From: Escherichia phage EP-B-K_E2
Sequence record: OR992644.1
DNA: 43,553 bases
Direction: 5' to 3' (one strand)
Below the pieces are notes generated by a model. The model ran no database searches, was not told where the DNA came from, and saw only the letters and a program-made list of their open reading frames with translations. Below are positions 1 to 43,553 of the stretch, one piece after another. Within the stretch, counting starts at the first letter, position 1. Each line of letters opens with the position of its first letter. The position numbers and the translations under genes are program-made.

Positions 1-1
1 C

Positions 2-364
2 ACAAACGGTGAAAATCTTGGTTTCGGTTTCTGTGCCGAAGTTGGGGGGTTTATAAACTGCGAACGGTCGCACGCCCTCGGAAATCAGGTAGCTGGGTTT
101 TACGCGCTTAGCAATGGGAGTATGTGGGCGCACGCGTGTGTATCTAACAACAATATAGGCCACGGCTTCTATGCCCTAAACGGGGGCGTGGTTGAAGGTA
201 ATGGGCTTAGTACCGCAGACGCAGATAGGTCCAACGCCTACAGTAATGGCGGATGGGGTTTTTACGCAGTAAATGGTGGGATAATGCAGGCGTGGAACTC
301 ATATTCAACCAATAATAGTCAGGGCACTTACGGGACCTCAAACGGTGGGATAATGCTTCCATAG
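2..364 (+). CDS. tailspike C-terminal segment (continuation of the CDS starting at 42150, across the circular junction)
   Basis: Frame of 42150 ORF continues through the 55-bp terminal overlap into frame 2 at window start; stop at 362-364; repeated GFYAxNGG beta-helix-like motifs. Confidence 0.65.
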   Translation, partial: TNGENLGFGFCAEVGGFINCERSHALGNQVAGFYALSNGSMWAHACVSNNNIGHGFYALNGGVVEGNGLSTADADRSNAYSNGGWGFYAVNGGIMQAWNSYSTNNSQGTYGTSNGGIMLP

Positions 365-370
365 GTTGAA

Positions 371-394
371 GGCCCCAAACGGGGCCTTTTCTTT
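371..394 (+). terminator. rho-independent terminator after tailspike
   Basis: GC stem ggcccc-aaac-ggggcc followed by ttttcttt. Confidence 0.6.
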
Positions 395-596
395 ACTCTT
401 CTGATAACTTCTCAAGTACAAACGCCAGTTGCGCATTAGCGGCGTCTCTTTGCTGGCGTAGTCGTAGAACCTCCTCCTCGAGTTCCTTGATACGTTTTAT
501 TTCTCGCTTTAACTGCATAGCAAGAAGTTGCTCGCGGGCGTTAAGAGCGTCTTTTATCAATTCGTTGCAAGCGTCAATATCGAACTCATTACTCAT
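393..596 (-). CDS. hypothetical coiled-coil protein
   Basis: 67-aa ORF, heptad-like charged sequence, last gene of minus-strand operon. Confidence 0.5.
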   Translation of the reverse strand: MSNEFDIDACNELIKDALNAREQLLAMQLKREIKRIKELEEEVLRLRQQRDAANAQLAFVLEKLSEE

Positions 597-2017
597 TTCT
601 TACCTCGTCTCTTCATGTAGTTAAGCAACTCTTCCTGTACAGATTTCTTCTCGTCTGTACGCGCAGCAACAACCTCATCCAGCGTGTCTTTAGCTACGAT
701 ATGGTAGAGGAACACCGGGCGCTCGTGGCCCGCCTGTTTCTGGCGTACCGGGCCGATGCGCTCAACGACCTGCAAATAGTGCTCAAGGTTCCAGCCCTGC
801 GAAATAAACGCCAGATGGTGACCGCCGTCCTGTAAATTCAAACCATGCCCGGCTGACGCAGGATGTACGCATAGGATTTCGATTTCGCCACGGTTCCACG
901 CTTCCATCTGCTTATTACCCTTAGCGCCTTTTGCAAACGCCTGTGCCTGCGGGAAACGTTTCAGGATGCGTTCCAGTTCGTGCTTGAACTGATAAGCCAC
1001 AAGCAGCGGTGCACCCTGTAACTCCTCAACAATCGACCCCAGCGCATCCAGTTTCGTGTCGTGCACTTTCTCCCAGTCTTTGGTTGCTTCGCCGTCTGGC
1101 CCCGACACATACACGGCGCCGGATGCAATCTGGAGGCACTTCGACGTCTTCGCCGCCGCGTTAGCGGCTTCAACTTCTCCGCTCTCCAGTTCCGCGAATA
1201 ACTTCTCCTCCATATCGATGTACGCCTGACGCGCTTTCTTAGGCAGGTCGATTTCAACCGGTACAATAATCGGCGCTTCACAACCAAACCACTCGGCAGC
1301 GTCAATCGTGAGACTAATGTCTTTCATCTTCTGATGAATCTCAGTATCCGCACCCGGGCGGGCGTGATATTCACGCGCCATAGCCGACTTACCTTTCTGC
1401 ACTGAGTTAAACCAGCGGTCGGTGAATGCCGTGTACGATGAACCGAGGCGCTCTCCTGCGTCGATAAACCAGTTCTGGCCCCACAAGTCCTTGAGGCCGT
1501 TAGGTGATGGTGTACCAGTCAGGTTGATGAAACGCTTAACTTTACCGAATGCCACTTTGCTGAGCGCCTTCGCTCGCTTGCTCCCACCCGAACAGCTGCG
1601 GAAAGATTTTAGCTTCGTGCTTTCATCGGCAACGATAACCGTGAAAGGCCAGTCGTCTTTGCCGTAGTAGTCAATCAGCCATTCGATAACTTCGTAGTTA
1701 GTGCACACCACGTTAGCATCTGACTCCAGCGCCGCGATGCGGCGCTTCTCCGAACCAGTTGCATCTACGACACGCAGACAAGGGAATTGCCATTTCTCTT
1801 GTTCAGCGGGCCACGTACCGGACGCAACACGTAACGGGGCAAGGATTAACACGCGGTCCTCTTCCGTAAGCTGCCCGTTGCGGAACAGGCGGTTGAGCAC
1901 CCACATAGTGGAGGAGGTTTTACCTCCCCCCATTCCGCACCAGATATTACAGCGCGGGTGTTGCAGCATGAACGAAGTCATGAGCTTCTGGTACTCGCGC
2001 CTTTGAAACTTACTCAT
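593..2017 (-). CDS. SNF2/DEAD-like superfamily 2 DNA helicase
   Basis: Walker A GMGGGKTS, DExx-like VADES, helicase C-terminal region; 474 aa. Confidence 0.75.
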   Translation of the reverse strand: MSKFQRREYQKLMTSFMLQHPRCNIWCGMGGGKTSSTMWVLNRLFRNGQLTEEDRVLILAPLRVASGTWPAEQEKWQFPCLRVVDATGSEKRRIAALESDANVVCTNYEVIEWLIDYYGKDDWPFTVIVADESTKLKSFRSCSGGSKRAKALSKVAFGKVKRFINLTGTPSPNGLKDLWGQNWFIDAGERLGSSYTAFTDRWFNSVQKGKSAMAREYHARPGADTEIHQKMKDISLTIDAAEWFGCEAPIIVPVEIDLPKKARQAYIDMEEKLFAELESGEVEAANAAAKTSKCLQIASGAVYVSGPDGEATKDWEKVHDTKLDALGSIVEELQGAPLLVAYQFKHELERILKRFPQAQAFAKGAKGNKQMEAWNRGEIEILCVHPASAGHGLNLQDGGHHLAFISQGWNLEHYLQVVERIGPVRQKQAGHERPVFLYHIVAKDTLDEVVAARTDEKKSVQEELLNYMKRRGKK

Positions 2018-2939
2018 TTACCGCCCCCATGAATGCCTTTATAAATTCAGCGGCTACTTGCGGGACGATGGCATTGCCATAACCGCGCAATCGTCCCACT
2101 CTGGCGGGTACCCCATTAGCCAGCGGGAATGTGCCGGGTTCAACTGGCCTGAATTTTCCATCCCGGCATCCGAGCCAGTCAGTATCTGACCAGAAGCCGT
2201 GATGCGGATTGGCCGCGATATTTTCAGTCCCTGCTCCGTTGAGTAGTCCAGCCTGCTGAATGTCCTGTCCTTCCCGTCCTTGCGAATAACTGTCTCTCCG
2301 CTCCCTCTGTAATCGTTCGCGGTCGGCGTCACCCATGCCGCCATCGCAGCGGCCCATCCCAGTTTGTTCGGTTTCGTCCTGCCGTCTGTGCTGCGCATGT
2401 TCACGTCGTTTGTTATCAGTGATACCGCCGGTGTGGGCCAGTCTGTGCGCGCCGAAGAACAGCCTGTCGCGTTTGTGCGGTGCGCCGACGCTACAAGCTG
2501 GGAGTACGGCAAACCCGACGGCGTAGTCTTCTCCTTCCAGGTGAGTTTGTAAATCGCACATCCACGATTTTGCAATTGCTGGCGCAACTTGTTCCCCAAA
2601 GATGACTGGAGGACGGCACTCGCTGATGAGGTCAAGGAAGACTGGAGCGAGGTGTCTCGGGTCGAACTGTCCGAGTTGTTTTCCTGCCGCGCTAAACGGT
2701 TGGCAAGGCGGGCTTCCCGTCCAGAGAGGCGTATCTTCCGAAACTCCCGCAAGTCTGAGCGCGAGAGACCAGCCGCCGATACCAGCGAAAAAATGACACT
2801 GGGTGAACCCGTCAAGGTCTTCTGGTCTAACTTCAGTAATGCTTCTTTCATCTACAACTCCAAAAGGTATGTGGCCCTGTTTTATCAACTCGCGCAGCCA
2901 CGCGGTTGCGCCTTTATCCCACTCGTTGTAATAGTTCAT
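2010..2939 (-). CDS. DNA (cytosine-5)-methyltransferase
   Basis: Motif I FFAGIGG, motif IV GSPPCQPFSAAGK (PCQ), motif VIII RDRLFFG, C-terminal GNAIVP. Confidence 0.75.
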   Translation of the reverse strand: MNYYNEWDKGATAWLRELIKQGHIPFGVVDERSITEVRPEDLDGFTQCHFFAGIGGWSLALRLAGVSEDTPLWTGSPPCQPFSAAGKQLGQFDPRHLAPVFLDLISECRPPVIFGEQVAPAIAKSWMCDLQTHLEGEDYAVGFAVLPACSVGAPHKRDRLFFGAHRLAHTGGITDNKRREHAQHRRQDETEQTGMGRCDGGMGDADRERLQRERRDSYSQGREGQDIQQAGLLNGAGTENIAANPHHGFWSDTDWLGCRDGKFRPVEPGTFPLANGVPARVGRLRGYGNAIVPQVAAEFIKAFMGAVNE

Positions 2940-3127
2940 TTTGCCACCAAAACTAGCTCTTTACGCCCGAACGCCGTAACGTTACCGGTTACATCTTCGA
3001 TAACCAGTTTACCGTTTGACTCGACGAACACAGTATCAACGGCAACAGGCTGGCGGGTCTTAACGTTGAAAATCATGTCGCCAGGTACGATGTCACGTGC
3101 TGGCTTGCGGTCATATTCGTGTTTCAT
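2936..3127 (-). CDS. hypothetical protein
   Basis: 63-aa ORF tightly coupled to upstream genes, promoter immediately upstream. Confidence 0.45.
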   Translation of the reverse strand: MKHEYDRKPARDIVPGDMIFNVKTRQPVAVDTVFVESNGKLVIEDVTGNVTAFGRKELVLVAK

Positions 3128-3157
3128 TTCTCAATTCCTTATATTGTTGGTGTATGG

Positions 3158-3445
3158 CTAACTATAATAGTTCGCTATTAGGTCGTCAACCTGTTTAAAC
3201 GAACCAACGACAAAAACATTTGCACCGCGTTTACGCATCCGCTCATGCTCACGTAACTGGTGCGGGTCAGGCTTCGTGTTTTCGTCTTTCTTAACCTCGA
3301 CGAACCAGACGATGCCGCCGGGGAGAATTACCAGCAGGTCAGGGGCGCCGGAGCGCCCCTCGTACGAAAGTTTACGAACGAGGCCGCCAATGGCCTCGAA
3401 TTGCTCTTTTGCGTATTTCTGTACGCGGCCCTCTTTAGTCGCCAT
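3158..3445 (-). CDS. VRR-NUC domain nuclease (PD-(D/E)XK)
   Basis: GAPDLLVILPGG...VEVK motif typical of VRR-NUC. Confidence 0.7.
   Translation of the reverse strand: MATKEGRVQKYAKEQFEAIGGLVRKLSYEGRSGAPDLLVILPGGIVWFVEVKKDENTKPDPHQLREHERMRKRGANVFVVGSFKQVDDLIANYYS
3161..3189 (-). promoter_or_regulatory. sigma70-like promoter TTGACG-N17-TATAGT with AATAG-N4-CTATT dyad
   Basis: Read on minus strand; same architecture as 7070-7098 and 9383-9411. Confidence 0.6.
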
Positions 3446-3941
3446 GGTTGCAAAACTCTCCGTGCAGTTTTGCCCTAAATTCTCTCAGCGATTCGTCTGC
3501 TTCATTTAGGTTCTGGAAATACCCAATCTGGTGGCGTGTACCTTTAAAACCAACGCGGGCACACCAAGCATTATGGTGCTTACTCCAGTTAACCCCTTTC
3601 ACCCCGCTGGTGTTTGTAACTGGGGTCTTGCGGTTATGGTTCTGTTGAAATTCATCCGCAAGCCGTAGGTTACAAATCCGATTATCGTCCCGTATGCCGT
3701 TAATATGGTCTATTTGCTTAGTTGGCATCTCTCCGTACACCCACCACCACGCCAGCCTGTGTGCGCGGTAATACACCCTATTCCATCCTAACAATATGTA
3801 CCCTTTACGGTCCTTGTATGTAACAACATCTCCGGGTTTCGCGGTCTGGCATCTGTGCTTGACCCATTTAAATATCCCGGTATCTGGGTCGTATGACAGA
3901 AAATCTTTTATATCGTCACTTGGTGCTTTCATAATACACAC
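3435..3941 (-). CDS. HNH homing-type endonuclease with AP2-like DNA-binding domain
   Basis: HRLAWWWVYGEMPTKQIDHINGIRDDNRICNLRL HNH motif; C-terminal GVKGVNW...YFQNLNEA AP2-like. Confidence 0.65.
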   Translation of the reverse strand: MCIMKAPSDDIKDFLSYDPDTGIFKWVKHRCQTAKPGDVVTYKDRKGYILLGWNRVYYRAHRLAWWWVYGEMPTKQIDHINGIRDDNRICNLRLADEFQQNHNRKTPVTNTSGVKGVNWSKHHNAWCARVGFKGTRHQIGYFQNLNEADESLREFRAKLHGEFCNHGD

Positions 3942-4135
3942 CCCTCACGTTTCGTATGCTCAATACCGCAGCGCGGACAGATTCGGCAGTCTTCCTCATA
4001 AAACCAGTAAATTTTCATTCCAGCACCCACAGATAAATTGCGATGAACATACCCAATACGGCTACCATCATGCCGTATTACCCCTCGTGACAGTAGACAC
4101 CGGCGGCGAATCCCGCCAGTACCGCAATAATCAGT

Positions 4136-6316
4136 TTACTTAGCATAGCGCTTCATCTCCGCACCTTCCGCTACAAGAGGGAACCCCTCTGCCCACTCTG
4201 GTAATTCGCACATCAACCGTTCAAGCTCTGCGACATTGTATTCCGGTAAATCTGGCGTCTCGCAGATAATCTCATCGTGAACATGAAGCACAATTGGGTA
4301 GCCGTTTGCTTCGACGTTAAGCAGGGCATTAGCCAGCAAATCACGGCACAGCGCCTGAGTGCAGTTTTCCACCAGTTTACCGGAGTAGGTATACTGGAAG
4401 CCCCACTGCCTGGTTAACTGGTTTTCGCCCTGGTACTTGATGCGCACGTTAGTAGACACCTTCCCGTCTTCGTCTGTCTCTTTTGATACACTTAAACCAA
4501 CGCCCGGGTAAGACATAACGCGGCCCGACGGCAACGTCATGCGCAACCACCAGCCCGCGACTTTGTTGCCGTTGGTGTCTGTTTCTACGTTACGCGAAAA
4601 CTTAACGCCCCGCGGCCCTGCGGTGAACTCTTTACCTGGGTTGCGGATAGCCGCCATAGCTGCATCTTCAATATCTCGCCAGAAAGCTACTGTTTCCGGG
4701 TGAGACTCGCGCCACATGCGCTTGATAGCGTCACAGGTACGCCACACTTTCTTATCAAGAATATATGATGGTCGGTCATCCTTTTCACCTGGACGTGGTG
4801 GTCGCTTGGCTTCCTGAATACGCGCCCACTCATATCCACGTGCGGTAGCAGCCCAGATGTGGTCGGGGAAAGTCCCATCCATTGTTTTTGCCATATCAAC
4901 CAGGTCAAGGCCAAGGTTCTTGGCGAACTGTACGAATGCGCCGACGCCGCCCGCATAGCCAAGCCCAAGTTCGCAGGCCTTACCAATCTGGCGCAAATCT
5001 TTACGTTCTTTCTTAATGTAATCTGGGTCCATGCCGAACATCTTACCTGCGGTTACGCAGTAAATATCCAGTCCGGCGCGGAACGTATCTAGCGCGGTTT
5101 CTTCGCCTGCCAGCCACGCTAAACCACGGCCTTCGACGTTTGAGTAATCGGCGACGACAAACTTATGCCCCACTTCCGGTATGATGCAGCTACGTACCGT
5201 CGATGCCGTTAGCTTGGCTACATCAAAACGGCGGTGTGCCCGGCCTTTAAGTAACGCTGAAATGCCTTTATCCAATTCATCATCGTGATAGTACCCGCGC
5301 GCCAGGTTCTGCGGCTGGAAGCCTTTACCTGCAAACCGTAACGTACGCTTGGCCCCACCGTACTGGATGCAACCACGGCGTCGGTCGTCAGACGAGCGGC
5401 CCAACAGCAGCGGGTTATATTTCGTTGACGCGGTGGACGCGGCCCCGAGGCGCATTTCGATAATTGTGCGTGCGTCGTCCGGTAAATCATCGTCCGCCAG
5501 CAGGTCGTTAAGCGTCGACTTCTGTGCGTTGTGTATGCGGTGTGCAGGGGAGAGTTCACGAAGAATCGGCAGAAAGTCCTTACCAGTAAGCGAGCCGCCG
5601 TATTTGCGTTGGGCTTCCTCCTGTAACTGCGCTTTGTGTTTCTCCACGGCTTCAATAGCGGCTTCCGCCAGTGCAACGTCAACCTTAAACCCGCGGTCGT
5701 TGATTAACTGGTCCAGTTCCAGTACACGGTCTTCGAACTCAGAGTTACCCCAACGCGGCAGCTTATGGAAGACTTCACGCATCGCAGTGATGTCGCTCAC
5801 GGCGTACTTGATGAACAGCGCCCACTCGTCCGGGTGTGTTTCTGCGGTGTAGCGGCGGATTTTGTAATTCTTCGGTGTCGGTTTAGAGAAACGCTGAATC
5901 AGCGCCTTGCCGCGTTTATCTTTTGCATTGTCAGCAGACACGCCGAGCACTTCACACAGCGCATCAAGTGAACCCGGCAGCGCGTGACGAAACGCCCAAA
6001 TCATCGTATCAATGGTGTTGCTTACGGGAATATCAAAGCCCCAGCAGTGTTTCATGATGGGCCTATCGAAAAGTCCACCGTTGTGCCACACCATCTTAAT
6101 GCGGCTGTTTGGCTTCACCAGACGGCGCAGAGCACGGTGCAAATCTCCTGGCATGTCGCTGCCGTCAGTGCAATCCCATACACGTACTGGCTCGTCGTCA
6201 AAAGAGTATGTACAGATAAGCACTTCGGTTGACGGATGCTCGGCGTAAGCGTAAGAACCGACTTTCTTCAAATCGGCTTCGGAGAATGTTTCAAAGTCTA
6301 AGAACAGGTAACTCAT
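4136..6316 (-). CDS. family A DNA polymerase with 3'-5' exonuclease domain
   Basis: Exo motif LFLDFETFS; pol motif A DYSNVEGR, motif B RQIGKACELGLGYAGG, motif C VLHVHDEI. Confidence 0.85.
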   Translation of the reverse strand: MSYLFLDFETFSEADLKKVGSYAYAEHPSTEVLICTYSFDDEPVRVWDCTDGSDMPGDLHRALRRLVKPNSRIKMVWHNGGLFDRPIMKHCWGFDIPVSNTIDTMIWAFRHALPGSLDALCEVLGVSADNAKDKRGKALIQRFSKPTPKNYKIRRYTAETHPDEWALFIKYAVSDITAMREVFHKLPRWGNSEFEDRVLELDQLINDRGFKVDVALAEAAIEAVEKHKAQLQEEAQRKYGGSLTGKDFLPILRELSPAHRIHNAQKSTLNDLLADDDLPDDARTIIEMRLGAASTASTKYNPLLLGRSSDDRRRGCIQYGGAKRTLRFAGKGFQPQNLARGYYHDDELDKGISALLKGRAHRRFDVAKLTASTVRSCIIPEVGHKFVVADYSNVEGRGLAWLAGEETALDTFRAGLDIYCVTAGKMFGMDPDYIKKERKDLRQIGKACELGLGYAGGVGAFVQFAKNLGLDLVDMAKTMDGTFPDHIWAATARGYEWARIQEAKRPPRPGEKDDRPSYILDKKVWRTCDAIKRMWRESHPETVAFWRDIEDAAMAAIRNPGKEFTAGPRGVKFSRNVETDTNGNKVAGWWLRMTLPSGRVMSYPGVGLSVSKETDEDGKVSTNVRIKYQGENQLTRQWGFQYTYSGKLVENCTQALCRDLLANALLNVEANGYPIVLHVHDEIICETPDLPEYNVAELERLMCELPEWAEGFPLVAEGAEMKRYAK

Positions 6317-6375
6317 TATTTTCGACCCTTAGTAAAAAGGCCCAATGAAGGGCCTTAGTTAAATTGATTCAGATA

Positions 6376-7002
6376 TTAGCGACGGCGACGTTCGCGGCGC
6401 GGTGATCCATCTTCTTCGTCGTCTTCCAGGTCATCGACGCTTGCGGCGACTTTAGAGCCACCAAACGCTTTACCTTCCCCGACGTACTTAATCGCCAGCA
6501 GGTTAACACCGAGAACTTTATATTTCTGGCTGAACCAGATTTCGACGCTTACGTTAGCAACGCAGCCACTGTAAACCTGTTCGCCTTCAATCTGTTCACC
6601 GTCTACGTTGAAGTCCTGCTCTACCTGGGTCTCACCTTTTTTAGAGGTTACAATCAGTGGCTGTTTCTGTGCCTTCGCTTTGAAGTAGAAGCCTTCCGGG
6701 AAGTCTTCAAACGGATTGTCGCGCTCAGCAATGTCTTTAATCGCGCATTTATCCATGTGCTTACCTTCGCCATAGTTGGACTTCATCCACTTCTCGGCGG
6801 CGGCTGCACCTAACGCTTCTTCAACTACAGCGTAAACATTGTCGTAGAGTGCATCGATTTGGGCATGGTCAGACGGCAGGATAATAGTTGCGCTGTACTG
6901 GCCTTTAGTGATTGAACCATCATCGTTTTCACGGTCTTTTTCGCGTTCAAATACGTTAACCCATGCAGTGTTTACTTTACGCAGATTTAATTTCAGTCCC
7001 AT
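6376..7002 (-). CDS. DUF2815-like protein (possible ssDNA-binding protein)
   Basis: 208 aa, acidic C-terminal region, position between polymerase and DUF2800-like nuclease. Confidence 0.45.
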   Translation of the reverse strand: MGLKLNLRKVNTAWVNVFEREKDRENDDGSITKGQYSATIILPSDHAQIDALYDNVYAVVEEALGAAAAEKWMKSNYGEGKHMDKCAIKDIAERDNPFEDFPEGFYFKAKAQKQPLIVTSKKGETQVEQDFNVDGEQIEGEQVYSGCVANVSVEIWFSQKYKVLGVNLLAIKYVGEGKAFGGSKVAASVDDLEDDEEDGSPRRERRRR

Positions 7003-7069
7003 CTTGATTTCTCGCTTTTCAGTTTATATTTCAAAGTTTACTCCGGGAACTGCCCGGCCAGTGATTAGA

Positions 7070-7098
7070 ACTATAATAGCTAACTATTCAGGTGTCAA
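7070..7098 (-). promoter_or_regulatory. sigma70-like promoter TTGACA-N17-TATAGT with AATAG-N4-CTATT dyad
   Basis: Read on minus strand upstream of 6376-7002. Confidence 0.6.
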
Positions 7099-7129
7099 CC
7101 CTTCCAGCCAGTTATTTTCTCAACTATAG

Positions 7130-7360
7130 TTAGGTATAGTTAGGCCACTTCAAATTACGAACCCACTCAACTTCTTTGGCGTACACCAAATCCTCTAGCT
7201 CTATTTTCCTGCACTTGAACGCGGTATACGCGAAAAACGGAAGAAGCATTATGACAAGCGGCAATATTAGCGCGTGATAAGTTAAAAACGCCACAAAACC
7301 GCCAATTACTCTGAACATTTTACGAATCATTCTAAATCCTCCTCTGTTACCTGATTCCAC
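7130..7360 (-). CDS. small membrane protein
   Basis: 76 aa with hydrophobic stretch VIGGFVAFLTYHALILPLVIMLLPFFAY. Confidence 0.45.
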   Translation of the reverse strand: MESGNRGGFRMIRKMFRVIGGFVAFLTYHALILPLVIMLLPFFAYTAFKCRKIELEDLVYAKEVEWVRNLKWPNYT

Positions 7361-8583
7361 TCAGGACGTTTGTCGTCTGCCGTTGCGACACATGGTGCGC
7401 CCGGCTTACGGGTAATGAAGTCTTTCAGTTCTTCTTCCGGTATGACTTTAACAGCTTCGGTAGGCGTCATGAGCACTTCTTTAGTCAGCTTGTCGCCGTA
7501 GAGTTCTGTTACTTTCTCCGCGTCTTTCCACGCACGATTACCCGGGCGGCCTTCAACCAGTTTGTACCCTGGCACTTTCTTACCGGAATGCAACACGGCC
7601 GCCATCGCTTTCTCGACCTTATCGATGTGCTGGCGCAACAACGGCAACTTCTCATACTCGGCGACGAGTTGCTCCGGCGTTAGTTCTAGTGCAAAGTCGT
7701 CTTCAAGTTCTTCCGCCAGTACAGAATTAACCGTCTTTGTACGCGCGGCGCATTGTTCAGAGAACCTACACCACTGACAACCATCTACCGACGGCTTAAA
7801 GTCCGACGCTTTCAGGTTCTTCTTACCGCGGAAGTACGCATCTAGCGCTAACAGCGCGCGTTTCTGTGCGAACTTGGCGAACAGTTCCAGCCCTTCAACC
7901 GGGATGTCCCACTCCGACGCACCGCCAGCGTACGGCTGGAAGATAACCAGACGAACGGTTGTTATGTTATAACGTCTCTTAAGTCTGCGATAAACACCGA
8001 GAGCGTAAAGCATAAGCTGCTTGTTTTCTTTCGCTTCGACACGATGCCGCCCTGTTTTAAGGTCGCCGATAATGAGCATGTGCTCGTCGGTGTTTGTCAG
8101 TTCCTGAACGGCAACAAGGTCTGCGGTTCCGAACGTCTCAACGCCTTCATACCCCGGATGCAATACCTCAGTAAGATTTACGCGCATCTCCAGCTTAGCG
8201 AAAGTAGCCACGTCGATAATCGGTTTGCAGTAGTCGGTGTACTTGCGCACCTGCTCAATCATGTCCGCCGTAATCAGTACAGCGCCTTTCATAGGACTGA
8301 TTAGCGCCTTAATCTGGCCTTTGCCCTCATCCAGAACATAAGCACCGACTTCACGCTCTAACGGTAGCGCAGTTCCGCGAATATAAGCGTTGAGATGGAC
8401 CTCAGCTATAGTGTGGCACGCGGTCCCTGTAACGGCAGCTTTACCAGATGTGTTAGGAATATCTTTTTCACAGGCCAGTGATGCAGCACAACTCAGCCAC
8501 TTTTTAGCGCCTGACGGTGACAGTAAGGCATGTACATCATTATTGCCGCCGCGTTCTTTAAGAATCATACCCTGTTCTCCCAC
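7327..8583 (-). CDS. DUF2800-like PD-(D/E)XK nuclease (RecB/Cas4-like, Cys cluster)
   Basis: N-terminal HALLSPSGAKKW signature, C-terminal CQWCRF...C cysteine cluster. Confidence 0.6.
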   Translation of the reverse strand: MGEQGMILKERGGNNDVHALLSPSGAKKWLSCAASLACEKDIPNTSGKAAVTGTACHTIAEVHLNAYIRGTALPLEREVGAYVLDEGKGQIKALISPMKGAVLITADMIEQVRKYTDYCKPIIDVATFAKLEMRVNLTEVLHPGYEGVETFGTADLVAVQELTNTDEHMLIIGDLKTGRHRVEAKENKQLMLYALGVYRRLKRRYNITTVRLVIFQPYAGGASEWDIPVEGLELFAKFAQKRALLALDAYFRGKKNLKASDFKPSVDGCQWCRFSEQCAARTKTVNSVLAEELEDDFALELTPEQLVAEYEKLPLLRQHIDKVEKAMAAVLHSGKKVPGYKLVEGRPGNRAWKDAEKVTELYGDKLTKEVLMTPTEAVKVIPEEELKDFITRKPGAPCVATADDKRPEWNQVTEEDLE

Positions 8584-8837
8584 TGGTCAATTAAATGTCG
8601 CGTCTTGTGATGGCAATGCATAGCCCAGCCATACATCGACTCGAAGACATAAAAGTCAGGCTTGGCGAAAGTCGTACGCTTAATATGCGACACGTGGCGG
8701 CCTATGTCTTTAGGCCGTGGCACTTTGCCTAAGTACGCCATCTCTTCCATCTGGTGTGCACCGGACGGCGCGCGCAATAACCATAGCGCCTCTGTGTTAT
8801 CCCGCCTGTCAACGGCGCGGTATAGTTGGTAAATCAT
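8565..8837 (-). CDS. hypothetical protein
   Basis: 90-aa ORF in operon context. Confidence 0.4.
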   Translation of the reverse strand: MIYQLYRAVDRRDNTEALWLLRAPSGAHQMEEMAYLGKVPRPKDIGRHVSHIKRTTFAKPDFYVFESMYGWAMHCHHKTRHLIDQWENRV

Positions 8838-8880
8838 AATTCCGACCCTCAGTTAAAGCGGCCCGAAGGCCGCGGGATAG

Positions 8881-9351
8881 TTATTCTTCTTCAAAATACT
8901 TGTTCTTGATTGCTGTCAGGCGTTCCAGGTATTCGGCCAGGTCTTCGTCTTTAATCTCGGCAATCTTCATCTTCTTACCGGTGAACTCTTCCAGCAGTTC
9001 ATCGGAATCATCGCACGCGGCATCGCTAGGACCTTCGTTAATTGCGTCATCGATAGCCTGAATCTGGTCACGCAGAGACTGGTAATCGACTTCTTCTTTC
9101 TCTTCTTCCGGCTCTGGCGTCGGCTCCTCTACTTTAGCTTTACGCGGCTTGCGTTTCGGCTTCTCTTCTTCTGCAGGTTTAATGTCAACGACGTCTTCAC
9201 CTTCGACTGGGATTTCTTTTGTTGCTTCTTTCGCAACAGTGGTCTCGATTGTTGCGGTTTCAGCAACGACTACTTGTTTCACACTGTTCGCAGCAATCAG
9301 TTCATGTGCAACTACGAAACGTTCCAGTAATTTTAAGAATTGGTCTAACAT
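8881..9351 (-). CDS. hypothetical acidic protein
   Basis: 156 aa, Glu/Asp-rich, first gene downstream of promoter 9383-9411. Confidence 0.5.
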   Translation of the reverse strand: MLDQFLKLLERFVVAHELIAANSVKQVVVAETATIETTVAKEATKEIPVEGEDVVDIKPAEEEKPKRKPRKAKVEEPTPEPEEEKEEVDYQSLRDQIQAIDDAINEGPSDAACDDSDELLEEFTGKKMKIAEIKDEDLAEYLERLTAIKNKYFEEE

Positions 9352-9382
9352 TTGTTTCTCTCCTCTCGTTTGGTATGGGCTA

Positions 9383-9411
9383 ACTATAATAGCGAACTAT
9401 TCACATGTCAA
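9383..9411 (-). promoter_or_regulatory. sigma70-like promoter TTGACA-N17-TATAGT with AATAG-N4-CTATT dyad
   Basis: Read on minus strand; divergent from HTH gene at 9476. Confidence 0.6.
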
Positions 9412-9475
9412 TGGGCTTTTCTAAAATAATTAATATGGTACTATTCACATATCAACTAACTAAGGAGTAATTGAC

Positions 9476-9691
9476 ATGCAACCATCTGAACTAGGCATCC
9501 GTGTAGAACAACGCCGCAAAGAACTTGGAATCTCCCAGCGCCGTCTGGCTGTACTAACCGGCGTTTCCCAGGGTGCAATTAACCAGCTGGCCCTTGGGGT
9601 AACTCAGGATGTCCGCCCGGCAACGCTGTTTAAACTGGCGGAAGTGCTGCAAGTAGACGCCAAGTGGCTGGCGTTCGGTGAAGGGGCTTAA
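9476..9691 (+). CDS. XRE-family helix-turn-helix transcriptional regulator (Cro/CI-like)
   Basis: ISQRRLAVLTGVSQGAINQL HTH; SD taaggag 8 nt upstream; divergent from early promoter. Confidence 0.75.
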   Translation: MQPSELGIRVEQRRKELGISQRRLAVLTGVSQGAINQLALGVTQDVRPATLFKLAEVLQVDAKWLAFGEGA

Positions 9692-9708
9692 CGCCCCTTT
9701 CTTTTTAC

Positions 9709-11994
9709 CTATTCCAAATCCTCCTCTGTCACCACCAGCATTTCATTCGGTTCGTATATTGTCTTCGGTCTTAATCTGTCACCCATCTTTTCCGGTATCC
9801 GGTATGTGCCCGGCATAACTTCACCGTTAATATCACACCCAAGCATCAACTCCCCGTCTTTCAGCATCTTCTCAAGATGATGGTTGGTGATGGCGTGGTC
9901 ACCCGAGTTCGCTACTATCTGTCGTTGGGTAAAACCGCGTCCGGTGTCGTCAGACTGTTGCAGGTCTTCCAGCGCGGCGAGTATTGATTCCTTACGCCCT
10001 TCATCCTTCCCACGTTTCACAGCATTCTTTACGTTTTCTTTACCTTCCTTTGTCAGCCCTTCTTCCCGCTCCTTCTCCTCGTCAGTCTTGAACGGCTCGA
10101 ATCCCCACGGCATCAGCACAAGCGCCTTGTGCGGTTCCGGCAGGTCGAGGTTTACGATTGTGCCGTATTCCTCTGTGCTACCGAGGAACTCAACCGCACG
10201 GTACTCTTTCGGTGGTGGCGCTTCACGGAACTGTACCGACTCCAGCACCATGCCAACCGTCTTCTGTTGAGGCCCATGCTTAAATTTAGAGTGGTATACG
10301 TTTATCTGACGGTCAGTGGCGCGTTCGATTGTCAGTTCCACGTCGACGCCCGCATACAGCGCCCCACTACCGCGGGCTTTCTTTCCACCCTTCGGTGTAT
10401 GGTGGACGACGCCCACCGCGGCTTTAGTCGCATCACGTACTTCTTTCAGGATGGCGATAACTTTACCCATACCGATTGCCGTTGATGAGCTGTTCTCGTC
10501 GAACTTATCAATCGTCAGGGCCAGGGTCTGGTTAAGGGTGTCGAACGCGACCATGCCGATAGGTTCATCGCCCGCAGTTTCGCGCATTAACTTAATCAGG
10601 CTTTTAAGTTTGCCGACTTCGCCCATGTCGATGACGTGTACATAATCTTTACCCTCTGCGCCGTATTTAGCCGCGAGCGCGTCAATACGTGTACGTGTGG
10701 CTGCGCCCCCCTCACCGTCGATATAGAAGTGGTGGCAACGCTGGGTGTCAGCGCCTGCAAACCGGTATCCCGCCGCGCTAAGGTACATCATACCCAGCGT
10801 ATAGAATGATTTGTACGTGCCTGATTCCCCAACAATATCCCAGATACAATCCGACGGCATATACCCCTCAACGACGAAATCAGCCTTTACCGGTTCCGGT
10901 AACTCGTCCTCCTCTGAGTCCTCATCACCATCTTCCAGGTCGTCGAGGCTGCATGAGACATATTCACGTGCACCCCAGCCGATAGCCTCGGCGACTTCAC
11001 TGAATGGCAGCCCGGTCGCATCGCACGCGTATCTCCACACCTCTTTCGGCGACATGCCTTCGGTTGCCGTAATGTCGGTGTCGTGAATCATGGTTACGTT
11101 AGGCGCTTCGTAGCCCTCACGCGGGAAACACAGCAGGAAGTCATCCGGGCGAGGGGTCGGGTCGCTGTAGTTCTCTGCGTGTTCTGGTGTAGCTGGCATC
11201 TTAAGGCCGCGGGGCGTCATGATGCCGCCATACTCAAACGCCAGCGCCTCGAACGCGTCTGTAAACGCGGTGCGCAGTTCTTCCGGTATCTGGTAATCCG
11301 ATGCGCTGCTCACATCGTAATCCGGGATGCCTTCCAGTAACTCGTCCGGGTCAATCAGGTCGTTGCGACGCGACCAGATAACGGTAGAGCCGACCGGCGG
11401 CAGGTACATCGGCTGCGAAAGAGTGAACCCGCTGCGGTCCGCACCCATGCCTTTGAAGAAGTGCTCAAGCAATCCATGACGAACACGGATTATGTCACCA
11501 CCTTCAACCGGTCGGCCCAGGGGCATAACGACGCGAAAGCGCGGTGACTCATCGGTATGGGATGCCGTGGTATAGAGGCACATGGCCTGACGGCTGCGCT
11601 TAACCAGTCGCACCGCTTCCTGATACTCTTCCGGCGTTGTGCTGTCGAAGTCCAGATATGCCAGCGACGATTTGCTTACAGACGCGTCACAGCGATAAAA
11701 GAAGCCTTTACGCGCTTGCTTAAAGTCCCCGGTTTCCGGGTCTTTTACGGTGCTGTGTGTTGAGTCGCACGCGGCTGTGATATAGCCGGGCGCGGTCTTC
11801 GGGTTAACCCCATCACGAACAGCATCGAGCGGCCGGATTAACTCTTTCAGGTCGTCCAGTGTTGCCGTGTGTGTGGTTCTGACGTTTATATCCTTTTTCT
11901 CTGCTCGCGCGTTGCGACGAGACCACGAGTAGGATAAAATTACATCGGACATGTTGTATATTCCTTCAGCAAGTAATTTGGCCTCGGCGTTCAC
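9709..11994 (-). CDS. DNA primase / replicative helicase (primase domain plus RecA-like ATPase)
   Basis: 761 aa; Walker A-like VGESGTYKS in C-terminal half; size and position in replication module. Confidence 0.65.
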   Translation of the reverse strand: MNAEAKLLAEGIYNMSDVILSYSWSRRNARAEKKDINVRTTHTATLDDLKELIRPLDAVRDGVNPKTAPGYITAACDSTHSTVKDPETGDFKQARKGFFYRCDASVSKSSLAYLDFDSTTPEEYQEAVRLVKRSRQAMCLYTTASHTDESPRFRVVMPLGRPVEGGDIIRVRHGLLEHFFKGMGADRSGFTLSQPMYLPPVGSTVIWSRRNDLIDPDELLEGIPDYDVSSASDYQIPEELRTAFTDAFEALAFEYGGIMTPRGLKMPATPEHAENYSDPTPRPDDFLLCFPREGYEAPNVTMIHDTDITATEGMSPKEVWRYACDATGLPFSEVAEAIGWGAREYVSCSLDDLEDGDEDSEEDELPEPVKADFVVEGYMPSDCIWDIVGESGTYKSFYTLGMMYLSAAGYRFAGADTQRCHHFYIDGEGGAATRTRIDALAAKYGAEGKDYVHVIDMGEVGKLKSLIKLMRETAGDEPIGMVAFDTLNQTLALTIDKFDENSSSTAIGMGKVIAILKEVRDATKAAVGVVHHTPKGGKKARGSGALYAGVDVELTIERATDRQINVYHSKFKHGPQQKTVGMVLESVQFREAPPPKEYRAVEFLGSTEEYGTIVNLDLPEPHKALVLMPWGFEPFKTDEEKEREEGLTKEGKENVKNAVKRGKDEGRKESILAALEDLQQSDDTGRGFTQRQIVANSGDHAITNHHLEKMLKDGELMLGCDINGEVMPGTYRIPEKMGDRLRPKTIYEPNEMLVVTEEDLE

Positions 11995-12011
11995 CGCGTC
12001 GGGGCTTTCTT

Positions 12012-12245
12012 TTATTCCAGGTCCTCTAAAGTAGCGGTCATTCCGCGAACTTCAGCAACGGCACTATATTTCCCGCCAACATTTTTCACGACACCGGATT
12101 TAACCAGCACCTTCAACGACCCTTCAATAACGGCGGAACTATAGTACTTAAAATAACTACGGCGCAAGTCCATAACGCTGCACGACCCTTTTTTACGTGT
12201 TAATGAGACGACCGCCGTAAATACGCGTGACTGGAACTCAGTCAT
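12012..12245 (-). CDS. hypothetical protein (possible winged-helix)
   Basis: 77-aa ORF coupled to 12242-12445. Confidence 0.4.
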   Translation of the reverse strand: MTEFQSRVFTAVVSLTRKKGSCSVMDLRRSYFKYYSSAVIEGSLKVLVKSGVVKNVGGKYSAVAEVRGMTATLEDLE

Positions 12246-12445
12246 TTCACGTTCTCCTTAATCCACGCTTCCACTTTCTCCCGGTCAAACGTACCTGGCT
12301 GCCGGCGGCCCATAATGCGAATACAACAATCCGGGAACTTCCCGCTCTTTAACCAGTTATTCAGCGTGCGACGAGTAACCCCGATACGCTCAGCTACTTC
12401 ATTCTGCGTCATTCTCAACCCCTCATTATCAGTTAACGGAACCAA
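12242..12445 (-). CDS. small HTH DNA-binding protein (AlpA/excisionase-like fold)
   Basis: MTQNEVAERIGVTRRTLNNWLKSGKFP HTH; first gene of minus-strand arm. Confidence 0.6.
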   Translation of the reverse strand: MVPLTDNEGLRMTQNEVAERIGVTRRTLNNWLKSGKFPDCCIRIMGRRQPGTFDREKVEAWIKENVK

Positions 12446-12843
12446 GTATACATTGCGAATAATGGGAAATCAAACATAATCGCACCTATTGACATTATGA
12501 AAATCTTCGTTTAAGGTGCTTCTATATCTTAGTTACTTTGATTCCTGTTCACCTTGTAAGAATGTTTAACCCGTGCGTCAAGCAAAGGGTTAAACACAGG
12601 CTTACTGAACACGAGAATTATCGTAACTTTCCTTCCTAAGTATCTCCGGTTGCCCTGGGCAAGCTCTATTCTCACCGGCAGCATATCTCTTAAGTATCTG
12701 ATTTTCTTAATGTGCCGTAGATTCGCAACCGTAAAAATGTAACGATTATCGGGCAGGCTTAAGGCCTGCCCTTTAGTTACCAAGTAATAAGAATAAAGGC
12801 ACAACCTTCCCTAAAGAATCACAACGGCAACGTAACTATTCTC

Positions 12844-12872
12844 TTGCACACCCCAACATAATAGGTTACTAT
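12844..12872 (+). promoter_or_regulatory. sigma70-like promoter TTGCAC-N17-TACTAT with AATAG-N4-CTATT dyad
   Basis: Nearly identical 35-bp element to 25844-25872 and 35034-35062 (opposite strand). Confidence 0.6.
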
Positions 12873-12907
12873 TCACTTATCGAAACGAGACAGAGGAGCG
12901 AGGGGTT

Positions 12908-13093
12908 ATGTTTAAGAAGGGTCAGTTGGTTAAAGTAAACGATTACGGTTATTACGGTGCTATCGAACGAATTTCAAATAAGGTTAACGGGATGTACTAC
13001 ATCCGTACACCTAACCAGCGTTTCGGTAAGTGGTGCTTCGGGGACGAGATAAAACTCATCGGCAACAATTTTAAATTCAAAGGGGTGAAGTGA
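12908..13093 (+). CDS. hypothetical protein
   Basis: 61 aa, SD gaggagcgagggg upstream. Confidence 0.45.
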   Translation: MFKKGQLVKVNDYGYYGAIERISNKVNGMYYIRTPNQRFGKWCFGDEIKLIGNNFKFKGVK

Positions 13094-13389
13094 TGGAAGA
13101 ATTACCTCAATGCGAACGCCAGTTCATTAGCGGGTTTATCCCAGTAAATAATTTCAACATTTCTGATTTACTGGAACTAAGAGAAAATGGTGCTTTGTGG
13201 GTATGTAACGCCCGGGATGTAACAAAGGCCCGGGTATGGAATTTTAGCCGGCTGCGTCGCCCTAATAAGTCAGGGGCTGGCGCCGTGACAATGGATTTGT
13301 TACAGCGCAAAGGTAAGCTGTTTATACGAACGGCATCGAATCATGATGCTCGTGCCGACGACTCTGAGGGAGGTTGCCGTGTTAAGTAA
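13090..13389 (+). CDS. hypothetical protein
   Basis: 99 aa, ATGA overlap with previous gene. Confidence 0.45.
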   Translation: MMEELPQCERQFISGFIPVNNFNISDLLELRENGALWVCNARDVTKARVWNFSRLRRPNKSGAGAVTMDLLQRKGKLFIRTASNHDARADDSEGGCRVK

Positions 13390-13422
13390 TATTTTAACCG
13401 TTTATGTGGTGCGGGGGTTGGT

Positions 13423-13566
13423 ATGAGAGAAGCATTTGAACGGTGGGCCATCGTCGAGGGTTTGCCGATTAACAAGGGTTCGAAGAAAGAGTACCTTAAC
13501 GTTAAGACGCGTCTCGCGTGGCGGGCGTGGAAAGCTGGTGTGCAAGCTGTGATGAATACGAGGTGA
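13423..13566 (+). CDS. hypothetical small protein (47 aa, not in ORF track)
   Basis: ATG with gggggttgg SD-like upstream; fills gap between flanking genes. Confidence 0.3.
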   Translation: MREAFERWAIVEGLPINKGSKKEYLNVKTRLAWRAWKAGVQAVMNTR

Positions 13567-13569
13567 GAT

Positions 13570-13749
13570 ATGAGTAAGTGGGTTGAGTGCAGTGAGCAGA
13601 TGCCTAAATATGGGGAGTATGTCATTGTCTATGTCCGCGCCGGGTACTGCTATATAGCAAGATACAACGGTGACTTTGTCTGTGATGAATATGTTAAGTG
13701 TGCCGGGGTGACCCACTGGATGTCGTTACCCGAGCCGCCGGAAGTGTGA
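13570..13749 (+). CDS. DUF551-like small protein (59 aa, not in ORF track)
   Basis: MSKWVECSEQMP...HWMSLPEPP pattern typical of DUF551; SD aggtgag. Confidence 0.4.
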   Translation: MSKWVECSEQMPKYGEYVIVYVRAGYCYIARYNGDFVCDEYVKCAGVTHWMSLPEPPEV

Positions 13750-13782
13750 TGTTCAATAGTTTGGGATTTTACTGAGTGACTT

Positions 13783-13820
13783 ACGCTGCTACACAGCAGC
13801 GTATCATTTTTCTCATTTTT
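13783..13820 (+). terminator. rho-independent terminator
   Basis: Stem acgctgct/agcagcgt, loop acac, followed by T-rich run. Confidence 0.55.
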
Positions 13821-13873
13821 GTTCTATTTCACCAAATGCAACAATCGAAGCGACTATTGCAGGAGATGCAACA

Positions 13874-14047
13874 ATGATTACTAAAGAACAGGCTGAACGA
13901 CTAATCGCGTTAATCGACACAATGATGGATGTAAAAACCGATTTAGCACCGGCAACAGAGGAATCCGCTACCTGGTCGCTTGAAGAAAGAGAAGCAGAAG
14001 CGGAACGGGGTTTACTGGCGTTCATCGATTCAATAACACACCAATAA
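13874..14047 (+). CDS. hypothetical small protein (57 aa, not in ORF track)
   Basis: SD aggaga 7 nt upstream of ATG. Confidence 0.35.
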   Translation: MITKEQAERLIALIDTMMDVKTDLAPATEESATWSLEEREAEAERGLLAFIDSITHQ

Positions 14048-14054
14048 AATTTAC

Positions 14055-14083
14055 TTGCACACTGGGATAGAATAGACTACTAT
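14055..14083 (+). promoter_or_regulatory. sigma70-like promoter TTGCAC-N17-TACTAT with AATAG-N4-CTATT dyad
   Basis: Upstream of 14114 gene. Confidence 0.6.
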
Positions 14084-14113
14084 TCATTTACACAGACGAT
14101 AGGAGAGACAGAG

Positions 14114-14332
14114 ATGTTCCTGGAATGCAAATCCTACGATGGTTACTGGGCGCTGGCTAAAAACGACCTGTACCACATCAAAGAAGACAGCGACGAGAGT
14201 CGATGCTACATAATAGACGACAACGGCACTGAACTTGACGTCTATTACACCGGGTATGGTCGATGGGCGTTATCCGCAGACGATGCCTTTGTGTTTGAAG
14301 AATATAACGGGGAGGAACCGGATGATGAGTAA
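14114..14332 (+). CDS. hypothetical acidic protein
   Basis: 72 aa, SD aggagag upstream. Confidence 0.5.
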   Translation: MFLECKSYDGYWALAKNDLYHIKEDSDESRCYIIDDNGTELDVYYTGYGRWALSADDAFVFEEYNGEEPDDE

Positions 14333-15035
14333 CAAAAACGAAGTATTCGAGTACCTGATTAACCAACTACGGCAGCAGTTACAAGTCGTAGATGTAATGG
14401 GTGAAATCGAACGGTGGAGTATTGACCGTAGTATTGCCGGACGAGGTAACTATACCGACGAGGAAAACGCCATAATTGATGCTTACATCGGCCTGGAGCA
14501 CAACCCGTACAAGCAACAGTGCGAAGACCTGGCGCGTGAGGTGCAGTCACTTAAGAATCAGTTACGTGATGCGTCGGCGCAGATTAAGGAGTTGCAGGAA
14601 GACAACATTGAGAAATCCAGGCACATATCACATCTGGCGGGGCAATCGTCGGCGTATTGCAATGACGCTTTTCGCCTTCAAGCGCAAGTTGATGACCTGG
14701 TAAAACGGCTGGCTAAGGCCACTGGTGACGAGTCTGCGCAGATTAAGGAGTTGACGCTCGCGCTAGATAGTTTAGATAACGAGGTTATGTGTCTTCGTTC
14801 GATCGTTGACCTGGACCCTAAAGGCGCGATTGGGTACATCCGGCGGGCAAATAGTGCAATGACTGACACCATGCGCCGCCAATACCTTAGCAAAGCACTT
14901 GAGGAACTCGGATGTAAGGATTCGCCAGAACAATCCGGTTGCCATAAAGATGACGTGCAGGAATGCAAGCACGATTGGTACTTTTACGATAAAGGTGCTT
15001 CGATGATGTGCAAGAAATGTGGGTTAAAGAAATGA
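14322..15035 (+). CDS. hypothetical coiled-coil protein with C-terminal Cys cluster
   Basis: Start moved to ATG with SD ggagg; internal repeat SAQIKEL x2; C-terminal CxxxxxxC...CxxC. Confidence 0.5.
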   Translation: MMSNKNEVFEYLINQLRQQLQVVDVMGEIERWSIDRSIAGRGNYTDEENAIIDAYIGLEHNPYKQQCEDLAREVQSLKNQLRDASAQIKELQEDNIEKSRHISHLAGQSSAYCNDAFRLQAQVDDLVKRLAKATGDESAQIKELTLALDSLDNEVMCLRSIVDLDPKGAIGYIRRANSAMTDTMRRQYLSKALEELGCKDSPEQSGCHKDDVQECKHDWYFYDKGASMMCKKCGLKK

Positions 15036-15235
15036 CCAGCATCTTATTTATATGGGTGCTGTCCGCAGGCCAGATGCAACTGACGGCATCAGAAACGTTT
15101 TACTCGATGGAGGCGTGCCAGTCAGCGGCACGCGCCGCGGAGAACGCGCACTTTCTGTTTCAGGGTGACAAGCCCAACGATTCAGAGGTACGCGCTATCT
15201 GCTCACCTAAGCGACTTGGCAAACAGGAGAAGTGA
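15032..15235 (+). CDS. small protein with N-terminal hydrophobic (signal-like) segment
   Basis: ATGA overlap; MTSILFIWVLSAGQ hydrophobic N-terminus. Confidence 0.4.
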   Translation: MTSILFIWVLSAGQMQLTASETFYSMEACQSAARAAENAHFLFQGDKPNDSEVRAICSPKRLGKQEK

Positions 15236-15237
15236 TT

Positions 15238-15378
15238 ATGGTGCAGAGATACGATTTAGTAGGGGATATGGGCGGTAACTGCAACCTGAATGAAGCGCGA
15301 ATGGAAAAATCTGATGACGGGATATATGTTTACTATCGCGAGCAAATTAATAACGCAGGCTTAAAGGTGAAGAAATGA
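15238..15378 (+). CDS. hypothetical small protein (46 aa, not in ORF track)
   Basis: SD aggaga upstream of ATG. Confidence 0.3.
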   Translation: MVQRYDLVGDMGGNCNLNEARMEKSDDGIYVYYREQINNAGLKVKK

Positions 15379-15459
15379 TTATCCAGTTAAACGACATTAT
15401 GAAAGCAGACATCATTCAGCTTGAAGATTACGGTATGCAACTCGCGGAGATTGAGGAAC

Positions 15460-15753
15460 ATGAGTCTCGCAACTGACATCCTGAAACGAAGCGGCCTTGC
15501 GCCGCTGTCGCCGAGAGTTAAAACACAGATATACAAGCGTCGGGGTAACGCGCTGTACCCAGAGATTCAGGCCAGGCGCAAAGCTATCCGCGCCTGTGGA
15601 TTCCAGAACGGGAAGGCCGTGAATCTCGGTGAGTTCAAGACAAAGGAACGTGCCGCTATTGCTAATCGGTTATTTAATTACTGGAAATCGCTGGGATACG
15701 ATGATATTCCGACGAAACCACAGAGACGACAATACATCTGGAGACATAAATAA
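15460..15753 (+). CDS. hypothetical basic protein
   Basis: ORF-track ORF 15421-15753 trimmed to first ATG. Confidence 0.45.
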   Translation: MSLATDILKRSGLAPLSPRVKTQIYKRRGNALYPEIQARRKAIRACGFQNGKAVNLGEFKTKERAAIANRLFNYWKSLGYDDIPTKPQRRQYIWRHK

Positions 15754-15783
15754 ACTGTTATTAGGATAATTCTTACCCGTGGT

Positions 15784-15823
15784 ATCCTCCAGTTACTGCA
15801 TACTTAATACGCACCTGGAGGAT
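15784..15823 (+). promoter_or_regulatory. RNA hairpin sequestering the holin Shine-Dalgarno
   Basis: Perfect 9-bp inverted repeat atcctccag / ctggaggat; right arm contains GGAGG 7 nt before TTG start at 15829. Confidence 0.5.
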
Positions 15824-15828
15824 TCACC

Positions 15829-16137
15829 TTGGATAAATTTACTGAAACAGTGACAGGCTGGCTTCTGGCCGCCGCACTAGCCGGCGGGGTCATCGGGCTA
15901 CGACAACATAAGTCCGTTATTTCTGGCCCCATCGACGGCTTCTGCTTTATCGCAACTGGCTTTACTTGCGCCGTATTTGGTGCACCTCTCGCAGCGCAAT
16001 GGTTCGGCATTACTGGGGAGCGTGAAATTGCTGGCCTGGGATTCATCATTGCCATTCTCTGGATGCCTATCTATTCCCGCCTCTCCGGTATCGTCGCCGG
16101 AGAATACATCTCACGTCGAGGAGGCCCGGATGAATGA
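15829..16137 (+). CDS. putative holin (three predicted TM segments, TTG start)
   Basis: Three hydrophobic segments, charged C-terminus, directly upstream of endolysin. Confidence 0.55.
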   Translation: MDKFTETVTGWLLAAALAGGVIGLRQHKSVISGPIDGFCFIATGFTCAVFGAPLAAQWFGITGEREIAGLGFIIAILWMPIYSRLSGIVAGEYISRRGGPDE

Positions 16138-16402
16138 GCTATTCTGGTTCGGCGGTATGCTGGCAATCGGGGGCACATCGCTGTTTAACGTGTACCATCC
16201 CAGTGTGGATGACGGATTATTCGGGCGTGTACTCTATATCCTGACTGCTATTGTCTGCGCTGCCGGGTGTATCCACCTGTTACAAGGCAGCATGTCACCA
16301 ACGCTGCCTGAGACATTAATCACATTAGTTGCGCTGCGTCAGATTCGTCAGGCGTGGCTGTCATACGGAGGACATAAGCGTGTCTCGAAATATTTCAGAT
16401 AA
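16130..16402 (+). CDS. small membrane protein (second holin or antiholin-like)
   Basis: 90 aa, two hydrophobic segments, overlaps holin and endolysin. Confidence 0.4.
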   Translation: MNELFWFGGMLAIGGTSLFNVYHPSVDDGLFGRVLYILTAIVCAAGCIHLLQGSMSPTLPETLITLVALRQIRQAWLSYGGHKRVSKYFR

Positions 16403-16868
16403 TGGGTTGCATTTTACTGCTGCGTTTGAGGGATTCCGCGGAACTGCGTATCGCGCGACACCGAATGAGAAGTACCTGACTATAGGCTACGGTCACTACG
16501 GGCCAGACGTAACACCAGGTAAGACCATCACACCGGGACAGGGCCTCCTGTTACTGAATCGTGATATGGCTAAGGCCGTAGCTGCGGTTGATGCAGCAGC
16601 ACACCATTCACTGACACAGGCACAGTTCGACGCTGTGTGTGACCTGGTCTATAACGCAGGTGCGGGCGTGATTTCGGCTACTATCGGAACCGGTAAGGCG
16701 CTGCGTTCTGGCGATATTGCGACGCTGCGTGCCAAGCTGGCGCTGTTCATCAACCAGAACGGCAAACCGTTACTTGGCCTGCGCCGCCGTACCGCAGGTC
16801 GTCTGGCGCTGTTCGATGGTAAACCGTGGCAGGAGGCGGAGGCTATCGGGCGCGCGGTGAAAGGTTGA
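16380..16868 (+). CDS. endolysin, phage lysozyme (GH24-like)
   Basis: GLHFTAAFEGFRGTAYRATPNEKYLTIGYGH lysozyme signature; GTG start with SD ggagg. Confidence 0.75.
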   Translation: MSRNISDNGLHFTAAFEGFRGTAYRATPNEKYLTIGYGHYGPDVTPGKTITPGQGLLLLNRDMAKAVAAVDAAAHHSLTQAQFDAVCDLVYNAGAGVISATIGTGKALRSGDIATLRAKLALFINQNGKPLLGLRRRTAGRLALFDGKPWQEAEAIGRAVKG

Positions 16869-16934
16869 CACCTGATACCAATCCGACGATACTTAAATCA
16901 CCTCCTGTTCCATCCCTCTACTCTCCAGTTTTAT

Positions 16935-16964
16935 CCCGGCCCTGACCCAGCCGGGATTTTTTTT
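16935..16964 (+). terminator. rho-independent terminator after lysis genes
   Basis: cccggc-cctgaccca-gccggg stem followed by 8 T. Confidence 0.7.
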
Positions 16965-16986
16965 ATCTATTTTCTGCAATGACTAG

Positions 16987-17015
16987 TTGACTATTATCTA
17001 TGACCCTATTATATT
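16987..17015 (+). promoter_or_regulatory. sigma70-like promoter TTGACT-N17-TATATT
   Basis: Upstream of small-gene block beginning 17049; contains CTATT repeats. Confidence 0.55.
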
Positions 17016-17048
17016 TACTCCATCGACAACGAGAACGGAGTAGGGAAG

Positions 17049-17261
17049 ATGAAATTATATTTAGTAGAAGCCGGCTGGTGTGATTACGACCAATACGATT
17101 CTTTTGTGGTGTGGGCTAAGTCGCCAGAAGAAGCCTTGTGTCTGGTTCGCGCTAAGGACGACCCAATAACCATGAATAACTTCGACGATAACGTAAAAGT
17201 TACCGAAATCAAGAGACCAAAAGAAAGCGGTATCGTACTTGGCTCATTCAACGCGGGGTAA
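17049..17261 (+). CDS. hypothetical protein
   Basis: 70 aa, SD ggagtaggg. Confidence 0.45.
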   Translation: MKLYLVEAGWCDYDQYDSFVVWAKSPEEALCLVRAKDDPITMNNFDDNVKVTEIKRPKESGIVLGSFNAG

Positions 17262-17267
17262 GCAGAA

Positions 17268-17417
17268 ATGAAAATCACAGATATTGAAGCATTCGAAGAC
17301 GCACAACTGATGGCACGTATTGCCGTTAGTAACCTGGGTGGAAGCATTCCCGCGGATTCGTTCTGGGCAGCGGCGATGCAGGCACTTAAAGCAGCTTATG
17401 CAGGAGACAAGAAATGA
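17268..17417 (+). CDS. hypothetical small protein (49 aa, not in ORF track)
   Basis: MKITDIEAFEDAQL...KAAYAGDKK; truncated paralog at 17608. Confidence 0.35.
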   Translation: MKITDIEAFEDAQLMARIAVSNLGGSIPADSFWAAAMQALKAAYAGDKK

Positions 17418-17611
17418 AGCGTTACCAGAAGAAAACGGTAGAGAAGTTCATGGCATACCTTAATGAGATGGGTCTCTCTGTTTACGGGCCGAGTATGACG
17501 CCGGATGGGGAAGAAACGGGCGCACTAATGGATTATGACGTGGACACGATATTGGCCCGCCGTAAATATATCACTAAAGGCAATTTACGTAAGTTTGAGG
17601 GTTACGAATGA
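17414..17611 (+). CDS. hypothetical protein
   Basis: 65 aa, ATGA overlap. Confidence 0.45.
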   Translation: MKRYQKKTVEKFMAYLNEMGLSVYGPSMTPDGEETGALMDYDVDTILARRKYITKGNLRKFEGYE

Positions 17612-17679
17612 AAACCACAGATACCGAAGCATTCAAAAACGAGCAACTGAAAGCAGCCTATGCAGGAGAGAAGAAATGA
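17608..17679 (+). pseudogene. internally deleted copy of the 17268-17417 gene (23 codons)
   Basis: MKTTDTEAFKNEQLKAAYAGEKK matches N- and C-termini of 17268 product. Confidence 0.3.
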
Positions 17680-17837
17680 GCGAAAAAGAGCAAATAACCC
17701 ACCCACCATTACGTATAGGCCGTAAAGTCAGTCACACACCGTTCCCGACACGAGAGGAACTGATGAAACGCAACAGTTTTCCGGGGCCGGACAAGGACAA
17801 GTATATCAATCGCATGTGGGGAGAGCGTAAAGAATGA
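17676..17837 (+). CDS. hypothetical small protein (53 aa)
   Basis: ATGA overlap with preceding ORF. Confidence 0.35.
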   Translation: MSEKEQITHPPLRIGRKVSHTPFPTREELMKRNSFPGPDKDKYINRMWGERKE

Positions 17838-18070
17838 CTGACCGAGAATATGAAAAGATGATGGTAGAGGCCGCCGACGGCGGCGTAGACATCGGGCACG
17901 TGATGCGCGTCCTGAATACTAAAATTGCGGTAGCGGAGCAAATGGTAGAGTCGCTTTATGAGACTCGCCGTGAGCTGATTAACCGCTTCAACCTAAATAA
18001 GGGGCGCACTATTTCTGACGATTTCGATGGGGATTACCGAAATGGCGATTTTTATGAGGGAGCCGAATAA
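17834..18070 (+). CDS. hypothetical protein
   Basis: 78 aa, overlapping stop/start. Confidence 0.45.
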   Translation: MTDREYEKMMVEAADGGVDIGHVMRVLNTKIAVAEQMVESLYETRRELINRFNLNKGRTISDDFDGDYRNGDFYEGAE

Positions 18071-18375
18071 TGCCTAAAATCACAATAGCATCGCTCGAGC
18101 GCCGTATTCTGGTGCTTGAGTCAGAGAAACAGACGTTAGGCGGGCAACTGTCGATTAACGGTGAGTTTCAACTGGAGGCGTTTAAGCAGTTACTGGCTAT
18201 TAAGACGCAAGAACCGAACGTGTACGCTGGGTTGTTCGTAGGTGAGAGTGGCTCGTCACAGGCCTACTACACCACGGCAAACGGGGCCTTAAAGAATGGG
18301 GCCTTAAAGAACGGGGCCGACGTAATAATCCCGCTGTATGACAATGTAGTCGGACCAGAAGATGAAAGCGCCTGA
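18070..18375 (+). CDS. hypothetical protein (EFQLEAF motif family)
   Basis: 101 aa; shares NxEFQLEA[FY]xxLLA motif with 18910 product; NGALKNGALKNGA repeat. Confidence 0.45.
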   Translation: MPKITIASLERRILVLESEKQTLGGQLSINGEFQLEAFKQLLAIKTQEPNVYAGLFVGESGSSQAYYTTANGALKNGALKNGADVIIPLYDNVVGPEDESA

Positions 18376-18544
18376 ACCGGTAGTAATTGATGGCGTCCTG
18401 TGGAAACCTTACTCGGTTAACCACATCGACGCCGATGGGAAGAAGTTCAGCTTCTACATTTTTGCAATTAGCCGTGAGCACGCCGCTTGTGTGGTAGACG
18501 ATATACGAGAAACGGCGTGGCTTGGTGATGAGATAGTGGGGTGA
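18362..18544 (+). CDS. hypothetical protein
   Basis: 60 aa in tightly packed operon. Confidence 0.4.
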   Translation: MKAPEPVVIDGVLWKPYSVNHIDADGKKFSFYIFAISREHAACVVDDIRETAWLGDEIVG

Positions 18545-18732
18545 ATATGTTCAGTGACATCAACGCAGCAATAGAAGAAGCAATCTGGCGTCGTTACAAC
18601 GGTGAGCAACAGCGGCACTTCTGCCTGGTGCAACGCGGTAACATGGTTGCCGTAGTGCAGGACCGCGATAACAAATATCCGAATGCGATGTGGACAACGA
18701 GAGGGTTTAAAAATGCTAGTAAGAATCGATAA
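18541..18732 (+). CDS. hypothetical protein
   Basis: 63 aa. Confidence 0.4.
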   Translation: MNMFSDINAAIEEAIWRRYNGEQQRHFCLVQRGNMVAVVQDRDNKYPNAMWTTRGFKNASKNR

Positions 18733-18913
18733 GCTGGAACCGGGTATGAAAGTGGTATCTAAGAATGGGACACGCACAATAACCGGACTTAAAAGCATGA
18801 AGCAGATGCCGAATGGCCGTGTAGTGTACGCGTGGTTTGCTACGAAGTCGCACCCACGACATGCGAGAACCATAGTAGGATGTGGAGATGTCGTGATTGA
18901 GGTGGTGGAATGA
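18713..18913 (+). CDS. hypothetical protein
   Basis: ORF-track ORF trimmed to ATG at 18713. Confidence 0.4.
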   Translation: MLVRIDKLEPGMKVVSKNGTRTITGLKSMKQMPNGRVVYAWFATKSHPRHARTIVGCGDVVIEVVE

Positions 18914-19131
18914 GCAGAGTAGGTAAAGAGACATTGCGCCAACAGATAGACCGCCTGGCGTCTAAAGGTAGCCCAGAGTTAGGGCTTGGCATGACACTGA
19001 ACGAAGAGTTCCAGTTAGAGGCATATCGGATGTTACTGGCAAAACTTAGCACGTGCCGAAACTGTAACCATGAAACAACAGTAGAGGATATCGAATACAA
19101 TCAATGTGGTTTTTGCGGGTGTGATTTATGA
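18910..19131 (+). CDS. hypothetical protein with C-terminal zinc-ribbon-like Cys cluster (EFQLEAY motif family)
   Basis: CRNCNHE...CGFCGC; N-terminal motif paralogous to 18070 product. Confidence 0.45.
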   Translation: MSRVGKETLRQQIDRLASKGSPELGLGMTLNEEFQLEAYRMLLAKLSTCRNCNHETTVEDIEYNQCGFCGCDL

Positions 19132-19364
19132 TTACCAGCATTCCGAATCTGATTAAAGAATACGGCACGATGGCTGAGACATGCCGACAAACCGGCATCA
19201 ACGAAATGACGATTGCGAAGTACAGCAAAGACGTGAATTGTGAGCGCCATGTAATTTATAACAACCGTCTTATGACGCATGTTAAGACAAGCCCGGTGTT
19301 ATTCACGCGCCGGGGTATCACTAAAACCGAGCAACGTATTGCTAAAGAGGAGAGTGGGGAATGA
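19128..19364 (+). CDS. hypothetical protein, possible HTH
   Basis: MAETCRQTGINEMTIAKYS resembles an HTH. Confidence 0.4.
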   Translation: MITSIPNLIKEYGTMAETCRQTGINEMTIAKYSKDVNCERHVIYNNRLMTHVKTSPVLFTRRGITKTEQRIAKEESGE

Positions 19365-19540
19365 TTATCTTAGAATTACTTAGCAACATCGGTTACGTGG
19401 TGTTTTGGTTCGCGTTTTTAATGGCTTTCTGGACTAAGCCAGAAACATTTACCAACCTACCAAGATACATCTGGTGGCCTATGTTTTTCGGGCTAGTGGC
19501 GTCTGGTGTCGCGGACGCCATGTTGAGATTCTTAAAATGA
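19361..19540 (+). CDS. small membrane protein (59 aa, not in ORF track)
   Basis: Two hydrophobic segments; ATGA overlaps both sides. Confidence 0.35.
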   Translation: MIILELLSNIGYVVFWFAFLMAFWTKPETFTNLPRYIWWPMFFGLVASGVADAMLRFLK

Positions 19541-19638
19541 AACTGTTAATCATCCCTAACTCATGGGCGATTGCCGTAGCTAACGACCATTACGGCGGCG
19601 ATGGTAAAAGAGCACCACGACACAGCCTATACAACTGA
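19537..19638 (+). CDS. hypothetical small ORF (33 aa)
   Basis: ATGA-coupled to previous gene, ends just before terminator. Confidence 0.25.
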   Translation: MKLLIIPNSWAIAVANDHYGGDGKRAPRHSLYN

Positions 19639-19642
19639 TGCA

Positions 19643-19665
19643 AGCCCTCTACGGAGGGCTTTTCT
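19643..19665 (+). terminator. rho-independent terminator
   Basis: agccctc-tacg-gagggct followed by tttt. Confidence 0.6.
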
Positions 19666-19759
19666 GTACATCCAGCCCAATCCCCTTATATAATCCCTTT
19701 AGACGCGTAGGGCGCGTCTGGTGCGCTCTGATGGTCAGACGCATATGCAAGGGGATTCT

Positions 19760-20269
19760 ATGAAGCTGAAACTCAAGCAGCCATCGCCAGAGGTGGTGCA
19801 AGCTGCGCATGAAGAAGCTGTTAGCGCAAACCGTCGCCGTAAACGACCGCGCGGTAAACAGAGCCTTTATCAATCATCCCGTAATTCCGCTGCGCTGTGG
19901 GACCCGGACTATTGCGACGAATTGATTCGTTTCTTCGACCGCACGTCGTGGGAGCTTGTGCCTACGTCCAAAGGTGACGAACGCCCGCTGATTCAGGATA
20001 AACCGCCATCACTGGCACGCTTCGCCTTACACATCGGCGTCACTATCCCGATTATTAAGCTGTGGCTGCGCGAGATTCCCGCATTTGCAGAAGCCTGGGA
20101 GACGGCGCAGGCGCTGGAAGAGGCGTATTTCACTGAGACTGGCGCCGCGGGCATCTCCGCGACGTTCGCTGCCGCTAAGCTGGGGCTGAATAAGAAAGAT
20201 GAGCCTGAGAACGATAGCAGCACATCGCAGAACATCACAGTAGTGATAAAGAAAGATACTGGAGAGTAG
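19760..20269 (+). CDS. terminase small subunit
   Basis: Position immediately upstream of large terminase, basic N-terminus, size about 170 aa; SD aagggga. Confidence 0.55.
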   Translation: MKLKLKQPSPEVVQAAHEEAVSANRRRKRPRGKQSLYQSSRNSAALWDPDYCDELIRFFDRTSWELVPTSKGDERPLIQDKPPSLARFALHIGVTIPIIKLWLREIPAFAEAWETAQALEEAYFTETGAAGISATFAAAKLGLNKKDEPENDSSTSQNITVVIKKDTGE

Positions 20270-20327
20270 TAGACGGGCTAGATAAACGATGCTAGTATCA
20301 ACCCATCCATTGAAGTGGGTTGATACT

Positions 20328-21125
20328 ATGAATTACGAAAAGATATACGAAAGCTTTATATCTCGTTGCAGGTCGCTGCCACACCGGGGCTACGCCGAAA
20401 GACACCACATACTGCCGCGGTCCTTAGGCGGGGATGACTCCCCCGAGAATCTTATTGATTTATCCGCAAGAGAACATTTCTTCGCGCATCTCCTTCTGGC
20501 AAAAATCCACGGCGGCAACATGTGGGCCGCTCTGGCATACATGTCAAGAGGCGGCACTAAGTCAAGCAAACTACATAAATGCACATCCCGTCAGTATGAG
20601 TTTATAAAGCGTAAAGACGCTGAATGGCGTAGCTTGGCGTACCGTGGGGATAAAAACCCGTTCTACGGGAAAACGCATTCACCACAAGCCCTGGCGAAAA
20701 TGCGCAAACCTAGAGTCAATAAAGAGAGACTTTTTGGGCGGGCGGTGCCGGGTGTCGGGGCTATCATATCGTTTGTGCAGACATATAGACCCCGTGCGGT
20801 AGAAATAGATACTACGGTTAGAGACCGAATTGATAGTTGGTTCGCGGTGGACGAAGAACTGCGGCAGCTTAATGTATTCCTCGCCCGTAGCCAAGGGCAG
20901 AAAGCGCTCAATCGAGACCACCACGGCGAAAAGAACCCAAACTACGGCAATGGGAAAGCCATATCCGGCGAAAAGAACCCGATGTTCGGTAAGAAACACA
21001 GCGAAAGCACCAGGGCTAAAATTGCGGAGAAAATGAAACGCACTATGGTGTGCCCGCACTGCGGCAAAGAATCTAACATAGCAAACGCACATAGGTGGCA
21101 CTTTGACAACTGCAAACACAAATGA
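20328..21125 (+). CDS. HNH homing-type endonuclease with NUMOD3-like repeats
   Basis: HHILPRSLGGDDSPENLIDLSAREH HNH motif; repeated KNPxYGK motifs. Confidence 0.7.
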   Translation: MNYEKIYESFISRCRSLPHRGYAERHHILPRSLGGDDSPENLIDLSAREHFFAHLLLAKIHGGNMWAALAYMSRGGTKSSKLHKCTSRQYEFIKRKDAEWRSLAYRGDKNPFYGKTHSPQALAKMRKPRVNKERLFGRAVPGVGAIISFVQTYRPRAVEIDTTVRDRIDSWFAVDEELRQLNVFLARSQGQKALNRDHHGEKNPNYGNGKAISGEKNPMFGKKHSESTRAKIAEKMKRTMVCPHCGKESNIANAHRWHFDNCKHK

Positions 21126-22359
21126 GAAAGAGATGTTGCTTCTCCCGCACCAATACGAACTATTGGCTGATACCACGACAAAGATAATCGGGCTGTGTTC
21201 CGGATTCGGGGGCGGTAAAACGTACAGCGCCGCGCGTAAAGCGGTGCATCTGGCTCTTCTTAACCCAGGTGTAGACGGAATAATAACAGAGCCGACGTTT
21301 CCTCTGTTAGTGCAGGTTATGTTTCCAGAACTTATGGCGGCGCTGGACTTCTTCGGCGTCAAATACAAGTTCAACAAGGTTGAGTCTATTTTTTATTGCG
21401 ACATAAACGGGCAAACAACCCGTATTATTTGCGGAAGTATGGAGAACTATCAGCGACTTATCGGGATAAACGCCGCGTGGTGCGTGTGCGACGAGTTTGA
21501 TACCGCTAAGCAAGAAACCGCTTATGCCGCGTACATGAAGCTGCTAGGCCGCCTTCGTAGGGGTAATGTGCGCCAGTTGGTGATAGTGTCTACCCCTGAG
21601 GGTTTCAGGGCGATGTACCAGATATTCGTAACCGAAGCCGATGCCAGCAAACGGCTAATACGTGCGAAGACAACCGATAACTACCACTTACCAGCGGACT
21701 ACGTAGAGTCAATGCGCAGCCAGTACCCTGAGCAACTCATAAACGCCTATCTGAATGGCGAGTTCGTAAACCTTACATCTGGAGTTGTATATTATGGCTA
21801 TCAACGAGGTAAATGCGAATCCAACGAAACTATTAAACCGGGTGAACCTCTATACATTGGGCAGGATTTTAACGTCGGCAAAATGGCGTCGTGCGTTTAT
21901 GTAAAACGCGGTGCTGATTTTCATGCGGTAGCCGAGTTGGTCGACCTTTTTGATACCCCTGATGTAGTTCGCGTTATCAAGGAGCGGTGGGCCGGGCATC
22001 ACATAATTATGTACCCAGACGCCAGTGGTCGTAATCGTAAAAGCAACTCCGCTTCCACATCTGACATAGCTATCCTGGAGCAAGCAGGATTTGAGATTAG
22101 AGCTAAATCAAAAAATCCACCTGTGAAAGACCGTGTCGCCGCGAGTAACGCCGCGTTTGAAAAAGGTAGAGTCTTTATTAACTCGAAGGCTTGCCCTGCA
22201 ACGGCGCGAGGATTAGAGCAGCAAGCCTATGATAAAAACGGTGAGCCAGAGAAAAACGGCGTAATCGACCATATGGTTGACGCAGCTACATACTTGATCG
22301 CTTACGAGATGCCAGTAGCTAAACCTGTCATTAATATACCGGTTACTTTCGCGCTATAA
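21103..22359 (+). CDS. terminase large subunit
   Basis: Walker A-like GFGGGKTYSA, 418 aa, followed by portal. Confidence 0.8.
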   Translation: MTTANTNEKEMLLLPHQYELLADTTTKIIGLCSGFGGGKTYSAARKAVHLALLNPGVDGIITEPTFPLLVQVMFPELMAALDFFGVKYKFNKVESIFYCDINGQTTRIICGSMENYQRLIGINAAWCVCDEFDTAKQETAYAAYMKLLGRLRRGNVRQLVIVSTPEGFRAMYQIFVTEADASKRLIRAKTTDNYHLPADYVESMRSQYPEQLINAYLNGEFVNLTSGVVYYGYQRGKCESNETIKPGEPLYIGQDFNVGKMASCVYVKRGADFHAVAELVDLFDTPDVVRVIKERWAGHHIIMYPDASGRNRKSNSASTSDIAILEQAGFEIRAKSKNPPVKDRVAASNAAFEKGRVFINSKACPATARGLEQQAYDKNGEPEKNGVIDHMVDAATYLIAYEMPVAKPVINIPVTFAL

Positions 22360-22507
22360 CGTATGTGTGTTAGCATTTAAAAAGCTGCTTAATTGCGGCT
22401 TTTGTTGTTGGTGATATTTCTTACTGCGACCATCGTGTGATACCCTGTCCACACTAGGTGGGCTAATTCTTGCGCCCCGCTACAGCAAACACGAGGGCCA
22501 ACTAACA

Positions 22508-23983
22508 ATGTTAACTATGAACGGTCAGAATCAGGGTGTTAAGACAAAACACCGGGAATGGCTGCATCACTTTAGTAAATGGCAGAAGGTCCGCCACGCT
22601 CTGGAAGGCGACCTTATCCGCTATCTTCGCAACGTCGGGAAGAACGAACCTGACCCAACGTACGCGGCCCAACGGCAAGAAGAATATGAGAACGGTGCTA
22701 TCTGCTACAACTTCACCAAGCGTACTCTGGCGGGAATGGTCGGTTCAGTGATGCGCAAAGACCCTGAGCAGATTATTCCGCCTGAACTGGAATACCTGTT
22801 ACGCAATGCTGATGGTTCTGGTGTTGGCCTGTGGCAGCACGCGCAGGACACGCTGATGGAGATTGACTCAGTAGGCCGTGGTGGGTTGCTGGTTGATGCC
22901 CCAGAGACAGCTGCGGCAACGGCGGCAGAGCAGAACGCAGGATTATTAAACCCGGTCATCGCATTCTACACCGCGGAGAACATCATCAACTGGCGACTGA
23001 CCCGCATCGGTTCCGTTAACCGCGTGACTATGGTCGTGTTGCGGGAGGTATGGGAATACTCGGAACCGGGCGCAGAGTTCGAAACAAAGTTCGGGGAGCA
23101 ATACCGAGTCCTTGACCTGATTGACGGTCGCTACCGCCAGCGCATTTACCGCTTCGATGCCGAAGGTGGCGCACAGGATGAAGTAATCGAAATATTCCCG
23201 GAACTAGGCGAACAGTTGCGCGGAAAAATCCCGTTCACGTTCATTGGCGCAAGCAACAACGATGCGACCATCGACGATGCGCCTTTGCTGCCGTTGGCTG
23301 AGCTTAATATCGGGCATTTCCGCAACAGTGCAGACAATGAGGAGTCCAGCTTCGTTGTAGGCCAGCCCACGCTGTTCATCGCCCCTGGTGAGAACATGAG
23401 CATGGAGCAGTGGAAAGAAGCCAACCCGCACGGCGTGCGCATGGGGTCGCGCTCGGGCCATAACATCGGTTACGGCGGCAATGCGTTTCTGGTTCAGGCG
23501 GGAGAGAACAACCTCGCCAAACAGAACATGCTGGATAAAGAGAATCAGGCCATCCAGATTGGCGCGCAGCTTATCACCCCGACGCAGCAAATCACCGCGG
23601 AATCGGCCCGTCTGCAACGTGGAGCGGATACGTCTGTTATGGCGACAATTGCCCGTAACGTAAGCATGGCGTACACCGATGCGTTGCGCTGGGTGGCGGC
23701 GATGCTAGGGTTGCGCGAAGACACAGAGATTGAATTCAAGCTGAATATGGAGTTCTTCCTGCAACCGATGACCGCCCAGGACCGTGCTCAGTGGATGGCC
23801 GATATTAACGCGGGCCTGTTACCGGCTACTGCCTACTACGCGGCATTGCGCAAGGCTGGGGTGACTGACTGGACCGACGAGGACATTCAGAACGCTATCG
23901 AGGATGCACCTCTGCCGTTGGTTACACAGACTACCGGGGAGATTCCGTCTACAGCGCAGCAGGATGAAGAGGCGAAGCAATGA
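22508..23983 (+). CDS. portal protein
   Basis: 491 aa, position between large terminase and head morphogenesis gene. Confidence 0.7.
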   Translation: MLTMNGQNQGVKTKHREWLHHFSKWQKVRHALEGDLIRYLRNVGKNEPDPTYAAQRQEEYENGAICYNFTKRTLAGMVGSVMRKDPEQIIPPELEYLLRNADGSGVGLWQHAQDTLMEIDSVGRGGLLVDAPETAAATAAEQNAGLLNPVIAFYTAENIINWRLTRIGSVNRVTMVVLREVWEYSEPGAEFETKFGEQYRVLDLIDGRYRQRIYRFDAEGGAQDEVIEIFPELGEQLRGKIPFTFIGASNNDATIDDAPLLPLAELNIGHFRNSADNEESSFVVGQPTLFIAPGENMSMEQWKEANPHGVRMGSRSGHNIGYGGNAFLVQAGENNLAKQNMLDKENQAIQIGAQLITPTQQITAESARLQRGADTSVMATIARNVSMAYTDALRWVAAMLGLREDTEIEFKLNMEFFLQPMTAQDRAQWMADINAGLLPATAYYAALRKAGVTDWTDEDIQNAIEDAPLPLVTQTTGEIPSTAQQDEEAKQ

Positions 23984-25035
23984 GCCAGCTATCACAGATG
24001 ATTATCAGCCATCAAATATGGCTACAGAGACTCGGAACGCAAACAGCGTCGCTGTCCATCCCCTTCGTCAATAAGATGCGGGCTGAGGTGCGCGACGCGG
24101 TGCTTAAGTTCGGTGACGACGCGCGAACAGTGAAGAAGCTGAATAAAATGCTGGCAAGCCTGGATGGCGTGCTGGACGACGTCACCGGAGACTGGAAGAG
24201 CACGATAGAGAAGAGCCTGCGCGAGATTGCCGACTACGAGAATAAGTGGTTTATCCATACGTTGGAGGCCAACACGAAGCCGAAAACGTTCATTACTGGA
24301 CCTACGGCAGAAGAACTGTGGTCGCGTATCAAGTTCGCACCACTGGCGCTGGGTAACGCACCTGTTGGCGTTATGGACCTGATGTCCGGTTGGGCGCAGA
24401 CTGAGCGTAACCGCCTTGTGCGTGGCGTACAGACCGGCTTTGTGCAGGGACAGACAACCCGCCAGATTGTCTCTGCCGTTGCGGGCCCTGGCGGCCTGGC
24501 TGATATCTCTGAGCGCAACGTAATGACGGTAGTCCGAACAGCAGTGAGCCACGTATCGAACACGGCGCGAGATTCTGTGTACGTCAGCAACAGCGATATT
24601 GTGCGCAAATATCAGTGGGTATCTACGCTCGACAGCCGCACTTCGACTGTATGTAAGTCGCGCGACGGCCAGAAATATGACGTAGGTAGAGGGCCTATGC
24701 CCCCCGCACACCCAAACTGTCGCAGTACCACTATCCCAGTAATCGAAGATGACTTCCTGGACTTTCTCGACGAGGGGGCTAAGCGGGCGGCTAAGGGTGC
24801 AGACGGGGGTACTCAGGTAAGCGCAGACACCACCTATTACGAGTTCCTGAAACAACAACCGGCGTGGTTTCAGGACCAGGCGCTCGGCCCGGTGCGCGGT
24901 AAGATTTTCCGTAACAGCGGTATATCGCCGGAAGAGTTTCGCGTAATATCTGTAGATGGTTTCGGGAATCCGCTCACGCTTAAGCAGATGGCGGAACTCG
25001 ATAAACGTGTTGCCGATTATCTGAAAGGGGAATAA
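23980..25035 (+). CDS. head morphogenesis / minor capsid protein (SPP1 gp7 / Mu F-like)
   Basis: 351 aa directly after portal with overlapping stop/start. Confidence 0.6.
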   Translation: MSQLSQMIISHQIWLQRLGTQTASLSIPFVNKMRAEVRDAVLKFGDDARTVKKLNKMLASLDGVLDDVTGDWKSTIEKSLREIADYENKWFIHTLEANTKPKTFITGPTAEELWSRIKFAPLALGNAPVGVMDLMSGWAQTERNRLVRGVQTGFVQGQTTRQIVSAVAGPGGLADISERNVMTVVRTAVSHVSNTARDSVYVSNSDIVRKYQWVSTLDSRTSTVCKSRDGQKYDVGRGPMPPAHPNCRSTTIPVIEDDFLDFLDEGAKRAAKGADGGTQVSADTTYYEFLKQQPAWFQDQALGPVRGKIFRNSGISPEEFRVISVDGFGNPLTLKQMAELDKRVADYLKGE

Positions 25036-25496
25036 TGATGGGCTTTTTCAAAGTAACTGATGTGCCGTCGCGTCGCGTAGTCCAGTACGCCCGTGTGTCT
25101 GGCTCCGGCGAGAACGTGGTATTTATTGAGGACGAAAGTGTACTTGGTACACCTGTAGACGACATGCCGTTTGCCGATAAAACAGGCATTGCGCTGCCAG
25201 CGGCGGGTATGCTTTACGAGATTCCGTATCTGGCTGATGCGGGTGATGTGTATTTCTCTGTGCAACCGAAAGACGCTGAACTTGCGGACGGCAGCGCAAA
25301 TATCACTGTCGAAGTTAAGGCGGGCAAAGCTCCGTATTCACTTACCTGGTACAAGGACGGTAAGGAAGTGGTGAACGCCCCCGAGGAGGCTATGTCTCTG
25401 AGGGTTAACGCGGTCGGTGAATACTTCGTTAAAGTCGCCGATGCCGACGGCGTAGAGGCGGTAAGCAAAGCGGCGAAGGTTACTAAGCCAGAATGA
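25035..25496 (+). CDS. Ig-like domain protein (possible capsid decoration)
   Basis: C-terminal YSLTWYKDGKEV Ig-like strand motif shared with 29159 product. Confidence 0.45.
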   Translation: MMGFFKVTDVPSRRVVQYARVSGSGENVVFIEDESVLGTPVDDMPFADKTGIALPAAGMLYEIPYLADAGDVYFSVQPKDAELADGSANITVEVKAGKAPYSLTWYKDGKEVVNAPEEAMSLRVNAVGEYFVKVADADGVEAVSKAAKVTKPE

Positions 25497-25500
25497 TAGA

Positions 25501-25529
25501 AGGCCCTGAAAGGGCCTTATTTTTTTTTA
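25501..25529 (+). terminator. rho-independent terminator
   Basis: aggccct-gaa-agggcct followed by 9 T. Confidence 0.7.
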
Positions 25530-25808
25530 TACAAATACGAATCCATCGCTGGTAGAGGTGTATCGGGTGGCGCCGTTTTTCGTTTCAGGCCAACAGATAT
25601 ATGAGCGACCATGATACTCTATCCACCAAAGTTCTACATCGGCACCTTCATTAGGTCGCGTCAACCACCCGTGGTGCAGCCAATACTTGCGCCCTATTTT
25701 AAATATGCCTTCTTCGCCTGAAGGCCTGCAACAGGCGACGCACTCTACTTGAATACCATCAACCTGCACACATGTCATATGTAAATTACTGTTTGAGTAT
25801 TTAGCCAT
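25527..25808 (-). CDS. reverse-oriented orphan gene, Cys-rich hypothetical protein
   Basis: 93-aa ORF with own promoter (25844-25872) and SD aaggaa; opposite to flanking structural genes. Confidence 0.55.
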   Translation of the reverse strand: MAKYSNSNLHMTCVQVDGIQVECVACCRPSGEEGIFKIGRKYWLHHGWLTRPNEGADVELWWIEYHGRSYICWPETKNGATRYTSTSDGFVFV

Positions 25809-25843
25809 TTCTAAATTCCTTATCTCTCGTTTCGATGTAATGA

Positions 25844-25872
25844 ATAGTACCCTATTATGCTGGTGTGTGCAA
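25844..25872 (-). promoter_or_regulatory. sigma70-like promoter TTGCAC-N17-TACTAT with dyad (minus strand)
   Basis: Near-identical to 12844-12872 element. Confidence 0.6.
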
Positions 25873-25926
25873 ACTATTTATTTACATATTCCAGTTATTC
25901 CGCTCAATTGTAAATGTTGGAATAAA

Positions 25927-25967
25927 CTATTCGAATAGTTGACTTTTCACTAAAAATGTGATAAGCT
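25927..25967 (+). promoter_or_regulatory. palindrome CTATTCGAATAG abutting a TTGACT -35 and extended -10-like TGaTAAGCT
   Basis: Perfect 12-bp palindrome at 25927-25938; promoter-like spacing 17. Confidence 0.45.
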
Positions 25968-26143
25968 CCACCTGAGCTTGTGAAGTATGAACAAGCGACC
26001 GCGGCGCGGGCAGGTAACGGAGCGGGACGTAAGTCATGAGTGTAGTTACGCTGACGCGTTCGGAAGGGCCATACTCTATTGCTTGTGTAAAAAGTAACTG
26101 GTTTACTGAGATTACGCCGTTTCTATGTTTAAATGATAAGGAC

Positions 26144-26171
26144 TAGCGCCCCGCTTTAAGGCGGGGCTTTA
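26144..26171 (+). promoter_or_regulatory. GC-rich hairpin in leader upstream of spanin genes (possible attenuator)
   Basis: gccccgc-tttaag-gcggggc followed by tttactt. Confidence 0.4.
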
Positions 26172-26191
26172 CTTATCGAGAAAGGAGAAAC

Positions 26192-26578
26192 ATGAATCTT
26201 AAAGCAACTGTCGTAGCAGGAGCATGTTTCATCATCCTGGCTTACGCGCACGGCATCTACCAGTATCGCAGCGGCTGGAACGAAGGCCGGGTGAATCTCG
26301 TTTCGCAGCAACATCAGAAAGCACAGGCGGAGCTAGCGAAGAAAACACAACGGCAGCAGCAGGATGAATCAAAGGCCGCAGCCGCCGACAACGAAGGCAA
26401 GACGAAATCAGAGGTGATTACCCGTGAAGTCGTTAAGTACATTAAAACGCCTGGCCGCAGCGTGTGCACTTTCGACGATGCTCGCGTCCTGCTCAAGTCC
26501 CGCGCCGTCGCCAACGCCAATTCCATCCCCGGATACGACAATGATGCAGCCTCCGTGCAAACTGGCGGCGCCAAGTAG
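26192..26578 (+). CDS. i-spanin (Rz-like)
   Basis: N-terminal TM helix, Gln/Ala/Lys-rich periplasmic region, overlapping lipoprotein gene in +1 frame. Confidence 0.6.
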   Translation: MNLKATVVAGACFIILAYAHGIYQYRSGWNEGRVNLVSQQHQKAQAELAKKTQRQQQDESKAAAADNEGKTKSEVITREVVKYIKTPGRSVCTFDDARVLLKSRAVANANSIPGYDNDAASVQTGGAK

Positions 26579-26690
26579 CGACGCCGACGAGGATTTGGCT
26601 ATCGACGTTCAGAACGCCGAATGTGCACGGCAACTGAGACTGAAAGTGTTCATGCTGCAGGACTGGGTACGGAATGTGATGGCGGAATAA
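26424..26690 (+). CDS. o-spanin (Rz1-like outer-membrane lipoprotein), GTG start
   Basis: Signal peptide with lipobox LASC, Pro-rich mature region, overlapped architecture with i-spanin. Confidence 0.6.
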   Translation: MKSLSTLKRLAAACALSTMLASCSSPAPSPTPIPSPDTTMMQPPCKLAAPSSDADEDLAIDVQNAECARQLRLKVFMLQDWVRNVMAE

Positions 26691-26691
26691 G

Positions 26692-26715
26692 AAAAGCCCC
26701 TTATGGGGCTTTGTT
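26692..26715. terminator. bidirectional rho-independent terminator
   Basis: aagcccc-ttat-ggggctt flanked by A-run upstream and T-rich downstream. Confidence 0.55.
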
Positions 26716-26718
26716 GCG

Positions 26719-26883
26719 TTAAAAGTTTCCGTATACAAAATTACGTTTTCTGGTTCTCAATGGGACCCATGCAGGTATGTTATCATTGTGGACGAAATGT
26801 TCCTCATAGAAGAAAACCTTTTTGGTATTGCTGGACCAATGGTCCATTTTTAAAATTCTTCTTGCTTTTGCGTTTCTGGTCAT
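26719..26883 (-). CDS. reverse-oriented small ORF (54 aa, not in ORF track)
   Basis: Strong SD acaggaggg 7 nt upstream of ATG; convergent with spanins; shares bidirectional terminator. Confidence 0.4.
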   Translation of the reverse strand: MTRNAKARRILKMDHWSSNTKKVFFYEEHFVHNDNIPAWVPLRTRKRNFVYGNF

Positions 26884-26910
26884 TCTTATGCCCTCCTGTT
26901 TAAGTTACCT

Positions 26911-26932
26911 CCTATAATAGCACCCTATTATA
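26911..26932. promoter_or_regulatory. AATAG-N4-CTATT dyad element with TATAAT/TATTAT boxes (strand ambiguous)
   Basis: ctataatagcaccctattatat matches the dyad family at 25844 and 35034. Confidence 0.45.
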
Positions 26933-27033
26933 TTGGTGTCTATAGGGGTGGTTGCCTTCTGATGTGGAATAATTTATTCTTGACATGTAAATCCGGGTGG
27001 CCCGGGTTCCAACGTCCAGGGGACATACTGACT

Positions 27034-27735
27034 ATGAATCTTTTTTTACGCTATCCGTTCCAGGAAGAAGCTGGGGCAGAAGATAAAGCGGGTGGCGGTG
27101 ATGCACCGAAAATGTTCACCGCTGAAGAAGTTCAGGCGCTGATTGAGAAAGAAGTCGCCGGGCTTAAGGCCAATCAGGAAGCGTTGCTCGCGGAGAAGAA
27201 AGAAGCCGCTCGCAAAGCAAAAGAGGCCGAAGAAGAACGGCAGCGCGCCCACCAGGAGGCGTTAAAAGCCGCCGGTAAGATGGACGAGTTCGAAAAGACG
27301 ATTCGTAGCCAGTATGACCCGGTGTTAGCCGAGAAAGATGGTCGCATCTCCAAAATGGCAGAGCGCATCCTCGGCAGCGAACGTAAAGCGGTGTTAGGCT
27401 CTTTCGCGGGCGACTTTATCACCCCTGAAGCAGTAGACATTCTTGCACCGTTCGTTAAGACTGAGTTCGAAGGTGACGATGTGGTTACTAAGTTTGTCGG
27501 CGCAGACGGCAACGTAATCACGACTGACCCGGAACAGTTCCGCAAATACCTACGTGAACACAAAGCGTTTTCGCATTTGATTAAAGCAAATGCAGCTTCC
27601 GGCGGCGGGGCTTCCGGTGGCAAAGGCGGCGGGGCCGCACCAGCGTTTAAAGACATGAGTGAAGCGGAGCGTTTAGCTCTGTACAAATCGAACCCTGCCG
27701 AATTTGAACGGCAACTTAAAGCCCTGAGGAAATAA
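27034..27735 (+). CDS. scaffolding protein
   Basis: Ala/Glu/Lys-rich coiled coil, immediately upstream of major capsid gene. Confidence 0.6.
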   Translation: MNLFLRYPFQEEAGAEDKAGGGDAPKMFTAEEVQALIEKEVAGLKANQEALLAEKKEAARKAKEAEEERQRAHQEALKAAGKMDEFEKTIRSQYDPVLAEKDGRISKMAERILGSERKAVLGSFAGDFITPEAVDILAPFVKTEFEGDDVVTKFVGADGNVITTDPEQFRKYLREHKAFSHLIKANAASGGGASGGKGGGAAPAFKDMSEAERLALYKSNPAEFERQLKALRK

Positions 27736-27737
27736 TA

Positions 27738-28787
27738 ATGGCAATTACCACTATCGGCGATATCGTAACTGGCAACATCCCGGTCCTGGCGTCTTATATG
27801 ACCGAGGACCCGGTAGAAAAAACCGCGTTCTTCCAGTCCGGTATTCTGACCCCGACTCCGTACGCTGCCGAGATCGCTCGCGGCCCGTCCAACATCGCCA
27901 ACATTCCTTTCTGGAAAGCGATTGATACTTCTATTGAGCCTAACTACTCGAACGATGTGTATCAGGATATCGCTACCCCACGTAATGTGCAGACCGGCGA
28001 GATGATGGCCCGCGTTGCCTACCTGAACGAAGGCTTTGGCCAGGCAGACCTGACGGTTGAACTGACCAGTCAGAATCCGCTGCAATCCGTGGCTTCTCGC
28101 TTGGATAACTTCTGGCAGCGCCAGGCACAACGCCGTCTGATTGCTACCGCTCTCGGTCTGTACAATGACAACGTAGCCGCTACCGATGCTTACCACGAGC
28201 AGAACGACATGGTTATCGACGTGTCCGCTACTCTGGGCTTCGACGCAGGCGCATTCATCGACGCTACCCAGACTATGGGTGACGCCCTGATGGGCAACGG
28301 TGGTGAAGTGCTGGGCGCCATCGCGATGCACAGCTTCGTTTATGCGCAGGCACGTAAGCAGCAGCTTATTGACTTCATTAAAGACGCTGACAACGACACC
28401 CTGTTCGCCACCTACCAGGGTTATCGTGTGATTGTTGACGACAGCATGACCGTAGTCGGTACTGGCGGTGGCCGTAAGTTCATCTCTATCATCTTCGGTA
28501 ACGGCGCTATCGGTTACGGCGAGGGCAACCCGTCCAACCCGCTGGAATATGAACGCGAACCGTCTCGCGGTAACGGTGGTGGCGTCGAAACCCTGTGGAC
28601 TCGTAAGACCTGGCTGCTGCACCCACTGGGCTACAGCTTCACCAGCGCAGTAATCACCGGTAACGGCACCGAGACTGTCGCACGTTCTGCTTCCTGGCAG
28701 GACCTGGCGAACGCCTCCAACTGGAACCGTGTGGTTGATCGTAAGCACGTACCTATTGCCTTCCTGGTAACTGGTGTCGGTGCTTAA
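27738..28787 (+). CDS. major capsid protein
   Basis: 349 aa after scaffold gene, followed by strong terminator. Confidence 0.7.
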   Translation: MAITTIGDIVTGNIPVLASYMTEDPVEKTAFFQSGILTPTPYAAEIARGPSNIANIPFWKAIDTSIEPNYSNDVYQDIATPRNVQTGEMMARVAYLNEGFGQADLTVELTSQNPLQSVASRLDNFWQRQAQRRLIATALGLYNDNVAATDAYHEQNDMVIDVSATLGFDAGAFIDATQTMGDALMGNGGEVLGAIAMHSFVYAQARKQQLIDFIKDADNDTLFATYQGYRVIVDDSMTVVGTGGGRKFISIIFGNGAIGYGEGNPSNPLEYEREPSRGNGGGVETLWTRKTWLLHPLGYSFTSAVITGNGTETVARSASWQDLANASNWNRVVDRKHVPIAFLVTGVGA

Positions 28788-28803
28788 GGTTAAGCTATAA
28801 TCG

Positions 28804-28830
28804 AGAGGGACTTCGGTCCCTCTTTTCATT
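28804..28830 (+). terminator. rho-independent terminator with UUCG tetraloop
   Basis: agagggac-ttcg-gtccctct followed by tttcatt. Confidence 0.7.
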
Positions 28831-28846
28831 TACTAAGAGGTAAATT

Positions 28847-29146
28847 ATGGTTAAGACCGGAAAAGGCTTACCGCGCAGCCTTCAGAATGTCGATTTCGGC
28901 GACTTTGATATCCCTGTCACGCCTGCTACTACCAGCGTGGTTGGTGGGGTTAAAAAGTCAGCTACTGTAGCCGCACCAGCGGCCATTACCGCTGGCGAAG
29001 GAGCGCAGTCTGCTGATGCTCCAACTAAGACAGAGTTCGATGCCCTTGTAGCAGAGTACAACAGACTCCGAACTGATGTTACCGCGCTGCGCACTACCGT
29101 AGCAAATCTGTTGACTGCGCTTAAAAACGCAGGAACCGTAAGCTAA
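28847..29146 (+). CDS. hypothetical structural protein
   Basis: 99 aa, SD taagaggtaa upstream. Confidence 0.5.
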   Translation: MVKTGKGLPRSLQNVDFGDFDIPVTPATTSVVGGVKKSATVAAPAAITAGEGAQSADAPTKTEFDALVAEYNRLRTDVTALRTTVANLLTALKNAGTVS

Positions 29147-29158
29147 AGGAGCTTAAAA

Positions 29159-29509
29159 ATGGTTGATGTAATCAAACGTCGTATTACCGGTGTTTCTGAT
29201 GATTCTCCTGCCGATGGTCAGGTTGAAATCGATATGGCAAATATCTCGCCGGCATCTTTTTCTACCGCGCTGAACGCTACCACAGCAGTTACAGCCGGGC
29301 AGACTATGACACTGACCGTAGTTGTTACTGGTGGTCTGGGGCCGTATTCCTACCAGTGGTACAAAGATAACAACGCCATCGCCGGGGCTACCGCAGCTAC
29401 CTACGCTAAAGCGTCAACCACTACCGCAGATTCTGGTACGTATAAAGTGGTTGTTCACGATGTGTATGGTAATATTATCTCCAGCAGCACTGTAGCGACT
29501 GTATCTTAA
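29159..29509 (+). CDS. Ig-like domain protein (possible decoration protein)
   Basis: YSYQWYKDNNAIAG...GTYKVVVHD Ig-like motif. Confidence 0.5.
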   Translation: MVDVIKRRITGVSDDSPADGQVEIDMANISPASFSTALNATTAVTAGQTMTLTVVVTGGLGPYSYQWYKDNNAIAGATAATYAKASTTTADSGTYKVVVHDVYGNIISSSTVATVS

Positions 29510-29545
29510 TATGGCGGCCCTTCGGGGCCGTAATAAGGAAAGACC

Positions 29546-29725
29546 ATGGCAGATAATTACGTAATCCGCGAAAAGTACACCCACGTTGATGTTGTTGACG
29601 GTCAGGTGATGCCGGTCCGCGGTGTTGTAGAGGCGGATGAACTGGTTACAACCCAACCGGACAACGAAGAAGCGCACAACAACGGCGGTGGTGCTAAGCG
29701 TCGTCGCCGTAAGTCAGAGGAATAA
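29546..29725 (+). CDS. hypothetical small protein (59 aa, not in ORF track)
   Basis: SD aaggaaag upstream; basic C-terminus. Confidence 0.35.
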   Translation: MADNYVIREKYTHVDVVDGQVMPVRGVVEADELVTTQPDNEEAHNNGGGAKRRRRKSEE

Positions 29726-29728
29726 TTT

Positions 29729-30241
29729 ATGCCGCTAATCGTGGAAACTGGGGTGATCGTCCCGAATGCCGACAGTTACGTTAGTCTGGCTGACGCCCGC
29801 GCGTTAGCGGCTAATTATGGCCTGGAGCTGCCGGAAGACGATACTGCCGCCGAAGTTGCCTTACGCAACGGTGCTACTTATGTTGGGCTGGCAGAACCGC
29901 AGATGTGTGGCCGTCGCGTATCCGCTGAACAGTCTCTGGCGTTCCCCCGCACTGGCGTTACGTTGAATGGTTTCCTCGTAGCTAACAATGCCATTCCGAA
30001 ACAGGTAATTCTTGCGCAGGTAATCGCCTCTGCTACATATGGCGCGGGTACTGAGGTTCGTGCTAACTCTGACGGTCGCTCTGTGCAGACTGAGCGTGTA
30101 GAAGGAGCGGTAACGGTGACGTACTTCAACAACGGCAGCAGTGGCGCCACGACTGCGATTACCGCCGCTGACGACGCCTTACGCCCGTTACTGTGCGGTG
30201 GTCTTAACAATGGCTTCTCGTTTAACGTGTACCGGGGTTAA
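29729..30241 (+). CDS. putative head-tail connector/adaptor protein
   Basis: Position after capsid genes; 170 aa. Confidence 0.4.
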   Translation: MPLIVETGVIVPNADSYVSLADARALAANYGLELPEDDTAAEVALRNGATYVGLAEPQMCGRRVSAEQSLAFPRTGVTLNGFLVANNAIPKQVILAQVIASATYGAGTEVRANSDGRSVQTERVEGAVTVTYFNNGSSGATTAITAADDALRPLLCGGLNNGFSFNVYRG

Positions 30242-30243
30242 AA

Positions 30244-30858
30244 ATGGCGAAGACTAAAACAGAGATATTTACGCTAATCGGTTCAGAGCTACCCGATAAC
30301 ACGAACGGACTTATCACACCAGCGAAGTTACGCGGGGTGTTAACACAGATGGCGGACTCACCTATCTACGCCACTCCCGGTGTTAAAGAGGTTGAAGTTC
30401 TCCGCGCGGTGTCGGCTGACGCCCAAGCGCCTACCGCGGTAGATACGGCATTGCAGTTATCGTTTGGCTCCGCTCAGGGAAGTGCATCCGACCCAGTAAT
30501 GATTAATGCTGCGGGGCTGGTTACGTTCAACACTGCGGGTAACTACGCCGTTCGCATCAAGTTACAAGCGGGTCGCACAGGCGCTAGTGGGACCTCTATC
30601 CTTTTATCGCGCATTCTGGTTAATGGCGCACAATACGGCTCGCCCGCTGCCACAAAACTGGTAAGCGCGGACACCACAATTCCTATTGAGTCCCGCGTTG
30701 TTATTAACCCAACCGCAGGACAGACGTTTGCCGTTCAGATTATGCGGGATAGCGCCGGGAGTAACTTCGGTGGCGTATACCCTCAAGCGGCTACCGTAAC
30801 CGCATGGGGGACCGCACCATCCGCGCTACTGGTTATTTCGAGACTGGAGGCCGCGTAA
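30244..30858 (+). CDS. hypothetical structural protein
   Basis: 204 aa in head-tail joining region. Confidence 0.45.
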   Translation: MAKTKTEIFTLIGSELPDNTNGLITPAKLRGVLTQMADSPIYATPGVKEVEVLRAVSADAQAPTAVDTALQLSFGSAQGSASDPVMINAAGLVTFNTAGNYAVRIKLQAGRTGASGTSILLSRILVNGAQYGSPAATKLVSADTTIPIESRVVINPTAGQTFAVQIMRDSAGSNFGGVYPQAATVTAWGTAPSALLVISRLEAA

Positions 30859-31217
30859 TGGGCACCGCTTTCAGTAGACGTATGCAAGGTGTGGGCACGC
30901 GCCTGCTAACCAAATTCGGCAGCACGGTATCCCTGGTTCGCGCTGGCTCTAAAGTATGGGACGAAGTCCTCGGGGAATACGTCTGGTCCGCCGACGAAGT
31001 GTTGCCGTTGAAGGCTGTTCCGGTTCCGGTAAACGCTGGACTGGTGAACGGTACGACGATTCAGGCGGGAGACATGATTGTTAAAGCGGATTGCAGTGTC
31101 GTACCAAAAATGGAAGACAAGGTGCAATTCGGCGGCGAGCAATGGTCTGTCGTAGCTATCGAGAAGAAGATGGTTAACGACGATGTCGTGGCATACTTTA
31201 TTCAGGTGCGCAAATGA
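30858..31217 (+). CDS. putative head closure / neck protein
   Basis: ORF trimmed to ATG with SD ggagg; position. Confidence 0.4.
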   Translation: MGTAFSRRMQGVGTRLLTKFGSTVSLVRAGSKVWDEVLGEYVWSADEVLPLKAVPVPVNAGLVNGTTIQAGDMIVKADCSVVPKMEDKVQFGGEQWSVVAIEKKMVNDDVVAYFIQVRK

Positions 31218-31612
31218 CACCATTTGAACAGTCTATTCAGAATTTTATAAAGAAGGCCAAAAAGAACCCTGAACTGGTGGTTCGCCAGGTCACGATTAAA
31301 TTATATTCTCAGATTATAATGGCAAGTCCCGTTGACACGGGTAGATTCAGGATGAATTGGCAGGTCAGTAATAACAAGCCAGCAACGGGTGTTTTAATAG
31401 CAGACGATCCTTCCGGGAGCAGAGCTATAGGTCGGATGACAAATTACGTTATATCATCTCCTGAGTGGGAAAATTTCTGTTTTACAAATAATTTGCCATA
31501 TGCGGAAAGGTTAGAATATGGGTACTCACAACAAGCACCTCAAGGCATGGTCCGTGTGACTGTCGCCAGATTTCAACGTCTACTCAACGAAGCTGCGGCG
31601 AGGGCAGATTGA
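31214..31612 (+). CDS. HK97 gp10-like tail/neck component
   Basis: SPVDTGRFRMNW motif resembling HK97 gp10 family. Confidence 0.45.
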   Translation: MTPFEQSIQNFIKKAKKNPELVVRQVTIKLYSQIIMASPVDTGRFRMNWQVSNNKPATGVLIADDPSGSRAIGRMTNYVISSPEWENFCFTNNLPYAERLEYGYSQQAPQGMVRVTVARFQRLLNEAAARAD

Positions 31613-32025
31613 TGGGCTATTTCGAGGACTTAACAAAAGCGTTCGATGTGCCGCTGGTAGCCTTCGGAACCGCCAACGGCATCAAGGTTGCGCTTGAAAA
31701 CATCGACGCGCCGACGTCAACAGATACGCCGTATCTGGCTAGTTACATGTTGCTGGCGGATACGGAACAGGCGGATTTGTTCTTCACAGAACAACGCTCT
31801 GGTATTTATCAGGTTGACATTAACTACGCATCGGTGAAAGGTAGCGCGCCAATCAATAAAATGGCAGACTTACTTAACACGGCGTTTAAAGCAGGTAAGT
31901 CATTTTCACGTAACGACATCTGCGCCGAGGTTCAATCGGTTAGCCTGGGGCCGCTGATTGTAGAAAACGGATGGGCCAAACGGCCATTGTCAATTAACTT
32001 TATTGCATTCACCAAGAGGCTGTGA
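31609..32025 (+). CDS. putative tail terminator/completion protein
   Basis: Position immediately upstream of major tail protein. Confidence 0.4.
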   Translation: MMGYFEDLTKAFDVPLVAFGTANGIKVALENIDAPTSTDTPYLASYMLLADTEQADLFFTEQRSGIYQVDINYASVKGSAPINKMADLLNTAFKAGKSFSRNDICAEVQSVSLGPLIVENGWAKRPLSINFIAFTKRL

Positions 32026-33194
32026 ATATGGCTACAACTCCTTTTAAGGGCGCGAATACCGCGCAATTCTATGTGGCGGAAACTACCCCGGGCGTAACAC
32101 CTACTAACCCGGTCTGGTCGCCGTTGCGTAACACCGGCGGTGTCCCCGCTGTAACCCGCGATGCGCTGACTTCTAACGAACTGGACGGCAGCCGAGAAAC
32201 CACATCCATTCGCACCGGTAACAAACAGGTAAGCGGGGAGTATGCCATCGAACTTAGCTCACGTAGCCAGGATGATTTCCTTGCGGGTGCTATGACTTCT
32301 ACGTGGCAGGATGGGGTAGAGATTACGGGTGCCAAAATTACGGTCGCCCCAGCAGGTAAAACATTCACCCGCGCTGCCGGTAGCTTCATTACTGACGGTG
32401 TAGAAGTTGGCGACCTGATTGCGTTCACCGACTTAACCGGCGACAACGCAAAACCGTTTATCGTGACCGCGGTTTCTGCTCTTGTAGTTACGGGTTCGGG
32501 CATTCAGCACACGCTGACCGCAGAGACTGTAACCACCAACGCTAAAACTGGCGATAAACTGGAAACCAGCAACACATGTAAGACGTTCTCCATCCTGACA
32601 TGGTTCAAAGGCCAGTGCGGAAACCCGGACGCGTACATGTTGACCAAAGGCGTGGAAATCTCTGGCTTCACCATTGAACAGGCGGTGAACGCAATGGTAA
32701 CTGGCAGCTTCCCGTTCATCGGCCTGAGCCAGGAGATTCTTACCGCACCGCCGTCTGGCTCTAATTTCTCTCAGGTGACGTTCACCGATGAGCCGTTCTC
32801 TTCTGTAGATGTGTCTGTGCTCGACGGTTCTACACCGTTGCGTTGCGACACACTTACCATCACCAACGACAACGGCGCTTCCGCACAGTTTGAACTAGGG
32901 AACAGTAGCGTTGCATTCGTGGAACGTGGCCGCGCGGCTAACACCTTCTCTATCTCCGGCAAGCTGTACGACATGGCGATGATTCAGAAGTTTATCAACG
33001 AACAGCAGGTGGAGATTAACTCTATTCTGGCGGGGGTAAACGGGGCTATGTCTTTCAGTTTGAAACGTGCCGAACTTACGGCGGTTACACCAGAGATTGG
33101 CGGGCCTGAGTCAATCACTCAGTCTATTGAAGGCCAGGCTACGGGCAACCAGTACCAGTCGTCTATTGTTATCCAGCGTATCACCTACGCATAA
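32022..33194 (+). CDS. major tail protein
   Basis: 390 aa, upstream of chaperone and tape measure, followed by strong terminator. Confidence 0.55.
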   Translation: MNMATTPFKGANTAQFYVAETTPGVTPTNPVWSPLRNTGGVPAVTRDALTSNELDGSRETTSIRTGNKQVSGEYAIELSSRSQDDFLAGAMTSTWQDGVEITGAKITVAPAGKTFTRAAGSFITDGVEVGDLIAFTDLTGDNAKPFIVTAVSALVVTGSGIQHTLTAETVTTNAKTGDKLETSNTCKTFSILTWFKGQCGNPDAYMLTKGVEISGFTIEQAVNAMVTGSFPFIGLSQEILTAPPSGSNFSQVTFTDEPFSSVDVSVLDGSTPLRCDTLTITNDNGASAQFELGNSSVAFVERGRAANTFSISGKLYDMAMIQKFINEQQVEINSILAGVNGAMSFSLKRAELTAVTPEIGGPESITQSIEGQATGNQYQSSIVIQRITYA

Positions 33195-33195
33195 A

Positions 33196-33226
33196 ACTAA
33201 GGCCCCTTTCGGGGCCTTTTTTTTCT
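33196..33226. terminator. bidirectional rho-independent terminator
   Basis: aaggcccc-tttc-ggggcctt with A-run upstream and 8 T downstream. Confidence 0.7.
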
Positions 33227-33456
33227 TACTCGTCAATATTGCTTCGATACTCCCGTAACTTCTCCAGACTTTCAATTGCTTCCGCTAAGTCTGTTCCGGT
33301 GTCCTTGTGCCCGCGCAAGCCCATACACAATAGCTTCTTCAATGCATGCTGTAACGCCGGGTCGCGGATGTCGAAGGCGCGTAGCACATCATAAACGTCT
33401 ACTGTCATAGTGCTGCCGTGAGTGTTTGTCATGGTGCGGTTGTATTTATTTGTCAC
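33226..33456 (-). CDS. DUF3310-like small protein
   Basis: DVYDVLRAF...ALKKLLCMGLRGHKD...LAEAIESLEKL resembles DUF3310 signature. Confidence 0.45.
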   Translation of the reverse strand: MTNKYNRTMTNTHGSTMTVDVYDVLRAFDIRDPALQHALKKLLCMGLRGHKDTGTDLAEAIESLEKLREYRSNIDE

Positions 33457-33642
33457 TGTTAACTCTCTTAAATCGGGCTATGCCTGACTCGTTAATGTTG
33501 CCTATTTCAAAGAAGCTGCGATATTTAGGCTAATACATTCTTACGTCGCCATTCTCTAGGGTTATTCCTTCATATACAGCACCTACTTAGAACCCATTTT
33601 TCTCTGCGTACGGACTCACATCGGTGCATTCATACATGTCTC

Positions 33643-34773
33643 TCATCCCAGCATCTCCGGTGAAATAGTTAAACGTGCAACCTCGCCATATTCGGCGCTA
33701 TAAGTAATTACATTTGCACTACGGCCCGACATCCACCCTCCGCGGGAAGCATATGCATCTTTCGCCGCCAGGGTTCGGTGCTGCTCGACAATCATGTTAC
33801 GGCTTTCTACGATTTTCTGATGGTGCAGGTGGCCTACGTGGGCGTAGCTGTACTCGCTTTCGCCAAACGCTTTGCGGAACTTAGCTATCATAATTGGTTC
33901 GACCACCTCAAACCGACATTTATGGCCATGTGTAAAGAACAGAGTCGTTTTGCCGTGTTGTACCATCTTGTACACATCCGGCGACGTATCGACGAACACA
34001 CGAGGCTCATTGTCGTACAGCGTACTGAACATCTCAGCCAGCCAAATCATTCCGCTTTCGTCGTGGTTCCCTTGCACTATAAGCAAACGAACATTTCTAT
34101 GCTTAACAAGTGCCATATCTACAACACGGCGTACCATACGAATCATGTAGCGGACCAGTTTCTGATAGCGCGTGTCAGCGTCAAGGACATGACCACTAGT
34201 TGGCGTAACGGCATCCAGGCTATCGAAGTGCGCGAAGTCGCCTAGCAGGTTAATAACTCCAGTTCCTGCATCCGGTGCTTTCTGAAACGCCGCGTCGAAC
34301 CAGCGGGAGAACAGGTCTTCCGCAATCTTCATGTCCCAGTCGTCGCCGCTCTCGTCGGCCCAGGCCAGCATACCGAGATGAAAATCAGATACCGTGTAAA
34401 GATTGAGTAGCTTGTCGTCGCGTTTGGCGCGTGCTGCTTTAACAGGGGCGACTGGCGTAATCTCTGATTTCATTCCTTCGATTACGGCTTTCATCAACTC
34501 GACCTGACGTTCGGCATCGGTGTCTGTCTTAACCCATTGCAACTTAGTGTTGCCGAACTCGTCCACCAGTGACGACGTTCCTTTAATCTTGTAGCCGTCT
34601 GGTACTAGATGGCTAACGTCACGCCCGTGGCCTACGCCTTTTTTCGCCAGCTTCGCTTTACGGATACGAATAACGCGGTCTGAGATGCCGTATTTACGGG
34701 CGATATCTATATTCTTCATCCCGGCGTTCAATTCTTCCTGTAACTGTTCGTCGGTTATTTTCTTCTGGGCCAT
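33643..34773 (-). CDS. HTH domain fused to calcineurin-like metallophosphoesterase
   Basis: N-terminal HTH IDIARKYGISDRVIRIRKAKL; motifs SDFHLG, GDFAHFD, VQGNHDE, THGH, VGHLHH; start set to ATG with SD gaggaag. Confidence 0.7.
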   Translation of the reverse strand: MAQKKITDEQLQEELNAGMKNIDIARKYGISDRVIRIRKAKLAKKGVGHGRDVSHLVPDGYKIKGTSSLVDEFGNTKLQWVKTDTDAERQVELMKAVIEGMKSEITPVAPVKAARAKRDDKLLNLYTVSDFHLGMLAWADESGDDWDMKIAEDLFSRWFDAAFQKAPDAGTGVINLLGDFAHFDSLDAVTPTSGHVLDADTRYQKLVRYMIRMVRRVVDMALVKHRNVRLLIVQGNHDESGMIWLAEMFSTLYDNEPRVFVDTSPDVYKMVQHGKTTLFFTHGHKCRFEVVEPIMIAKFRKAFGESEYSYAHVGHLHHQKIVESRNMIVEQHRTLAAKDAYASRGGWMSGRSANVITYSAEYGEVARLTISPEMLG

Positions 34774-34811
34774 GCTTACTTCCTCGTGTTTAGGATTTGT
34801 CTTATAGTAGC

Positions 34812-35003
34812 CTACTTCTCTTTCACGTTCGAGTTGCAAGCCCAGATTAAAATAAATACCCACGGCAGCAGAACCCAGCCAAGAAACAGATTAGCCATGA
34901 ATATCGCCAACTTCGCTTTATGGTTACGGAAGTACGCAACCAGGAAAGGCGCGAAATAAGCGAGCAGTGCAAACAGAATTAAGGAAACTGGTAAACTGGA
35001 CAT
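34812..35003 (-). CDS. small membrane protein (alternative start 35018)
   Basis: Two hydrophobic helices; SD aagggg 6 nt before second ATG; directly downstream of promoter 35034-35062. Confidence 0.5.
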   Translation of the reverse strand: MSSLPVSLILFALLAYFAPFLVAYFRNHKAKLAIFMANLFLGWVLLPWVFILIWACNSNVKEK

Positions 35004-35033
35004 TTTAAACCCCTTCATTGTTGGTGTAAGTGA

Positions 35034-35062
35034 ATAGTACCCTATTATATTGGGGTACGCAA
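35034..35062 (-). promoter_or_regulatory. sigma70-like promoter TTGCGT-N17-TACTAT with dyad (minus strand)
   Basis: Near-identical to 12844-12872 and 25844-25872 elements. Confidence 0.6.
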
Positions 35063-35169
35063 GTAATGTGATAGAATAATTTTGCGCCTAGTGTCGCACA
35101 CGAAAAGCGGGTGGTTCCCGTCTGGCGCATTTCCCTTAACCTGTAACCTCTTAACCAAAGGATTAAAGA

Positions 35170-35586
35170 ATGAAACTTTCTGATTTTTATTTCGAAGAGA
35201 AAGCACTGGTAGGCAAGAAGATGCCGATTCTCCTGCCAAATGGTGAAGACTCAGGGGAATGGCTTAATGTTGTAAATCCGGATGCGGATGCCGCCGTTAA
35301 AGCGGGGCGTGCTTTCATTATCGCGTACCGTCGCGGACTGGCGCGTTTCGAAGAACTGGAAAAAACCGCTAAAGCCTCCGGCGACTATACAGAATACAAC
35401 CTGGCGGTTAACGAACTGGCGGAAGACCTCAACCGGCAACTTGCGGCAGAAGTCGTAAACGGCTGGAGCTTTGACGAGCCTTTCTCTAAGGAAGCGTTTA
35501 ACAAGTTGCTCGACCAGTTCAAGGCATTAGGCACACAGGTAGCCGCGTTCCATAACGCTGAGCGCAAAGCATTACAGGAAAAGTAG
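35170..35586 (+). CDS. tail assembly chaperone (G-like)
   Basis: 138 aa immediately upstream of tape measure with overlapping downstream frame. Confidence 0.6.
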   Translation: MKLSDFYFEEKALVGKKMPILLPNGEDSGEWLNVVNPDADAAVKAGRAFIIAYRRGLARFEELEKTAKASGDYTEYNLAVNELAEDLNRQLAAEVVNGWSFDEPFSKEAFNKLLDQFKALGTQVAAFHNAERKALQEK

Positions 35587-35618
35587 ACGCGCTGTACAGG
35601 TTCGCCACCTACGAGTTT

Positions 35619-35951
35619 GTGGATAAGCATAAAATCAGAGAGTTTGATTCTATAGCTGACGGACACGAGCAGGCGCTTATCGCGATGGGTGTAATCGATA
35701 AGAAAAAACGTGCAGCGCGACGGGGTGGGCCGGAATGTCCGCCCCTTTTTATATCCACCTTTGAGACGTATTGCGACATTAAGTTTACGCGACACGTGCG
35801 CGAGGACGCTGTAGTATTGTTTGCAAGAGAATCCGTTACGTGGCAAGACCTGAAAGCCTATCTCGACGTTACGAAAAAACAGCTTAGCCTGTTCGAGATA
35901 GACATTATCATGGGCTTAGAAGCAATCTTTGAAGGTAGAAACCATGGCTGA
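35619..35951 (+). CDS. tail assembly chaperone extension (T-like), probably expressed by -1 frameshift; frame open from 35562
   Basis: No SD before GTG; frame-0 ORF overlaps end of 35170 gene around GGAAAAG at 35577-35583. Confidence 0.45.
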   Translation: MDKHKIREFDSIADGHEQALIAMGVIDKKKRAARRGGPECPPLFISTFETYCDIKFTRHVREDAVVLFARESVTWQDLKAYLDVTKKQLSLFEIDIIMGLEAIFEGRNHG

Positions 35952-38217
35952 TATCGCTAGCTTGATAGTACGAGTATCCGCAACCGGCGTCGATAAAGTC
36001 ACATCACAACTGAACGGGCTTACTAAAGCCGCAGGCGCTGCGGCTGCCGCCGTTGTCAGCCTGGAAACCGCTAAGCAGGTGTTCAGTGCGCTGGTGGACT
36101 CCCAGCGAAACTTCGATAAGCTGAACTCCGGCCTAATCACAATGACCGGGAGTGCTGAGAACGCGGCTAAGGCTTTCAGCGTCCTGCAACAGTTCGCAAA
36201 AGAAACCCCGTATGGCCTCAATCAGGCGGTCGAGGGCTTCACTAAACTTGTAGCTCTTGGTCTTAACCCCAGCAAAGAGGCGTTAATCTCCTACGGCAAC
36301 ACCGCCGCTGCGATGGGCAAAGACCTTAATCAGATGATTGAGGCTGTGGCGGACGCCAGTACATTTGAGTTTGAGCGACTGAAAGAGTTTGGTATCAAGT
36401 CGTCACAGCAGGCGGATACAGTGTCGTTCACGTTCCGCGGTGTTACCACCACGGTTAAGAAGAACTCCGAAGAGATTCAGAAATACCTTCTGAATATTGG
36501 TAACACTGATTTCGCCGGAGCGATGGAAACGCGTTCGAAAACCCTTGACGGGCAGTTATCCAGCCTCGCGGACTCCTTTGACGGCCTTGTACTTGCGGTG
36601 GCGCAATCAGGTTTCGGCGACGCCGTAGGTGAGCAAGCTGCGAGGGCGGAAGATGCTATCACGGCGCTTACTGATGCCATCGCGTCTAATGAGATAGCAG
36701 CCACGCTCCAGGATTGGGTAACACTGTTCAATGAATCGTTCAAGTTTATCTCTGATGCCTTGAACGACCTGGCATACGATACCGAGGACAAATCCGTGGA
36801 TATGTCCGACTCGCTGGGGGGTATACCGGACGCTATCCGTGAGTGGTTGCCCGACATTCAGCAGACATTCCACGAGGTTATTGCGTGGTTCCAGCGCATT
36901 GACGATTATGCCGTAGCGTTAGGCCAGACCCTTGCCGACGTGTTTGACCCGAGCAAAACGGCGGCGCTTACATTTAAAAACCTTACCGCAGAGGCTGATG
37001 CCGCATACGATGCCAGCATAAAACGGGCGGAGGCCGAGTCGCAGGCCATTACCAACAGGTCTAAGCAGCGTAAGAAAGAAATTGAGGAACAACGCAAGCA
37101 GTATGATGAGCGCAAGAAGCAAGAGATTGACTTAGCCAGCCTTGTTAATAAAAAGGGCGGAACTGGTGGAACGGGGGAAACCGACGATAAAGCAGCAAAA
37201 GCCGCCGCCAAGAAAGCAGAGCAATTGCGCAAACAGGCGCAAGATTACCTCGACACTTTGGCCCGTCAGAACAACGACGAGTTAAAAGCTATTGACGCGC
37301 AGGAACAGCAGAAACTGGCTAAAGCGAAAGAGTTCTACAGCCAGGGCGCACTGTCACTGAAAGAATACGAACAAGCTAAAACAGCTATCGTCCTCGAAGC
37401 CGGACAAAAACGGCAAGATGAACTGGATAAACGCCAGAAAGAAGCCCTGGAAAAGCAGCAGAAAGGCGACGACTTCATGGCTCAGATTATGGGCCAGAAC
37501 GCTACTGAGCTTGAGCTTCTCGACATCCAGGAACAGCAGAAACTGGCGGTAGCGGATAAGTACCGCGAGCAGGGTTTGATTAGCGAGAAGCAGTATCAGG
37601 CCGCGCTTAACGCCATCAACGAGCAATACGCCACCAAGCGTGCTGATGCAACGGCAACGGCCTTTGGTAACATGGCCTCAAACATCGGGTCTGCGTTGGG
37701 TGAGGCTTCTGGCGCGTACAAGGCATTCGCTATCGTACAGGCCACCATAGCCACGTACACCGCGGCTATCGAGGCGTACAAGTCCACGGCGGCTATCCCC
37801 ATAGTCGGCCCGTTCCTGGCCCCTGTAGCCGCTGCCGCTGCCGTTGGTGCAGGTATGGCTCAGGTTTCCGCTATCAGGTCAGCACGTGAACAAGGTGGTC
37901 AGTTATCCGCGGGGCAGGCTTCTACTATAGCAGAACGCGGAAAACCAGAAGTTATCATGCCTGCCGGGGCATCGCGTGTGCGCACCGCACAGCAGATGAA
38001 AGAAATTATGGGCCAAAACGGGTCTTCTTCCGGCCCGTCCAATGTTACTATCGTAAACAACACGAGTTCTCAAATCGGCAACGTATCCACCGAGCAAGAT
38101 GATGAAGGCCGTTTGCGTATCATCATCGAGGAGCAAGTGGCAGCCTCTTTGCAGAACAGCAACAGTAAGATTAGCAAGGCCCGCAAGGCCACAAGAAATG
38201 CGCCGGGGTTTAAATAA
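35944..38217 (+). CDS. tail tape measure protein
   Basis: 758 aa, Ala/Gln-rich coiled coil, internal repeats, position. Confidence 0.8.
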   Translation: MADIASLIVRVSATGVDKVTSQLNGLTKAAGAAAAAVVSLETAKQVFSALVDSQRNFDKLNSGLITMTGSAENAAKAFSVLQQFAKETPYGLNQAVEGFTKLVALGLNPSKEALISYGNTAAAMGKDLNQMIEAVADASTFEFERLKEFGIKSSQQADTVSFTFRGVTTTVKKNSEEIQKYLLNIGNTDFAGAMETRSKTLDGQLSSLADSFDGLVLAVAQSGFGDAVGEQAARAEDAITALTDAIASNEIAATLQDWVTLFNESFKFISDALNDLAYDTEDKSVDMSDSLGGIPDAIREWLPDIQQTFHEVIAWFQRIDDYAVALGQTLADVFDPSKTAALTFKNLTAEADAAYDASIKRAEAESQAITNRSKQRKKEIEEQRKQYDERKKQEIDLASLVNKKGGTGGTGETDDKAAKAAAKKAEQLRKQAQDYLDTLARQNNDELKAIDAQEQQKLAKAKEFYSQGALSLKEYEQAKTAIVLEAGQKRQDELDKRQKEALEKQQKGDDFMAQIMGQNATELELLDIQEQQKLAVADKYREQGLISEKQYQAALNAINEQYATKRADATATAFGNMASNIGSALGEASGAYKAFAIVQATIATYTAAIEAYKSTAAIPIVGPFLAPVAAAAAVGAGMAQVSAIRSAREQGGQLSAGQASTIAERGKPEVIMPAGASRVRTAQQMKEIMGQNGSSSGPSNVTIVNNTSSQIGNVSTEQDDEGRLRIIIEEQVAASLQNSNSKISKARKATRNAPGFK
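37300..37547 (+). repeat. in-frame direct repeat inside tape measure gene
   Basis: Exact 20-mer caggaacagcagaaactggc at 37300 and 37528 (228 bp apart); protein repeat IDAQEQQKLA / LDIQEQQKLA. Confidence 0.7.
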
Positions 38218-38717
38218 TGAGCGACTTATATTTCCCACGTAGCCTTAAGCCGGTGGTATCGAAAGGCTACTCAATGACCAGACGCAACAACGTCTGGAGT
38301 GTCGATTTAGCAGGTGGTGGTGTGCGCCAGGGCCGTGACACGTATTACGACGTGTTCCCGATAAGCGTAACCCTGATTACATCGGCACTAGGGCGGCAGG
38401 CGTTTCTGTCGTTCCTTGAGAAAGTCGATGGCGGTGCGTCAAGTTTCTGGATGGCGCACGACTTCGGCATGGGCATCGAGGATTACCAGGTAACAATCAC
38501 GTCCACCATCGCGGAGTCAACCGAAGACGGCATTAACTGGACAATTACCTTCACGGCAACCGCCGAGAAATCACCGTTCCAGGATGAAGATAACCAGTGC
38601 CTTGTTAACAATCTACCAGATTTGTATGGTTGCTATGGCGACGGGCTGGGATGTTTCCTTAAAGCCTACGGAACCGCGCAATCAACGTTTCCACGAATTT
38701 GGGACCCGATGCAATGA
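38217..38717 (+). CDS. minor tail protein (distal tail, lambda M-like position)
   Basis: 166 aa immediately after tape measure. Confidence 0.45.
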   Translation: MSDLYFPRSLKPVVSKGYSMTRRNNVWSVDLAGGGVRQGRDTYYDVFPISVTLITSALGRQAFLSFLEKVDGGASSFWMAHDFGMGIEDYQVTITSTIAESTEDGINWTITFTATAEKSPFQDEDNQCLVNNLPDLYGCYGDGLGCFLKAYGTAQSTFPRIWDPMQ

Positions 38718-39229
38718 GTCAGGAATCAGTAGAAGCAGCCTATCGCCGTAAGCTGGCCTCAAATCCCGACGGCGAGATGGACTACATCACGTTGCAAATC
38801 AGCCACCCGTTACTATCGAAGACGTACTATCTTGTGCGCGGGCTACAGGAACTTACGGCAACACTGGAGACGGGTGAAACTATAACCTTCGAACCCACCC
38901 CGATGGAAGCGTCGGGGGCCTCTAACAACAGCGATATGGACCAGACGACGACGTTTACTTTACCGGATATTCTCAACCAACTGGACGATGAGATGGATAA
39001 AATCCCGATGAGTAACACCGAGTTGCCGAAATTCGTCTTCCGCCGTTACGTCAGCACCGACCTGTCTTATCCCGCTGATGGCCCGGTCGTGTACGAGTTG
39101 CAGGCCATCAACCAGGAAAAGGGCGAGTTCTCCGCGGATGTCGGTACACCTATGCTGAACCAACGAAGCACTGGTATACTGATGACACCTAAAGAGATAC
39201 CGTTATTACGCGGGCTGTTGACCACATGA
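38714..39229 (+). CDS. minor tail protein (lambda L-like position)
   Basis: ORF trimmed to ATG 38714; position. Confidence 0.45.
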   Translation: MSQESVEAAYRRKLASNPDGEMDYITLQISHPLLSKTYYLVRGLQELTATLETGETITFEPTPMEASGASNNSDMDQTTTFTLPDILNQLDDEMDKIPMSNTELPKFVFRRYVSTDLSYPADGPVVYELQAINQEKGEFSADVGTPMLNQRSTGILMTPKEIPLLRGLLTT

Positions 39230-39591
39230 ATATTAACGACTACACGGGCATACCGTACGACTTTCGTAAACGTAATTGCTGGCATCACGTGCGCATTGTC
39301 CGCGCGGATGCCGGGTTAGAGACGCCAGCGTTCGACGTCACAAGCCCAACGGCAATTAATGAAGCGTTCGACGAAGGCCACCGCAACACGAAGGGGCTTA
39401 CGAAAATTGATAAGCCTGAAAACTTCTGTGCGGTGCTTATGGGGTATCGCCGTGGGGGTCGCATCGTGTGGCACGCAGGAGTTTACTTCAATGGTATGGT
39501 GAGTCATTGCGAGCTTGCGTCCCGTCAGGTACGGCTTGACAGGCTGGCGGACCTCAGAGACACGTACACGGAGATTGAATTTTGGCGATAA
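39226..39591 (+). CDS. NlpC/P60-family tail protein (lambda K-like position)
   Basis: Candidate catalytic Cys in RNCWHHV and His in VWHAGVY. Confidence 0.5.
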   Translation: MNINDYTGIPYDFRKRNCWHHVRIVRADAGLETPAFDVTSPTAINEAFDEGHRNTKGLTKIDKPENFCAVLMGYRRGGRIVWHAGVYFNGMVSHCELASRQVRLDRLADLRDTYTEIEFWR

Positions 39592-42137
39592 TCCTGCACT
39601 ACACGCGAAACGCTGAAGGCGCTTTCGACCGTACAAAACACGTCGGGATGCCGATGGAGTTTGTCGTTAACCGTATCCCGGACGGCGTGCCGGTGCGCGT
39701 CTATCTCGGTGAGATTGGTGATGATACCGACGTAACTGACGACTTCGACGCGCTTAAAGATGAAGACGCTGTGTACCACATTATTGAGGGCGCTGGTGGT
39801 GGGATAGGTAACGCTATTGGGAAGGTATTCGGCTTTATCCTTAAGCCAATCGCTAAGTTGTTCGGGCTTAACACCGCGGCTAACGCTAATTATTCAGCAA
39901 CCAACAATCAGACAACGTCACCGAACAACAGCCTTACCGACCGCTCCAACAAGCCGCGACCTTACGAGCGCTCTTATGACATATGCGGTACTGTGCAGAC
40001 AATCCCTAATGACCTGATGCAGACGTATAAGGCGTTCAACTCAACTGGTGCTTTGCTGGAGTATTCATACTACGACGCCGGGCGCGGGCATCTGCATATC
40101 GAAGCGGATGGTGTCACAGAAGGTGATACCCAGATTAGCGGTATTACCGGCTCCTCTGTTGCTGTGTACGCCCCATACACTTCACCAAACAACACAACTA
40201 CACCGCAGTTACAGATCGGCGACGTTATAAACCAAAAATTATACATTACTTTTATGAACGATGATGTTGACGGTGTTGTGCTTAAGGCACCTAACGATTT
40301 AGGCGTAGTTTTTGACGGTGAAACGGCATTCGTATCCGTCTCGGGCAACACCGGCACCCTAACCGAAACTTCGTCGGCGGTAGATTTCAGTGAAGACATA
40401 TCCGTAGGTGACATCGTAGTTTGCAGCCCTATGTGGACGACAAACGACGTGTCTCTTACTGGTCATTACCGGGTTTTAGACGTATCAGAAAACACGGTTA
40501 CTCTAAATATTACAGGGCGCGAATCCGACTGGAACGCCGCCGTAGGGTATGCCATTCGGGGGAACGACGCAGAGAACTCTATGCGCCCGCAGGACACATA
40601 CAACAAGTCGCTAACCGACTGGTACTACATCACCAGAGGAAGTGTTGACCGTGTCCTGGCTAACTTCGCCGGCGCTAATGGTATGTACCGCTACAACGGC
40701 AGCTATAGCACTGCAAGCGCCACGATAGAGCTGCAATTTCAAGCGGTAAACGAACAAAGACAGCCGATTGGCGATATTTACACGACACGGGTTGTAGTAA
40801 CTGGTCGCAACACCGATTACACTGGAACAAGCGCCTACGGCTACCTTCCAATGGCAAGCAGGGTCCGCGTAAGAGCTAGACGGGTTAGCAACTCTGATAA
40901 AGATTTCGACGGTACGGTAAGTGACGAGATAACGTTCATCAACCTGTACGGGCAGTCTCTGGATACAACCCCCCACTACGGTAACAGAACTACGGTACAT
41001 TGCGCCCGTAAACAGACCCCGCGAGCCGCCAGTATCGACAACCCGGAACTGCGCATGATTGCAACCGAGATGTGTTACAAATACCTCGGTAATGGTGTAT
41101 TCGATACGGTAATGACTCCGAACACGCAGGCGGTGCAGTCACTAATCAGACTGGCTCGGGACCCTGCGGTTGGCAATCTGGAACTGACAACGGCAAACAT
41201 GGACAAGTTACTTGCTGTGCAGGAAGAGATTGAGTCCTATTTCGGAAGTGAATTAGCGGGTCAGTTCTGTTACACGTTCGACGACTACGACACCACGATG
41301 CAGGACATCGTTCAGACTATAGCTGAAGCCGTGTTCTGTACCGCGTACCGTAAAGGCGCGGATATTATGCTGAGATTCGACCGTCCTGTTGCTGGGCCTG
41401 AAATGGTGTTCACCCACCGCAGTAAGACGACCGGTACAGAGAAATGGTCCCGCACGTTCAACGATTCGACAACCTACGATAGTCTGTCGTTCTCGTACAT
41501 CGACCCGGATACTAACGTACAGGAAACGATTTATATCCCGGAAGAACTCGGAGCAAACACCGAGGAGTACGAATCTAAGGGCGTGCGCAACTATCAGCAA
41601 GCGTACTGGCTGGCGTGGCGTCGCTATCAGCGCAACGCGTTAAGTAAAGTTGTCGTAGAGTTCGAAGCCACCGAAGAAGGCGCTCTCGCTACTCCCGGCG
41701 GCGTAATCAGCGTGGTTAAAGGCTCGCGTATCGCGCCGCAGGATGGCTATGTTGTTGCCGTTAATGGGCTTACACTTACACTATCCCAGCCTGTTACGTT
41801 TACTCCTGGCGATGACCACTCCATCATTCTTAAGAAGCGCGATGGCTCGGTGCAGAGTATCTCTGTTATCAAAGGAAGCCACGACCGAGAAGTGATTATG
41901 CTCTCCGCACCTGAGGAGGCAATTTACACAGGGAATAGCGCACTAAAAACTGAGTTTTCATTCGGCAACGAAGCAAGGCATAATGCCCAGAAGATAGTTG
42001 TTTCTTCAATCGACCCGGGCGACGACCGCACGGTCAAGATTACGGGTTACAACTATGACGACGGATTCTACAAATACGACGGCGTCGCACCTTTAGGTCG
42101 CGGTTTCTCCGACGGATTCAGCAATGGTTTTAATTAA
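39582..42137 (+). CDS. tail tip / central fiber protein (lambda J-like host specificity protein)
   Basis: 851 aa, last large tail gene before tailspike. Confidence 0.6.
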   Translation: MAIILHYTRNAEGAFDRTKHVGMPMEFVVNRIPDGVPVRVYLGEIGDDTDVTDDFDALKDEDAVYHIIEGAGGGIGNAIGKVFGFILKPIAKLFGLNTAANANYSATNNQTTSPNNSLTDRSNKPRPYERSYDICGTVQTIPNDLMQTYKAFNSTGALLEYSYYDAGRGHLHIEADGVTEGDTQISGITGSSVAVYAPYTSPNNTTTPQLQIGDVINQKLYITFMNDDVDGVVLKAPNDLGVVFDGETAFVSVSGNTGTLTETSSAVDFSEDISVGDIVVCSPMWTTNDVSLTGHYRVLDVSENTVTLNITGRESDWNAAVGYAIRGNDAENSMRPQDTYNKSLTDWYYITRGSVDRVLANFAGANGMYRYNGSYSTASATIELQFQAVNEQRQPIGDIYTTRVVVTGRNTDYTGTSAYGYLPMASRVRVRARRVSNSDKDFDGTVSDEITFINLYGQSLDTTPHYGNRTTVHCARKQTPRAASIDNPELRMIATEMCYKYLGNGVFDTVMTPNTQAVQSLIRLARDPAVGNLELTTANMDKLLAVQEEIESYFGSELAGQFCYTFDDYDTTMQDIVQTIAEAVFCTAYRKGADIMLRFDRPVAGPEMVFTHRSKTTGTEKWSRTFNDSTTYDSLSFSYIDPDTNVQETIYIPEELGANTEEYESKGVRNYQQAYWLAWRRYQRNALSKVVVEFEATEEGALATPGGVISVVKGSRIAPQDGYVVAVNGLTLTLSQPVTFTPGDDHSIILKKRDGSVQSISVIKGSHDREVIMLSAPEEAIYTGNSALKTEFSFGNEARHNAQKIVVSSIDPGDDRTVKITGYNYDDGFYKYDGVAPLGRGFSDGFSNGFN

Positions 42138-42149
42138 AGAGGACTCTAT

Positions 42150-43553
42150 ATGTCAAGCGGATGCGGTGACGTTTTAAGCCTGGCGGATTTACAGATTGCG
42201 AAGAAGCACCAGCTTTTCGAGGCTGAGGTTATCACAGGCAAATCAGGCGGCGTATCAACTGGTACTGATATTGATCACGCAACCAACGCTGTTACTGGGC
42301 AAGTGCAGAAAACAATGCCAGCCATTTTGAGAGATGTAGGATTTGAACCGGCGGCGTTCGATTTTTACACTGGAGGTACTCTTAGCGTGACTGACCGTAA
42401 TAAGGCGGTGTTATGGCCTTTAGGTTCTGGCGGAGATGGTGCGTGGTATAATTGGGAGGGCGCTTTGCCGAAAGTGGTCCCCGCTGCGTCTACTCCTGCT
42501 ACCACCGGGGGCATCGCCGCTGGTGCGTGGAAGCTAACTATGGACCCTACATTACGCAGTGACCTGACTAATGTGGAGTCAGACCTGGCCGAACTTAATT
42601 CCGATTTTGAAGCGTATAAGACATCACTGGCATCTGCAAACAGTGGCCTCCTGGTTGATGATAGCAACATAAAAGTCCAGGGCGACTTTAACAACACCGT
42701 AATCCGCACTCAGCACTCAAAAAATAATGACACACCAACCGTAAAAGATTTTGGTGCAATAGGCGACGGCGTAACCGACGATACTGCGGCACTCCATGCC
42801 GCGTTTGCCTCCGGTGTGTACTATTTCCCTCACGGCTTATATAAGACTACTACCGCATCGACGATATCACAGTTAGCCAAATCCGACGGCCCGGGTGTGA
42901 TAACGTTTAACGGGGTTAACTTCCCTGCGTCGCGCACGGTTGATAATGCTGTGTATCTTGTGTCGGTTCCTGAAATGTTCCCTACTATCCAGGCGGCCCT
43001 TGACTTCTTCAGTTTTAAACGTGCAGCTAATAACGCGTGGTTTCGCATTCAGGTCGATAATGGGGTGTACCAGGTTAAAAACATTCGTTCCAGGGTAAAA
43101 GACTGGCACGCCTTGCAAATTATAGGTAATGAGTCAAACCCTCTGGACTGTCAATTACAAGTAGACACTACTGACAACGGGTGTGGTTTTATTTTTGAAG
43201 ATGGGTTTGGGGCCGCGGTTATAAACGGCTTCCATATTTTCGGTGTAGGAGGATGGTCATCTAAGGGTGTATGGGCTAATCAAAGTTACGGAGCCGCTAT
43301 TCGTGTTATAGGGTCAGGTTCTAAGGTATCAACAGGAACCGCCATTCGTACGGAAAGAATATATTACGGATTCCAGGCGTTGTACGGCGGCACTATCAAC
43401 TGTCAGGGGACTACCGCCGTTCAGGCAGGGGACTGCGGATACCATGCATATGCTGCGACGATTAATGCTTACGGATGCACCGCACAGGACTGTGCGCACA
43501 CAAACGGTGAAAATCTTGGTTTCGGTTTCTGTGCCGAAGTTGGGGGGTTTATA
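42150..43553 (+). CDS. tailspike with pectate-lyase-like beta-helix (N-terminal part; continues at 2-364)
   Basis: SD aaagagga; KDFGAIGDGVTDDTAALHAAFASG pectate-lyase-type motif; no stop before window end; total 571 codons if circular. Confidence 0.7.
   Translation, partial: MSSGCGDVLSLADLQIAKKHQLFEAEVITGKSGGVSTGTDIDHATNAVTGQVQKTMPAILRDVGFEPAAFDFYTGGTLSVTDRNKAVLWPLGSGGDGAWYNWEGALPKVVPAASTPATTGGIAAGAWKLTMDPTLRSDLTNVESDLAELNSDFEAYKTSLASANSGLLVDDSNIKVQGDFNNTVIRTQHSKNNDTPTVKDFGAIGDGVTDDTAALHAAFASGVYYFPHGLYKTTTASTISQLAKSDGPGVITFNGVNFPASRTVDNAVYLVSVPEMFPTIQAALDFFSFKRAANNAWFRIQVDNGVYQVKNIRSRVKDWHALQIIGNESNPLDCQLQVDTTDNGCGFIFEDGFGAAVINGFHIFGVGGWSSKGVWANQSYGAAIRVIGSGSKVSTGTAIRTERIYYGFQALYGGTINCQGTTAVQAGDCGYHAYAATINAYGCTAQDCAHTNGENLGFGFCAEVGGFI
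43499..43553. repeat. 55-bp terminal redundancy identical to 1-55
   Basis: Exact identity; lies inside tailspike coding frame, consistent with circular-contig overlap. Confidence 0.9.

What the first reader, a model, noticed from the sequence alone, without database searches (positions are those of the whole stretch)
42150..43553. Tailspike with pectate-lyase-type beta-helix is the likely depolymerase and host-range determinant
After a conserved N-terminal anchor region the protein shows the KDFGAIGDGVTDDTAALHAAFASG motif typical of pectate-lyase-superfamily beta-helix enzymes, and the wrapped C-terminus has repeated GFYAxNGG units. It probably degrades a capsule or O-antigen polysaccharide.
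Basis: partly seen in the sequence, partly recalled or inferred. Interest (0 to 1): 0.35.

Follow-up and report, generated by a model that had tools for sequence, protein, structure and literature searches.

The report
Kagunavirus tailspike with swapped beta-helix domain
This gene encodes the tailspike of an E. coli Kagunavirus: a genus-conserved tail anchor joined to a horizontally acquired beta-helix domain from an uncharacterised family, which most likely binds and cuts a host surface sugar polymer. It is an ordinary kind of phage protein with an unusual cassette.

Summary
A 570-aa ORF starts at 42150 and runs off the window end. It continues at 56-364 because the contig carries a 55-bp terminal overlap. 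The motif KDFGAIGDGVTDDTAALHAAFASG is at aa 199-222. GFYAxNGG-type units are at aa 459, 482, 505 and 536.

The first ~124 aa are the tail anchor shared by Guernseyvirinae tailspikes. AlphaFold2 models aa 195-570 with pLDDT 96.6 as regular three-strand coils, and every Foldseek hit is a right-handed parallel beta-helix protein. So "no beta-helix" is refuted.

Two corrections apply. The motif sits in a ~75-aa accessory cap that only 18 of 161 family representatives carry. The helix core (aa ~271-570) has no Pfam, NCBIfam or PHROG model and lacks the GH28, CE8, AlgE and PL1 signature motifs.

The core family has 333 clusters at E<=1e-30. Its only conserved charged residues are D428 and a carboxylate at 463, which are candidate catalytic residues.

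Compared with another Kagunavirus, DNA identity falls from ~100% to 40-65% at nt ~42522 and recovers after the stop codon. The receptor-binding domain is therefore a swapped cassette.

The window length equals the published genome size of phage EP-B-K (E2), whose plaques have halos. Enzyme activity, chemistry and substrate remain untested. This is a new member of a known kind, of modest interest.

The parts
42137..42143 (+). Ribosome-binding site AAGAGGA, six bases before the ATG. The upstream 851-aa tail-tip gene stops at 42135-42137.
   Evidence: Sequence read; ORF list.
42150..42521 (+). N-terminal tail-anchor domain, aa 1-124, conserved across Guernseyvirinae tailspikes. It includes the PF18668 match at aa 98-129.
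   Evidence: PHROG 29731 E 2.9e-64; PF18668 E 7.9e-13; 562 phage records by tblastn; ~100% DNA identity to another Kagunavirus over 42222-42521.
42522..42734 (+). Start of the swapped cassette: an alpha-helical neck (aa 133-163) and a linker (aa 164-195).
   Evidence: DNA identity to locus L003 falls to 40-65% from ~42522. AlphaFold2 predicts helix 133-163, with low confidence because the alignment is shallow there.
42735..42959 (+). Accessory cap module, aa 196-270, carrying KDFGAIGDGVTDDTAALHAAFASG (aa 199-222, nt 42744-42815).
   Evidence: PF12708 matches aa 198-235 only. Only 18 of 161 family representatives carry the motif. Several homologs start after it, for example P0006 and P0011-13. 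pLDDT is above 90.
42960..43553 (+). Beta-helix core, first part (aa 271-468). It begins with VPEMFPTIQAAL...VDNGVY. It includes Y405-Y406 (43362-43367), D428 (43431-43433), E463 (43536-43538) and the first repeat unit GFCAEVGG (43524-43547).
   Evidence: AlphaFold2 pLDDT 96.6; Foldseek beta-helix hits; conservation in 161 representatives.
56..364 (+). Beta-helix core, wrapped part (aa 469-570) plus the TAG stop at 362-364. Repeat units are GFYALSNG (95-118), GFYALNGG (164-187) and GFYAVNGG (257-280).
   Evidence: Contiguity is confirmed in EP-M-A and P0001.
368..399 (+). Intrinsic-terminator-like hairpin (9-bp stem, 6 GC pairs) followed by a T-run. It lies between the tailspike gene and the convergent minus-strand genes.
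   Evidence: DNA identity to the related phage recovers here, over 362-470.
1..55 (.). Duplicate of 43499-43553. This terminal overlap of a circularised contig splits the gene at the linearisation point.
   Evidence: Exact 55-bp overlap.

Best explanation
This is the single tailspike, or receptor-binding protein, of an Escherichia Kagunavirus (subfamily Guernseyvirinae). The phage is probably EP-B-K (E2), which infects enteropathogenic E. coli.

Residues 1-124 dock the protein to the tail tip. This domain is shared by the whole subfamily. From about residue 125 the gene is a horizontally exchanged cassette made of an alpha-helical neck, a ~75-aa cap with the GDGxTDD motif, and a ~300-aa right-handed parallel beta-helix that runs to the last residue.

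The helix belongs to a widespread but uncharacterised phage and prophage beta-helix family. The most likely mechanism, which is inferred, is that the presumably trimeric spike binds a host O-antigen or capsule chain along the helix and cleaves it, letting the virion reach the outer membrane. Its specificity would set host range. The invariant D428 and the invariant carboxylate at position 463, with Y405/Y406, are the candidate active site. I favour acid/base glycoside hydrolysis over beta-elimination.

Shown here: gene structure, anchor homology, predicted fold, cassette boundary and residue conservation. Inferred: trimer state, catalysis, reaction chemistry and substrate.
For: Gene and context: a 570-aa ORF follows the tape-measure, DUF1833 and 851-aa tail-tip genes, and is followed by a terminator and convergent SNF2 helicase and methylase genes.

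Anchor: PHROG 29731, PF18668, 562 phage records, and 88% DNA identity to K1-type Kagunaviruses that stops inside the first ~60-120 codons.

Fold: pLDDT 96.6 and pTM 0.92, with PB1/PB2/PB3 strand triplets repeating about every 23 aa. Foldseek returns only beta-helix proteins, including the Sf6, Det7 and CBA120 tailspikes, phi29 gp12, pectin methylesterase, Pel9A and GH87. In BFVD the phage phi15 tail spike aligns with query TM-score 0.61. By profile search the only solved relative of the core is the Andhra RBP gp15, PDB 8EGR, a trimeric beta-helix, at E 5e-25 (PMC9710869).

Cassette: identity to another Kagunavirus is ~100% up to nt 42521, 40-65% through the stop codon, and 80-95% again at 362-470.

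Family: 333 clusters at E<=1e-30. Members sit in tail modules of unrelated phages and prophages from a baseplate-J phage contig, Komagataeibacter, Moraxella and Acinetobacter. D428 is conserved in 160 of 161 representatives. Position 463 is E in 159 and D in 2. These are the only conserved charged residues across hosts with unrelated glycans, which points to shared chemistry rather than shared binding.

Phenotype: EP-B-K (E2), a Kagunavirus with a reported genome of exactly 43,553 bp, gives clear plaques with halos. EP-M-A gives a diffuse surround.
Against: No enzymatic data exist for any member of this core family.

All structural matches to characterised enzymes are weak: best E 1.9e-4, TM-score at most 0.47 and identity at most 14%.

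The signature motifs of GH28, CE8, AlgE epimerases and PL1 are absent.

A register analysis of the strand pattern places D428 and E463 at opposite edges of the PB1 face. They may therefore be too far apart to act together within one subunit. This is my inference, because coordinates could not be measured here.

The nearest solved relative, Andhra gp15, has no demonstrated activity.

The halo report is generic: many phages in that study gave halos, and equating the window with EP-B-K (E2) rests on genome size and genus only.
Confidence: 0.7

Rival explanations
1. The protein is a binding-only tailspike. The beta-helix recognises a surface glycan or protein but does not cleave it, and the conserved Asp/Glu are structural or bind a metal ion.
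For: Beta-helix adhesins exist; PfbA appears among the Foldseek hits. The closest solved relative, Andhra gp15, is described only as a receptor-binding protein. No catalytic-family signature was found. The two carboxylates may lie far apart within one subunit, by my register inference.
Against: Binding residues should vary with the receptor. Here the same two carboxylates and a Tyr-Tyr pair persist across 161 representatives, none more than 50% identical to another, from unrelated hosts. Halo plaques are reported for the probable source phage. Beta-helix tailspikes of enterobacterial phages are generally enzymatic (background in PMC10408124).
Confidence: 0.15
2. The protein is a depolymerase that works as a polysaccharide lyase (beta-elimination on a uronic-acid-containing capsule or O-antigen), or as a carbohydrate esterase or epimerase, rather than as a hydrolase.
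For: The best Foldseek E-values are to AlgE4/AlgE6 epimerases. The best target-normalised TM-scores are to pectin methylesterases (up to 0.44 in the full-length run, 0.39) and to the pectate lyase Pel9A (0.42, 0.39). The invariant Tyr405/Tyr406 could act as a Tyr base. The Andhra paper notes alginate-lyase similarity for its RBP.
Against: No conserved Lys, Arg or His exists in the family to serve as a Bronsted base or neutralise a carboxylate. The YG(F/I)DPH, DFIFG/QDT and PL1 motifs are absent. The AlgE hits have TM-scores of ~0.2 with rmsd 14-17 A, and are driven by the N-terminal cap motif.
Confidence: 0.15

Closest known systems
Kagunavirus and Jerseyvirus (Guernseyvirinae) tailspikes, for example the K1G, K1H and K1ind endosialidase tailspikes and the O78- and O145-specific Kagunavirus receptor-binding proteins
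   Same: The N-terminal anchor is homologous (60-78% aa identity over aa 1-140/170). The gene sits in the same position after the tail-tip gene. The architecture is the same: anchor, neck, then an exchangeable receptor-binding domain (PMC10408124).
   Different: The receptor-binding domain is unrelated to theirs. DNA homology to the K1-type phages ends within the first ~60-120 codons. Among 50,697 phage records only EP-M-A shares this domain closely.
Enzymatic beta-helix tailspikes: P22, Sf6 and HK620 endorhamnosidases/endoglycosidases, CBA120 TSP1-4 and Det7
   Same: The predicted fold is the same right-handed parallel beta-helix, joined to an N-terminal anchor, and it has conserved acidic residues. 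Sf6, Det7 and CBA120 tailspikes all appear among the Foldseek hits. The PF18668 N-domain is shared with CBA120 TSP1.
   Different: Identity is at most 14% and TM-score at most 0.47. The helix is much shorter (~300 aa). It has no C-terminal trimerisation or chaperone domain, since the helix runs to the last residue. Catalytic residues cannot be aligned.
Staphylococcus phage Andhra receptor-binding protein gp15 (PDB 8EGR)
   Same: It is the only solved structure detectable by sequence profile against the helix core (E 1e-16 to 5e-25). It shares the ~23-aa zigzag repeat units and is a trimeric beta-helix receptor-binding protein.
   Different: The match comes from overlapping repeat-level alignments. 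The GD...AE carboxylate pair is not consistently aligned. The host (Gram-positive, wall teichoic acid), the anchor and the phage type all differ. Foldseek did not rank it in its top 50.
Pfam PF12708 (Pect-lyase_RHGA_epim), the 'pectate lyase superfamily protein' annotation
   Same: The GDGxTDDTxA cap motif and the beta-helix fold. The homologs P0007 and P0009 carry this name in NCBI.
   Different: The match covers only 38 residues and scores 1 bit above the cutoff. The core has no Pfam model, and the GH28 motifs are absent.

Membership tests
Guernseyvirinae (Kagunavirus) tailspike | N-terminal anchor homologous to the subfamily's tailspikes | tested here: met
   PHROG 29731 E 2.9e-64 over aa 1-170; PF18668; tblastn 60-78% identity to Kagunavirus, Jerseyvirus and Serratia phage Eta spikes.
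Guernseyvirinae (Kagunavirus) tailspike | Gene lies directly downstream of the tail-tip (J-like) gene at the end of the tail operon, in a Kagunavirus backbone | tested here: met
   ORF order runs tape measure, DUF1833, 851-aa tail tip, then this gene. The upstream gene is 86-90% identical in DNA to the K1G, K1ind and ZCEC5 phages. Locus L003 has the same order.
Right-handed parallel beta-helix (pectate-lyase-like fold) | Stacked three-strand coils forming a right-handed helix | tested here: met
   The AlphaFold2 model has pLDDT 96.6 with regular strand triplets. All significant Foldseek hits have this fold. This is a prediction, not an experimental structure.
Pfam PF12708 / GH28-related 'pectate lyase superfamily' | Domain-wide match to the family profile | tested here: inconclusive
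   The score passes the gathering threshold (28.1 against 27 bits), but only profile positions 4-48 of 213 are matched.
Pfam PF12708 / GH28-related 'pectate lyase superfamily' | GH28 catalytic motifs NTD, G/QDD, G/SHG and RIK | tested here: not met
   Only a GHG at aa 503 was found. It lies inside a repeat unit and is not conserved in homologs. NTD, G/QDD and RIK are absent.
CE8 pectin methylesterase, AlgE mannuronan epimerase and PL1 pectate lyase | Family signature motifs: GxYxE, QDT and DFIFG; YG(F/I)DPH; vWiDH and RxPxxR | tested here: not met
   None is present. The structural matches are weak.
Phage tailspike depolymerase (functional class) | Conserved acidic catalytic residues on the helix | tested here: inconclusive
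   D428 is conserved in 160 of 161 representatives and a carboxylate at 463 in 161 of 161. Their geometry and role could not be measured.
Phage tailspike depolymerase (functional class) | Homotrimer | not testable with these tools
   Only monomer prediction was available. The neck helix at aa 133-163 is compatible with a coiled coil.
Phage tailspike depolymerase (functional class) | Cleavage of host polysaccharide, seen as a halo | not testable with these tools
   The evidence is indirect: halo plaques are reported for EP-B-K (E2) and a diffuse surround for EP-M-A (PMC10938718).

The most novel reading that the evidence does not exclude
The helix core (aa ~271-570) is the founding example, in a cultured coliphage, of an undescribed carbohydrate-active enzyme family. 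The family has 333 clusters at 50% identity with E<=1e-30 and no Pfam, NCBIfam, PHROG or CAZy-type signature. Its active site would be built from an invariant Asp (GD motif) and an invariant Glu/Asp (GxGxxAE motif) at opposite edges of one helix face. That geometry would work only across subunit interfaces of the trimer, as in the Sf6 tailspike.
Probability: 0.3. Interest if true: 0.45.

Novelty: new member of a known kind. Interest (0 to 1): 0.27.

Why it matters
Tailspike receptor-binding domains decide which E. coli serotypes a phage can infect. They are also used as anti-virulence enzymes and as parts for engineered phages.

This cassette is rare among cultured phages, with only one other isolate. 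It has a clean recombination boundary at nt ~42522, directly after the conserved anchor, which makes it a ready-made swap module for Kagunavirus engineering.

It also gives a tractable entry point, a lytic coliphage with an available host, into a large unstudied beta-helix family with two obvious residues to mutate. Otherwise it confirms the standard picture of modular tailspikes.

Tried and rejected
Searches and checks that gave nothing useful:
- PHROG and NCBIfam scans of the core alone found no family.
- Pfam on 21 homologs gave only PF12708 cap matches and generic PF13229 hits in the longer members.
- A blastn 'distant' search of the receptor-binding-domain DNA against 5,426 complete E. 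coli genomes found no match. The cassette was therefore not recently taken from an E. coli prophage, and no serotype clue was obtained.
- Foldseek against the PDB with both the full-length and the domain-only models could not distinguish hydrolase, lyase, esterase and epimerase relatives. All matches were weak.
- A deeper 77-sequence profile against the PDB again found only Andhra gp15 and the cap motif.
- Regex tests for the GH28, CE8, AlgE and PL1 motifs were negative.
- I checked whether the stand-alone 372-aa homolog P0002 is preceded by an anchor-like protein. The upstream 513-aa and 49-aa proteins show no similarity to this anchor.

Considered and rejected:
- The 114-aa antisense ORF at 42365-42709 is most likely a chance ORF inside a conserved coding region. 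It was not tested beyond its position.
- The apparent truncation of the gene is not real. The wrap across the window ends is confirmed.

Full report
**1. What is in the sequence**

The ORF starts with ATG at 42150, six bases after an AAGAGGA ribosome-binding site. The 851-aa upstream gene stops just before it.

The ORF is still open at the window end. Window 1-55 is an exact copy of 43499-43553. After removing this 55-bp overlap, the reading frame continues at position 56 and stops at 362-364, giving a 570-aa protein.

The junction is not an artefact. Escherichia phage EP-M-A carries the last 381 residues as one uninterrupted tblastn piece at 99.7% identity. A metagenomic protein, P0001, is 570 aa and 99% identical.

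A terminator-like hairpin follows at 368-389. Beyond it lie convergent minus-strand genes for an SNF2-type helicase and a C-5 cytosine methylase.

The repeat units are GFCAEVGG, GFYALSNG, GFYALNGG and GFYAVNGG at aa 459, 482, 505 and 536, spaced 23, 23 and 31 residues apart. Only 17 of 20,000 shuffles of the protein produced even one match to the pattern.

**2. The phage and the anchor**

The region from 39582 to the window end matches Kagunavirus genomes (K1G, K1ind1-3, ZCEC5, phiWAO78-1 and others) at 86-90% DNA identity. For most of them the match ends inside the first ~60 codons of this gene, and at the latest near codon 116. Only EP-M-A, a Kagunavirus isolated on enteropathogenic E. coli, matches throughout, at 99.8%.

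At the protein level:
- PHROG 29731 'tail spike protein' covers aa 1-170 with E 2.9e-64.
- Pfam PF18668 (Tail_spike_N) covers aa 98-129.
- tblastn finds the first 140-170 residues in 562 phage records, mainly Salmonella and Escherichia Guernseyvirinae, at 57-78% identity.

The neighbouring genes are tail tube, tape measure, DUF1833, and an 851-aa tail-tip protein with a weak Phage-tail_3 match.

The window length, 43,553 bp, is exactly the genome size published for Escherichia phage EP-B-K (E2). That phage is a Kagunavirus isolated on EPEC from the Kebena river and is the sister of EP-M-A (PMC11605402). The authors recorded 'clear plaque with halos' for it and 'clear plaque with diffused surrounding' for EP-M-A (PMC10938718).

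**3. The receptor-binding domain is a swapped cassette**

I aligned the window with locus L003, which comes from another Kagunavirus. Its spike, P0004, has the same anchor but a C-terminal part only 51% identical.

DNA identity along the alignment runs as follows:
- 82-98% through the tail-tip gene.
- ~100% over 42222-42521.
- 40-65% from ~42522 through the stop codon.
- 80-95% again at 362-470.

The breakpoint lies at about aa 124, close to the C-terminal end of the PF18668 match (aa 98-129). This fits published work showing that Kagunavirus anchors follow taxonomy while receptor-binding domains follow host serogroup (PMC10408124).

**4. Fold**

The full-length model was confident only from aa 195 onward, because few sequences in the alignment cover the anchor.

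A second model of aa 195-570, built on an 18-sequence alignment, gave pLDDT 96.6 and pTM 0.92. It shows strand triplets recurring about every 23 residues right to the C-terminus.

Foldseek against the PDB returned only right-handed parallel beta-helix proteins. These included AlgE4/AlgE6 epimerases, pectin methylesterases, Pel9A, GH87 glucanase, the Sf6, Det7 and CBA120 tailspikes, and phi29 gp12. All were weak: best E 1.9e-4, TM-score at most 0.47 and identity at most 14%.

In BFVD the best match was A0A0X8WP19 (E 3.2e-14, query TM-score 0.70, 26% identity). It is probably the Ralstonia phage RSP15 protein that tblastn also found. Generic tail spikes such as phi15 followed, at query TM-score 0.61.

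The beta-helix prediction holds, but there is no close solved or characterised relative.

**5. The cited motif is an accessory cap, and the core is an uncurated family**

Pfam PF12708 matches only aa 198-235, scoring 28.1 bits against a cutoff of 27.

The helix proper starts at VPEMFPTIQAAL...VDNGVY (aa ~273). This is a second helix-plus-strand 'cap-like' element.

Homologs show that the first cap is separable:
- P0006, P0011-13 and P0019 begin after it.
- P0018 has it partly deleted.
- Only 18 of 161 family representatives carry a GDGxxDD motif upstream of the core.
- Most hits in the exhaustive search align only from profile position ~80-90 onward.

The core has no PHROG or NCBIfam model.

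The exhaustive search found 333 clusters at 50% identity with E<=1e-30 and 1,083 with E<=1e-10. Members occur in these contexts:
- As a stand-alone 372-aa gene after baseplate and fibre genes in a phage contig.
- In the tail module of a T7-like prophage of Komagataeibacter.
- In Moraxella, Enhydrobacter and Acinetobacter genomes.
- In IMG/VR viral contigs.

No DNA-level relative exists in 5,426 complete E. coli genomes.

By sequence profile, the only solved relative of the core is the Andhra RBP gp15 (PDB 8EGR), at E 1e-16 to 5e-25, through overlapping repeat-level alignments. It is a trimeric beta-helix with no demonstrated activity (PMC9710869).

**6. Mechanism**

I aligned 161 representatives, none more than 50% identical to another. 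Apart from glycines, an Asn ladder and small core residues, the conserved positions are:
- Y405, conserved in 153 of 161. Seven of the eight exceptions are Phe and one is Met.
- Y406, conserved in 159 of 161.
- D428, conserved in 160 of 161.
- E463, conserved in 159 of 161. The two exceptions are both Asp.

No Lys, Arg or His is conserved.

The hosts have unrelated surface glycans, so this pattern suggests a shared chemical step rather than shared binding. I therefore favour an enzymatically active depolymerase, and acid/base glycoside hydrolysis over beta-elimination.

Several points weaken this:
- No family member has been assayed.
- The GH28, CE8, AlgE and PL1 signature motifs are absent.
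- A register analysis of the PB1 strands uses the conserved Gly of each GFYA unit as anchor. It places D428 at position -2 and E463 at +4 on adjacent coils, at opposite edges of the same face. This is my inference only, because the tools did not expose the model's coordinates.

If that geometry is right, the two residues would cooperate only across a subunit interface. From my own knowledge, that is the arrangement in the Sf6 tailspike. Alternatively, they may have separate roles.

The rivals are a binding-only spike (0.15) and a lyase, esterase or epimerase chemistry (0.15).

**7. Verdict**

The finding is correct and largely ordinary: a modular Kagunavirus tailspike with a beta-helix receptor-binding domain.

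The added value is fourfold:
- The exact gene structure across the contig wrap.
- The cassette boundary.
- The correction that the cited motif is an accessory cap rather than the catalytic core.
- The recognition that the core belongs to a sizeable uncharacterised family with two invariant carboxylates.

Novelty is 'new member of a known kind', and interest is about 0.27.

Noticed in passing
window 1-55 and 43499-43553: An exact 55-bp terminal direct repeat. It looks like the k-mer overlap left by an assembler on a circular or circularly permuted contig. The unique genome length is 43,498 bp, and the linearisation point cuts the tailspike gene in two.
   Followed up: yes
window 33643-34863 (minus strand): A 406-aa ORF on the opposite strand, with a weak calcineurin-like phosphoesterase match (PF12850, E 1.6e-5, below the cutoff). 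It sits inside the plus-strand tail module, between the tail-tube gene (32022-33194) and the tape-measure gene (35929-38217).
   Followed up: no
window 2010-2939 (minus strand) compared with L003 9809-10642: After the SNF2 helicase gene this phage has a C-5 cytosine DNA methylase (PF00145). The related Kagunavirus contig L003 has an N6/N4 methylase (PF01555) in the same position. This is a second exchanged cassette, presumably for anti-restriction.
   Followed up: no
L001 8001-9119 (protein P0002); also P0003 and P0005: These 372-374-aa homologs (45-65% identity) begin exactly at the cap motif and have no anchor. In L001 the gene follows baseplate-J, a 513-aa fibre-like protein and a 49-aa ORF, and it precedes the lysis genes. 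How such an anchorless helix would attach to a virion is unclear.
   Followed up: partly
L009 (BMPS01000026.1, labelled Streptomyces cinereus JCM 3040): This 29-kb contig has 42% GC and is 94-95% identical to Moraxella osloensis and Enhydrobacter loci. It is almost certainly contamination in the Streptomyces assembly.
   Followed up: partly
window 42960-43553 and 56-361 (aa 271-570): The helix core is unusually rich in Cys (9 in 300 aa), Gly (45) and Asn (28). C429 and C461 lie next to the invariant Asp and Glu, in GDCG and GFCAE. Whether they form disulfides or simply pack the core is unknown.
   Followed up: no
window 42365-42709 (minus strand): A 114-aa antisense ORF lies wholly inside the conserved anchor-coding part of the tailspike gene. 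It is most likely a chance ORF.
   Followed up: no
PMC10938718 compared with PMC11605402: The isolation paper typed EP-B-K (E2) and EP-M-A by PCR as 'Myoviridae, Felix O1 virus'. The genome paper places them in Kagunavirus, which has siphovirus morphology. The window's gene content agrees with Kagunavirus.
   Followed up: partly
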